A stretch of DNA of 64,000 nt from Mytilus edulis (Eukaryota), in NCBI RefSeq assembly GCF_963676685.1, contig NC_092352.1, forward strand, positions 6,200,001-6,264,000, in the 5' to 3' direction. The notes under the pieces are model-generated. The model was not told where the DNA came from, did no database searches, and saw only the letters and a program-made list of their open reading frames with translations. Positions 1 to 64,000 of this stretch are shown one piece after another; position 1 is the first letter of the stretch, and each line of letters starts with the position of its first letter. The position numbers were made by a program, and so were the translations under genes.

Positions 1-159
1 AACTTGATGTTGGTGACGTCACATACAATATGAAAACTTGACGTTCGTGACGTTACATACCAAACAATGACGTCATTAAAAAAATGACCTATTTTGAGGA
101 AATTTTTTCTTAAGCAAAAAAAAAAAAAAAAACTATGTAAAAAAAAAAAAAAAAAAAAA

Positions 160-252
160 GGTATGCGATACGGGTTTTACCATGCGATACAGGGTATGCG
201 ATACGGGTTTAGCTATGCGATACGGGGTATGCGATACAGGGTAGGTGATACA
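160..252. repeat. GGTATGCGATAC motif array at the end of an element truncated by the window edge
   Basis: Four to five copies of GGTATGCGATACrGG; TGACGTCA motifs at 14-21 and 68-75. Confidence 0.6.
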
Positions 253-466
253 GACTGGAAAAACAACCTTTATTAGATATACAAAATAGCTGTATTTTAG
301 TAGCTATTTTGTACTAAATATATGATAAATGTTCTTATAAAATCAAATATGATTGATATAAGATGTGTGAAGTTTGTTTCCAGATCCCACATTTTGATAT
401 AATATCTGTAAAATTCATGAATAAATAGCTTTAAACTACAAAAAGCAATATTTAAAAAAAAATTAA

Positions 467-759
467 AACAAGAATGTGTCCTCAGTACACGAATGCCCCA
501 CTCGCACCATCATTTTCCATGTTCAGTGGACCGTGAAATTGGGGTAAAAACTTTAATTTGGCATTAAAATTAGAAAGATCATATCATAGGGAACATGTGT
601 ACTAAGTTTGAAGTCGATTGGACTTCAACTTCATCAAAAACTACCTTGACCAAAAACTTTAACCTGGAGCGGGACAGACGGACGAACGGACGGACGGACG
701 AACGGACGCACAGACCAGAAAACATAATGCCCCTCTACTATCGTAGGTGGGGCATTAAA
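467..759 (-). mobile_element. Short HINE-like element (family 2)
   Basis: AACAAGAATGTGTCC...ATGCCCCA subTIR, GGAC microsatellite, terminal ATGCCCC...GGGGCAT inverted repeat; related copies at 7617-8532 and 20611-20942. Confidence 0.8.
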
Positions 760-2310
760 AAAATTACCACTACAATAATTATGTTGGTACACAAAATTAT
801 TTTTTAATTGATGACTACTTATCATATATATACTTAATGTGACATTTTTAGTGTTCATATACATTAACTTTCTTTTTAGTGGGTAATTACTCATCAATTG
901 AGGTGCTCCTTCATTGGAGAAAGATTCTAAAAACATAACTTTACAGAAAGATTGAAAACTGCAGTTGCTCTCCCCAATCTCAATAGGTATAAACTACAAA
1001 AAGCAACATTTTTTTTTTTTTTTTTTTTTTTTAACCATTTCAATAATTATGTTGATACACATTTTGTTTTTATATAGAAGACTACTAATCATATACTAAA
1101 TGTCACATTTTAAATGTTCAAAAACATTTACTTTGATTTTAGTGTAAAATTACTCATCAATTGAAGTGCTCTTGAATTGGAGGAAGATTCTTAAAACAGA
1201 CCTATACAGAAACAATGAAAACTGCCGTTCTCTCCCTTATCTCATGAATCCCCATTGACATTGTTTACTGCGAAAGTTGACCTACATATTATCTGATTAT
1301 AGCCTCAGATTAAAGCATTGCATGTTGGTGTGTGAATCATCTACACTACAGCAAACATCATTAGGTTTATATTTAACAAATACGGATTTTAAATTAGTAT
1401 ACAAATACTGTGAATGATTTTTATAATGAATAAAGGATATCCCTGTGTAGTGTGGCATTCCAACAATGACGTCACTAGGTTAGATATATATAGAATATTT
1501 CGTAATACTGATTTTTCCGGACTGTAAAAGAAACGTATATAGTGTAAGGGAAAGCTCAATATACGATAATTTCATGAGAAATAGAAGGGAAATGTGTAAA
1601 AAATGTATTTAAAGTCAATCTGTTCTCCTTGTCATCAATTTCAGTATGACATTTTGAGGGGGTTTCCAAACTATCAAAACAAAATGATTGACGTGAGGGA
1701 ATGATACTCTGGCCAACCCATTAGGGAATTGACGGCTTGAAGCCGTCTTTCCCCAAAAATCATACATGCCAAGTGACATGATATTCGCGTGTAATACACG
1801 CTTTTTCAACGGTTAACACGGCGTGTACACAATTTTCACCACTTTACACCCAATTACACGCTTTTTCATTCTTTTAATTTTTTGGTCAGTAGTGATATCG
1901 CTATTCTCAGGTTTTTTCCTTATTCTGCGATAAATACCGAAAAAATTTGAAGTAATTGTTTGGCTGCCATATTGTTTATTTTTCTATATCTGGACAAACA
2001 GTAAAAGGTAAGTAGTTTGTGATTAGTTTTAACAATTTTATGACTTTATTTCAAATTCACTTTAATGGGGAAATGTGCACAGAAAGAGGTCGCTTTCAGG
2101 GTCTGTACCGTCGTCTAAAGGGCCGTTTGTTAAGTTAAAACAACGTGTACATACCAAGATTCAATATTTATAAATTATATTTTGGAGTTCGAGTTTAAAT
2201 GATCGAGTGACAAGTATTAAACGCAAAAATTTGTGCATTCTATGTTACAATGATAAAAAAAACCAATACATGTGAGAGGAGAAATACAATGTAGCTAGCC
2301 TAACGTAACG

Positions 2311-2698
2311 GTACCCAAATTGCACCTATTTAGCAAAAATAGCAGCGGACATCTTACAAAATTTCCAGGAGACTACACAATTTGTATTTCTATGATTTGA
2401 TACTATGCACATCTTTCAACATAGGTGAAAATATTTAGATATGCACAAAACGCTCACAGTATTTATCAATAGATGAAGTGTTTACTGAAAAAGCAAAATG
2501 TACTGAAACGTCGCAATGCGACGTCATCAAAACGACATCTTTTTAAAATGATCAAATACAATAAGTACCCATTTAAAAAAAAAAGAAGAGTAAGCATGGA
2601 CTTATATCCAATTGTTCAAAATATTTGAAGAAATAAAAAAAAGCTCTGTTATTCGACTTTTGACGATGGGAATTTAAGCATAGGTTCAATTTGGGTAC
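2311..2698. mobile_element. MITE with terminal inverted repeats
   Basis: GTACCCAAATTGCACCTA ... TAGGTTCAATTTGGGTAC. Confidence 0.7.
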
Positions 2699-2852
2699 TC
2701 CTCATTTCAGAATCATTGATGGTTTGGAGGTCAGTTTAGACCAATTTTTGTATGATTCCATATGGATTAAAAATCGAATTGGTATACCTATATAATAAAG
2801 AAGGATACGGCTATAAAATAAACACAGAATGGACACTATTGTCTTTATCATA

Positions 2853-5189
2853 AACTAGAGGCTCTAAAGAGCCTGTGTCGCTCACCTTGGTCTATGTGCA
2901 TATTAAACAAAGGAGTCACAAATGGATTCATGACAAAATTGTATTTTGGTGATGGTGATGTGTTTGAAGTTCTTACTTTACTGAACATTCTTGCTTCTTA
3001 CAATTATATCTATAATGAACTTTGCCCATTAGTAGCAGAGAAAAATATTTGGTAAAAATTTACATAAATTTACCAAATTAATGAAAATTGTTAAAAATTG
3101 ACTATAAAGGGCAATAACTCCTTAAGGGGTCAATTGACCATTTAGGTCATGTGGACTTATTTGTAGATCTTACTTTGATGAACTTTATCGCTGTTTACAG
3201 TTTATCGCTATCTATAATAGTATTCAAGATAATAACCAAAAACAGCAAAATTTCTTTAAAAATTACCAATTGGAGGGCAGCAACCCAACAACCGGTTGTC
3301 CAATTCATTTGAATATTTCAGGGCAGATATATATTGACTTGATTAACAATTTAACTCCTTGTCAGATTTCCTCTAAATGATTTGGTTTCAGAGTTATAAG
3401 CAAAAAACTACATTTTACCCCTGTTCTATTTTTAGCCGTGGTGGCCATCTTGGTTGGATGGCCAGGTCATCGGACACATTTTTCAAACAAGGTACCTCAA
3501 AGATAATTGTGGTTAAGTTTGAAATAATTTGGCCTAGTAGTTTCAGAGGAGAAGATTTTTGTAAAAGATAACTAAGATTTACAAAAAATGGTTAAAAATT
3601 GACTATAAAGGGCAATAACTCCTAAAGGGGTCAACTGACCACTTCGGTCATGTTGACTTATTTGTAGATCTTACTTTGATGAACATTATCGCTGTTTACA
3701 ATTTATCGCTATCTATAATAGTATTCAAGATAATAACCAAAAACAGCAAAATTTCTTTAAAAATTACCAATTGGAGGGCAGCAACCCAACAACCGGTTGT
3801 CCAATTCATTTGAATATTTCAGGGCAGATATATATTGACTTGATTAACAATTTAACTCCTTGTCAGATTTCCTCTAAATGATTTGGTTTCAGAGTTATAA
3901 GCAAAAAACTACATTTTACCCCTGTTCTATTTTTAGCCGTGGTGGCCATCTTGGTTGGATGGCCAGGTCATCGGACACATTTTCAAACAAAGTACCTCAA
4001 AGATAATTGTTGTTAAGTTTGAATTAATTTGGCCTAGTAGTTTCAGAGGAGAAGATTTTTGTAAAAGATAACTAAGATTTACGAAAAATGGTTAAAAATT
4101 GACTATAAAGGGCAATAACTCCTAAAGGGGTCAACTGACCATTTCGGTCATGTTGACTTATTTGTAAATCTAACTTTGCTGAACATTATTGCTGTTTACA
4201 GTTTATCTCTATCTATAATAATATTCAAGATAATAACCAAAAACGGCAAAATTTCCTCAAAATTACCAATTCAGGGGCAGCAACCCAACAACAGGTTGAC
4301 CGATTCATCTGAAAATTTCAGGGCAGATAGATCTTGACCTGATAAACATATTTACCCCTTGTCAGATTTCCTCTAAATGCTTTGGTTTTTGAGTTATAAG
4401 CCAAAAACTGCATTTTACCCCTATGTTCTATTTTTAGCCGTGGCGGCCATCTTGGTTGGTTGACCGGGTCACGCCACACATTTTTTAAACTAGATACCCC
4501 AAAGATGATTGTGGCCAAGTTTGGATTAATTTGGCCCAGTAGTTTCAGAGGAGAAGATTTTTGTAAAAGATTACTTAGATTTATGAAAAATGGTTAAAAA
4601 TTGACTATAAAGGGCAATAACTCCTAAAGGGGTCAACTGACCATTTCGGTCATGTTGACTTATTTGTAAATCTAACTTTGCCGAACATTATTGCTGTTTA
4701 AAGTTTATCTCTATCTATAATAATATTCAAGATAATAACCAAAAACAGCAAAATTTCCTCAAAATGACCAATTCAGGGGCAGGAACCCAACAACGGGTTG
4801 ACCGATTCATCTGAAAATTTCAGGGCAGATAGATCTTGACCTGATAAACATATTTACCCCTTGTCAGATTTCCTCTAAATGCTTTGGTTTTTGAGTTATA
4901 AGCCAAAAACTGCATTTTACCCCTATGTTCTATTTTTAGCCGTGGCGGCCATCTTGGTTGGTTGACCGGGTCACGCCACACATTTTTTAAACTAGATACC
5001 CCAATGATGATTGTGGCCAAGTTTGGTTCAATTTGGCCCAGTAGTTTCAGAGGAGAAGATTTTTGTAAAAGTTAACGACGACGGACGACGACGGACGACA
5101 GACGACGGACGACGACGACGACGACGGACGCCGGACGCAAAGTGATGGGAAAAGCTCACTTGGCCCTTCGGGCCAGGTGAGCTAAAAAA
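2853..5189 (-). mobile_element. Non-autonomous Helentron/HINE (DINE-1-like) element with about 4 internal ~501-bp tandem repeats
   Basis: Minus strand begins TTTTAGCTCACCTGGCCCGAAGGGCCAAGTGAGC (subTIR plus IR), then a GTC/GTCC microsatellite 5076-5138. Units marked by ACTATAAAGGGCAATAACTCC at 3101, 3602, 4102, 4604. Ends AGGTGAGC plus stem-loop GGCTCTTTAGAGCC and CTAGTTT. Confidence 0.85.
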
Positions 5190-5608
5190 CCTGAAATCAG
5201 GTCATGTGCACACCCCTGAGGACATGATACCTGCACATTTTTCATTATCAAAGTTGTATGAATTTCATAGATTTTTACCTGGTCTTTCAAAAAATTCACG
5301 CTTCAGGGTACGTTCGCCTGCTCCGAAAAGAGCTACAGGGGCTGCAAACAAGTTATGAATTTTCACTGCCAAAAAAACAGACTGTTTACAGTGTTGTCTC
5401 CCCTCAAAACATGAATATTTAATCTAATTTTTAAATTTATTTCAATCATTTATCCTGTTTTAATTGAAGTTAATTAACATATCTTTACAACTAAATACAA
5501 AAAACATGATACTTTTTCACCAATTATGTTGATAAAAAGGGACTTCCCTCCATGTCTATTTTTAGTTGGGGAATAACCCCTAGTTTTTTATACGAAACTG
5601 TTTATAGC

Positions 5609-6185
5609 ACCCTATGTACTATTTTTAGCCATGGCGGCCATCTTGGTTGGTTGGCAGGGTCACGCCATACATTTTTAGAATTAGATACCCAATTTGGCAA
5701 ATGATGATTGTGGCCAAGTTTGGTTAAATTTGGCCCAGTAGTTTCAGGGAAGATTTTTTTAAAGCATACTAAAATTTTAGAAAAATTATTAAGAATTGAC
5801 TATAAAGGGCAATAACTCCTTAATGGGTCAACTGACAATTTTAGTCATGTTGACTTATTTGTAGATCTTACTTTGCTGAACATTATTGCTTTTTACAGTT
5901 TATCTCTATCTATAATAATATTTAAGATAATAAGCAAAAACTGCAAAATGTCCTTAAAATTACTAATTCAGGGGCAGCAACCCAACAACGGGTTGTCTGA
6001 TTTGTCTGAAATTTTCAGGGCAGATAAATCTTGACCTAATAGATTATTTAACCCCCATGTCAGATTTGCTCTAAATGCTTTGGTTTTAGAGTTGTAAGCC
6101 AAAATCTACATTTTACCCCTATGTTCTATTTTTAGCCATGGCGGCCATCTTGGATGGTTGGCAGGGTCACACCATACATTTTTGG
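5609..6185 (-). mobile_element. Truncated, diverged copy of the ~501-bp HINE repeat unit
   Basis: Matches the unit of 2853-5189 (TTTTAGCCATGGCGGCCATCTTGG, GACTATAAAGGGCAATAACTCC). Confidence 0.8.
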
Positions 6186-6299
6186 AAAGTTTGCTATAGC
6201 TTGCTATAGCTACTTTCCCTAGGCGTCGGCCTCAACTTTCGGTGAGACAGACTATCGCAATGTTCTGCTCCAATATAATGTAGTACTAGTGTTCGAATT

Positions 6300-6481
6300 C
6301 AGGGGCGGATGCAGGAATTTTCGAAAGGGGGGGTGCTAACCCAGGGCAAAAGGGGGGGGGGGGTGCAGGGGGTGCAAAACATATGTCCCGATACAAATGC
6401 ATTGATCGGCAAAAATAAAGGGGGGTGCGCACCCCCGGAACCCCACCCCCGCCCCCCCTCCCCCCCCTGGATCCACCACTG
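6300..6481. mobile_element. GC-rich MITE with 5-bp TSD GAATT
   Basis: TIRs CAGGGGCGGATGCAGG / CCTGGATCCACCACTG; GAATT on both sides. Confidence 0.75.
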
Positions 6482-7444
6482 GAATTCTAATTTTTAACTC
6501 TTTTGGGTTGCTACTCTTTTAAAATATTTGAATGAACATTTCCCGCACTATTTTTTACTATGTACGATATTTACAACTGTTTATTATTGAATAAGTAAAA
6601 GCCCGAGTGTATCGAAAGAGTCCGGTATGGGAGAACATGTTGATATTTGACAAATGCAAGTTATCGGATAATTGACAAGTGATAATGGTTTGATTCATTT
6701 TAACAATACACTGGTGATAGAATATAAAATAATCGATAATTATACATGGCTTCTGTCTCACGCCAAGGACGAGTAAAGGTAAATACCGGCTTTAATAGAA
6801 AAGTGCATTGTGTTTGTTAAACTGACATCGATCTGAAAGTTTTGATGCCAAAAATCATTTGAAAACTTGTAATTCCGTTATTTAAATACAAGCTGTTTCA
6901 CATTCCAATGTGGATATAAGGACCTTCACTCGTTCAGCATGCTCAAGTGGATCAAACCGACAACAGAAAAACATTGTCTTAATGAGAATTAGTATCATTA
7001 TATAGCATCCGTATAATTTAAAAGCAACCGAGTCATCATCTACTTCTTAGAATATTATAGTTCAGTGTATCAAGACCGAAATCAAGCTAAAGACAAGTAC
7101 TGTAGAAATTATTAAAATGATATAATAACATTTGTCCATGTACTAGCAAAATGACTTTCATAGTGCTTAACAATGCAGAACTTTTTATCCTCACACTTTA
7201 TTCCTTGGGCAGTATGATTCTTTAAGATTGACCTATAATTAACAATGTGTCGTCCTAACACAGGGGCAATGATTAATAGTATATCAACTGTTTACAAAAT
7301 TTAGAATTTTTTGAAATTCTAAGGCTTTTCTACCTCGGGCATAGATTACCTTAGCTGTATTTGGCAAAACTTTTAGGAGTTTTGGTCCTCAATGCTCTTC
7401 AACTTCGTACTTTATTTGTCCTTTTTGACTTTTGTGGATTCAGT

Positions 7445-7486
7445 CGTCACTGATGAGTCTTTTGTGGACGAAGCGCGCGTCTGGCG
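7445..7486 (+). ncRNA. Minimal type I hammerhead ribozyme motif (core variant GAAG) within a retrozyme/Penelope-like repeat (about 7283-7545)
   Basis: Stem I CGTCA/TGGCG, core CTGATGA, stem II GTCT/GGAC, GAAG in place of GAAA, palindromic stem III CGCGCG, GTC cleavage triplet at 7479-7481. Confidence 0.75.
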
Positions 7487-7616
7487 TATGTACTAAATTT
7501 GGGACCCTAAATTTGGTCCTGGTATCTATGATGAGTTTATTTGTAGCTTTCTTCGGTTATACATTTATCAGGTGAACATAAAAACGGTCTTTTGATTTAG
7601 AAGTATAGATATATAA

Positions 7617-8532
7617 AACAAGAATGTGTCCATAGTACACGCATGCCCCATCTGCACTATCCTTTTCTATGTTCAGTGGGTTATGAAAATGGAGTAAAAC
7701 TCTAATTTAGCATTACCCGTCATGGGGTAAAAAGGAGAAATCAAAGAATTCAATTTCATATATATCCAATATAGGACAATAGTGTTGATTAAAAATTTCA
7801 CCACTCCAGACCTTTTTGTTTTCCACACAATTAATATTGCCAATAATTAACAAGTTCCGGGTCGAATCCGATACCGATACCAATAGAATATTCACCTGTT
7901 ACCATTACCTTATCTGTACGTTTCTCATCTGACAGGGATTTCGGATTTTGCTCTATACACGGGTCATAATCACAGGGTTGACACTACTAAATTCAAATAT
8001 TGTCAAATTGTTCCCTATTGTAGTATTTAAAGCAGTAAGACTTTCTAAGATTACTATACGAATACAAAAATCTGGACTTAAAATAAGGCGTATAGGTACA
8101 GTTTTCAACTTGTTAACGGGCATGACATAATACAGAATTAATAATATAGGTCAATGCTGTTGATTAAAAAATACCCCATGCGTTCCAGGACCTTTTGTTT
8201 TCCAAATAATTAATATTACCAATAATTGATAAGTTCCAGGTCGACCGGTTCAAACAGAAAGATTTTGAAAGCAGAGAAAACTGTGCATATTATAATCGGC
8301 AAGACTTTAACAGATGACAATCCCAGTACTAAAATAAGGCTTATATACTTAAATTCTTTCAAGGAACCGCGATATCACAGGTGTGTTCTAGTATGTACTA
8401 AGTTTCAAATTGATTGGACTTCAACTTTATCAAAAACTACCTCGACCAAAAACTTTAACCTGAACGGGACAGACAGACGAACGGACGGACACACAGACCA
8501 GAAAACATAATGCCCATAAATGGGGCATAAAA
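7617..8532 (-). mobile_element. HINE family 2 copy interrupted by a Helitron-like fragment (about 7716-8391)
   Basis: Both ends match 467-759. The inserted segment ends CCGCGATATCACAGGTGTGTTCTAG (hairpin plus CTAG). Confidence 0.65.
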
Positions 8533-8676
8533 AGTGATTGGCGAGACAATTGTTTAGTTTGAAAAAATCCGAACTGTGATTAAATACATATTTGAAATAA
8601 TACACGTCTGTAACCTATTTGAAATAATACACATACACAGTTGCAAACTTTCCAGAGGTGCTATCCAGCACTTTTA

Positions 8677-9372
8677 ATTAAACTAGATACCCCAATGATG
8701 ATTATGGTCCAGTTTGGATTCATTTGGCCCAGTAGTTTCAGAGGAGAAGATTTTTGTAAAAGATTACTAAGATTTACGAAAAATGGTTAAAAATTGACTA
8801 TAAAGGGCAATAACTCCTAAAGGGGTCAACTGACCATTTCGGTCATGCTGACTTATTTGTAAATCTGACTTTGCTAAACATTATTGCTGTTTACAGTTTA
8901 TCTTTATCTATAATCATTTCAAGATAATAACCAAAAACAGTAAAATTTCCTTAAAATTATCAATTTAGGGGCAGCAACCCAACAACGGGTTGTCCCATCC
9001 ATCTGAAAATTTCAGGGCAGATAGATGTTGACCTGATTAACAGTTTTACCCCATGTCAGATTTGCTCTAAATGCTTTGGTTTTTGAGTTATAAGCCAAAA
9101 ACTGCATTTTACCCCTATGTTCTATTTTTAGCCATGGCGGCCATCTTGGTTGGTTGGCCGGGTCACCGGACACAATTTTTAAACTAGATACCCCAATGAT
9201 GATTGTGGCCAAGTTTGGTTTAATTTGGCCGAATAGTTTCAGAGGAGAAGATTTTTGTAAAAGTTAACGACGACGGACGACGACGGAAGACGACGGACGA
9301 CGACGGACGCCGGACGCCGAACGCAAAGTGATGGGAAAAGCTCACTTGGCCCTGCGGGCCAGGTGAGCTAAA
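8677..9372 (-). mobile_element. Partial copy of the same HINE family (terminus, microsatellite, about 1 unit)
   Basis: AAAAGCTCACTTGGCCCTGCGGGCCAGGTGAGCTAAAAA at 9336-9374 and GACGGAC microsatellite; unit similar to 4590-5070. Confidence 0.85.
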
Positions 9373-9614
9373 AACTAAAAAAAAAAAAAAACAGATAAAC
9401 AATAGTACACAAAATACAACAAAGAAAAATACTCAACTACTCAACACGAACCCCACCAAAAATTTAATTGATTATATAGGGAATCACTGAAGCAAGACTG
9501 GAGAGGGGCCACTCTTATGCATTTAGTAGGTCCCTCCCTTCCTTATGAAAAATTCTGGATCCACCACTGTATTTCTTTAACTAATATGTTGTGAGTTTTC
9601 GATTGATGAGTTCA

Positions 9615-9690
9615 CAGTAAATAGGACAGTGAAAGATAAACATAAATAAATAAAGGTTATCACATTATCAAGTGTAAAGTTATATAAACA
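9615..9690 (+). promoter_or_regulatory. GATA/forkhead-like motif cluster upstream of lipase gene 1
   Basis: GTAAATA 9617-9623, AGATAA 9634-9639, TTATCA 9657-9662 and 9665-9670, TATATAAA 9681-9688. Short motifs in AT-rich DNA, so weak. Confidence 0.3.
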
Positions 9691-9706
9691 GAGTTTAATA
9701 GACAGA

Positions 9707-12700
9707 ATGGATCTTTTGTTATGGTCATTAATAACAACTTTCATCACGATATCCAATGGATTCTCGCCTCTTTATTCCAAACAGTTACTAAAGGGACACG
9801 ATGTTTCTCCTGAAGTCTTTATGAACTCGGTATGTAAATTTATAGATGAAGTAGGATACAAAAAGACGGATATAGACAGTTTATCCATTCTTATTTATAG
9901 GTAACAACGAACCGTGTACACATGCTAAGCAAAAATAAGTTCACGAAATTGTTTGCTGTGCTAACGAAAATAAAAAATAACCACTATCAATAAGAATAAG
10001 AATATCTTATTTTCCTATTAGGAGCTTATATCACATTGAATACAAATACATGAGACTGTAATAAACCATATCGATTATATCATGTTGTATTTGTACTCTT
10101 GGGTTTCAATTGTCCGTCTTGCTGGTATTACTTGATGCCAAATCATTTGATATAACTAAAATTATGTCATAGGAGTAACTCGACAGGTGTCATGTGTGGC
10201 GCAGGATCCGCAAACCCTTCCAGAACACCCGAGACCACCCTTGTTTTCATTGGGTTTGTGCTTCTCAGTCTTAAGTTTTCTTTGTGGAGTTTATTTACTG
10301 GCATTTTTTAGTTCTTTTTTTTCTGTCGTTTTTTTGTTGTTGTTGCCATGGCGTACGTTGTCAGTTTATCACCGACTTATGAGTTTGAACATCCCTTTGA
10401 TGTATCTTCCGCCTCTATGGGTTAACTCTATTCCAGATACAGCTTATAATATACAATGGGTATAAAGCAGAAACTCACTTCGTACCAACTGAGGATGGGT
10501 TTATCCTGGGATTACATAGAATACCGTACGGACGATACGATAAACCAGGAGGTAATTTATTTATAAGAGAGCAATCATGTTCATAACCAAAGATTTCAGG
10601 TACGGATTCTTCCAAGTTAATCAAAATCGCGTTACGTTTAGGTCAACAAAACTGTAAGTGCAAAATTTCACCTGTAATATCTGAAGATACAATCTTGTCG
10701 ACATCATTCTGGAGATGAAATGTAAAATGAAGCACATGATAGCTTTAACTGCATGTTTGTAATATCCAATCAGGATATATGTGCCTTTCCAGAATACACA
10801 GAGTGCCAGTGTTATTTATTGGACATAGTCATTAAACTTGCTCGCGGCTTGACCAGCTTCAAAATTTTACTTATACAAATATACTTTTATCTCTATATCC
10901 AAAATATCTTTTAGTTAGTACGAAAAATGTCTTTGACTCCGCATTAAAGCACCATTGACTTTGCACGAGTTTGTAAAAAAATATTAACGTAGTTTTTTTT
11001 TTTAAATATCAAAGACTATTGAGAAAACATGTCATACACACAAACATTCTGAAATAAATAAAATCATACATAGTTGGTATAGACTTTTCAAAGACTTACT
11101 AGTATTGAAATATTAAATCTATGGGTATCAATTCATTTCTTTACTAATTTTTAATTTGAAAGGTTCTAGACCAGTTGTACTACTACAGCATGGACTATTG
11201 GCAGATTCATCTTGTTATCTGTTTAATGGTTATAATGGAAGTTTGGGGTTTATTCTAGCAGATGCTGGGTACGATGTTTGGCTTGGTAACTCTCGCGGGA
11301 ATACGTATTCAATGAATCATACGAAATACAACTCAACACAAGAACAGTTCTGGGATTTTAGGTGAGTTGATAACGTATGCTATGTATAGGCACTGCTCTA
11401 TTTTTTTACCTTGCATTTGTTTGAAAAGTTATTATTTATTAAATGATATTTCGGTATAAGCCATCTAATTTATTTATTTCTATTCACTCTAATTGTTTTA
11501 TCAGATCATGATTTACTGTGATATTTTGTAACTTTCCATACATCAAGCTACGATATGATAGCAGGAATGACCTATAGAGACGGTACAAGAGTCAACTGTA
11601 GCGACATGAAGGGACTTAAACAAAAACCGAGAACAAGAACAGATCCAGATACCAACAAAACATGTTTTAAAATTATATTAACCATATTTATAGGACCAGT
11701 ATTATCAAATCATTACATGCAGTATATTACTAACTAACTGTAAATATTAATATTTTATATAGTTGGCAGGATATGGCAGATAAAGACATACCAGCCATGG
11801 TGGATTATATACTCCAAACTACAAACCAAACCAATGTAGTGTTCATAGGTCATTCCCAGGGTACGATTATTGGATTCACTGGATTCAGCAGAAACAAACA
11901 ATTGGCAAAGAAGGTCAAGCTGTTCATTGCACTAGCACCCATTGCAAAATTGGGAGATGTCAGGGGACTCACATCTATACTTGTCAAAGCATTAAAACCT
12001 AACATAGATGTAAGATTTTCTTCCTATTTTTAAAGATTCAAAATTTAATCATACAGATGATTTCAATCAATGAATGTTCCAAAACGTCCTTGGTTTATGA
12101 TAATTGCTGACTGTCTATTAACATTTATGCATTTATTCATACCTCTATAAGAATAGTATTAGTTCGAATCATAAAATATTTTTAAATCAAACTTAAATGT
12201 AAAGGAAAATTTAAAGTCATATTCTTTCCAAATTGATTTCTTATTCTGAATACAAGATTTATTCACAGATCTTCACAGTTTTATATGTCTACACTTTTCT
12301 TTTTTTACAGGAGGTTTTTACTTTATTTGGTAGGAAAGGCTTCTTCTTAAACAATTCTATTAACATGGACATAGCAGATAAGATTTGTGATACTGATGCA
12401 TCAGCATATATTTGCTCAGAATTTACAGATCTAATTTATGGACATGGTCTGCCTAATTATGATTGGGTAATATAAGTTTAATTAGTATGTTTTTTGCATT
12501 TTTTAAGTGTTAAGTTTAGTTTAGTTTAGTTTCAAACCTAATAATTTGAATAGAAAACTCCCCCCTTTTAGAGATTTGCCATGGTTATATCTGCCAGATA
12601 TTCTGACACTCTGTATCGTCATGCAAATGCATGCTGAAATGAATTGACTAAACTACAATAGAATCTAAAAGATAAAATTTATCCTTGTTAGCGGCTTACT

Positions 12701-14428
12701 TCTTTAGAATAAAGATTTATTTGAGTAATTGTTATTTCAGAGAAGAGTACCTGTATACATGTCTCATATTCCATCTGGTACCTCTGTGCGAAACATGGTC
12801 CATTTTGGACAGGTAGGTATTTTTTAAAACTATTTTAATTACTTTTCAAGCGTTCAAAGTGTTTGTTTTTATGTAATACCAAGTAGAAAAAAAAATATCA
12901 ATTTGATAACGCAAATGCACCAGATTGTTTTTCAACACTGTAAATTTTTCTATAGATTTTGTTAAATCACCAACTTCAGTATAACAGTAATTATTTAATG
13001 ATTTAAACACCAATGATATGAAATAAGTAGAAAATACGTATTGCTTACAGGGAGTTATAAGTGGTGAGTTCCAGCTATATGACTTTGGAACGGCAGTTGA
13101 AAATATGGCTCGATATAATCGGGTAACTACATGTATATATGAATAAGAACAAACGAAATCACAATAACATTGGCATATAACATGTATATATGAATAAGAA
13201 CAAACGAAATCACAATAACATTGGCATATAACATGTATATATGAATAAGAACAAACGAAATCACAATAACATTGGCATATAACAGACGACACCCCTTCTT
13301 ATGTCGATCAGTTGCAATACAGAAGGCGCGTACAGCAATTTGTCACTTTCAGCGTTTACCATCAAACCCTTGGTCTAAAAGAAATTATCAAAGTTTTCTG
13401 GTAATTGGTAAAAGAAAAGGCGGGAATTCAAGGTTTACAAAAAGTAAAGCGGTCCTAAACTCAATTTTTGTCATTTCATTTGTTAAAATAATCTTATTTT
13501 ACTTTTTTCCAAAAGTATTTCATCTTGTTACGCTTTTAATATGTGCTTTTATTATGTCACCATCACTTCTAAACTCTAGCACTGATTTGTTACTTCCCAC
13601 CAAAGTCCATCTAAGTGTCACGAAAAGTAAGATGAGATTATTTTAAATCAGTTTTTTTAAAGGTTTTGATCAAAGTCAGTTTTCATTGTCAAAACTTGAT
13701 AGTGACAACCGGGCTTAAAACACAATAAAATAAGGACAGGAGTAGCACTAAACTCTATAAAACCGATTTAACAGATAACAAAGTTCCCAAAGAACAATTT
13801 TTAACACCTACTGTATCAAAGGTAACAGCTACTGACATCAAGTTGACGGTTCGCGATCAGCTGACATGAAAACATATACACTCTAAGATCCAATACACTC
13901 TTTTATTTATGGTTGTAGTTCAAAATTGATCTAATTCATAAATGTGTAACGTCACAATTACATTTGCACAGAACTTTAATGCAGAAAAAAAACAACAAAT
14001 TTCCAAATTAATGTTCATCTGCCAAATAAAAAATACCAGACCAAATGATTGACTGAACAACTACATTATCGATAAATCAATTAAGCTAAAATAAAGATAA
14101 AAAGATTTAAAGCACAATACCCAAACTTGTTAGCTTTATAGATAAAATTAATGTAAACAACACCATACTTTCACAATGTTAACCTCTATTTTAGACGACA
14201 CCGCCGTATGTGAATATAACACAAGTAGATGTTCCAGTGGCTATATACTCTGGTGGCAACGATTATCTAGCTGATCCTACGGACGTCAAGTTTATCAGTG
14301 ATAATCTTAAGCATATTGTAGAAAATAAGGACTATCCTAAATGGAATCACGCGGACTTTGTTGTTGGGGATACACCACCAAAGACATTATACAAAGATAT
14401 GTTAAAATTGATGGGTAAACTGAAATGA
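9707..14428 (+). CDS. Acid lipase gene 1 (lysosomal acid lipase / gastric lipase family), 8 coding exons, about 405 aa
   Basis: Exons 9707-9829, 10437-10551, 11163-11361, 11763-12009, 12311-12466, 12741-12812, 13051-13122, 14195-14428. All introns are GT-AG with consistent phases; total 1218 nt. Hydrophobic signal peptide, [23 protein letters not shown] oxyanion motif, [13 protein letters not shown], nucleophile GHSQG (11848-11862), catalytic Asp in DYLADP and His in WNHADF. Confidence 0.95.
13130..13283. repeat. 51-bp tandem repeat x3
   Basis: CATGTATATATGAATAAGAACAAACGAAATCACAATAACATTGGCATATAA, perfect copies starting 7 nt into intron 7 of lipase gene 1. Confidence 0.95.
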
Positions 14429-14689
14429 CTTAGTTGTAATCAATGCATATGTGTTCTCGCAAATAACCAAGTTCATATACAAAAATATACAAAAATACCT
14501 ATCAATGTACTACCAATCACTTTTGTTTTTCTGGACAACGACCTTTTGTGTGTATGAATAATAATTATTGGAGGCTGCTATATGTATAACCAAAATGATA
14601 ACGTCAGTCCTATGTATACATGGCGTACGTTTGTTCGACTGTATTGGGCACATTACATCTCAGTTCTGTGTAGTCAAATCGTTAAATAT

Positions 14690-15700
14690 GCAAATTGACA
14701 TTCCAGTAAATCGTGTTGAGATTTATAAACATCCAAATAATTTTAACCGTTAACTAATCGTACTGGTAATAGAACAGTTAGATCAACAGTAATCAACTCA
14801 TCCCGGTAACCGACCGTAAGGTTATCATATCGGTAATTAAACCGTTAGATAAACATCCCGGTTATAAATAAAGGCAACAATAGTATACCGCTGTTCAAAA
14901 TTCATTAACCGATTGAAAAAAAAAAACAAATCCGGGTTACAAACTAAAACTGAGGGAAACATCAAATATAAGAGAACTACGACATAACAGAAACACAACA
15001 TTAAAATGTAACACACACAGAAACGAACTATGATATAACAAGGGTCATTTTTTCTGACTTGGTACAGGACATTTAATAAAAAATGGTGGGTTGAACCTGG
15101 TTTTATGACATGCTAATAGTTATCAAAGGTACCAGGATTATAATTTTGTACGCCAGACGCTAAACCTCCCGCTTTTATGGCAATGTTGAATATAACATTA
15201 AAATGACATCATTAAATGACAGGACTACAATACACATAAATGGGAGGACATATATGACAGAGAAACACACAAATAATAGCTAACAAAAGGTACCATGTTT
15301 TTAATTTAATACGCCAGACACGCGTTTCGTTCACACAAGACGAACCAGTAAGCTCAGATGTAAAAAGTTCGAAAGCCAAAACAAGTATAAAATTGAAGAG
15401 CATTATGGACAAAAAGTTCCAAAAAGTTGTGCCTAATACGCGGCTAGGGTTTAATCAACTCATCCCGGAACATAACAAGCGCTAGATAATCATACCGGAA
15501 ATTAATCCGTTAGATAAGCATCCCGGTCATAAAATCGTTAGATAATCATACTGAGAATGAACCTGTTTGATACTCATATCGTTGATTAAACCGTTAGATA
15601 ATCATATCGGTCATTAAACCGTTAGATAAGTATCCCGGTAATAAAACGTTTGATAATCATAACGACAAACAGATCATTAAGCATACCGATAATCAAACCA
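14690..15700. repeat. Diverged ~29-bp tandem array split by the retrozyme-like insertion
   Basis: ATAATCATmCCGGTAATTAAACCGTTAG units at about 14690-14865 and 15452-15700. Confidence 0.7.
14866..15450 (-). mobile_element. Retrozyme-like repeat with degenerate hammerhead (15311-15355) and a second partial one near 15150
   Basis: Reverse complement reads GAGCTTACTGGTTCGTCTTGTGTGAACGAAACGCGTGTCTGGCGT; flanks are similar to 7360-7540. Confidence 0.65.
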
Positions 15701-16096
15701 ATTGACAACATAATCACGGTACAGTTTCTAACTCCAGAATTTCATTAATGCTCACTGCAAACCTTTGTTAAACAATACAAATGGTGACATGTAAAACATC
15801 CATCTTCTAAATAATTCATTATTAGTGTATATATGTTCTAACATTTTGAAACTAGACATCCAAAAACTATATGGGCAAGTTTGTTTCCAGTCCGTAATGA
15901 GAAGTTTCTTAATAAAAAGAAATTAATTGATGACCTGATCTGAAAAACATTGGTAAATTTACGAACATATTTAGTACTTGTATACACTTAACTTTTCCGA
16001 TGCCCTTTTCAAATGAGACAGACTTTATACAATAACTTCTCAACAAAAATATGAAGAATCTGGTATTAACGTTATACTGGACACGTTGCACTATTA

Positions 16097-16241
16097 AAGG
16101 AATGACTGTATTATTTTTTCTGTCTATGAATAAATAACATAAAAAATGTGGTGCACACTGAATAATCCGCGTAGTGGGTTATTTTAAAGTGTGCACCTAA
16201 TTTATTTCGGATAGACAGAAAAAATATTACAGTCATTTCTT
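16097..16241. repeat. Long imperfect palindrome at the start of a repeat element (to about 16395)
   Basis: AATGACTGTA...GTGCACAC...AATAATCC/GGGTTATT...GTGTGCAC...TACAGTCATT. Confidence 0.8.
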
Positions 16242-16874
16242 ATAATTTAATTCTAAATTCCATTTGAAACCGAAGTAAACCATGGAAAAACGTTGGTGAC
16301 GTCACAGTCACATGTCAAAATTATCATGTGTATGAGCTGATAAACCTAAGAACGTCAGCCAATCAGAAGACTCCTTACATTCAAAATTAAATTATTAACA
16401 TTTGTATATGGTGTTTAGCGCTATAAAACCAGTTTCAATCCACCATTTTCTACATTGGAAAATGTCTGTACCTAGTCAGGAATATGACAGTTATTGTCCA
16501 TTCGTTTGATGTGTTTTGTCATTTGATTTTGCCATTTGATTTAGAGACTTTCCGTTTCGAATTTTCATCGGAGCTCAGTATTTTTGTTATTTTACTTTTG
16601 TTTCACTGAATGCTTTAAGTTTTTTGACAATGCTGATGGAATCTATATTACATTCAACTTTTATAAAGAAAAACGCAGATACAGTTTCCCATCTACATCT
16701 AGAAATTGTTACTAATGGAAAAGTTTAATACATCCTTTAGAAAGTTTTACGAACCGCCACCATGAATTGGTTCACCGTTAAAAAATATCTGTATCACCTC
16801 CGCGTTCACCCTTGTTTTTGATGGGATTGTATTAATCACTTCACTTGTTCTTCCTACAATAAAATCCTACCTTA

Positions 16875-17005
16875 AAAGGTGCCAGTATTATAATTTAATA
16901 CGCCACACGCGCGTTTCGTCTACATAAGACTGATCAGTGACGCTCAGATCAAAGTAGTTATAAAGCCAAACAAGTACAAAGCTGAAGATCATTGAAGACC
17001 CAATA
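16875..17005 (-). mobile_element. Retrozyme-like fragment with mutated hammerhead (16900-16945)
   Basis: Reverse complement GAGCGTCACTGATCAGTCTTATGTAGACGAAACGCGCGTGTGGCGT; two core substitutions. Confidence 0.7.
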
Positions 17006-19309
17006 TTCTTCTTCGAATTAGTCTTCTATCGAGCATTAAGCCAGGAGCCTAGGTTAAGCTGACAGGAGACGCACACCCTGTCAACGCAAAACCGCGTCTT
17101 ACCATTATGTAGTTTATGCGATTCTGATTCTTTCCAATCAATATTTGTCTGTTTCATACCTTTAATAGAAAAGAAGACACAAACCATATTTCTTTTGTGA
17201 ATATATTTTTTGGCAATGGTATCCATTTTATTGACATGCATTAATCAAACATAAAAACTTTGTGTAATTTCGCCATCTACTGCATTTATTTTTTATTGTA
17301 TTGCTACATTAAAACTCATCAGATATCGAGCGTGTAATTCAGTATGCCATATTTGGTTTGCACAAACTTTAGTTGTCATTATAGCTTGAATCAAAACCAT
17401 AGGAGTGTCAAATCAAAAACAATTTACACATGACTTTCATTTACTGTACCGGTTACACCTCAGGACGAACCGTCCACCAGTAGTAGAACTTACCCAGTTG
17501 TTACCCAGTTGTTGAAAAATCGCACCAAAGATACAAGAAGTTATAATTTTAAATCACACAAAACGTACTTATTGTCGGCATAAGACTCACCAGTTGCCAA
17601 AACTGTCTAAAGTAAAATAAAAGAGTATTGGTAACCAAAACAATTCCACAAAAAGTTCGAAATCTTGTTATAGCATTACACACAAAGAAGAAGTAGTCGA
17701 TACCAACATTGCACCTTTAATTCTTCAAACTATAGAACTTGATTCCAATTTTATCATTAATTTTACCTTCGTTTTTTTTTTAATCACAAGTACACTGTAT
17801 GTCATACCACTAGTAGTACAAGGCAAACTATTGTAAGTACATAGATAAGATCAATGTTCTAACAGAATATTATTTGTTGATATGAAAGTAAGTAATATTG
17901 CCCTACACTATTGGTGAACTTCAGTACATGTGTCTTATCTTCATAATAGTGTTGATCCGTATATATACTAAAAACTTCGTATCAATATCAACAGCATGTG
18001 AGGGTGTACACATCTGTCTATCAGATATCATATTACCGCCTGTCATTTATTCATCATCCAACATAACTTGCGATCATCCGATGTTCAGTACTTCAGTACT
18101 TTGAATATCATAATATATGTCGTACTACAGGCATGAGGTAATTAACAAGTTCTGTTTGAGGTAAAAACATAGAATCCGACAGAAGGAGATTTTCACCTTA
18201 TATATCAAGTTACATTCAATATGGAAACATTAATTAATCAGAGTCGAATGGTAATACTTTATATATAATTCGGTTTTTTTATGTGTTTTTTCATTTGGTT
18301 TTGCAATGTGATTATGGACTTTACGATTTGATTTTCCTCTGAGTTCATTACTTTTGTGATTTAACTTTATACAACCAAAGAAATTCATAGAAAAGGACAT
18401 AGAACCAATCAGTCAGATAACTGGACATTACAACATATCACATAAACTATTGACATGTTAATTTCAGATTTCAAAAGTTAAATAAATTCATCCTTGAGTT
18501 ATTTATATAAAAAACATCTTATTTAAGTTATTTATATACTTGCAGGTGGACAATCGGAAGTAACAAGTCAATGATACCTGAGCTGGCTTTCGAGCAATAC
18601 TTTGGTCATATTGATTTTTCCTAATAATGCTATTTGGATCGTAACCCTTGGCTAGCGAAGATGAATAATGCTAAGCATTGCGAATTCCTTCACCGAAAAG
18701 ACACACTTGCAGTTATCTGGGTTCATTGAAAATTTGTCAATATTTTTATCAATACTTGATAAATACCGGGAATATGACATGACTGTATTGTTTCTAATAA
18801 TTCCTCAATGCTTTTGAAATGCCATGCATTTGAAGTATCACATCTTTAAGTATCTTTAGATAAATCGTAGACGTTAGTTGAATTCGATATCAGGTATACA
18901 AAATCCCGAACTCCGAGAAAAATTTTAAACGGAAATTCCCTATGCAAAAGGCCAAACACATCAAACGAATAGATAACAAATGAATTATTCAAAAATACTA
19001 TAGGGGGACCGATTTACCCTTTTTGTTTATTCATTTTTTTTTGGAATTTAAAAAATATATATATTTGCACGAAAAATAGCTATAAAGTTATTTTGATGTT
19101 TTCTCAAAAATTAAATTGTTTGTATGTAGTAATTTATATTTAGAATCTTATCAAGTTCTCATAAAAGTGGAGTGATGTTGAGTAATCTATTGTTTATTTC
19201 CGTTTATAGGGATAACATCATATTTTGATAAAAGGTGACAAGATAATTTTATGGTATAACATAATCAAATGACGATTTTCTCATTGTTGTTACGGTGTTA
19301 ATCTGAAAG

Positions 19310-22300
19310 ATGAATGCGCTACGTGTTGGAGATATTGTAGTTTTAGTTTGTACTATCGCGAGTGCATCGCCTATATCGGATAATTCTATGCAGAAGGTAG
19401 ATCCAGATGCCTATAGAAACGTTGTAAGTATCCAATCATTGTATGATATAATTTTTGTATACTTGTATTTGAAAACATATGTGTTTCTTAGTACAGAAAG
19501 TAAATAAAGGCAACAGTTCCGACTTTCAAATGTCAAAATTCTATTCAGAGAAAATAAATTCTGATTACAAACTAAAAATCCGCTTCCATAAAAAGTGATT
19601 TCGAATGTCGGATAAAGTACTTGTAAACCATGTTAGACTTAATGAAATATGTATAAATTAAAAAAAACGTTGCCATAAAATCAAGAATTTTGAGGGAAAA
19701 TAACTCTCATATTATGAAAAACTTAATTTAATAAAGTAATTCTGTGCAAATGTTTTATTATGGACTTTCCGAATTGATTTTCCTCTGAGTTCAGTATTTT
19801 TGTGATTTTACTTTTTACTCGGCATCGAAAGAGATATACGGTTTTGATAAATAATCGTCCCTTTTACTCTCTTCTTGTCATTACTTCCATTTTCTTTGAT
19901 TTTAGTCACAGTTAATAACAAGCAAGGGATATCCTTTTGAAGAGCACTCCGTGGTGACAGAAGATGGTTATATACTTGGTTTACACAGAATTCCTCCAAA
20001 GCATAGCTCAGGTGTCGTAGTAACTGTTCTCAATTTTTTTTCTGAAATATTTTTTTTTTTAAATGCTCGCTATGAGTAGGTCAATAAGAAAAAATGGTTT
20101 TATGATTGGAGGCATTTACACAAAGACAATGTCTTATTTAACTATTTTATATTTTAAAAGAAAAACTTTGATTTTAGATGATTGCAAATATGTGAGTCGA
20201 TATAGTTTAGCTATTTATTCCAGGGAATAATGGCAGAAACCCTGTCGTTTTGCTTCAACATGGTCTTCTGTGTTGTTCTGCTTCCTGGGTGGACAATCTA
20301 GCCAGTCAGAGCCTTGGTTTTATGTTGGCTGACCGAGGCATTGATGTTTGGATGGGAAACAGTCGAGGGAACACATACTCAAAACGACATAAAACATTAA
20401 AACCTACAGATGAAAAATTCTGGGATTTTACGTAAGATAAAATTCCTTTATGTTGTGTATTACTACTGTGCGTTTTCCCCCCGAAAGTAAAGTCAAATCA
20501 GTTCTGACTTTTCAGTAATTATGAATTATATAAGTCACATAAGCATCTAGGAATTCATAATTTGAGTAATCGGGATTTGAGGATATTGACCGTTTTTTTC
20601 TGTCTTCAGTTTTTTATGCCCCACCTACAATAGTAGAGGTCATTATGTTTTTTGGTCTGTTCGTCCGTTCGTCCGTCCGTTTGTTTGTTCGTTCGTCCGT
20701 ACGTCCGTTCATCCGTCCGTCCGTCCATCTGTCCCTTTTCAGGTTAAAGTGCTTGGTCGAGTTAGTTTTTGATGAAATGGAAGTCCAATCAACTTGAAAC
20801 TTAGTAAACATGTTCCCTATGATATGATCTCTTTCTAATTTTAATGCCAAATTAGAGATTTTATCCCATTTTCACGGTCCACTGCACATAAAAAATGATA
20901 GTGCGGATGGGGCATTCGTGTACTTGGGACACATTCTTGTTTTATATAGATTTAGGTCCCTTTTTATCACTTTGTGGGTCAAGCGTTTCGGTTCTTTAAC
21001 ATTTTTGGAGACACATTTTTGGTTTAAACTCTTTTGATTAAAGTTTATCCAGATAAGCGCTAAGAAATCACAAGTTTATACATTGAATGACATTTTCTTC
21101 ATTTGGTATCTTTTTTAAAATCAATTGAAGTCGCAATGTAAAAAAATCCGTTTCTCCGCCTATAGCTACATACATTGTCTCTATGAAGTCATCATTTCCA
21201 TGCTAAATGCGTATCCGTATCATAAGTTAAGGAAAAGAACACTTTCTTACTATCAATAGCCTAAATGTTGGAATGATGCTTTTATGTTTTTAAAGTCATA
21301 TTTTCGTTCAAAAGTAGAAATTTTGAAATTGACAAAAAATATATTTCAAGATTTAAAAAAAAATATCAAATGTCAAATTTATGATTTTAGATATGAAATT
21401 TATAGACTTTTGATACTTTAAAATATCATCGAGAAAAAGTGACTTGCTAATTCTAATTTTGCTCAGTTTTACATTTCTTCTGTTTTATAAAAGAGAGTAT
21501 TTCAAACAAAATTTGAACGCTTGAAGCCGAACTATTGGTCATCTAACAATGGTGTCTTTATCCAAAATGGAAGTCACGATGCCAAAACCCTCTGATGGAA
21601 TCAATACTGCTAGAAGGTGTCGAATACCTTTTAAATCTTTCAATTTTGTAGTTGGGACGAAATGGCAAAATTCGACCTGCCTGCCACAGTAGATTACATA
21701 ATAAACTCAACCAACAGCAGTCAGATATATTATGCCGGTCATTCCCAAGGCACAATGATTGTATTCGCTGAATTAGGACGAAATCCAACACTAGCTACCA
21801 AAATTAAACATTTCTTTGTCCTAGCACCTGTGGCTACTCTTGGCAACGTCGGAGGACCTTTTAAGGCAGTTGCTCCGTTTGCAAAAGATCTTGATGTAAG
21901 TTTATTATCCAGTTTGAAGTTAATGTGCTGTGATACATAATGCAAAACAGTGTATGTTGTGGCTCTTGATATTCTATTTATGCATGTCATACATTTTTGT
22001 AAATATGAATTGTATAATAATTTTCATATTTTATTATATATATGAAAAAGAGTTATGACCAATCCCCCTGCACTTCTTTTACCCACAATATTATAATCCA
22101 AAGACACCAAGGAATGATAAGTGTATAGAACGTAGGTGATTCCTGGACCTTTCTGGTAGTTAAATCCTTGTTCAAAACGTGATTATACCCAATATATGTG
22201 TTTGTTTAGATTATGAATGTTTTTCTTGTTAATTGAAAAGAGAAAAAAACTGAAATTTTGTCTTAATCAATCACACAATTGCAGTACTGGGCTTTCTTTA

Positions 22301-25300
22301 GGGTTTAGAAGATGGGAAAATATTCATGGTGTTTAGAACCCTTAAGTTGTTGATACTGTGAATTTTAGTAAAAAATCAAATTCGTTTTAAGATTTCCCTG
22401 TTAAAGAATAAATTCAGGGGATATTGGAACTTGTTCCAAAATAAAAACAGGTATATATGTCAAACACAATCTTCAGGCAATTTTCTTACTACATAACGAA
22501 ATTTTGCAATGGCATACCATAAAATGAATAACCCATTGTGTTAAATCAAATATCAACAAAAATACACAATTCCATGGTAAATCCAAAACGGAGAAGTTAT
22601 TTAAAAGAGGGGAGAAAGATACCAGAGGGACAGTCAAACTCATAGATCGAAAATAAACCGACAACGTCATAGCTAAAAATGAAAAAGACAAACAGACAAA
22701 CAGACAAATAATAGTACGCATGACACAACATAGAAAACTAAAGACTAAACAACAAAACTGGGGGTGATCTCAGGTGCTCTCATTAAACCTAACGAATTCA
22801 AACAAGTGTATGAACCAACAGAACGAATGGAAAAACAACAAGCATATTCCTGAATTGGTACCGAAAAAGGCTCCAATGGTTTGCCTCTTGTTTTGTTTCA
22901 GGCTTATTTTTTGTCTTTTCATTTTTCCGTCATTATCCGTTTTTACAAATACATCGAAATTGCTTTATAGAATCACCATCATGAAAACAGTTTCAATGTT
23001 ATATAGTGCTATTATGTATGACAAGTTGTGAGTTGCATTTTAATTTTTGGTTCGAAAGTATAACCTTGTTCTAAACTGTTTTAGATATTTTTCAATCTAT
23101 TCGGGAAAGGAGAATTTTTACCAACATCTGACTTCATTCGTTTACTTGGACGTGATTTCTGTGGAAATAACCTAGGAAGTATTGTTTGTGAAAATGTCCT
23201 TTTCTTTATTGCTGGCTATGATACAAAAGAGATGAATCGGGTAAGTCAATATAGAAAATTACCACGGAAGATGTCGCCAACTTTAAAGATGTGAATAGAA
23301 AGAAGGGGAAACAGATTGAGATACTTAAAAGTGAAATAAGAAAAATACCGAACTCCAAAATGGATAATTACAAAATTAAAATCGAGTCGTTTGTCTTAGA
23401 ATCCAGCACCGGGATGTATATATGACAACCTATAGTCAAATTCGTGTTAAAAGTCTAAAAATAAAGTGGAGAGAGCCATATCTACTGTTTCTTTAATTTC
23501 TAGTGCTAAAGAATGCATTAATTAGAAATTAATCAAAAATGTTTGGATATTTAGTTGAAAAAACACCAACAATAATTCTAGATGTAAAATACAATATGAA
23601 CTAACATGTTTTATTCAAAACAATTCTGATATATGTATAACATTTTTTAAGGATCGAACGTGCTGATATTTGGGTTTAGAAATTTCACATTAAAAAAAAA
23701 GTATAAACTGCATGAAGGAATTAAGAACACCAAACCAACATATACTCATGAGTAAAATTTTAAGTATAAACTGCATGAAGGAATTAAGAACACCAAACCA
23801 ACATATACTCATGAGTAAAATTTTCACAATTTCAAAATGAATATACAGTTTGTTTGTAATATCTAAAATCTAGCAATTAATTTTGTTTACAGACAAGGAT
23901 TCCAGTATATGTCGAAGAACATCCAGCAGGAACATCAGTTAAAAATATTCTTCACTATGGCCAGGTATACTTTCTTCATTAGGTTCACGTTAATCCTCTT
24001 AACTAAGTTCTGATTAACCTTTGTTACTATTCTCAGGTATTACAATTTCACTAAGCACAGGGAAACATATTTACTATACTGAGGTATACCATCTTAACTT
24101 TGCTCAGATTAGTGTTCTTCACTAAACTCAGAATAATGTTCACTGTGCTCAGTTTCATCTCCTGCACTCTGCAGAGGTAAATCTCTAGTCAATACTTAAT
24201 CAATATAATGACCAGGTCCTGCTACTTTATTCAACCTTTTTCACTATACGCAGGTAAACCTTCCTTATTATATTCAAGCCACTCTTATTCACTATGCTTA
24301 GATAAACCTTTTTTCACTATTCTTATGTCAACCTTCCTTATTATACTCAAGTAAGTCTTATTCATTGTGCTTAGATAAACCTTTTTTCACTATTGTTATG
24401 TCAACCTTTCTTATTATACTCAAGTAAATCTTATTCACTATGCTTAGATAAACCTTTTTATTCGTCGCAGGTTAACCTTCCTTATTATACTACAGTCATT
24501 CTTATTCAATATACAACTTAATCCTTTTTATTTTGTCTAATTAACCTTCTTCGCTGATCATGAGTAGTCGATTACTGTGTCACTCGTCTGTCAACACTAA
24601 GTTTTCCTCTCGAAGGTCGATGGTTCTTTCAACAAGTAACCTGTCAAGCATTATGCTTGGGTAAATATCTACCTCTCAATACTCAAATGTATTTTTCATT
24701 CACAAATAATGTCAATGAAATGTATGATATGTAAGAATTTCCTTCAAAAGTGCGATCATTTCAGTTCAAGTATATGGATAATATTTTCGATTAATTTTAG
24801 TGCAATGAAGTGGTTTGATATCAAGGTGTGTGGATGATAAATCTTGGACTATAAGTCCACTACCTGTGGTATAGGTTCAGTGGAAGAATGCATGATATTT
24901 TCAGGGAAAATGAGTCAATGAAAAAATAATATAAGGAAGGATTAATATCAAAACAAGTCTTTAAAAGAAACAAAACCAAAGGAGATGGGAACCTAGTGTT
25001 GAGGGGAAAGGTTTAAAGCATTTAGCAGGTGACAACTTCTTAAAAGGTGCTTACTAATTAATAATCGTTAAAAACAGAGAATAATTAGCCGGTAAAACCA
25101 GATTGGACTTGCATTCCGCTATTCTCGTTGTTTCTTATGTTTATTATGAAAAAAGTTATTAAAAAGTGTTTAATGTTCCATGATTAAAACGAATGCTATT
25201 TGATTAGTGAATCATCTTATTGTTAACTCTTTTTTTCTAGAGTGTGTTGAGTGGAAAGTTTCAAATGTTTGATTACGGTTCTTCCAAGGCCAATATGGAA

Positions 25301-26571
25301 CACTACAATCAGGTAAGACAATTTATGTATATGTTATTGTATAAAAGGAAAACAACACGTGATAAATTGTATACATCCAAATCGCTAAAGTAAGAACGCA
25401 AGCAAGAAGCTAAATATGTACATCCAAATCGCTAAAGTAAGAACGCAAGCAAGAAGCTAAATATGTACATCCAAATCGCTAAAGTAAGAACGCAAGCAAG
25501 AAGCTAAATATGTACATCCAAATCGCTAAAGTAAGAACGCAAGCAAGAAGCTAAATATGTACATCCAAATCGCTAAAGTAAGAACGCAAGCAAGAAGCTA
25601 AATATGTACATCCAAATCGCTTAAGCAAGAACGCAAGCAAGAGGCCAAATATTTAAAAGCCAAGGGTGTATAAATAAAAATCATGAAGACCTTTATGTCC
25701 GAAAGGGACATAAAAATAAAAGCCAATAAATATATCTAATGTCTCAAAAGCGCAATAACTGTTTGATGTCATATACAAAAATCTAAGCGACATCTTGCGA
25801 AACCACAAAACAGGGTATGTAACAACTTTGGCGGAAGATGACAAAAAATAATCCGAACAAATATAATAGATCTTTCAACAGAATAGTGGAAAGACCTAAT
25901 TAAGGAATACATGATCTGAAAAAAAATTATATAAACATAATTGAAACTGTAAAGAAAAGTGTCAAAAGAATATATAAAAATCTTAAAGATGATAATCAAT
26001 GGGAAGTCATTTGTAAAATTACATGCAAGAAGTTTTTGTATATTTTTATTCAATCAGGAATGTATAATTTTACCCAAAGTTGAGAATGGTTTTTTTAGCT
26101 TGTAAACTTTCATGATGTAAGACTTCTTTCAAGATTTATCTTGATTTTCGAGTCTTTTAGCTGAAAAATAGCATCATAATAAAGCTGCCTATTTTAATCG
26201 ACAACAGGTTATTCAAATTTACTAGTTGTTAAATCCACCCATATACGTTTGTGTATTTGATGGTTAGGTTAGAATCGACAAGCAGAATTTTAAAGCATAA
26301 CGTATGTTCAAATTTTTATTTCTAATTCCAGACCACAGCTCCGTTATATGACGCCAGTTTGATGAAGAACAATGTATCCTTATACACGGGTGGACATGAT
26401 ATCCTGGCTGACCCCAAAGACGTGAAAGATCTGATAAAAAAGCTTCCGAATATTTACCGTCATACAGATATCACGATCTACGAGCATCTTGACTTTATCT
26501 GGGCCATAGAAGCTAATAGACAATGCTATGATGATATTATTATGACAATTTTATCACAGAACAATCATTAA
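19310..26571 (+). CDS. Acid lipase gene 2 (LIPA/LIPF-like), 8 coding exons, about 403 aa
   Basis: Exons 19310-19423, 19906-20011, 20224-20431, 21652-21895, 23085-23240, 23893-23964, 25241-25312, 26332-26571; GT-AG introns, 1212 nt in frame. Motifs [47 protein letters not shown]. Confidence 0.95.
20611..20942 (+). mobile_element. HINE family 2 copy in intron 3 of lipase gene 2
   Basis: Reverse complement of 467-759 with CGTC/CGTT microsatellite, inserted in a T-run. Confidence 0.82.
22610..22780. repeat. Interspersed repeat; inverted diverged copy at about 10170-10415
   Basis: AGATACCAGAGGGACAGTCAAACTCATAGATCG...AAAACTAAAGACT matches the reverse complement of 10265-10410. Confidence 0.6.
23699..23824. 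repeat. 63-bp perfect tandem duplication
   Basis: GTATAAACTGCATGAAGG at 23701 and 23764. Confidence 0.9.
23950..24560. repeat. Degenerate ~21-23-bp tandem array starting at the exon 6 donor of lipase gene 2
   Basis: Recurrent TTCACTATGCTyAGrTAAACCTT units resembling the exon end TTCACTATGGCCAG|GTATAC. Confidence 0.7.
25372..25652. repeat. 47-bp tandem repeat x6
   Basis: TACATCCAAATCGCTAAAGTAAGAACGCAAGCAAGAAGCTAAATATG in intron 7 of lipase gene 2. Confidence 0.95.
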
Positions 26572-26756
26572 ATGTACACATGAATGTCTCTGCGTTTTAT
26601 GTTAGTTCGCAATTGCGCATACCCGATGGTTGAATCAGAAAAAAATATAGGGTACATATTAACTTATAGTGTTTGATTCCTAAGGAATAAGACTGGTTAT
26701 TGAAATAGTTTTTTTCATGTTTCTGAATCCTATTTATTTCATGTATCAGAACTGCA

Positions 26757-26789
<33 letters not shown>

Positions 26790-26794
<5 letters not shown>

Positions 26795-26945
26795 CGTCTA
26801 AACATCAGCCCAAAAAATATTAGATCTGTAAATTTGCAAATATTTTGCTCTTCCCTCACCAGGATTCGAACTCGTGCAACAAAGATATCGTTGAACCAAA
26901 TCGCCCTGCACTATGCCGGACGCGCTAGACCACCTAGGCTCTACA
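26790..26945 (-). mobile_element. tRNA-derived SINE-like sequence next to a (TA)n tract
   Basis: Minus-strand A-box-like TAGGTGGTCTAGCGC and B-box GAGTTCGAATCC, spacing too long for a normal tRNA. Confidence 0.6.
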
Positions 26946-27119
26946 TAAATAAAGCTTTCGATGGCCGGGTGTTACCTTTCCTCGTCAGTTTCAATCTAGC
27001 GTCGTATCCCAGTACATGATAAATAAGCCGGCATGAAGATGTTATTGTTACAGATCAGCTGAATTATCTATTGCAACGGATCCTACAAATTAATGTATGG
27101 TGTAAGACGCAAGATATGG

Positions 27120-27390
27120 GTATGCAGGTTTGCATTGTCTATATCATGCCTTCTTCGTGCATCATGTCTTTTTCTTGTATATAATCTATTTTATATCCTA
27201 ACCCCGCTGGTTTGACGGTCTGTATCATGCCTTGTTCGTGTATCATATCTTTTTCTTAAATATAATCTATTTTACATCCTTACACTGCTTAATTTGCATT
27301 GTCAATATCATGCCTTGTTCGTGTATCATGTCTTTTTCTTAAATATAATTTATTTTATATCCTTACCCTGTTGGTTTGCGTTGTCTGTAG
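27120..27390. repeat. Diverged ~81-bp tandem repeat x3
   Basis: TATCATGCCTTGTTCGTGTATCATGTCTTTTTCTT...TATAATCTATTTT recurring. Confidence 0.8.
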
Positions 27391-27399
27391 GATAGAGTT

Positions 27400-27820
27400 T
27401 GAGAAAGAGTTAAACATGTGTCTTGTATTCCATCATCTTCAATAGGGTAAGAGAAAGAATTAAAATGTGTCTGGAATTCCAACATCTTCCATAGAGTATG
27501 AGAAAGAGTTAAAAATATGTCTGGAATTCCAGCTTCTTCCATATTGTATGAGAAAGAATTAAAAACTTCTCTGGAATTCCAGCATCTTCCATGCATAGAG
27601 TTGATAAAAAGTAAAAAATGTGTCTGGAATTCCAGCATCTTTCATATGGTATGAGATAGAGTTAAAAATTTGTGTGGAATTCCAGCATCTTCCATAAGGT
27701 TCTTCCAGAAAGCGTCGAATATTGTGTCTGGAATTCCAGAAACTTCGACATTGTATGACAAAGAATTTTAAGATTTGTCCTGAATTCCAGGTTCTTCCAT
27801 AGGGTATGAGAAAGATTTTT
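27400..27820. repeat. Diverged ~49-bp tandem repeat x8
   Basis: GTCTGGAATTCCAGCATCTTCCATAG..TATGAGAAAGA recurring, with palindromic core CTGGAATTCCAG. Confidence 0.85.
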
Positions 27821-28761
27821 AAAAATCTGTATAGTTTGAAGCCTTACTATACAATGTTGCATATCTTTAACATTATTTTTCACCCAGCATTACTTTTGGC
27901 CAGAGACGATACCGTATAAGGCATTGGCAGTTTGGAGTAAGAATCAGTTAGCATGGATAAGAAATGTACATTCTCAGTGCTTCATCTGACTAGACCTAGG
28001 GAAAAGCTATTAATAATGATCAGTATTATATCTAAGGATTCATCAATTTGGCCTAATGGGAAAATTGATAAGGAATTGAACTTAACAACTTTAAGTTGAA
28101 TAATTTCTGCGGTCGACAAATAATTTTATCATGTATTTAGATAAAACTCGAATATTTTTTACTTTGACATGAATAATACTGTGACATTTGATTCTGTTTT
28201 TAAGATATTCGTTAACTCTGAAAATTTAAAAATGTGCTGTTATGAAATTAAGAAGTTATTTGAAACATTTAGGTTTCCACTTTAAAAGTTATCCAAGATG
28301 GTTTAGACTTTTTCATTATGTCCCTTTCTGTCATAAAGCTCCTCCAATATTCACATGAAGCTTTCGCTTTCAAATATTTAATATGAACGTTCATGGTGAA
28401 GGTTAATATAAGAAGGTGCTTTGGACGCAACACATCCATAAATTGATATAATATTTTTGATATTTATTTGTCTAACAATTTTGAAATATCATGGATTTAT
28501 GTTTATTCAATTTTCGTCCATACTCAAAAGAGATTCATTGAATAGTCCATACCGACCTATATTGAAATACAACCATTATTAAGTGTATTGGTGTAAGACA
28601 ATTTAATATGATCACTCCATGATAACTGAAGGTCACTGTTGTAACTAAGATTATGGTAACTGTCATCCAATGAAAATCTACTATGGATAATACTCATATT
28701 AAAATGGTTAAACTTGCAACATAAGAGATTTTGTTACTTCATTTTGTCTTCAGTATATAAA

Positions 28762-31700
28762 ATGACGCATATTGCAGAAAGTTTACTCTCTTTCATCTTT
28801 TCTTTGATTATTGCAACTGCACTTTACACCAATGGAATAATCTCTGGACAGAAGATAGACCCAGATGCATATAGAAACGTGGTAAGTACTCCAACATTTA
28901 AGAACAAAATCATTGCAAAATAAGAAATACTGTATTTTACGGTGAATTTGACCGTTTGAACGCGATGACTTGTTACGCACTAATCATTTTTCAAATAGAT
29001 GGTATGTATGTAATTAGGTAAATGATGACCTTTTATCGGCCTTTCTAGCGAAGCTTAATTCAAAAGAGCACGTTAAAAGGGGAAATACTCATTAAATAAT
29101 TTGTTTTATTCATATACTAACTGTATTTCTTTGTATCGCAGATTAAACTTCTAGTAAGTTAACATTTAATAATGTCTTGTTTTAGTCACAGCTGATAACA
29201 AGCAAAGGATATCCGTTCGAAGAACATTTAGTGGAGACAGCAGACGGATACATTCTTGGTTTACACAGGATACCTCCAAAACATAAACAAGGTATACGTT
29301 TGCAGTTAACGGTTTAGAGTTAATCATATTGTCCCAAACTAGCATTGAATCAACGATTTTCCTTATTTCGTGCATATCATATCGCCTTCTTTCTGTACAT
29401 AATGTTTATGTGCTATATGTCCTCATGGGGCCCTTATTTGGTGAATACATATAGCCTTCTTTCTGTACATAATGTTTATGTGCTATATGTCCTCATGGGG
29501 CCCTAATTTGGTGAATACATATAGCCTTCTTTCTGTACATAATGTTTATGGGCTATATGTCCTCATGGGGCCTTAATTTGGTGAATACATATCGCCTTCT
29601 TTCTGTACATAATGTTTATGGGCTATATGTCCTCATGGGGCCCTAATTTGGTGAATACATATAGCCTTCTTTCTGTACATAATGTTTATGGGCTATATGT
29701 CCTCATGGGGCCTTAATTTGGTGAATACATATCGCCTTCTTTCTGTACATAATGTTTATGTGCTATATGTCCTCATGGGGCCCTAATTTGGTGAATACAT
29801 ATAGCCTTCTTTCTGTACATAATGTTTATGTGCTATATGTCCTCATGGGGCCCTAATTTGGTGAATACATATAGCCTTCTTTCTGTACATAATGTTTATG
29901 TGCTATATGTCCTCATGGGGCCCTAATTTGGTGAATACATATAGCCTTCTTTCTGTACATAATGTTTATGTGCTATATGTCCTCATGGGGCCCTAATTTG
30001 GTGAATACATATAGCCTTCTTTCTGTACATAATGTTTATGTGCTATATGTCCTCATGGGGCCCTAATTTGGTGAATACATATAGCCTTCTTTCTGTACAT
30101 AATGTTTATGTGCTATATGTCCTCATGGGGCCCTAATTTGGTGAATACATATCGCCTTCTTTCTGTACATAATGTTTATGTGCTATATGTCCTCATGGGG
30201 CCCTAATTTGGTGAATACATATAGCCTTCTTTCTGTACATAATGTTTATGGGCTATATGTCCTCATGGGGCCTTAATTTGGTGAATACATATCGCCTTCT
30301 TTCTGTACATAATGTTTATGGGCTATATGTCCTCATGGGGCCCTAATTTGGTGAATACATATAGCCTTCTTTCTGTACATAATGTTTATGGGCTATATGT
30401 CCTCATGGGGCCTTAATTTGGTGAATACATATCGCCTTCTTTCTGTACATAATGTTTATGTGCTATATGACCTCATGGGGCCCTAATTTGGTGTATACAG
30501 ATAGCCTTCTTTCTGTACATAATGTTTATGGGCTATATGTCCTCATGGGGCCTTAATTTGGTGAATACATATCGCCTTCTTTCTGTACATAATGTTTATG
30601 GGCTATATGTCCTCATGGGGCCCTAATTTGGTGAATACATATAGCCTTCTTTCTGTACATAATGTTTATGGGCTATATGTCCTCATGGGGCCTTAATTTG
30701 GTGAATACATATCGCCTTCTTTCTGTACATAATGTTTATGTGCTATATGTCCTCATGGGGCCCTAATTTGGTGAATACATATAGCCTTCTTTCTGTACAT
30801 AATGTTTATGTGCTATATGTCCTCATGGGGCCCTAATTTGGTGAATACATATAGCCTTCTTTCTGTACATAATGTTTATGTGCTATATGTCCTCATGGGG
30901 CCCTAATTTGGTGAATACATATCGCCTTCTTTCTGTACATAATGTTTATGTGCTATATGTCCTCATGGGGCCCTAATTTGGTGAATACATATAGCCTTCT
31001 TTCTGTACATAATGTTTATGGGCTATATGTCCTCATGGGGCCTTAATTTGGTGAATACATATCGCCTTCTTTCTGTACATAATGTTTATGGGCTATATGG
31101 CCTCATGGGGCCCTAATTTGGTGAATACATATAGCCTTCTTTCTGTACATAATGTTTATGGGCTATATGTCCTCATGGGGCCTTAATTTGGTGAATACAT
31201 ATCGCCTTCTTTCTGTACATAATGTTTATGTGCTATATGACCTCATGGGGCCCTAATTTGGTGTATACAGATAGCCTTCTTTCTGTACATAATGTTTATG
31301 GGCTATATGTCCTCATGGGGCCTTAATTTGGTGAATACATATCGCCTTCTTTCTGTACATAATGTTTATGGGCTATATGTCCTCATGGGGCCCTAATTTG
31401 GTGAATACATATAGCCTTCTTTCTGTACATAATGTTTATGGGCTATATGTCCTCATGGAGCCTTAATTTGGTGAATACATATCGCCTTCTTTCTGTACAT
31501 AATGTTTATGTGCTATATGTCCTCATGGGGCCCTAATTTGGTGAATACATATAGCCTTCTTTCTGTACATAATGTTTATGTGCTATATGTCCTCATGGGG
31601 CCCTAATTTGGTGAATACATATAGCCTTCTTTCTGTACATAATGTTTATGTGCTATATGTCCTCATGGGGCCCTAATTTGGTGAATACATATAGCCTTCT

Positions 31701-34700
31701 TTCTGTACATAATGTTTATGTGCTATATGACCTCATGGGGCCCTAATTTGGTGAATACATATAGCCTTCTTTCTGTACATAATGTTTATGTGCTATATGA
31801 CCTCATGGGGCCCTAATTTGGTGAATACATATAGCCTTCTTTCTGTACATAATGTTTATGTGCTATATGACCTCATGGGGCCGTAATTTGGTGAATACAT
31901 ATATCCTTCTTTCTGTACATAATGTTTATGTGCTATATGTCCTCATGGGGCCCTAATTAGGTGAATACATATCGCCTTCTTTCTGTACATAATGTTTATG
32001 TGCTATATGTCCTCATGGGGCCCTAATTTGGTGAATACATATCGCCTTCTTTCTGTACATAATGTTTATGTGCTATATGTCCTCATGGGGCCCTAATTAG
32101 GTGAATACATATCGCCTTCTTTCTGTACATAATGTTTATGTGCTATATGTCCTCATGGGGCCCTAATTTGGTGAATACATATCGCCTTCTTTCTGTACAT
32201 AATGTTTATGTGCTATATGTCCTCATGGGGCCCTAATTAGGTGAATACATATCGCCTTCTTTCTGTACATAATGTTTATGTGCTATATGACCTCATGGGG
32301 CCCTAATTTGGTGAATACATATAGCCTTCTTTCTGTACATAATGTTTATGTGCTATATGACCTCATGGGGCCCTAATTTGGTGAATACATATAGCCTTCT
32401 TTCTGTACATAATGTTTATGTGCTATATGACCTCATGGGGCCCTAATTTGGTGAATACATATAGCCTTCTTTCTGTACATAATGTTTATGTGCTATATGT
32501 CCTCATGGGACCCTAATTAGGTGAATACATATCGCCTTCTTTCTGTACATAATGTTTATGTGCTATATGTCCTCATGGGGCCCTAATTTGGTGAATACAT
32601 ATCGCCTTCTTTCTGTACATAATGTTTATGGGCTATATGTCCTCATGGGGCCCTAATTAGGTGAATACATATCGCCTTCTTTCTGTACATAATGTTTATG
32701 TGCTATATGTCCTCATGGGGCCCTAATTAGGTGAATACATATCGCCTTCTTTCTGTACATAATGTTTATGTGCTATATGTCATCATGGGGCCTTAATTTG
32801 GTGAATACAAATATTCTAAAAAAAATCTATCTTGTTTGCTCTTGTTTGTGACACAAATTAATTCATAGACTGTATAGGTGTTTCCATTGAAATTTTCTCT
32901 TTTCAGGAATGAACACGAGTAGACCTGTAATTTTGCTTCAACATGGACTGTTGTCCTGTTCAGCATGCTGGGTGGAAAATCTAGCCAACCAGAGTCTCGG
33001 TTTCATCTTAGCTGACAGAGGCATAGATGTCTGGATGGGAAACAGTAGGGGAAACACATACTCAAAACGACATAAAACATTGAAAACTACAGATGAAAAA
33101 TTTTGGGACTTTACGTAAGTTTGGGAGTCAAAATCGACAAGCAAATATATCTAGCAAAAACTACTTTTCTGGACCCTATTCTATCATCCCTGATTCATTT
33201 TATCTTTGAAAGTTCAAACCGTGCACCGTGACAATCTATCTGATTTTTTTTTGGTAAATTTGGTTCATTTGTATGTTTCGGAATATTATACAATTATAGC
33301 CTTTGTATGAGGTCGATACAAGGATATATTGGCCTGAAAGAAGTATATTGACTGAGGACGAAGTCCGAGGTCGATATACTTCTTTGGGTCGATATATCCT
33401 GTATTGACCTCATATATAGGCTATAATTGTTATATTATTAATTTCCGACCATATTTGTATCAAAATCGTCATTTGATTTTATTGGAATTTTGTTGATGGG
33501 TCATTATAAAAAAAACCATGCAAAACTATGTTATTGGGTCTATTTAAGTCACAGACATGATAACACTTACATATGTTAGATATGAATGTTTTGTGATACA
33601 CAATATACAGTTTACAGTATGAAATGTTATAAAAACATCTTTAATGTTTTCTTAAACCCTTGGATATAGCCAGAATTAACTGTTATTTTTTATTATAAAT
33701 CCTTTCAGACTTGAAATAGGACTATAATTCATATCATTTGTTATTATGATTTAATTTTTTAGTATCACTTTTTATTGCATTTTGATACATACAAACATTT
33801 TTTTAATGATTTAGGAGGTGTATGTTGGTTTTATAATAAAAAAAATTCACCTTACGGAAATGTAGCATTTTTTAAGTCAATGGTGTAACCAAAGGACAAA
33901 TTAGTAGGATAAGAGTTATCTTTCACAATATTTGGGCATTTACAACAGTTTCTCCCTACCTGTAAGCATGTTGTGCAAAAGAAAACAAACAATTATGTTG
34001 AAAAAAATCGTAAGTAAAAGCTATATCATAAATAAAAATAGTGTCCATGGTGTACCCTTGTAAAAATCATTTTTTGAAAACATTTCCTTAACTTTGAATT
34101 ATGAAATATATTGATTATAGAAACATGCACCAGTAACAACATAAAGAATAGGGGAATGGAGCACTTATTTCGAACTAAATCTTAAAATACACCTTAAATC
34201 ATTGGTGTTACTGTCAATGGTGAGATCATTTTGATAAAATAACACCATTGACCAGTTTAGTAACACCACTGAATATATCATGACAATCAGCATTGTTTTG
34301 TGTTTTTTCGTGTTTAACAAGCGAAACATCATATTAGTTTATAAAAACAAAACTTATTTAACAATGTTTTTACAATATCATGTATTACATATACAAATTT
34401 TTCACAAACTGATGTACGCTGGTAACACCAATGACACTATTTAGAAACACTATTGAATTTTTTAGTATAATGGATGTTATGTTATATAATTTGAGATTTT
34501 TTAGCCTAAAAAGTATTTTTTTCATCTTTTTCTTTTGCTCGGTGTTCTTGGCTTTGTGTTCAGTACTTAATAAAAGTAAAATTTGAAATGTGAAGTCAAT
34601 GGTGATACTTTTGTGTCATTGGAGTTACTGTATAAAAATGCGACATTTTTAAATTTTAATTCATAAATGAAAGTGTTTTTAGGTCGTATACGAAGGATTA

Positions 34701-37700
34701 GGTATATCATTATCATTTAGTCTTATACATTTTACATATATTCAGTTTCAAGAGTATCATTTTTTAGTATTTACAACGGCCATAAATAGGACAACCAACT
34801 TTTTTAAAACAATGTTTTCTGAAATGTATGTTTAAATAGAATGCGAAGCTATATGAATAATACAACAAATTGGAACAGTTGTTTGATGTTTAGCAATAAT
34901 ATTTAGTACCTAAATGTATGTTTTAAATTGGTAACACCATTGACACGATTCTATCAAAGGATGACCTAAAATTGTTAAAATTGAAGGAACTCTTCATTTT
35001 TCCCCTTGCATACTTCTGAATATCGTTGCTACTATACTATCATTTGAAAATAGAGGGCCACATTCAAATATTTTAAACAATGACATCATTGTTCAAAATA
35101 TTACCTCGTCGAAATTTGCACTTTTTTTTATAATGACCCAGATATCATATTGTCTCCGAGACAATAACAACATATTAGTAATTATCATATACTTAGCATT
35201 GATATGATAGCTTTTGCATATGTGTAATGGGCGGAAGTGCACAAGCCATATCTTCCCACCCGGGCTGATAACCCATATCAGGTGCATCTCGTGCAAAAAA
35301 CCCATATCAGTGCCTCTCGTGCAAGTTACTTCCGGTGTTTCCGGTATCGGTTGTTTACTTTTCCATTGTGACGTCAGATGTTTTTTATGACGACGTCAAA
35401 ATTTACGGGAACTTTTGTGGGGATAGTTTAATACTTGCTAACAAATGCCATTGACAATTATGAATCATTTTATAGTACAACAAACATGGAGTAGTAATGA
35501 TCGTAAAACTCTTCCAAATTTTCAATGTTTCAAAATGCCTCTATAGGAAAAGTTACCATAAATATATAAGGAGTTAATGATGCTGTAGTTGGACAACTAT
35601 AGTATATTTGATTCATAATTTTAATTTTCTTTATAAAATGTTTGACTGTTTTAGTTATTGCATTATTTTATTTGCCTTACATAAAACTATTGTCGGAAGT
35701 ATATGATAAAGCGATTAATACATGGCCTTTTCCATATCAGCCTGGGTATCATCCCTCGACCCATATCAGCACCTCGACTCCGTCTCGGGCTGATATGGGG
35801 GTCTCGGGATGATACCCAGGCTGATATGGAAAAGGCCATGTATTAATCTCTATTTATTTCATTTCATTTTTTTTTTTATATATATATATCTTATATATTT
35901 GAAGATTTTTTTCTTCAAATAATCGATCATATTTTTTTTTATAAAACTTTTAACAATATCATGAAATATCATGACATCGACGTTACGCACGATATTGCGT
36001 CCCAATAGACCACTTTCGAGTTCATCCGTCACCGGAAAAAACTCCTCAATTATACGCGCTTTTATCACCGTCATTTGTGCGTTTTGGGGCGTCGTCACTT
36101 CCCTTCCAATGTTGGGCGAGTGGTTGGAAAACTATAATTCTATATTATACGAATTATTCGGCAAATTGAATTTTCAAAATTGACAATCAACACTGCTGTC
36201 ATTAGGGAATTGTCAGTAAGTACCTACAGAGCAACCATTATTTCTAGTTTATCCTGCACAAAGACGATCACTAAGACGCTTGATGAACGTAAATAGTGCA
36301 GGGATACAGGCGAGCCCCTCGATCTGGTAAATGACGTCATAAAGGCGTGCATAATTGACGAGTTTTTGCCGGTGACGGATGAACTCGAAAGTGGTCTATT
36401 GGTAACGTCAAAATTTGACGTTTTACGTCGGTAATCGAGTATACTTTGTTCGTTTTGTTTGTAATCATTTTTGATCGATATGGATACTTCAAAGTCTTGA
36501 AAATGTATGAAATAATGAACAATATACAAAATAGGTATTTGGTTGAGAAAATAATGCCTATAGTATATTATATAATGCGTTGGTCATCCGTTTAAATTTA
36601 AGAAGAGAGGGAAGGGAGGAAGCAATTCGTGTTGCTAAAATAACGTAGTTTTTTATGTTTTGTGCTTTTATCTTTTTTAAATGTTTTTGTTTTTTTGTGT
36701 TTTTTTTTTTTTTGGGGGGGGGGGGGGGGAGGGGGTGTGATGATAAGTGAAAGGATGTTAATGAAAACGACTTCTATTGTTTACAACGGAGTACTTAAAT
36801 CAAGAAAGAGAATGATTGCGTGAAAAAATAATTATATTCATCTGATATGTTTACAAACTTTGTATATTATCGAGGTGTGACTCCTCAGGTACAACAATTT
36901 TACTGCCTCCTTCAATTTCAGCACAAATGAACCGTATTGCAGATGAATAGCAAATCGCAGTTCTACGCTTCACAAGTTTGAAAATAAACGGTTGATCTGT
37001 TATCCTCTCGTAATATAGCCCTTTCACAACTTTAGAATCTTGGTTAAATGAACAACCCCAGTCATCTGAAATATTTTACCTATTTATTGACAAATTACCA
37101 TATGTTTTTTTTTTTCATTTTAGATAATTATTCATTTTCTATTTGATTATAACTACTTTTATATATTACAGTTCTTATCGTGGTTTCTATGATTCTATCT
37201 ATTTTCGAAATTTGTAATTTGGATATTTTGTTTTGACCTCTGATCTTAAAACATGAAATCGAACCGTACTTGTTATTTAAAAAAAATGAAATATCGTTCA
37301 TATATCATATGATAATACGAATTGCTTTCAATTTCGATGGCCAAGGAGGGTGATTGGCCTACTGAATTCATATAAAGTGATAAAAAGCCTGCGGCGATTT
37401 TAAGCCACGCTCGTGGCGAGATTTGTTCGACTCCGATCCTAATCGACAGTTATTGCAAATATTTTAACTTAAGGTCGCCTGATGTCCGGCTTCTCCTACC
37501 TATGATGACAGTTCAATAAAATACAACAAATGTCGCTTATACATGTAGTGGTGTTTAACACCAAAACAAAGAACAAACTTTTAGAGATAATTTGAAAACA
37601 CATATATGTATATATAGCGTCCCGAATCGAAAACGTTTAAAACGTAAGAAAATTGTTCAGTGGACAAACTTGTAAGACATTTGATTTGTTAAAAAACGAA

Positions 37701-40700
37701 GTCATTTCGACTTAACAGCTTATCAAAAAGTATGTTATCGTATTGTGGGGTGAAAGCACAATTACGCAAAAGCACTATTTTGTATGCTACAAATTCAATA
37801 TTTAATATAATGACGTTGAAACTGACAGTGTTTTGGTAAAAAGTTGCAAAATTCGACATTGGACAATCTTGCAAGACATTTTCCCGAAGCCAATGCGTTT
37901 TTATTTGTAGTGCGAGTGCTGTAAAATTCCGGATTTGAAATGGTTTATCTAAGCACTTTTGTAGGAATAATTTATGAAAACAAAATTTTATATCATCTGA
38001 TATTTAAAAAAGCGATAACTTTTGATAACTTACCATTTTCCGAAACCTGACCATGGCGAGGATTATTCATTTTTGAAAAAATCAGCGTTGACCGTTCCAT
38101 CAACACAAAAACAGCAATTACGTCATTAATTATATATGACGTTTATCATTCATGCGAATTTTCTCGGATTTTAAACTCTTTTTTAGACCACAAAAATTCC
38201 CGCTAAAGTTATTTTGCGAATAATTTGTTACGTCTGACACGCATATTTTTAACGTTTTGGCAATATTTGTATCATTATTTGAAACTATTATGAAAAGTTA
38301 AGGAATATTTTTTTTTTATATTTTTGGAAACAGTAATGCCGGCCTAATCTATGGATATAAGTTTTATAAAGCTGAACTATTTTGAATTTAATAGAAGAGC
38401 TATTTATCAAATTGCTCTGTCGCATTTCAATGCATTGACGCAATAACGTGCTTAACGTCATCACAAAGTATATCGGTTTTTAGATATTCTAAAAATAACC
38501 GTGCAATATGCTTTTTGCAGTGCGATATGCTTTTTGCTATCCGCCGTTTTCTCTCTACCTTCAAAAATATAGTTAACATTTTCTATTCTATTTACTTCCT
38601 ACTTTTTTTTTATATACAATTTACATTTTCATCCGACAAAGACATTCATTTTGTTTTCTTTGCAAAAATACTCCGATAAAGGTCGAAAAATCACGAATTA
38701 AAAAAAAAATATTCAAACTACACTTATGTTTTCATTTTCATACAAATAGTGATTTGAATTTTGTAGATGGGACGAAATGGCAAAATACGATCTACCTTCC
38801 ACAGTAGACTACATAGTGAAAACAACCAATAGCAGTCAGATATATTATGCTGGTCATTCTCAAGGGACGGAGATTATATTTGCTGAATTAGGACGAAATC
38901 AATCACTAGCTGGTCAAATAAAACATTTCTTTGCTCTAGCACCGGTAGCTACAATGGGAAATGCAACTGGACCTTTCAAGGCAGTGGCTCCGTATGCCCA
39001 ATATATAGATGTAAGTCTCTTGGAAACTATCATGACTTGCAAACGCTGGAGAAAAGATTGAATAATAGATAATTTTGCATACTTAAATCACAGTCGACAA
39101 GCAACTTCACAAACCTCAGCAAAATCACCTAAGTCAGCTCAAGCATGAAAAACGTTTTTAGTTTATCTTAAACCTTATATAAAATACAGTTTTAAAAGCT
39201 AAACAGGGCGTATACTATATATATATATGTGTGTGTATTATGCACCAACTTTGTGAATAAAAAAACTTTGATCTTTTATTAATTTTTGTAGACACTTTTC
39301 CAACTGTTTGGCAAAGGTGAATTTCTGCCATCCTCCGACTTTATTAGCTCGAATGCGCGCGAGTTCTGTGGAAATGATTATGGCAGTATTGTTTGTGAAA
39401 ACTTAATTTTCTTACTTGCTGGATATGACTCCGCAGAAATTAATCGGGTAAGTTAGAGATACTGTGACATGATTCTATATTTATACTCTTCTTTTTATAT
39501 GCCTTATTTTTTTATAACTAAGTATGAATAAAGGACTATCTTATTTTTTTTATTAAAATAAAACTATTATCAAATGTTGTAGTTTAATTGATTTTTTAAC
39601 ATACAAATATTATATATGTTGCTTTTAAAAGTATAATGAATTAAGAGATCACAAAATAAAATATACACAATATGATATATAGGTTTTTTTTAATTCTGTT
39701 TTACTTTTCAGACAAGAATCCCCGTCTACGTAGAGGAACACCCTGCTGGAACATCAGTTAAAAATTTCCTACATTATGCTCAGGTAAATTTTCTACCAGG
39801 TAAATTTTCTACATTATGCTCAGGTAAATTTTCTACATTATGCTCAGGTAAATTTTCTACATTATGCTCACAGTAAATTTTCTACATTGTGCTCAGTTAA
39901 ATTTCTTCATTATGCTTAGGTAATTTTTATGTATATGCATTTATTCGAATTTAACTGTGGTTTGGAAACTTTCTAAATTGTAATTCGAATCAAATTATTA
40001 TAAATGTATGCCTCGTTCACACGTACATTTAATTCGAATTGAATTCGAATTGAATTCGAATCGAATTCGAAGTTCATGTGAACGCAGAATGAAATGATGA
40101 TTTGTAAGACCGTTCAGCATTTTTAATATAAACTATCAACCATAAATTTAATGCAAAGAGATTAACAAATTTCTCGATTGATGACGGCTGTTTAGTTGAG
40201 GGTATTTGATTTGAGGAGGAAGAGAATGTTGAAAGGTTGGCACATCTTTATCATTCTGTTTTTTATTGTGTATATAAATTTGACTTCGGTATCAAGTATA
40301 ATTCGACCGGGTCCACCAGTCTTGATTTCATTTTAATGTACTCGAAAACTGTATATTGATTTATTTGTTCCTACATTTGAAAATGCATTGCAATTCATTT
40401 GTCTCCGAAAACAAAGATTGCACAAAAAGCTTAAACATATAACAATATGGCATATTTTTACCCACCTAAACAATTCATTTTAGGTTGTTGGGAGCATCTA
40501 GTTCTACAATTTATTTTTACAGTTTAATCTCAGATTATGAATCAGCAGCAACGCACCTGTTGGATTTGATTAAAACACATTTTATCATAACAATATATGA
40601 GATTTTGAATTTGCAACAAAATAATTAAACAAAGACACCGTTGTCTAATTTTCAGGCTGTCTTGAGTGGCAAATTTCAGATGTTTGATTACGGTTCGCCA

Positions 40701-41832
40701 GCAGCTAACATGGGACATTATAATCAGGTAGGTCGAGATTGAAAAACACTTATTATTTGGCCTGAAAATGTCTTTGATCTCTAATGAAATAAAATGACAA
40801 AGCTACAAGTCTGTATGATAGCGCATATATGTAATACGGTACCTACATTTATGGATAGCGTATGGTTGGGCATTAGCACAGTTGCTAGTTGACGTCCATT
40901 GAATATAAGTAGCATGCATTCGTAATATGTTTTTTTTTTAGTTAAAACAATAAAAGCTAGTTCCGAATATTTTGAGGTATTTTAACTACCAACAAAAAGG
41001 CACCATCCATGTCTATAACTCATTTTTCTCATAACTCTGGTTTTGTATGTAAATAAATATAAAAGTCGGGTATACCATAAAAAAAATCATTGAATATCGT
41101 GTAACATTTTTGTATCTATGTATAATTACATTAGATGTATGTTTCATTATAATACGTTTTTCTGATTGGCTAACTAGCAATCTCGTGATATTCCTTAATC
41201 AATTGCATTACACAATGCAACTTTTCATTCATGATGACACGAGGTCCCACAATAAAGTGCACAGGTAAATGAAATAAAAACTTTATATAAGGCGTGTTTT
41301 CATGATCCTATAGGTAAAAATGTAATTATAAGTATTGAATGCTTTTTTTTGTAACTTTATAGGGTTGTAAAAGCGTTGACCGTGCGCACATTTTTAGCCT
41401 TATGAAGCGCTTCCGCGCTTCATACAAAATGTACTTCGGTCAACGCTTTTACACCCCAATAAATTTACAAAAAAGAGCATTCAATTCTTAAATAAATAAT
41501 AGAATTATACATTTCGGTGTTTTTTTAAGATAAATCTTGTATATTGAACTATTGCCATCCTAAAGATTTAGCTTTGAGACTTTTTATTTCAGACTACACC
41601 TCCATTGTACGATGCTAGTTTAATGAAGAACAACGTATCGCTGTATTCTGGTGGAAATGATATAATCGCTGATCCCACCGACGTCAAGCTCTTACTGCAA
41701 CAGCTCCCGAATATTTATCGTCACGTTAACATTACCACGTATGAACATTTAGATTTTATTTGGGCCACTGAAGCCAAAAGACAATGCTATGATGACATCA
41801 TTTTGACAATTGTATCTCGCGAAAACCTTTAA
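28762..41832 (+). CDS. Acid lipase gene 3 (LIPA/LIPF-like), close paralogue of gene 2, 8 coding exons, about 405 aa
   Basis: Exons 28762-28881, 29186-29291, 32907-33114, 38767-39010, 39292-39447, 39712-39783, 40656-40727, 41593-41832; GT-AG introns, 1218 nt in frame. Exons 2-8 have the same lengths as in gene 2. GHSQG, DIIADP and YEHLDFIW triad motifs are intact. Confidence 0.95.
29381..32810. repeat. 70-bp minisatellite, 49 copies, in intron 2 of lipase gene 3
   Basis: Unit ATAGCCTTCTTTCTGTACATAATGTTTATGTGCTATATGTCCTCATGGGGCCCTAATTTGGTGAATACAT; substitutions only, no indels seen. Confidence 0.98.
33290..33430. repeat. Long imperfect palindrome
   Basis: ACAATTATAGCC...GGACGAAGTCC...GGCTATAATTGT. 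Confidence 0.85.
35713..35848. repeat. Long imperfect palindrome at the end of a ~700-bp repeat element (from about 35128)
   Basis: GATTAATACATGGCCTTTTCCATATCAGCCTGGGTATCATCCC and its reverse complement. Confidence 0.88.
36002..36402. mobile_element. MITE with long TIRs
   Basis: CCAATAGACCACTTTCGAGTTCATCCGTCACCGG and its exact reverse complement, extending imperfectly to about 75 bp. Confidence 0.85.
39762..39926. repeat. 24-bp tandem repeat of the exon 6 3' end plus donor of lipase gene 3
   Basis: AAATTTTCTACATTATGCTCAGGT, about 7 copies; the first lies inside the exon. Confidence 0.9.
41329..41490. repeat. Long imperfect palindrome at the end of a repeat element (from about 41123)
   Basis: Centre TATGAAGCGC-TTCC-GCGCTTCATA with arms AAAAGCGTTGACCG / CGGTCAACGCTTTT. 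Confidence 0.85.
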
Positions 41833-42658
41833 CCTATTCTGGTCATGTTGTTCAACCGCTATAGGATAAGTGATCATCTGATCATGGCAAGTGTTCGGGC
41901 ATTCTTAATAACACAGGTACTTGTCCATGGTAAAAAAACCACGATCCTATATACCTTAATAAAGATATTTAATAATGCTTGTACTCTTTTTCTTGAACGA
42001 TTGTATTTTACAAATTCTTCGACAATTATGTGAACACCCTGAATAAAAAAGGGTATATTTACGTTATATATCTTCAACTTATATTGAAAGTGATAAATTG
42101 TTACTGTCTTTGGACTCTAGAAGGGGAAACTCCACAAAAGATACAAGCGTATACTAGTACGATGAATGTTGATAAACTCCTTTATTAGACGTCGCCTATT
42201 GGAATTGTTGGAGGTCATAAGTATTTTGGAAATGTATATATTAGTAAATAATTAGTCTTATAAGAACTGAAAATAAAATGTTCTCCATAATTGTGTACGG
42301 ATCGAAAATACATTTTATGTATCGCAACTGGTAGAGACATATATATATATATATATATATATGGTATTATATGTCTGCAACTGGTGATTTTTTTTGCATA
42401 GCTCGCCATTAACCAGATCCATGTACAATTTCACCTTTAGTTATAGTGTAATTTCCCTTTTTAGTTCACCTCTACCCGAAACTTGGGTGTCCGTCGTCCG
42501 TTAATTTTTTACAAAGTCTTTTTATTTTTATCCTGGAGGATTTTCTTTACCATTGTGTTAAAGAGATTTGACAAGTAAGCATTTCTCCTTCATAGATATA
42601 CAATGTGGTATGAGTGCCAAAGAGACGACTCTCCATCCTAGTTACACTATGGAAAAGA

Positions 42659-42815
42659 CCTCAGTGGCCAAGTGGTTTAGCCCTGTACATCCCATTTTAA
42701 TTGACTAGGATTGCAAGTTTTCCTACCACAGATCGTCAATTCACTCCAAGTACTCCATATTCCTTTGCTAATAAAAACTGACCATTATATAACCAAGAGT
42801 GCTGAAAGTGGTCTT
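42659..42815 (+). mobile_element. Degenerate tRNA-derived SINE
   Basis: A-box-like GTGGCCAAGTGGTTTAG; ACTCCAAGTACTCC...AATAAAAACTGACC...GCTGAAAGTGG tail typical of mollusc SINEs. Confidence 0.4.
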
Positions 42816-44209
42816 GTATTGGATGTTAGATGTGTACAGACTGATGTTTTAATCTTGAATGCATTCTTTTAAAAGCAACTGCGAGTCTTCTCATATCTGT
42901 ACTTGGTGTTTTTTTTCATTGTTAGGGATTTATAAATACACTGCCACATCCAGTCTGAGTTTTGGTTAAATGATATTTTGCTTTGTTAGTTTGTATTAAT
43001 CTGATGAGTTCAGCCATTTTCAAAGAATTTTATAGTTTATGTTGTGCTTTAACGCCACTGTCCCAGGTAAAAGAAGGGTTGAGAGTTCACAAACATGTTA
43101 CCCCAAAAAACTCTCTATATGCAAGTCTCAAACCTATTGTTTAGTGGTTGCCATTGCTTCACTTCAGTTATATTTGTTTTTCATAGATTGTTTTGTTAGA
43201 CCATTAGTTTTCTCAATTGAATTGTTTCATATTTTTGGGTTCAAGGCCTTTTAAAGCTGGTTTACAGTATGTTTTTTTCCTCATTGTTGAAGGCTGAACA
43301 GTTGCCTATAACCATCTATTTGTACTATAATGGCCATGTTAGTTGTTGGCAGGATCAGTGGTTGAAACAAGTTTTAATGTAGAAGATCTTTGAAAATTTG
43401 AAAGTGGACTACGACAGATGCCATGAAGTAGCAATAAAAATCTAAAGAAAGATAAAGAAGTTTTGGACCATAAAAGGGTTTGGATCCCACTAGCATGTGT
43501 AATCACGCCACATTCTGTATGTATATGCCTGTCCCATGTCGGGGGCTTTTTATTCAGTGGTTGTCATTTGTTGATGTGTTACATATTTTTTTTTTCTTCA
43601 TTTTTTGTACATAAATTAGGCTGTCAGTTTTCTTGTTTGAATTGTTTTGCATTTGTCATTTCTGGGCCTTTTAAAGCTGACTGCAGTATGTGCTTTACTC
43701 ATTGTTGAAAGATGTTCGGTGACCTATAGTTGTTAATTTCTGGGTATTTGTCTCATTGGAAATCATACCACATCTTCTTTTTTATAATTAAAAGAACAAG
43801 AAATATTTCTAACTTTGATGTCTCCGTTCAACTAAGAGACACAATAAAACAATAATACAAAGAACTCCTCTTACAAGTTTATTTACAACACTAACTTTTG
43901 TATTATTGTGAGCTATAATTCCTTTCATATTTGCTTCACAGGTTAAAAAAAACAGACATTTACACAGACATTGAATTAACAACTGTTCTCCATTTATTAC
44001 ATTTATAATGAGTCTGAGATGAATGCTAAAAATGTATTCAAACATGAATATGGGAAAATTAAAACCAAAATAAAACAATTTTCTCAAATATGAACTGTTC
44101 AATGGATCTTCAACAAACAGTGATAATGAATATATGCTGTCAAACATAAAAATCTTCTAAGAATACACTAACATTTAAAGAGATTAAAAGATCTGGTTAA
44201 AGAAGAAGT

Positions 44210-46860
44210 CTATGTCTTCTGTGATCCCTTTTTGCCGATGAGTGATTTGTGAATATGTGGAATGACACCTGTAAAGAAAGAAAAAATAAATGATTAGAAG
44301 ATTACTACTTACTCTACTCAAATAAAAGTGGAAAATATCACAATCAAATATAAACCTAATATCAACATTAAAACTTTGAATTGATGTCAGACATTCATTC
44401 TTTAATATTTCAATCATTTTGACGAAGAACATACCGGTATGTATTGATCAATCCTACTGACATACAAATGTAGACCACATATCAACATGAATATAAAAAG
44501 ATATGGTATGACTGCCAATTGCTGAAGTTTTTTTTAGCTTTAAATGAGACCATTTCACTCATTAATTGACAAATTTGTGCTGTTTTTTCCGAAATGCTGT
44601 CTAATAAGAAGAGAAAAGGAACTTGCAAATATCAGGCGCTGTTAATTATGTGTATTGGGATATATAATATATTTTTTATGAAAAAACATTACCAGGCCCT
44701 GTTAATTATGTGTATTGGTATATATACTACATGTATATTTTTGAACTTGCAAATATCAATTTTTAAAGTGGAGCTTCTATACCTGGTGAAGGTGAGACAA
44801 ATCCTTATTCCTACTCTATTATAGTACATATACTGGACACTTGAAAATCTTAGTCATGCACTTTTTTCGATACTTTCTCTCACTTTTTAAACTTTAAGCA
44901 TAATTTACAATATATTTTTATTACTTATTTTATTAAAACCACATGATTTCAATATATGACAAATGATAAAACTTTTAACAAGTAATGCATAAAAGTAGTA
45001 TATTTATTTCTCACAATGTAAACTTAACACTTTAGTTTACTTTTAAGTGTTTAATAATCCAATGACTTAAAATTCATTACATGTAACCTTTAATGGCAGA
45101 CTTACTTGAAATTTGTGTTTTAGAAGAGACAAATTATTCCATTATGAAAGACACATCTCAAAATGTTAAATATTTTTTTGAAGTGTAGAAAGGGAGATAA
45201 TTCAATATACATTTCTGATTATCTTTAAGGCTGCTTATTTATTCAAAGATATAATCTATAGAATACTTACCACCACCAGCAATAGTAGCTTTGATTAGGG
45301 AATCCAATTCTTCATCTCCACGGATAGCCAGCTGTAAATGACGAGGTGTGATACGCTTTACCTTCAAGTCCTTACTGGCATTACCTGCCAACTCAAGTAC
45401 CTTTAATTGGAAAATACTCATTTTATAAAATTGTATGCACAAAACATCATATAAGACACATTTATGTTTTTCCGTTTGAGTTCCATTCAACAGTAGTGAC
45501 TTATACAAGCAACAGGTAAAGTACCTTAGTAAAGTTTTGCTATACAGAATCTTGTATTCATGAAGGATATTTAAACCCCTGAAAACTGAATTGTATGCTT
45601 TTCTTTATCATGTACAATTGTAACCAATGTTAATAGCTTATGTGTGTTGTGGTTAAAGTTTTGATGTTTTCAGTAGAAGAGCAGACAAAACACAAGGAAC
45701 TTGTAAAACTACTCAATTAGTGCATGCAAAATACATCATTTAACATAGGCAGATCCAGCCCCCTTTTGTTGGAAAAAATTGGTTGATCATATAGGGAATC
45801 ACAGAAGCATGACTGGAGCCACTCCCTTAGGAGAGTTAGCTGTTTTAAAAGTATGTAATACAAAACTGTTCTCAAGTTTCAAAATGAAACAATACTGCAA
45901 AAGTAACTTAATTTTCTGATGCTAATTTAATACATTTTTTTCTATCAATAAAACAAATTGAATTATTTAATTTTTTGACAGTTTTTTATAACTCAATAGA
46001 AAAACATCTCAACAAAAATTACAATGATTCACAATTTAACCCCCCCCCCCAAAAAAAAAAAACAAACCTTTTTTGAAAATGCAAGTTAACCTGCCTTTAT
46101 AGTTAATCATTAATTGGGCAAAATTTTAAATTACAAGACAAGAAAATTCCCCAATATTGAAGATATAAATAGATATTCAGAACAAACAAAGTTGAGAATA
46201 TCTGCAAAAAAGGGACAGAAGAATTTGGTCAGACTAAAAGTGTATTCTCACTGCTGTATATCATCTAAGACTACTACAGTTATAGTAGTCTCAAATATCA
46301 TTAAACTTTAACTGAGTAGTAAGCGTGTGTTAATTCCAATCATTACATTATGTCTGTATTTTTTAATATAAAACCTACTTCAGCTGTGAGGTATTCCAGA
46401 ATTGCAGCGCTGTAAACAGCTGCTGTAGCTCCTACTCGTCCATGACTTGTTGTTCTGTTCTTCAGATGACGGTGAATACGACCAACAGGAAACTACAGTG
46501 AAATAAACCACAAAAACATTTATTTGAATTATCAAAGAAAATATAATAAATTGCATACGATTTTAATCGATAACATCTTTCCAGTTTATTATTCACTTTG
46601 ATAAGTTTCATTCAAAATTCTTTCAAATTTCTTACCTGTAATCCCGCTCTCTGGGAACGAGAAACAGCTTTTGCCTTGGCCTTTCCTGAATCTTTTCCCG
46701 CTTTACCGCCAGCCTAAAATGCAAGAAATTAACGAATTTAGAAGCGAATCGTGCTGAAATCTACAGCTGAAATGTACATCATACAGCAATGAATAACTTT
46801 ACATAAGTGAGAAACGTTGATGTTGACGAATTATGTCTGATTTTAGTAGATTCTTACCAT
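44210..46860 (-). CDS. H2A.Z: Histone variant H2A.Z / H2A.V, 127 aa, 5 coding exons
   Basis: Minus-strand exons 46858-46860 (ATG only), 46636-46713, 46379-46492, 45271-45400, 44210-44268. Sizes 3/78/114/130 match the canonical H2A.Z layout. Protein: [127 protein letters not shown]. Confidence 0.98.
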
Positions 46861-46924
46861 AATTTCTTCAAAGGATTATTGGGTCAACCGACGCTTTTGC
46901 ACACGACCTTTAATTTTACAATAT

Positions 46925-46945
46925 CACGTGATCAAATGAACCAAT
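46925..46945 (-). promoter_or_regulatory. Putative H2A.Z proximal promoter motifs (E-box CACGTG, CCAAT box)
   Basis: CACGTG at 46925-46930 and CCAAT at 46941-46945, 65-85 bp upstream of the ATG. Motif match only. Confidence 0.45.
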
Positions 46946-48411
46946 GATCACCCGAATCCTGCAAAAAGGAAAATACATAATTTGTCTATTTCTTAGTTCT
47001 TGTATATTTTTCACTCAAGAAAGCCATTATTTTCACTTAAGCTTATAAGTACTGAAATACAAGATATGCACATGCATTCAGCATCGAGTGTAAAAATGAA
47101 CCCGGAAAACAAGGAACTAAGGGAGATAACTAAAATGTCTAAACATCAATTAGGCCACGAAAAAATACATTCGTTTCAAAACAAATCACAAACGAGCATC
47201 AGCATATAGCTCTTGCATTACACACATACCGATTATGAAAACTGGCACTGCAATTTCTGGTTTCATAAAAATTTGTCTTGCAACTTAAATTTTCTAGAAT
47301 TGAAAACAGGGACAAAACAAACCAGAACTGCAGCCGTATATGGGGACCGAGAACTTGTGACGCCGCGTACACTTCAAGCTACCGGTATGATGGGATAGTC
47401 CTCTAGCGTCCGAAAGACGTTTGTATGACTTGCTTTGTCCATCTTGTCAATGCAAGCCCGGACTAGGTATTAGAAAACGGGTTGACTAACGCTAGCACTG
47501 TCCATTTCAATCCCGTTTGGAATTACGAGTCCCCGGAATAAAAAGAAAATCATTTTAATAATCTGTCAGGATTTTTCTGCTCGGGAAACACATGAAAATG
47601 TAAAGGAGAGCTTATGTGACGTTTGTATAATCCATTGCAAATGTAGCTCTTTACTCAATAAGACCGAGTTTTACTCAGCTCCTACTATGAAAACTTAACC
47701 ATTGCCGGCGTCGTCGATGGGATAAAATTCATCCTGCACCATAGATTTGTACATGTATTATGCACATTATTTTTGAACATTGTAAATCTACGCTAGTCCC
47801 GGACCATACCGACAAGCCTCTTCAGTGTGAGGCAATTATTCAGCGAGGGTTTTTTGAAGCTCCAGTAAAAATGACGCAAAATCGTGCATTCTGAGAGTTT
47901 CCCATACCCTTTCTTAATCTGAAACACTAGACATTTTGTTTTAATCATTATTTTTTCGACGCTATTCTGGTGTCATAGTATACAGGTTCAGTGTAACTAT
48001 AATTAAGAATGCATCAAAAGACCGATATGTAGGTTAAAGCAAACATCGTAATTCACATAGTGAAGTGTGAGCTAGGCTGCTGTTTCAGTTTATGTTTTTT
48101 TTTGATTGATCAGTTTATGCGCAGCAAAACGTATTATATTTGTCATTTTTTTAAGTTAAGTTACAAGGGGGGTGATATTCACTGATATAACTATGTCAAT
48201 TCAGTTTTTATAACACCTTTTTTCAATTATAACTTGATGTAGTTCCTTAATGTGATAAAAGGGTACATTTTAAAGTATTGTAGCTCATGAAAACTGTTCT
48301 GAGACCAGGGGCGAATCCAGAAATGTTTATAAATGGGGTCTACTGACTTCCAAAGGCATGCTGTAGTGATGCCTTATATAATCAACTATTTTTTTCACCC
48401 GAGAAAAGGGG

Positions 48412-48563
48412 CAGGGGCGGATCCAGCCATTTAAAAAAAAGGGGGGGGGGGTCCCAACCCAGAGTTAAAAAAAAAGGAGGGGTTCCAACTATATGCTTCC
48501 ATTCAAATGCATTGATCGTTAAAAAGGGGGGTCCAACCCCCGGATCCCCTGGATCCGCCAATG
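48412..48563. mobile_element. GC-rich MITE of the same family nested in a related copy (about 48307-48606), 5-bp TSD AGGGG
   Basis: CAGGGGCGGATCCAG / CTGGATCCGCCAATG; shares internal CAAATGCATTGATCG with 6300-6481. Confidence 0.7.
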
Positions 48564-49049
48564 AGGGGGGTGTGTGGACCCCCTGACCCGCTCTAAATCC
48601 GCCTGTGAAGACCAAATTGTTACATATTCGTGCAGTTTTGTTATGCATCCCCGCTGATTAATGTCGGGTCTGTCTGTCTGTTTTGTTCCTGTATTGTGTT
48701 TAGATTTGTTGTTATCATGATTTTATGACTGTTACTTTTATTCAAAGTACAATACTTTAAGAACCGCTTAAGCCAATGCTAGGGTCCGTATTGACCTTTT
48801 TGTAGAGTATGAATGATTCGGTCAATGTAGCATCTTATAAAAACACAGAGTGGACGTGGCCGGGTACTTGTATATCCCACAACAGAAAGACACTAATAAC
48901 TGATCTGAGAGTACGCACAGTTACTGAAAGCTAGTTCAAAGCCACTAACAATAATAAAAAAAAAAACCATGCATCTAAGACTAAATTAACAAGCAGTACA
49001 CACCCAACATCCAATGGATTTAGAGTAATGATGTCATAAACATTCTTAG

Positions 49050-49883
49050 AACCAGATGCTCCGCAGGGTGCAGCTTTATACGACCGCAGAGTTCGAACCC
49101 TGAACAGTTGGGGCAAGTATGGACACAACATTCAAGCTTGATACAGCTCTAGATTTGGATTGTGATTAAATAGTTTACACAACATAGGTTTCTTACACAC
49201 AATGAATGTGGTCTAAGAACTTAAACTTAAAAACTTAAACATTTTAAATTGGACATTTACCTTTTATGGTCTAATATCCAAAATCTAAATACATGGTTAG
49301 ATTCAGCATATCAAAGAACCCCAAGAATTCAATTTTTGATGAAATCAAATAAAGTTCAATTTTGAACCCTTTGGACCTTAATGTAGACCAATTTGAAAAC
49401 GGGACCAAAAATTAAGAATCTACATACATACAGTTAGATTCGGCATATGGTCGCATATCAAAGAACCCCAATTATTCAATTTTTGATGAAATCAAACAAA
49501 GTTTAATTTTGGACCCTTTTGGTCCCTAATTCTTAAACTGTTGGGACCAAAACTTCCAAAATCAATCCCAACCTTCCTTTTATGGTCATAAACCTTGTGT
49601 TTAAATTTCATAGATTTCTATTTACTTATACTAAAGTGATGGTGCGAAAAACAAGAAAAATGCTTATTTGGGCCCCTGTTTGGCCCCTTATTCCTAAACT
49701 GTTAGGACAAAAATTCCCAAAATCAATCTCAACCTTCCTTTTGTGTTCATAAACCTTGTGTTTAAATTTCCTAGATTTCTATTTACTTAAACTAAAGTTA
49801 TAGTGCGAAACCAATGTGTCTTCGGACGACGACGCCAACGTCATATACCAATATACGACCGCAAATTTTTTTTGCGGTCGTAA
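49050..49883 (-). mobile_element. HINE-like element (family 3) with internal ~170-bp repeats
   Basis: TATACGACCGCA near both ends, terminal TGCGGTCGTA inverted repeat, GACGAC microsatellite, duplicated blocks about 49500-49650 and 49670-49810. Confidence 0.7.
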
Positions 49884-50344
49884 ACAAACATGAACTTTTT
49901 AATTCCAAGATATTACTTTACAATTTAACTTTAATTTTTTTATCGTTAGTATAATTTTACACTTAAGATTTTTTTGTGAAAAGGGCCACAGGTATCGACA
50001 GATGATAGATCCTAGAATGTGTATATGTAGTAACATTAATATTTAGTTTGCTTTTAATTTACTGATAACAAGATCGTTTCTTTTCCGGTCACGGTAAACA
50101 ACATCTCTGTAAAAATGAGGAGGTGTTATCCCATTAGAAATAAGTTTTCTACAGGTAACTAAACTTCAAAACCAAATCTTTATATCTTATGGAAGAATTT
50201 ATATAATTAGTAAAGGTTTTAAGTAATTTGTGGTAACGAGATCACTGGCTTAATAATTTACAAGTAATACATAGATAACGTTCTTTAAAATCAAAAACGT
50301 CACAACTGACACGTACATAGCGAACGAGTCAGTTTAAACATATT

Positions 50345-50590
50345 TATTTATAGTGGATTGGGAAACAAGTTTTGCAACTTATACTAATCCCTTTCCAGTT
50401 TGCGGGTGCGAGTGCTGCCTTGTACTGTAGCGGCATTAGCCTGCTCTTTTTCAAAATCTACAAGGGTGTCTTTTACGTGCAAGGCAAGAGATATGGCTCT
50501 CTCTTTACACGGGTAAGCCATTTATCTTCCCCTTCCGACGGATTATCATCGTTTCTTCAAGACCATACTCGTAAATAGTGTCAAGCGAAC
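50345..50590 (-). mobile_element. SINE fragment with Deu/Nin-like central domain
   Basis: Minus strand TCCGTCGGAAGGGGAAGATAAATGGC...TTGCACGTAAAAGACACCCTTGTAG resembles the Deu/Nin SINE core as recalled; not aligned. Confidence 0.5.
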
Positions 50591-50769
50591 GAGTTGTGAA
50601 ATATAAACACCGTAAGATGGTGCCAAAGGAACATCCCCATCCAAAAAGGGGAAATTAAAAATGGGGAATGAAAAACCCTAAAGTTTAGTTGGTGGTAATT
50701 TTTTATGTGGAGTTTAAATTGTTAAAGCAATCGTTAATATTCTATTAGGAAAATATAGACATCGAGTTA

Positions 50770-52315
50770 ATTGGACATGATGGTAGATTCAGTCAGAACT
50801 TCTTATTTGCCTTCAAGACTAAATCCTGGCAATTCAGATAAAGCAACTCATTTGAAATAACCTTAAGAGGGTACTACAATTGAAGTTTTCAAGAATGTCG
50901 AAGCCATGTCTGGTAGACTTAAAAATAGGTCAGTTCGCCTAAGAGATGAAAAGGCTTTTATGGTGTCGAAAAAAGATTTCACAGAATTTTGCCCCCCCCC
51001 GCCCAAGGCTTGATGATAATATAGAGGAGGGTTTGTCTTCTACTATGGGCAATAAGAAAAAGGGTTTTGTAGACCGTAAAAAGTTTTCACACTCTTAACC
51101 TTCCTTCCATAAGGAAATGGATGCTGAATTTTAAAAGTTGACAACTCAGCTAGGACATTGTTAAGAAGTGTTTCATATGGCTCTTTGATAGCAAGCTATA
51201 TTGATGTTGCTGATTCAGAGGAAGACAGGGTAGAAGCATGTTCAGCTTTAGTAGCATGTTTCAAATCAATGGCAGATATGACTTCACGTATAGTTGCTAA
51301 TTCTGTTATAAACAGAAGGAAGATTTTCTTAAAAAATGTAGATTTCACTAGCAAAGCCACATCAGCTAAATTGTTGAATTTACCTTTGAATGGCGCACAA
51401 CTTTTTTCATACCTCATCACTTCAAAATGGAAACTCTCCGATCGATTCTAAAAAGCCTGAAAATTTGGGACTGGGCAGTAAAACTGGATTTGCAAGATGC
51501 ATATTTCCATATCCCGATTCACAAGCATTACAGAAAGTTTCTCCGCTTCAGCATTTTGGGAAAAAAAGTATCAATACCGAGCTCTATCGATCGGTCTACA
51601 ATCGGCTCCAAGGATTTTCACAAAAGTGATGGCAGTAGTAGGTGCATATCTGCGAAAACAAATGATTCACATATTTATGTACCTGGACGATTGGATGTTA
51701 AAAAACAGCAGCAAAATAAAGCTGACAAAACAATTCCAGTATACACTCAAGAATTGTTAAAAAATCTGGGTTTGATAATCAATGTGAAAAAATCTTGTTT
51801 AGTTCCGACTCAAATAATAGAGCAGTGATTCACTTAAAAGAAATTCTTGTTTTTCCGTCTATAGAGAGATTCAAAAATATAAGTCAGATGATTAAAATAT
51901 TCCTAAATTCACAAACAGTAGAGGCACGTGTAATGTTGAGACTACTTGGTCTAATGGCTTCATGCATAGATTTAGTTCCATGGGCCCGACTGCACATGAG
52001 CCCACTTCAGCTTTATCTTCTAGCTTGTTGGAGACCAGCTCTACACAGTTTAAATCATTTGATTCCACTGTATCAACCACTTCAGGAACATCTATTCTGG
52101 TGGCTAAACCGAAGAATTTTTTTCAAGGGAGTGTTATTAGAACAGGAATCTGCTCAGGTGACTCTAGGTGACAGATGCGTCACAGTCGGGATGGAGAGCT
52201 CATATAAACAATTTTCAGATAGCAGGTGTTTGGCCACCTCAGTACAAAGTGAAACACATCAATTGGCTAGAACTCAAAGCTGTGCAGTTAGCACTGCAAA
52301 CATTTCTGATAAAAG
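50770..52315 (+). mobile_element. Decayed DIRS1-like retroelement, 5' part (gag remnant, RT, start of RNase H)
   Basis: Gag-like ...VINRRKIFL...LNLPLNGAQLF joined by an apparent internal deletion near 51410 to RT FKMETL, KLDLQDAYFHIPI, YQYRALSIGLQSAPRIFTK, YLDDW and RNase H TDAS..GWRA, HINWLELKAV. Several frameshifts and stops; left boundary approximate. Confidence 0.88.
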
Positions 52316-54165
52316 TGTTGTACTGACTTTCTGTGCTGTGTCTGATGACTTTTAGCGCCTGGTGTAAAACAAGAGAAAGTTCTAGTAAATATTGATGTTT
52401 ATTATTTGAAATCAGTAATCAAAGTGCTACAGATTTTACACAATAAAATAGCAAGTCTCACTTGATAATAAATTTAGAATTTCACAAATGAACTAAATTA
52501 AGGGACATAACTCTATGCAAATATTAACTAATTAAATAAAACTTGCCCAAACTATATTTTATCAAGTGAAACCGCTTTACAAAACTTAACGCACAGGTTA
52601 ATGCATAATACAATATGTTAAATAAACCGAATCATTTCAACTAAAAAGAATGCTTAATTTAAAATGTTTTGTATAATAACTTGTTGCTATGGAAATAATA
52701 AACCTTTAAAATTAATAAAATCTTTGCCAAACTATTTCTATATTTAATCGCATAAAATCTAATACCAAATACAATTTATTTCTGAATAAATTGGTATGTA
52801 ATATAACTTTGCATAATTCTTTAAACAGTATTTACTCTTTTTGCAAAATATTAAAATAAAGAATATACCCATGTTGCTTAGCAACAACATGTCTTCTGTC
52901 ACGAGTTCCGTGTATGAGTGTTATACAATAAAATTAACTAAATTCAATTTAAATATAAGTTCAAAAGTCAATTCAAAATGTTCAAACTATTTTGTAAACA
53001 AACTGAAATCTTGCGGACAAGTGTCGCTTTCCAAAACCTAATTTATGAACTAAATAAGCAATCTATCTACAAAATATAAAACACAACTTACAGAAATATA
53101 AAGTAGAAAATAAGGTTTCATGTCCTTGTTATTTAGCTTTCGATCTAACTCAATAATCATTGCTTTATCAACAAAAGACATTTCTCCCGGCAAATAAAAA
53201 TTACAAATTATCTCCCCTGGACATTATAATACTTAAAAGTTAATACGGATACAATATGAAATATTTCCGAACTTTAAATAAACTTTTAAAAATAACTATT
53301 ATAAAATTAACTAAATGTTTCTAAACATAGAATAGATTTTAATTAAATAAATTCTTGAAACGTTTCTCAATTGTTTACATAAATAAAGCATCGCGTCCTA
53401 AGCGTAACCAAGATAAAAATAATTAATCTCAATGGAAACGAAATATAATCTATACAAAATATATACAATTAATTTAAGTGAATATCATAAAATTAATTTT
53501 AACTTTAGTAAGCTTTTCCCACAATATAAAGTAATCTAAACTCTTTAACTTAAATAAAACAAAAATACAAAAAATATAATTCAACTTACCTGGTGTAAAA
53601 CAAGAGAAAGTTCTAGTAAATATTGATGTTTATTATTTGAAATCAGTAATCAAAGTGACCGTTGAAAACATAAATTGTTTCCATGCGGGCGTGGTCACAT
53701 GATCACTGATTTCTAAACTTTCTCCTGTTTTCACCAATCAAAAATTACCTTGTAAAACTCCCTTGACCACAACCTATTTTCGCTGGTTGGTCAATAATCC
53801 AGTCATGGGTGACAGGTGTTATAAACAATTTCACACATGAGTAATAGGAAAAGGTTGTTTAACAAAAGCCTTAATTTACATGTAAGGTACATAATCCAAA
53901 GTAAATAATTTAGCACTTACATGTCTCTTTGTTATCCGTCTTAATTACGTAATCTAAATATTAAAGTTGTATGTCATTCTTCTTTATCAAAAATTAACAT
54001 TCCAAAAATAATGTAACTTATGTAAGGAGAAATTTTAGAAAATAAAATAAAATTTAAACTTCAAAATACTTTAACTCAAATTGTAAAAATTGAATAATTT
54101 TCACTTAAGTTTTGGTCTGTTATATTAAAATTTTGTCTTTGGCAATTCATAATTTTTCTATAACA
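52316..54165 (-). repeat. 3' LTR of the gypsy element (1850 bp)
   Basis: Direct repeat of 60709-62559, preceded on the minus strand by the purine tract GAGGAAGAG. Confidence 0.96.
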
Positions 54166-54166
54166 A

Positions 54167-54175
54167 CTCTTCCTC
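54167..54175 (-). other. Polypurine tract
   Basis: Minus strand GAGGAAGAG, then one T, then TGTTATAG at the start of the 3' LTR. Confidence 0.75.
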
Positions 54176-55280
54176 AACCTCACTAAGCTTTGTCCCAAAG
54201 CTTGAATTTGAAACATCATCTGAACTGATAAAATAAAAATAATAATTATATATATATACATGTAAAAAGAATAAAAGTATGATAAACATAATGTAAAAGT
54301 TCATATAGAGTCAATGTTTATATATCACAATCATGTGAATGTAGTTTTGTGATCTAATGCCCATAAAATACTTCAGTTAAAAAATTAAAAATACATATAT
54401 GTATGGTCATAATTGCAGATATTCAATAAGACACTTCCAAAATTTCAAAGTATGTATGTTAATACACTTGTAACGGGGAGGCACTGAGGTATTGCTTGTT
54501 TGCAAATATGCATTTAATAAGTATTACGGTACCAATTTGCATATGAGGAGGAAGATTAACACTTCACACTAAAATATGTGTGTTTTAAAAATAGTACTGA
54601 TGCAGTTTTCCAATAATGAAAAATCAAGTAAACCAGGTGCTTTAGTGCAACAGAAAAGTCAAAGTACCAATACATTTTCATATTAATAGACAATATAACA
54701 ATATAAAATTCAAATATAAAACATGAAAATGAATGATTTCTTATATGCTCACTCCTTGTAAGCGCATGATCTGCAATCTCACGATCTGCAATCTCTATGA
54801 CATAATGTAATCTAAAAATATGTTTAAATAACTGTGTTCTAAATCCTACAAAAAGAAATAAACTAAACATTAATACACTCTAAACTCCTCCACTTTGGCT
54901 CTCGGTAACATTTCACTGAACACTTAACTTCATCATACATAACTATAATATTGGAATGGATTCAAGTTTCTCAGGACACTCAGTTGCTAAAATAAAAAAA
55001 AGTGATGATTAGTCGAATGAGCACGGCCGTACTCTAGCACTACTGACAACAAAACACATATGCATTCTGTTAGGTTTGACTTCACATCATAATTTGCCTA
55101 TCAAATTTCTGAAATTAGAAAAAAAATGTTAATCAAAGGGTCAAATAATTAAAGAAAGGTCCACTGCGCAGATTCGAAACTGGAGTTCAATCCAGATTAT
55201 TTGAATGTAAGTGAGTTATTCGCCATCAAAGCTTTATCTGTGTTATTCCAGTGAAATTTTGTACAGTAATTTGTTTTCAC

Positions 55281-58200
55281 CTATGGCCTTGTAAAATATT
55301 TTTTCTGTTTTCTCCTCCTTCCTTTTTTTGTTTTCCTCGTAAAGTATTCTTGTATCAATCCCTCTCCAATATTCTGTTTTGGTTCCCATGTCGGTTTGGA
55401 ACCATCTTTCCATTTCACAAGAAAATACTGTATTCCTCTTGTTTTCCTTGTATTTAGTAGTGTCTCAACCTCATGAAACGTATCATCTATGACATTGTTT
55501 GGTTCATCTCCATTATCACTGTTAGTATCTGAATTTGTACTCTCATCGTCTGCAATTTGATCATCTTGATCATTATCTGCAAGTGGGTTATTTTGTGCAT
55601 TGGGTGGATTATCTGGAACTGGACGATCTGGAGCTTGTGGCGGGTCACGGAAATCAGTGGGATCAACATATTGTCTAAGATTGCTCGCATTGACCATAGC
55701 TTTAACTTCCTTCTGGTCACTGCAGCGTCTTAATTTATATGTGAAATTCGGCCCACAGTCAGTTATGTAATAAGGACCATTAAATTTATCAACTAATTTT
55801 GGTGAACGACCGACAGGGACTACATGTTCTTTAAGTAAAACTTTATCTCTAAGCCTAAATTCGGGAATTTTGGTATTTTTGTCGTATCGTTCTTTCATTT
55901 TTGCTTGTTTAAGCTTAATATTTTCAGCAGCCAAATCTTGGGTAATTTTGAGGTTTGAAATTATTTCTTCTAAATGGTGTTTTGCATCTTTTGACAGATT
56001 GTCTTTTGGCAAAACAGATGCGTCAAAAGGTAAGTTCATCTCCTTGCCGAACACCATTGAGAAGGGAGAATACTCTGTTGATTGAGTTGACGGAGAATTT
56101 CTAAAAGCCATTAAAATACCAGGGAGTTTATTTGGCCAATTGTTCTGGTCCTTATCACTATAAGCTCTGACTGCCTGTATAAGTGTACTATTGGTCCTTT
56201 CCACTAATCCATTTGTCTGGGGATGGTAGGAACTTGTATGATGCCTTGTAATATTCAACATTTCACACAAAGCATTCACCAAATTCGATACAAAATTTCT
56301 ACCAAGATCTGTGACTAGACACTTCATTGCACCATAACGACTAATAATTTCACGAAATAAAACCTTTGCAACCTCAGAAGCTTCTTGAGTTTTCATAGGA
56401 AAGGCCTCACTCCATTTAGAAAAAGAATCTACTAAAAGCAACACATAAGAATAACCTTCGTTAGTTTTACTGAGTTTCAGAAAATCCATATGCCATCTTT
56501 CAAAGGTTGTGTCAACTGGCAGAGGATTAAGAGGTGGTTTCTTACCCTTTGTATCTCTTTTAATTCTCTGACAGCGATCACATGATCGAATGTAGTTTTC
56601 AATACTTTGGTGCATTTTAGGCCAAAAGTACTTAAGACTCAAAGCATGATAAACACGTTCGATCCCAAGATGTGCACCACCTACGAAACTATCATGATAA
56701 CTTAAAAGAGCATCCTCTCTAAGAGCTTGAGGGAGACATAATTGTTTAATCCACTTTTCACCATTGTCAACTCTGACTCTCTTCTGAAACCATTTATACA
56801 GAACATTATTACAGATAGAGTAATCTTGAGCAGATTTTTGAACTTTTGAACTCTGATCATTGTCTGCAGGAAGAATACCCTGAGTAAGAAATTTGTACAT
56901 ATTTCCAAAATCATGACAATTTTGTTGCAACTTTGCAATAGCAGGAAGGTTTGACAATTCTGGTCTGGCAATAACGGGATCTAATGGAGCAACCATAGTG
57001 TAATCATCATAAAAGAATTCCACTTGGATACTCTCAAAAGTCTTATCATTGCCACTAGCTTCTGTTCTAGTATTCACTTCAGATACCTTTACAGCTGCGA
57101 CTTCATTTTCATCGTCAGGCTGTTCAGGATATGAGCGTCTACTCAGAGCATCAGCTACTTGATTGTTACAACCCTTTCTATACTTAATCTCAAAATTGTA
57201 ATGCTGCAAGTCCATTGCCCATCTTGTAAGTTTACCTGTATTTGCCTTCTGGTTCATAAGATATGTCAATGCTTTGTGATCAGTATATATAGTGAATTTG
57301 CCAGTAGCAAGATAAGTGTTAAATGTTTTTACACCTTGAACTACTGCATAACACTCTTTTTCAGTTGTATTCCAAACCTGTTCAGTTTTGGATAAACTTT
57401 TACCACCAAAAGCAATGACACGCTCTTTTCTCTGACTGTCTAATTGACCTAGAACAAAACCAATAGCTGAATTTGAAGCATCACAAGTCAGCATAAAGGG
57501 TTTATTCATGTCAGGGTAAGCCAGGACAGGAGGTGTTAATAAAGCTTGTTTTAAATTGTCAAAAGCTACTTGACATTCCCTATTCCATTTAAAACTTCTT
57601 TCTCTTTCCTTCTTTAACAACCCATTTAAAGGAGTGGCAATCTTAGAATATGAATCAACAAAGCGTCGATAATAATTGCACATTCCCAAAAATGAGCGGA
57701 CCTGTTTTTGTCTTGTAGGGACAGGAAAAGTACTAATAGCTTTTGTCTTTTCAGGATCCACCTTAATACCTTCTTTTGAAATGATGTGCCCTAAGTATTT
57801 CACCTCTTTTGCTGCAAACACACATTTGCTTGGTTTCAATGTGAGATTTGCATCACGAAGACGAGTGAAAACTTGTTCTAGATGCGAAAGATGCTCTTCA
57901 AAACTCCTACTAAATACCAAAATATCATCCACATAAACTAAGACAAATTGCCAATTGAGACCACGTAAAACATTAGACATGAGCTGTTGAAAACTTATAG
58001 GAGCGTTTTTAAGACCAAAAGGCATTCTGAGAAATTCATAGACACCATTACGAGTAATAAAAGCTGATTTATGTCTGGTTTCCTCGTCCATCTCGACTTG
58101 CCAAAATCCACTGTGAAGGTCGAGACAACTCAGAATTTGAGGCTGCACCTCACCAATCGTGTCAAATACGTTTTCTAGCCGTGGAATTGGAAAGGACGAA

Positions 58201-59384
58201 TTTTTTGTTTGAAGGTTCAATTTTCTAAAGTCCACACAAAATCTGTACTGCTGAGGCTGACCCGGTGCAGTTTTCTTTTTCACTAATATAACAGGTGAAT
58301 GATACTCACTAGTTGATTCTTTGATGATGTTGTTTTTCTTCATTTCTACCAAATGCTTTTCTGTTTCTTTATGCATATGAGGAGACTGGTTATAGAATCC
58401 CATTTTGACTGGCCTGGAATCCCTAAAAGTTTCAATTCTGTGCTTGTACCTATTAGTAAAACCTAATTCAGATAAATTAGTAGCAAAAATATCTCTATAA
58501 GAAGCTAGAAATGTCTGCATTTTCTGTCTCTGCTCAGAATTCAAATCAGATGTGCTGAAATCAAAATTAATAGGTTCCTTGGCTTCCTTAGTTTGCTGTA
58601 AACTAGCAACAGATGGCATGTTATTATCTAAATCATGAATACAATTTGAATCGATGTCTGATACAGAAGCAAGCACTTTTGTTGCGGGAATGTGTATTTT
58701 CTGATTTGTAGGATTCATCAATCTTATGACCGCTCTTTTCTTAATAATTTTGACCAAACATTTAGCACTCGTAAGATTGGAATCCGCTAAATTACTTACT
58801 GGTTCCAAAAGACCTATTTCTCCTGAATTTCTTTTTGAAATTTTGACACCAACATTCATTTCACAAAATGGAGAAATAGTGACAGGGTAATACGTTCTAG
58901 CAAGACCAGTACTAGACGTCTGTATCATACATACTTTAGGTATATCTGCATTTTCTTTATCTGGTACCTGTAATACACTTTTAGAAAAATCAATATTAAT
59001 CTTGTTTGCATGTAAAAAATCCCAACCTACTATAAAAGAATGATGTAGCCCATCTATAACATAAACATGATAATTAAAAACAGCACCTTTAAATGAAATT
59101 GGTAAATTAACTTTTCCTAGCACTTGTAACCTATGTCCACTTACACCTTTAATTGATGGAATATCTGATTGCAAAAGTTTATCAGAAAGGGCCAACTTGC
59201 TATAAAAATCAAAACTACAGCAAGTAATTTCTGCACCAGTATCAATCAATGCATGTGTTTTTCTGCCATTGATATCAATAATTGAAGTATTTTTCTGCAT
59301 AGGCAATACCAAATTTACCTCTGCAAAAGAATTTCTACCTCTGTGCCTATCCTTTGACAAATGCCTAGGGACAGGCGCGAATCC
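55281..59384 (-). CDS. pol: Pol polyprotein PR-RT-RNase H-integrase-chromodomain, in frame with gag after a single TAG
   Basis: Protease LIDTGA; RT YRFCVDFRKLN, LDLHSGFWQ, MPFGL, YVDD; RNase H TCDAS, YTDH; integrase HHCC (HDSFVGGAH...CDRC), WHMDF, VTDLG, GLVERTN; GPY motif; LVKW...TWEP chromodomain. Open from the codon after the gag stop (59384); the ORF track start at 59360 is a TTG. Confidence 0.96.
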   Translation of the reverse strand, partial: GFAPVPRHLSKDRHRGRNSFAEVNLVLPMQKNTSIIDINGRKTHALIDTGAEITCCSFDFYSKLALSDKLLQSDIPSIKGVSGHRLQVLGKVNLPISFKGAVFNYHVYVIDGLHHSFIVGWDFLHANKINIDFSKSVLQVPDKENADIPKVCMIQTSSTGLARTYYPVTISPFCEMNVGVKISKRNSGEIGLLEPVSNLADSNLTSAKCLVKIIKKRAVIRLMNPTNQKIHIPATKVLASVSDIDSNCIHDLDNNMPSVASLQQTKEAKEPINFDFSTSDLNSEQRQKMQTFLASYRDIFATNLSELGFTNRYKHRIETFRDSRPVKMGFYNQSPHMHKETEKHLVEMKKNNIIKESTSEYHSPVILVKKKTAPGQPQQYRFCVDFRKLNLQTKNSSFPIPRLENVFDTIGEVQPQILSCLDLHSGFWQVEMDEETRHKSAFITRNGVYEFLRMPFGLKNAPISFQQLMSNVLRGLNWQFVLVYVDDILVFSRSFEEHLSHLEQVFTRLRDANLTLKPSKCVFAAKEVKYLGHIISKEGIKVDPEKTKAISTFPVPTRQKQVRSFLGMCNYYRRFVDSYSKIATPLNGLLKKERERSFKWNRECQVAFDNLKQALLTPPVLAYPDMNKPFMLTCDASNSAIGFVLGQLDSQRKERVIAFGGKSLSKTEQVWNTTEKECYAVVQGVKTFNTYLATGKFTIYTDHKALTYLMNQKANTGKLTRWAMDLQHYNFEIKYRKGCNNQVADALSRRSYPEQPDDENEVAAVKVSEVNTRTEASGNDKTFESIQVEFFYDDYTMVAPLDPVIARPELSNLPAIAKLQQNCHDFGNMYKFLTQGILPADNDQSSKVQKSAQDYSICNNVLYKWFQKRVRVDNGEKWIKQLCLPQALREDALLSYHDSFVGGAHLGIERVYHALSLKYFWPKMHQSIENYIRSCDRCQRIKRDTKGKKPPLNPLPVDTTFERWHMDFLKLSKTNEGYSYVLLLVDSFSKWSEAFPMKTQEASEVAKVLFREIISRYGAMKCLVTDLGRNFVSNLVNALCEMLNITRHHTSSYHPQTNGLVERTNSTLIQAVRAYSDKDQNNWPNKLPGILMAFRNSPSTQSTEYSPFSMVFGKEMNLPFDASVLPKDNLSKDAKHHLEEIISNLKITQDLAAENIKLKQAKMKERYDKNTKIPEFRLRDKVLLKEHVVPVGRSPKLVDKFNGPYYITDCGPNFTYKLRRCSDQKEVKAMVNASNLRQYVDPTDFRDPPQAPDRPVPDNPPNAQNNPLADNDQDDQIADDESTNSDTNSDNGDEPNNVIDDTFHEVETLLNTRKTRGIQYFLVKWKDGSKPTWEPKQNIGEGLIQEYFTRKTKKGRRRKQKKYFTRP

Positions 59385-60638
59385 CTAGCGGTGAAAAGGG
59401 GGGTTTTGACCAGATTTTTGTGAACCTCTGCATTTACGACCATAATGCCCTATCTTATGACAATTAAAACACTCTTTATTTCTTGCTGGGCAATTAGTAC
59501 CACAAAACATACCACAATTTTCACATGAACCATCATCTTGTTGTTGTTGTTGCTGCTGCTGGTGATATGGATTCTGTACTGCTGCTGGCATCGGTTGGCT
59601 GTACTGTTGTCCATTATACACTACTGGCTGTTGTTGAATGTACTGTTGTTGCGGTACAAAAGCGTGTTGTTGTTGGTAACCCTGTCCTTGTCGATAGTTT
59701 GGTCTTGGTTTGTTGTACCTGGGTTTGTTCTGTTGTTGAGGCTGGTTTGGTTTTGCCATGTTGATCGAGGTATGCAGTCTTCTAATTTCCTCTAATGGTT
59801 CCTGCATCTTGGCCTCCAGTATTGCTGCAATCGTATCAGCAGTTATTGATGATGCTGGTACAAGTTGTTCCGATTTCTCTGCATTTTCTGCAATGGCCCT
59901 TAATTGTTCCAAAGTAACTGGCTTTGGAAAAGTGTTGTGGACTGTTTTCCCTATCTCCCCTCTAAAACCTTGAATTGCAATGCCTATCTTTATGTTGTCA
60001 GGAATGTCCTGTCCTGTGGTTTTTTCTTGTAATCGCGCCATAAACTCATCCACTCTTTCATTTTGGCCTTGTTTTAATTGGAGAATGTTAACATCAAACA
60101 GCCCTTGTGATTTTTCAAAGCGTTTGAAAAATTCATCCTTCAATAGCTGTAATGAATTATGCACAGTTTCTGAAAGTGTTGCAAACCATTGTTTTGGAAT
60201 ACCATCTGCCATAAAGAATGGGAAGGAATTACACTGTTGTTGTTCGCACATTTTTTGAATGAGGGTCCAACGTATAAAATATCCCCACCATTGTGATGCA
60301 GATGATTTCCCATCATAATTGTTTAGGTTTATTCCTGAAGGCATGTTCACACTTACTTCTCTAATCACTTGGACTACTGCAGGTGTTGATGATGTTGATG
60401 CAGTTGATACTGTTGATGTTGCTGTTGATGCAGTTGATGTTGCTGTTGATGCAGTTGATGTTGCTGATGCTGTTGGTGTGGTCAAGGTTGACGTATTTTC
60501 TATTAATAGGAGAGGACCTGTTGATGTTGAAGCTGTTGACGTTGAAGCTGTTGTCTCTGTTGCTTGTTGATGCACTCTTGCTTCTGGTCTTATAGTATCT
60601 TGACTTCGGAGAAGGTAGCTATTCAGTGGTGCTGGCAT
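59385..60638 (-). CDS. gag: Gag polyprotein (417 aa)
   Basis: ATG about 60 nt after the PBS. Retrotransposon-gag-like core (PKQWF...LKDEFFKRF...LKQGQNERVDEF) and C-terminal zinc knuckle CFNCHKIGHYGRKC. Confidence 0.92.
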   Translation of the reverse strand: MPAPLNSYLLRSQDTIRPEARVHQQATETTASTSTASTSTGPLLLIENTSTLTTPTASATSTASTATSTASTATSTVSTASTSSTPAVVQVIREVSVNMPSGINLNNYDGKSSASQWWGYFIRWTLIQKMCEQQQCNSFPFFMADGIPKQWFATLSETVHNSLQLLKDEFFKRFEKSQGLFDVNILQLKQGQNERVDEFMARLQEKTTGQDIPDNIKIGIAIQGFRGEIGKTVHNTFPKPVTLEQLRAIAENAEKSEQLVPASSITADTIAAILEAKMQEPLEEIRRLHTSINMAKPNQPQQQNKPRYNKPRPNYRQGQGYQQQHAFVPQQQYIQQQPVVYNGQQYSQPMPAAVQNPYHQQQQQQQQDDGSCENCGMFCGTNCPARNKECFNCHKIGHYGRKCRGSQKSGQNPPFHR

Positions 60639-60697
60639 TTGTATGGTACTGATGTTATCTTCTTACTTGTTTGGGACTAGCTTTGGATCTTTCGGTC

Positions 60698-60706
60698 TCT
60701 CCACCA
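60698..60706 (-). other. Primer binding site, probably tRNA-Ala
   Basis: Minus strand reads LTR-CA TT TGGTGGAGA; complementary to the tRNA-Ala 3' end UCUCCACCA. Confidence 0.75.
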
Positions 60707-60708
60707 AA

Positions 60709-62559
60709 TGTTGTACTGACTTTCTGTGCTGTGTCTGATGACTTTTAGCGCCTGGTGTAAAACAAGAGAAAGTTCTAGTAAATATTGATGTTTATTATTT
60801 GAAATCAGTAATCAAAGTGCTACAGATTTTACACAATAAAATAGCAAGTCTCACTTGATAATAAATTTAGAATTTCACAAATGAACTAAATTAAGGGACA
60901 TAACTCTATGCAAATATTAACTAATTAAATAAAACTTGCCCAAACTATATTTTATCAAGTGAAACCGCTTTACAAAACTTAACGCACAGGTTAATGCATA
61001 ATACAATATGTTAAATAAACCGAATCATTTCAACTAAAAAGAATGCTTAATTTAAAATGTTTTGTATAATAACTTGTTGCTATGGAAATAATAAACCTTT
61101 AAAATTAATAAAATCTTTGCCAAACTATTTCTATATTTAATCGCATAAAATCTAATACCAAATACAATTTATTTCTGAATAAATTGGTATGTAATATAAC
61201 TTTGCATAATTCTTTAAACAGTATTTACTCTTTTTGCAAAATATTAAAATAAAGAATATACCCATGTTGCTTAGCAACAACATGTCTTCTGTCACGAGTT
61301 CCGTGTATGAGTGTTATACAATAAAATTAACTAAATTCAATTTAAATATAAGTTCAAAAGTCAATTCAAAATGTTCAAACTATTTTGTAAACAAACTGAA
61401 ATCTTGCGGACAAGTGTCGCTTTCCAAAACCTAATTTATGAACTAAATAAGCAATCTATCTACAAAATATAAAACACAACTTACAGAAATATAAAGTAGA
61501 AAATAAGGTTTCATGTCCTTGTTATTTAGCTTTCGATCTAACTCAATAATCATTGCTTTATCAACAAAAGACATTTCTCCCGGCAAATAAAAATTACAAA
61601 TTATCTCCCCTGGACATTATAATACTTAAAAGTTAATACGGATACAATATGAAATATTTCCGAACTTTAAATAAACTTTTAAAAATAACTATTATAAAAT
61701 TAACTAAATGTTTCTAAACATAGAATAGATTTTAATTAAATAAATTCTTGAAACGTTTCTCAATTGTTTACATAAATAAAGCATCGCGTCCTAAGCGTAA
61801 CCAAGATAAAAATAATTAATCTCAATGGAAACGAAATATAATCTATACAAAATATATACAATTAATTTAAGTGAATATCATAAAATTAATTTTAACTTTA
61901 GTAAGCTTTTCCCACAATATAAAGTAATCTAAACTCTTTAACTTAAATAAAACAAAAATACAAAAAATATAATTCAACTTACCTGGTGTAAAACAAGAGA
62001 AAGTTCTAGTAAATATTGATGTTTATTATTTGAAATCAGTAATCAAAGTGACCGTTGAAAACATAAATTGTTTCCATGCGGGCGTGGTCACATGATCACT
62101 GATTTCTAAACTTTCTCCTGTTTTCACCAATCAAAAATTACCTTGTAAAACTCCCTTGACCACAACCTATTTTCGCTGGTTGGTCAATAATCCAGTCATG
62201 GGTGACAGGTGTTATAAACAATTTCACACATGAGTAATAGGAAAAGGTTGTTTAACAAAAGCCTTAATTTACATGTAAGGTACATAATCCAAAGTAAATA
62301 ATTTAGCACTTACATGTCTCTTTGTTATCCGTCTTAATTACGTAATCTAAATATTAAAGTTGTATGTCATTCTTCTTTATCAAAAATTAACATTCCAAAA
62401 ATAATGTAACTTATGTAAGGAGAAATTTTAGAAAATAAAATAAAATTTAAACTTCAAAATACTTTAACTCAAATTGTAAAAATTGAATAATTTTCACTTA
62501 AGTTTTGGTCTTGTTATAGAAAAATTATGAATTGCCAAAGACAAAATTTTAATATAACA
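60709..62559 (-). repeat. 5' LTR of the gypsy element (1851 bp)
   Basis: Direct repeat of 52316-54165, adjacent to the PBS. Its terminal 49 bp (62511-62559) are inverted relative to the other LTR. Confidence 0.96.
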
Positions 62560-62759
62560 AAAGTACAATTCAAAAGTGTGCTAGTGAGAATAGACAATGC
62601 AACTGTCGTCAGTTATCTGAACTAACAGGGAGGTACCCGATCCCCAGACCTTTATTACTTGGCATGGGATCTTTGAAATGGTGTATAAATCACAATGTCA
62701 AAATCCAAGCTGTTCATATTCCTGGGAAAAAGAATATTATAGCAGATGCCCTGTCAAGG

Positions 62760-63230
62760 GGGAAATGATCGTTCATTTGACAGAATGGGCATTAAATATG
62801 ACAATAGTGAATTTGTTGTTCCTTAAGCTAGGAACACCAGTAATAGATCTGTTTTCGACTTCAATAAACAAGAAGCTGCCAGTGTTTTGCTCTCCTTGGC
62901 CGAAAGAAACAGCAGTGTCAATAGATGCGCTGTCGATAAAATGGACAAATCTATTTGCTTATGCCTTCCCGCCACCGATAATTCTAAACAGAATATTACA
63001 AAAAATACAGAAAGAGGACTGTGTAATTTTACTGATAGCGCCAATGTGGCCGAGACAGTCGTGGTACAGTCAACTTATCAACCTGTTAATAGACTTTCCA
63101 ATACAACTGCCTGTCCAACAAAATCTATTAAGTCAAAATGGAATTCTTCATCCAAATGCAAGTGTTTTAAATCTTGTAGCTTGGAAAGTGTCAAAAGATC
63201 TTACACTGCAAAAGGATTTTCACCAAATAT
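62760..63230 (+). pseudogene. DIRS-encoded Dam-like DNA adenine methyltransferase domain
   Basis: Within ORF 62678-63280: DLF motif, DAL..W, YAFPPP (NPP[YF]-like catalytic motif), P.WP.Q.WY; located between RNase H and YR as in DIRS1 elements. Confidence 0.75.
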
Positions 63231-63869
63231 TGCTTCAATATTTCCAATGCACGAAAACAATCTACACAGACAGTTTATAATGCAAGACTCAAGCTATTTG
63301 ACAGCTGGTGTCAAGAACGGGGTATCAATCCCAGTACGTCAACTGTGCCAGAAATAGCTGAATTTCTTATGTTTTTACATACTGTAAAGAATTGTAAGCC
63401 AATCACTTTAGCTGGTTACAAGTCAGCAATAGCTTTAATACATTCATCTAAAGATAGAATTTCTATTAACAAGGATTTGCGTAATTTAATTAAAGGATTG
63501 TACAACATTAATCCACCAATAAGGCAGTTGGCGCCAAATTGGGATTTGCCGTATGTTTTGCTAATGTTGACAAAGACACCTTTCGAACCACTAGAGGAAG
63601 CAGAATTGAAATATTTTACCTTGAAGACAGTTTTTCTTTTGGCATTAGCTTCTGCTGCAAGAGTCAGTGAATTACACAGTTTCACTATTAAAGACAAACA
63701 TTTCAGAAAAGAGCAAAGAGGTATACGGTTGTTGCCAAATATGCAGTTTCTTGCTAAAATTCAAACTTTGAATAAATCTTGGGAACCAGTATTCATTCCC
63801 AAAATCGAAAACTATGCTGCAGATCCAAACGATTTACTGCTGTGCCCTTGTAGAGCACTACCACTCTAA
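63200..63869 (+). pseudogene. Tyrosine recombinase, frameshifted and C-terminally truncated
   Basis: N-terminal SAM-like part (IAEFLMFLH...TLAGYKSAI) and ARVSEL catalytic Arg box are present; HxxR and Tyr boxes are absent. Confidence 0.8.
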
Positions 63870-64000
63870 GACATAAGCCCGGATTTCCTTATATTTTTCT
63901 ATAAATTTATCTCAGCATGTTATCAGTAATCAGTTAGATATAAATTATGTGGACACACTTGTTTAGTGGTTCACTTAATTAATTATAACCAGATGTTGAT

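Follow-up and report, generated by a model that had tools for sequence, protein, structure and literature searches.

The window analysed here is a stretch of 64,000 nt from Mytilus edulis (contig NC_092352.1, positions 6,200,001 to 6,264,000), to which all coordinates below refer. It contains a full-length Ty3/Gypsy LTR retrotransposon of 10,244 bp on the minus strand (52316-62559), assigned here to family F1. The hallmarks of the group are present, namely LTRs, a primer-binding site (PBS), a polypurine tract (PPT), TG...CA termini and a target site duplication (TSD) of 4 bp, within the 4-6 bp of the group. Only the gag and pol frames are long, both on the minus strand. The gag frame (59385-60662) spans 425 aa from stop to stop, has a CCHC knuckle close to its end and gave no Pfam match. 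The pol frame (55281-59384, 1367 aa) encodes protease, RT, RNase H and integrase in the Pfam domain order required for Ty3/Gypsy (protease-RT-RNase H-integrase), the integrase having an HHCC motif and a D,D-35-E core. At the integrase C-terminus lies a chromodomain (PF00385, 28.5 bits against a cut-off of 25.1), a chromovirus feature in an element that is not classed as a chromovirus. This chromodomain on a mollusc Gypsy integrase maps to 55281-55470 and is common among database relatives. The nearest named proteins come from Mytilus mussels and are unnamed Gypsy polyproteins.

Gag and pol share a reading frame and are separated by a single TAG (59385-59387), as in the copies F2a and F2b of the sister family F2 described below. 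The bases following this stop codon (GGATTCGCGCCT) are conserved between F1 and F2, and the position of the TAG in frame with pol suggests stop-codon read-through. A low-complexity Thr/Ala/Ser repeat with units of 9-12 nt is found near the start of gag (60369-60568). The putative PBS region (TTTGGTGG..., 60694-60708, minus strand) lies immediately behind the 5' LTR. The element has inserted into a broken retroelement (about 51100-52311 and 62564-63900). The left part of this host shows RT motifs; frames for RNase H, and methyltransferase-like and tyrosine-recombinase-like ones, lie in the right part. By its motifs the host retroelement looks DIRS-like, but a Pfam search of three of its broken frames returned nothing.

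The two LTRs of the element differ at one end only. The 3' LTR body (52316-54117, minus strand) ends with a normal U5 attachment site (ACA) and, at an offset of 8393, matches the 5' LTR without a mismatch over 52316-54117 (1802 bp), as had been claimed in a preliminary description of this DNA. The corresponding 5' LTR body (60709-62510, minus strand) starts at the G of an internal CA^GACC site and extends as far as the end of U5. Read in the sense of the element, the 3' LTR is preceded by the PPT and one spacer base, a T (together 54166-54179, minus strand), and begins with a 48-mer, TGTTATAG...AATATAACA (54118-54165, minus strand), which is followed by GACC. At the 5' end, the TSD is followed by the reverse complement of the 48-mer plus the T, and then by GACC. 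This flipped U3 piece (62511-62559, minus strand) thus comprises the TG...CA 48-mer and the spacer base in reversed form, abuts the TSD and joins GACC exactly. The exact inversion reported earlier was confirmed, since 54118-54166 equals the reverse complement of 62511-62559 over all 49 nt (100%). The same holds for the imperfect palindrome: compared base by base, 17 of 22 stem positions pair around a 4-nt loop. The hairpin of the natural 48-mer has a perfect stem of 7 bp (TGTTATA/TATAACA), and its last CA (54119-54118) would be the internal attachment site considered below. The element is flanked by AAAG on the plus strand at the U5 side (52312-52315) and at the U3 side (62560-62563). It had been suggested that the extra base might belong to a 5-bp TSD; the TSD is 4 bp here, and since 4 bp is the rule in all other copies, the extra base is the element's own, located between the PPT and TG.

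Copies of F1 were located by a DNA search of the genome and by exact patterns, and the flanking DNA was inspected for all matches to the flipped and the natural U3 start. There are 84 exact matches to the flipped start (4 for the reversed control), 66 of which do not have the element's own GGTC in front. The natural start has 57 exact matches: 17, situated between a PPT and GACC, belong to 3' LTRs, another 3 come after a flipped piece, and 37 are not followed by GACC. A normal 5' end, consisting of host DNA, natural start and GACC, was found at 0 of these 57 matches, in counts that use exact patterns, which diverged normal ends could escape.

The left ends of F1 and F2 consist of TSD, flipped U3 piece and body, in this order. 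Where a copy is intact, its body starts precisely at the internal CA^G; in 5'-truncated copies it starts further in. Five full-length F1 copies have both ends. Their flipped pieces measure 49, 39, 38, 21 and 40 nt; each is joined exactly to GACC, and each copy is flanked by an exact 4-bp TSD (5/5). The LTRs of the full-length copies, all of them flipped, are 99.5-100% identical across the part compared. In a sixth full-length copy the 5' LTR is interrupted and the left end was not found. Bodies starting at the cut G were found in the five full-length copies and in L113 and L096 (3-nt filler), and for F2 in F2b, L160, L192, L195 and L219. A further 20 F1 copies with both ends consist of a piece and a shortened body; their TSD is exact in 17, has one mismatch in 1 and is non-matching in 2 (L065, L076). 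These bodies begin anywhere from the gag region to deep within the 3' LTR. Eight of 23 shortened bodies start within the 81 nt from PPT to GACC (tail probability 1.6e-9 for an interval picked post hoc, in a count that may include solo-LTR derivatives), which fits a plus-strand break between PPT and GACC, although it is only a hint. At locus L110 a short piece is accompanied by a matching TSD. Nineteen loci with LTR bodies have no piece at the first long match, where the sequence is interrupted or deleted, and are uninformative either way; L205 does not have both LTRs and was left unscored. Locus L095, considered as a tail-to-tail U5-U5 pair, proved to be two LTR parts. Every recognisable left end in F1 and F2 has the first ~50 bases of the LTR flipped.

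Neighbouring families were obtained by an integrase search. F2 shares 58% Pol identity with F1 and forms one clade with it (100% SH-aLRT) in a quick tree built from our own families and database proteins only, to the exclusion of named reference clades and chromoviruses. Its end is a 51-mer that agrees with F1 in the outer TGTTATAG...AATATAACA^G and differs in its inner sequence. The flipped start of F2 has 78 exact matches (control 0) and the natural start 55, of which 17 are 3' LTRs, 36 are pieces and 2 are special or behind a flipped piece; a normal 5' end was found at 0 of these 55. In the full-length copy L190, a flipped piece precedes an intact natural end. The preliminary description had offered a one-off inversion after insertion as an alternative to a programmed process. 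The single accident is refuted by the recurrence of the flip in two families, where it is flanked by 4-bp TSDs. The expectation for a programmed process, a systematic flip, was borne out when orientation was scored across copies, left ends being flipped and 3' LTRs natural.

F3 (51% Pol identity) has a similar, weaker U3 hairpin, its U3 start folding at -4.7 kcal/mol in a calculation of folding only, without shuffles, and its sole informative 5' end is unflipped but has no TSD and is ambiguous. The F3 LTR starts with TATT and ends with AAAA, without TG...CA (L135-L138, L186-L189), and one F3 copy lies in tandem inside a 536-bp satellite. In the more distant control families F4 (2 copies), F5 and F6 (1 copy each), with 39-42% Pol identity, the 5' LTR start is oriented as in the 3' LTR.

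Besides complete and shortened copies, both families have given rise to mini-insertions of 37-123 bp, which consist of two flipped pieces placed tail to tail. There are 27 of these in F1, not counting L082, whose partner is cut short, and 18 in F2, a count that excludes rows of length 51 (full pieces) and the spurious rows L166, L227 and L233. Fuzzy F1 matches of 16-23 nt away from any insertion were disregarded as chance. The TSD of the F1 minis is exact in 16 of 27, with one mismatch in 6 and no match in 5; for the F2 minis the figures are 13 of 18 exact, 4 with one mismatch and 1 with two. An exact 4-bp TSD is thus present in 29/45 minis, against a chance expectation of 0.7% for an exact 4-mer. 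Minis and bodies share a target bias, with C first and A/T inside, which is what one integrase would give. The lengths and junctions of the minis are nearly all individual, and repeated junctions are found only within tandem or segmental duplications. Pieces or minis have been duplicated along with local tandem or segmental duplications at L092, L151-L153 and L196, and one flipped piece is present seven times in a satellite-like array. At 12 F1 loci, a single piece is followed by unrelated DNA, an arrangement that our preferred reading leaves unexplained. Singles are found at L055, L060, L061, L064, L066, L067, L070, L072, L075, L088 and L091; a few single pieces look as if flanked by a 4-bp duplication, and others may mark captured foreign DNA or rearrangements.

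Independent sequence data were drawn from contigs of 4 of 24 listed public runs (three organisms, four studies), one or two of which may be close to the window's own source, and aligned to 53750-54450. Depth over the 49-mer is 7-28 times that over the LTR body. Diverse unrelated DNA is joined right before 54118 in 17, 9, 8 and 1 contigs, and there is one joint on the opposite strand. Foreign DNA behind 54165 occurs in 3 + 1 contigs; one of these represents the flank of L069, a 48-bp mini, and the remaining ones could be 48-bp minis or normal ends. A search of viral contigs for relatives with flanking DNA in other species found none, and metagenome contigs contained 10 loci with just 25-38% identity.

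Taken together, the host junction on the U3 side is always the plus-strand CA at U3 position 48-51, paired either with the U5 CA or with a second such CA. In most copies both host junctions are at CA under one 4-bp TSD, and the natural U3 end is never a junction. The combination of junction pattern, TSD and target bias is what would be expected as the signature of concerted transfer by an integrase.

The inner ends of the pieces are equally regular. All 22 full F1 pieces retain 1-4 nt of the PPT side and never more (12 retain 3), and 27 full F2 pieces retain 0-5 nt (16 retain 3). Tails thus most often contain 3 nt from the PPT side, which identifies them as the unprocessed 5' end of the plus strand. 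This excludes pieces cut from continuous PPT-containing DNA, and likewise autointegration by the natural end, a candidate rejected because the pieces retain an unprocessed tail instead of a 3'-processed CA end. In the F2 mini L196 two whole pieces are joined blunt, so that the plus-strand start is fixed 3 nt before TG. Starting about 3 nt ahead of TG, the first 48-51 nt of the plus strand can fold, with a TGTTATA/TATAACA stem ending at CA^G. As single-stranded DNA, both strands of the F1 48-mer fold better than shuffles (z -3.4 and -4.1), as does the F2 end segment (z -4.6/-5.0), whose inner sequence differs. The hairpin, retained with different sequence in two families, therefore matters, as had been surmised.

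We suggest that the integrase probably uses the plus-strand CA ~50 nt inside U3, presented by a hairpin, as its left attachment site, and that repair rejoins the body. Use of this internal CA as such, be it in a hairpin or in duplex DNA, appears very probable from the junctions; it had been raised as a side remark in the preliminary description, and the data favour it. In the hairpin reading, the folded plus-strand 5' end would resemble a viral DNA end with a 3-nt 5' overhang on the non-transferred strand, the "dinucleotide" to be removed being the rest of the plus strand. The integrase would cut CA^G and transfer the internal CA together with the U5 CA, so that the piece would go in backwards and lose its continuity with the body. 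Its tail would then be joined to the body, at the cut G if the body is intact and further in if it is incomplete or resected, either before integration (hairpin closure) or after it (end joining). Repeated priming at the PPT might supply spare plus-strand 5' ends, and two of these inserted together would make a mini. LTR replication does not pass the U3 tip of the 5' LTR on to progeny. Thus, the flip would be tolerated and remade each round, the 3' LTR serving as template for progeny U3, keeping the natural orientation and allowing the cycle to repeat. In Ty3, priming at the PPT is reported to recur, and displaced plus strong-stop DNA builds up (PMC5371799). That all of this forms a programmed route, a "flip-in" in which the U3 attachment site has been replaced by a plus-strand hairpin of ~50 nt that is cut off and inserted backwards, is a proposal that we hold somewhat more readily than its denial.

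A nearly full-length F2 copy at a chromosome tip (L223, L250; end of G000:C3) bears on the order of these steps. It is capped by 7.7 kb of TTAGGG repeats that extend to the contig end, has no U5 end, and carries, placed around the 54-nt end, a perfect 21-bp arm in which the first 21 bp of the body recur as their reverse complement. This single case may be the trace expected from a hairpin-closed left end, is compatible with joining before or after integration, and suggests that a chromosome end was formed at a failed insertion.

Recognition of the internal CA in duplex DNA is the closest competitor of the hairpin reading, since both are compatible with the junction data and the steps beyond the junction pattern are deduced in either case. 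As substrates, retroviral integrases need about 16-20 bp of duplex at a DNA end that extends a short way beyond CA; the perfect stem here is 7 bp and the extension is the entire body, which counts against a hairpin. MuA nicks inside continuous DNA, and the integrase might likewise nick fully double-stranded cDNA at the internal CA, after which a long 5' flap would be removed, the minus strand would break at GGTC^TG, and non-homologous end joining would reattach the body. Identical junctions, tails and TSDs are predicted, and an in vitro study describes cutting by HIV-1 integrase within DNA at a palindromic 2-LTR junction (PMC1905944). However, three features are left unexplained: the conservation, by different sequences in the two families, of pairing further in than the 7-bp att-like repeat; the non-use of the ordinary blunt U3 end (0/57, 0/55); and the frequent lossless start of the body at G despite a trimmed piece tail. 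We therefore regard the duplex explanation as unlikely.

Less likely still is hairpin transfer before integration, the interpretation first proposed for this locus, in which the folded-back 3' end of the minus strand serves as primer for synthesis into GACC, the hairpin is then opened by a nick at GGTC^TG, and the integrase uses the newly made end normally. Its product agrees with the copy in the window, the hairpin is conserved, and closure of a left end by a hairpin may be recorded in the telomere-capped F2 copy. However, the full-length copies with pieces of 21, 38, 39 and 40 nt still join GACC exactly, and pieces that end in 1-3 unpaired tail bases likewise join at the cut G; those of 21, 38, 39 and 40 nt end on TGTCT, ATTT and TTTT, which are unable to pair with the template beside GGTC, and neither the GACC (F1) nor the GCTTT junctions have the complementarity needed for self-priming of a 3' end. 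A second nickase would be required, and the long frames are gag and pol only. Nor can fold-back priming account for the two-piece minis, 45 in number, or for pieces whose joint with the element lies deep within it. Flip/flop as known from parvoviruses does not apply either, as each end has its own invariable isomer, one at the 5' end and the opposite one in the 3' LTR. What stands of the earlier interpretation is thus the systematic flip, the hairpin and the integrase alternative, whereas the 5-bp TSD and the single accident are refuted and fold-back priming is not supported.

Terminal inverted repeats and TSDs on the minis might also indicate a MITE-like family moved by a DNA transposase, with the flipped ends derived from minis or from hairpin micro-inversions after insertion; hairpin-loop micro-inversions are common in genomes. 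This is very improbable: near-identical short copies were not seen, lengths and junctions vary among the minis, tails stop at the plus-strand start, and a loop inversion would leave the spacer base unmoved. The young full-length copies (with the near-identical LTRs noted above) are all flipped, and a MITE origin is refuted by the lack of both a family of identical minis and unflipped young copies. Palindromes can be mis-assembled, but an artefact of this kind has a negligible chance of accounting for the more than 100 loci of the two families, whose junctions and TSDs differ from locus to locus, and is refuted by these junctions together with independent short-read contigs of three organisms that join foreign DNA at the same base.

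In most respects F1 and F2 resemble Ty3/Gypsy elements (Metaviridae) and their concerted integration, with PR-RT-RH-IN, PBS, PPT, TG...CA, precise CA junctions and a 4-bp TSD. They differ in that the left junction falls at a CA on the plus strand, ~50 nt into U3, both transferred CAs are on one strand, the two LTRs differ from birth, and most insertions are 5'-truncated or minis. The canonical left junction of retroviral type, a minus-strand CA at the natural U3 end with identical LTRs, was found in 0/57 (F1) and 0/55 (F2) matches. Cutting at CA inside continuous DNA with symmetric sequence is shared with HIV-1 integrase at the 2-LTR junction, where the site is the U5-U3 circle junction and normal ends are restored (PMC1905944). 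Here, by contrast, the site is inside U3, one strand is cut, and a flipped end results. Aberrant one-ended integrations of HIV-1 and ASLV, as described in PMC5041404, also involve host repair of a part, truncation, and extra viral sequence in either orientation; there, one junction is host-made and comes with long duplications or deletions, in drug-treated or mutant settings. In the mussel elements both junctions are precise with a 4-bp TSD, and the repair joint lies inside the element, as a rule. Autointegration (Ty1, and the inversion circles of Arabidopsis SISYPHUS) likewise produces integrase-made inversions within an element; a processed end joins scattered internal sites and yields dead circles (PMC7197481). 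The inverted segment here is fixed, has an unprocessed 3-nt tail and is found in chromosomal insertions, some of them full-length.

Similarities extend to systems of other kinds. In parvovirus terminal resolution and poxvirus flip-flop, an imperfect terminal hairpin is converted to its inverted complement after a nick, and an imperfect terminal hairpin in inverted-complement form is also what is seen here; there is, however, no alternation of isomers, Rep-type protein or self-priming, and the flip is tied to integration. Twin priming of L1, and Penelope, produce 5'-truncated copies with an inverted left piece by target priming without a DDE integrase. Inversion points of L1 are variable, whereas the outer point here is fixed at one CA. 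No description of this flipped end was found in the literature searched, which did not extend to subscription journals and Repbase entries, where prior notice is possible.

Two rules are central to LTR elements and retroviruses: both natural cDNA ends are used, and the two LTRs are identical when inserted. F1 and F2 break both in every readable copy, yet they spread. Our reading would widen the range of attachment sites of Gypsy integrases to an internal, likely hairpin-presented CA. If the programmed route is true, the integrase acts on a hairpin-like cDNA end, opening it in a manner close to that of DDE transposases that form hairpins, and scatters two-headed insertions of 40-120 bp in the genome; chromosome ends healed by telomere addition would be possible. 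It would also indicate an origin for tiny palindromic, MITE-like insertions and for LTR elements whose 5' truncation resembles decay although they were born so; terminal chromosome breaks may have the same origin. Such ends will be misplaced by LTR finders and in LTR dating.

Each LTR also contains a direct repeat of 69 nt (64 nt in F2), the two copies being 1231 bp apart. In the window these lie at 52358-52426 and 53589-53657 in the 3' LTR and at 60751-60819 and 61982-62050 in the 5' LTR; the F2 counterpart is at locus L144. The first repeat copy ends with ACCAG|GTAAGT (GTAATT in F2), which is splice-donor-like, and the second ends with ACCAG shortly before the last ~42 nt of U5. AATAAA is found inside both repeat copies in F1. 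Copies with short LTRs (about 620 bp) miss precisely the part between the repeats, and one full-length copy has both LTRs short. This fits an intron within the LTR, perhaps controlling the choice of poly(A) signal, with short LTRs being copies of spliced RNA; ordinary recombination between the LTR repeats would yield the identical short-LTR sequence.
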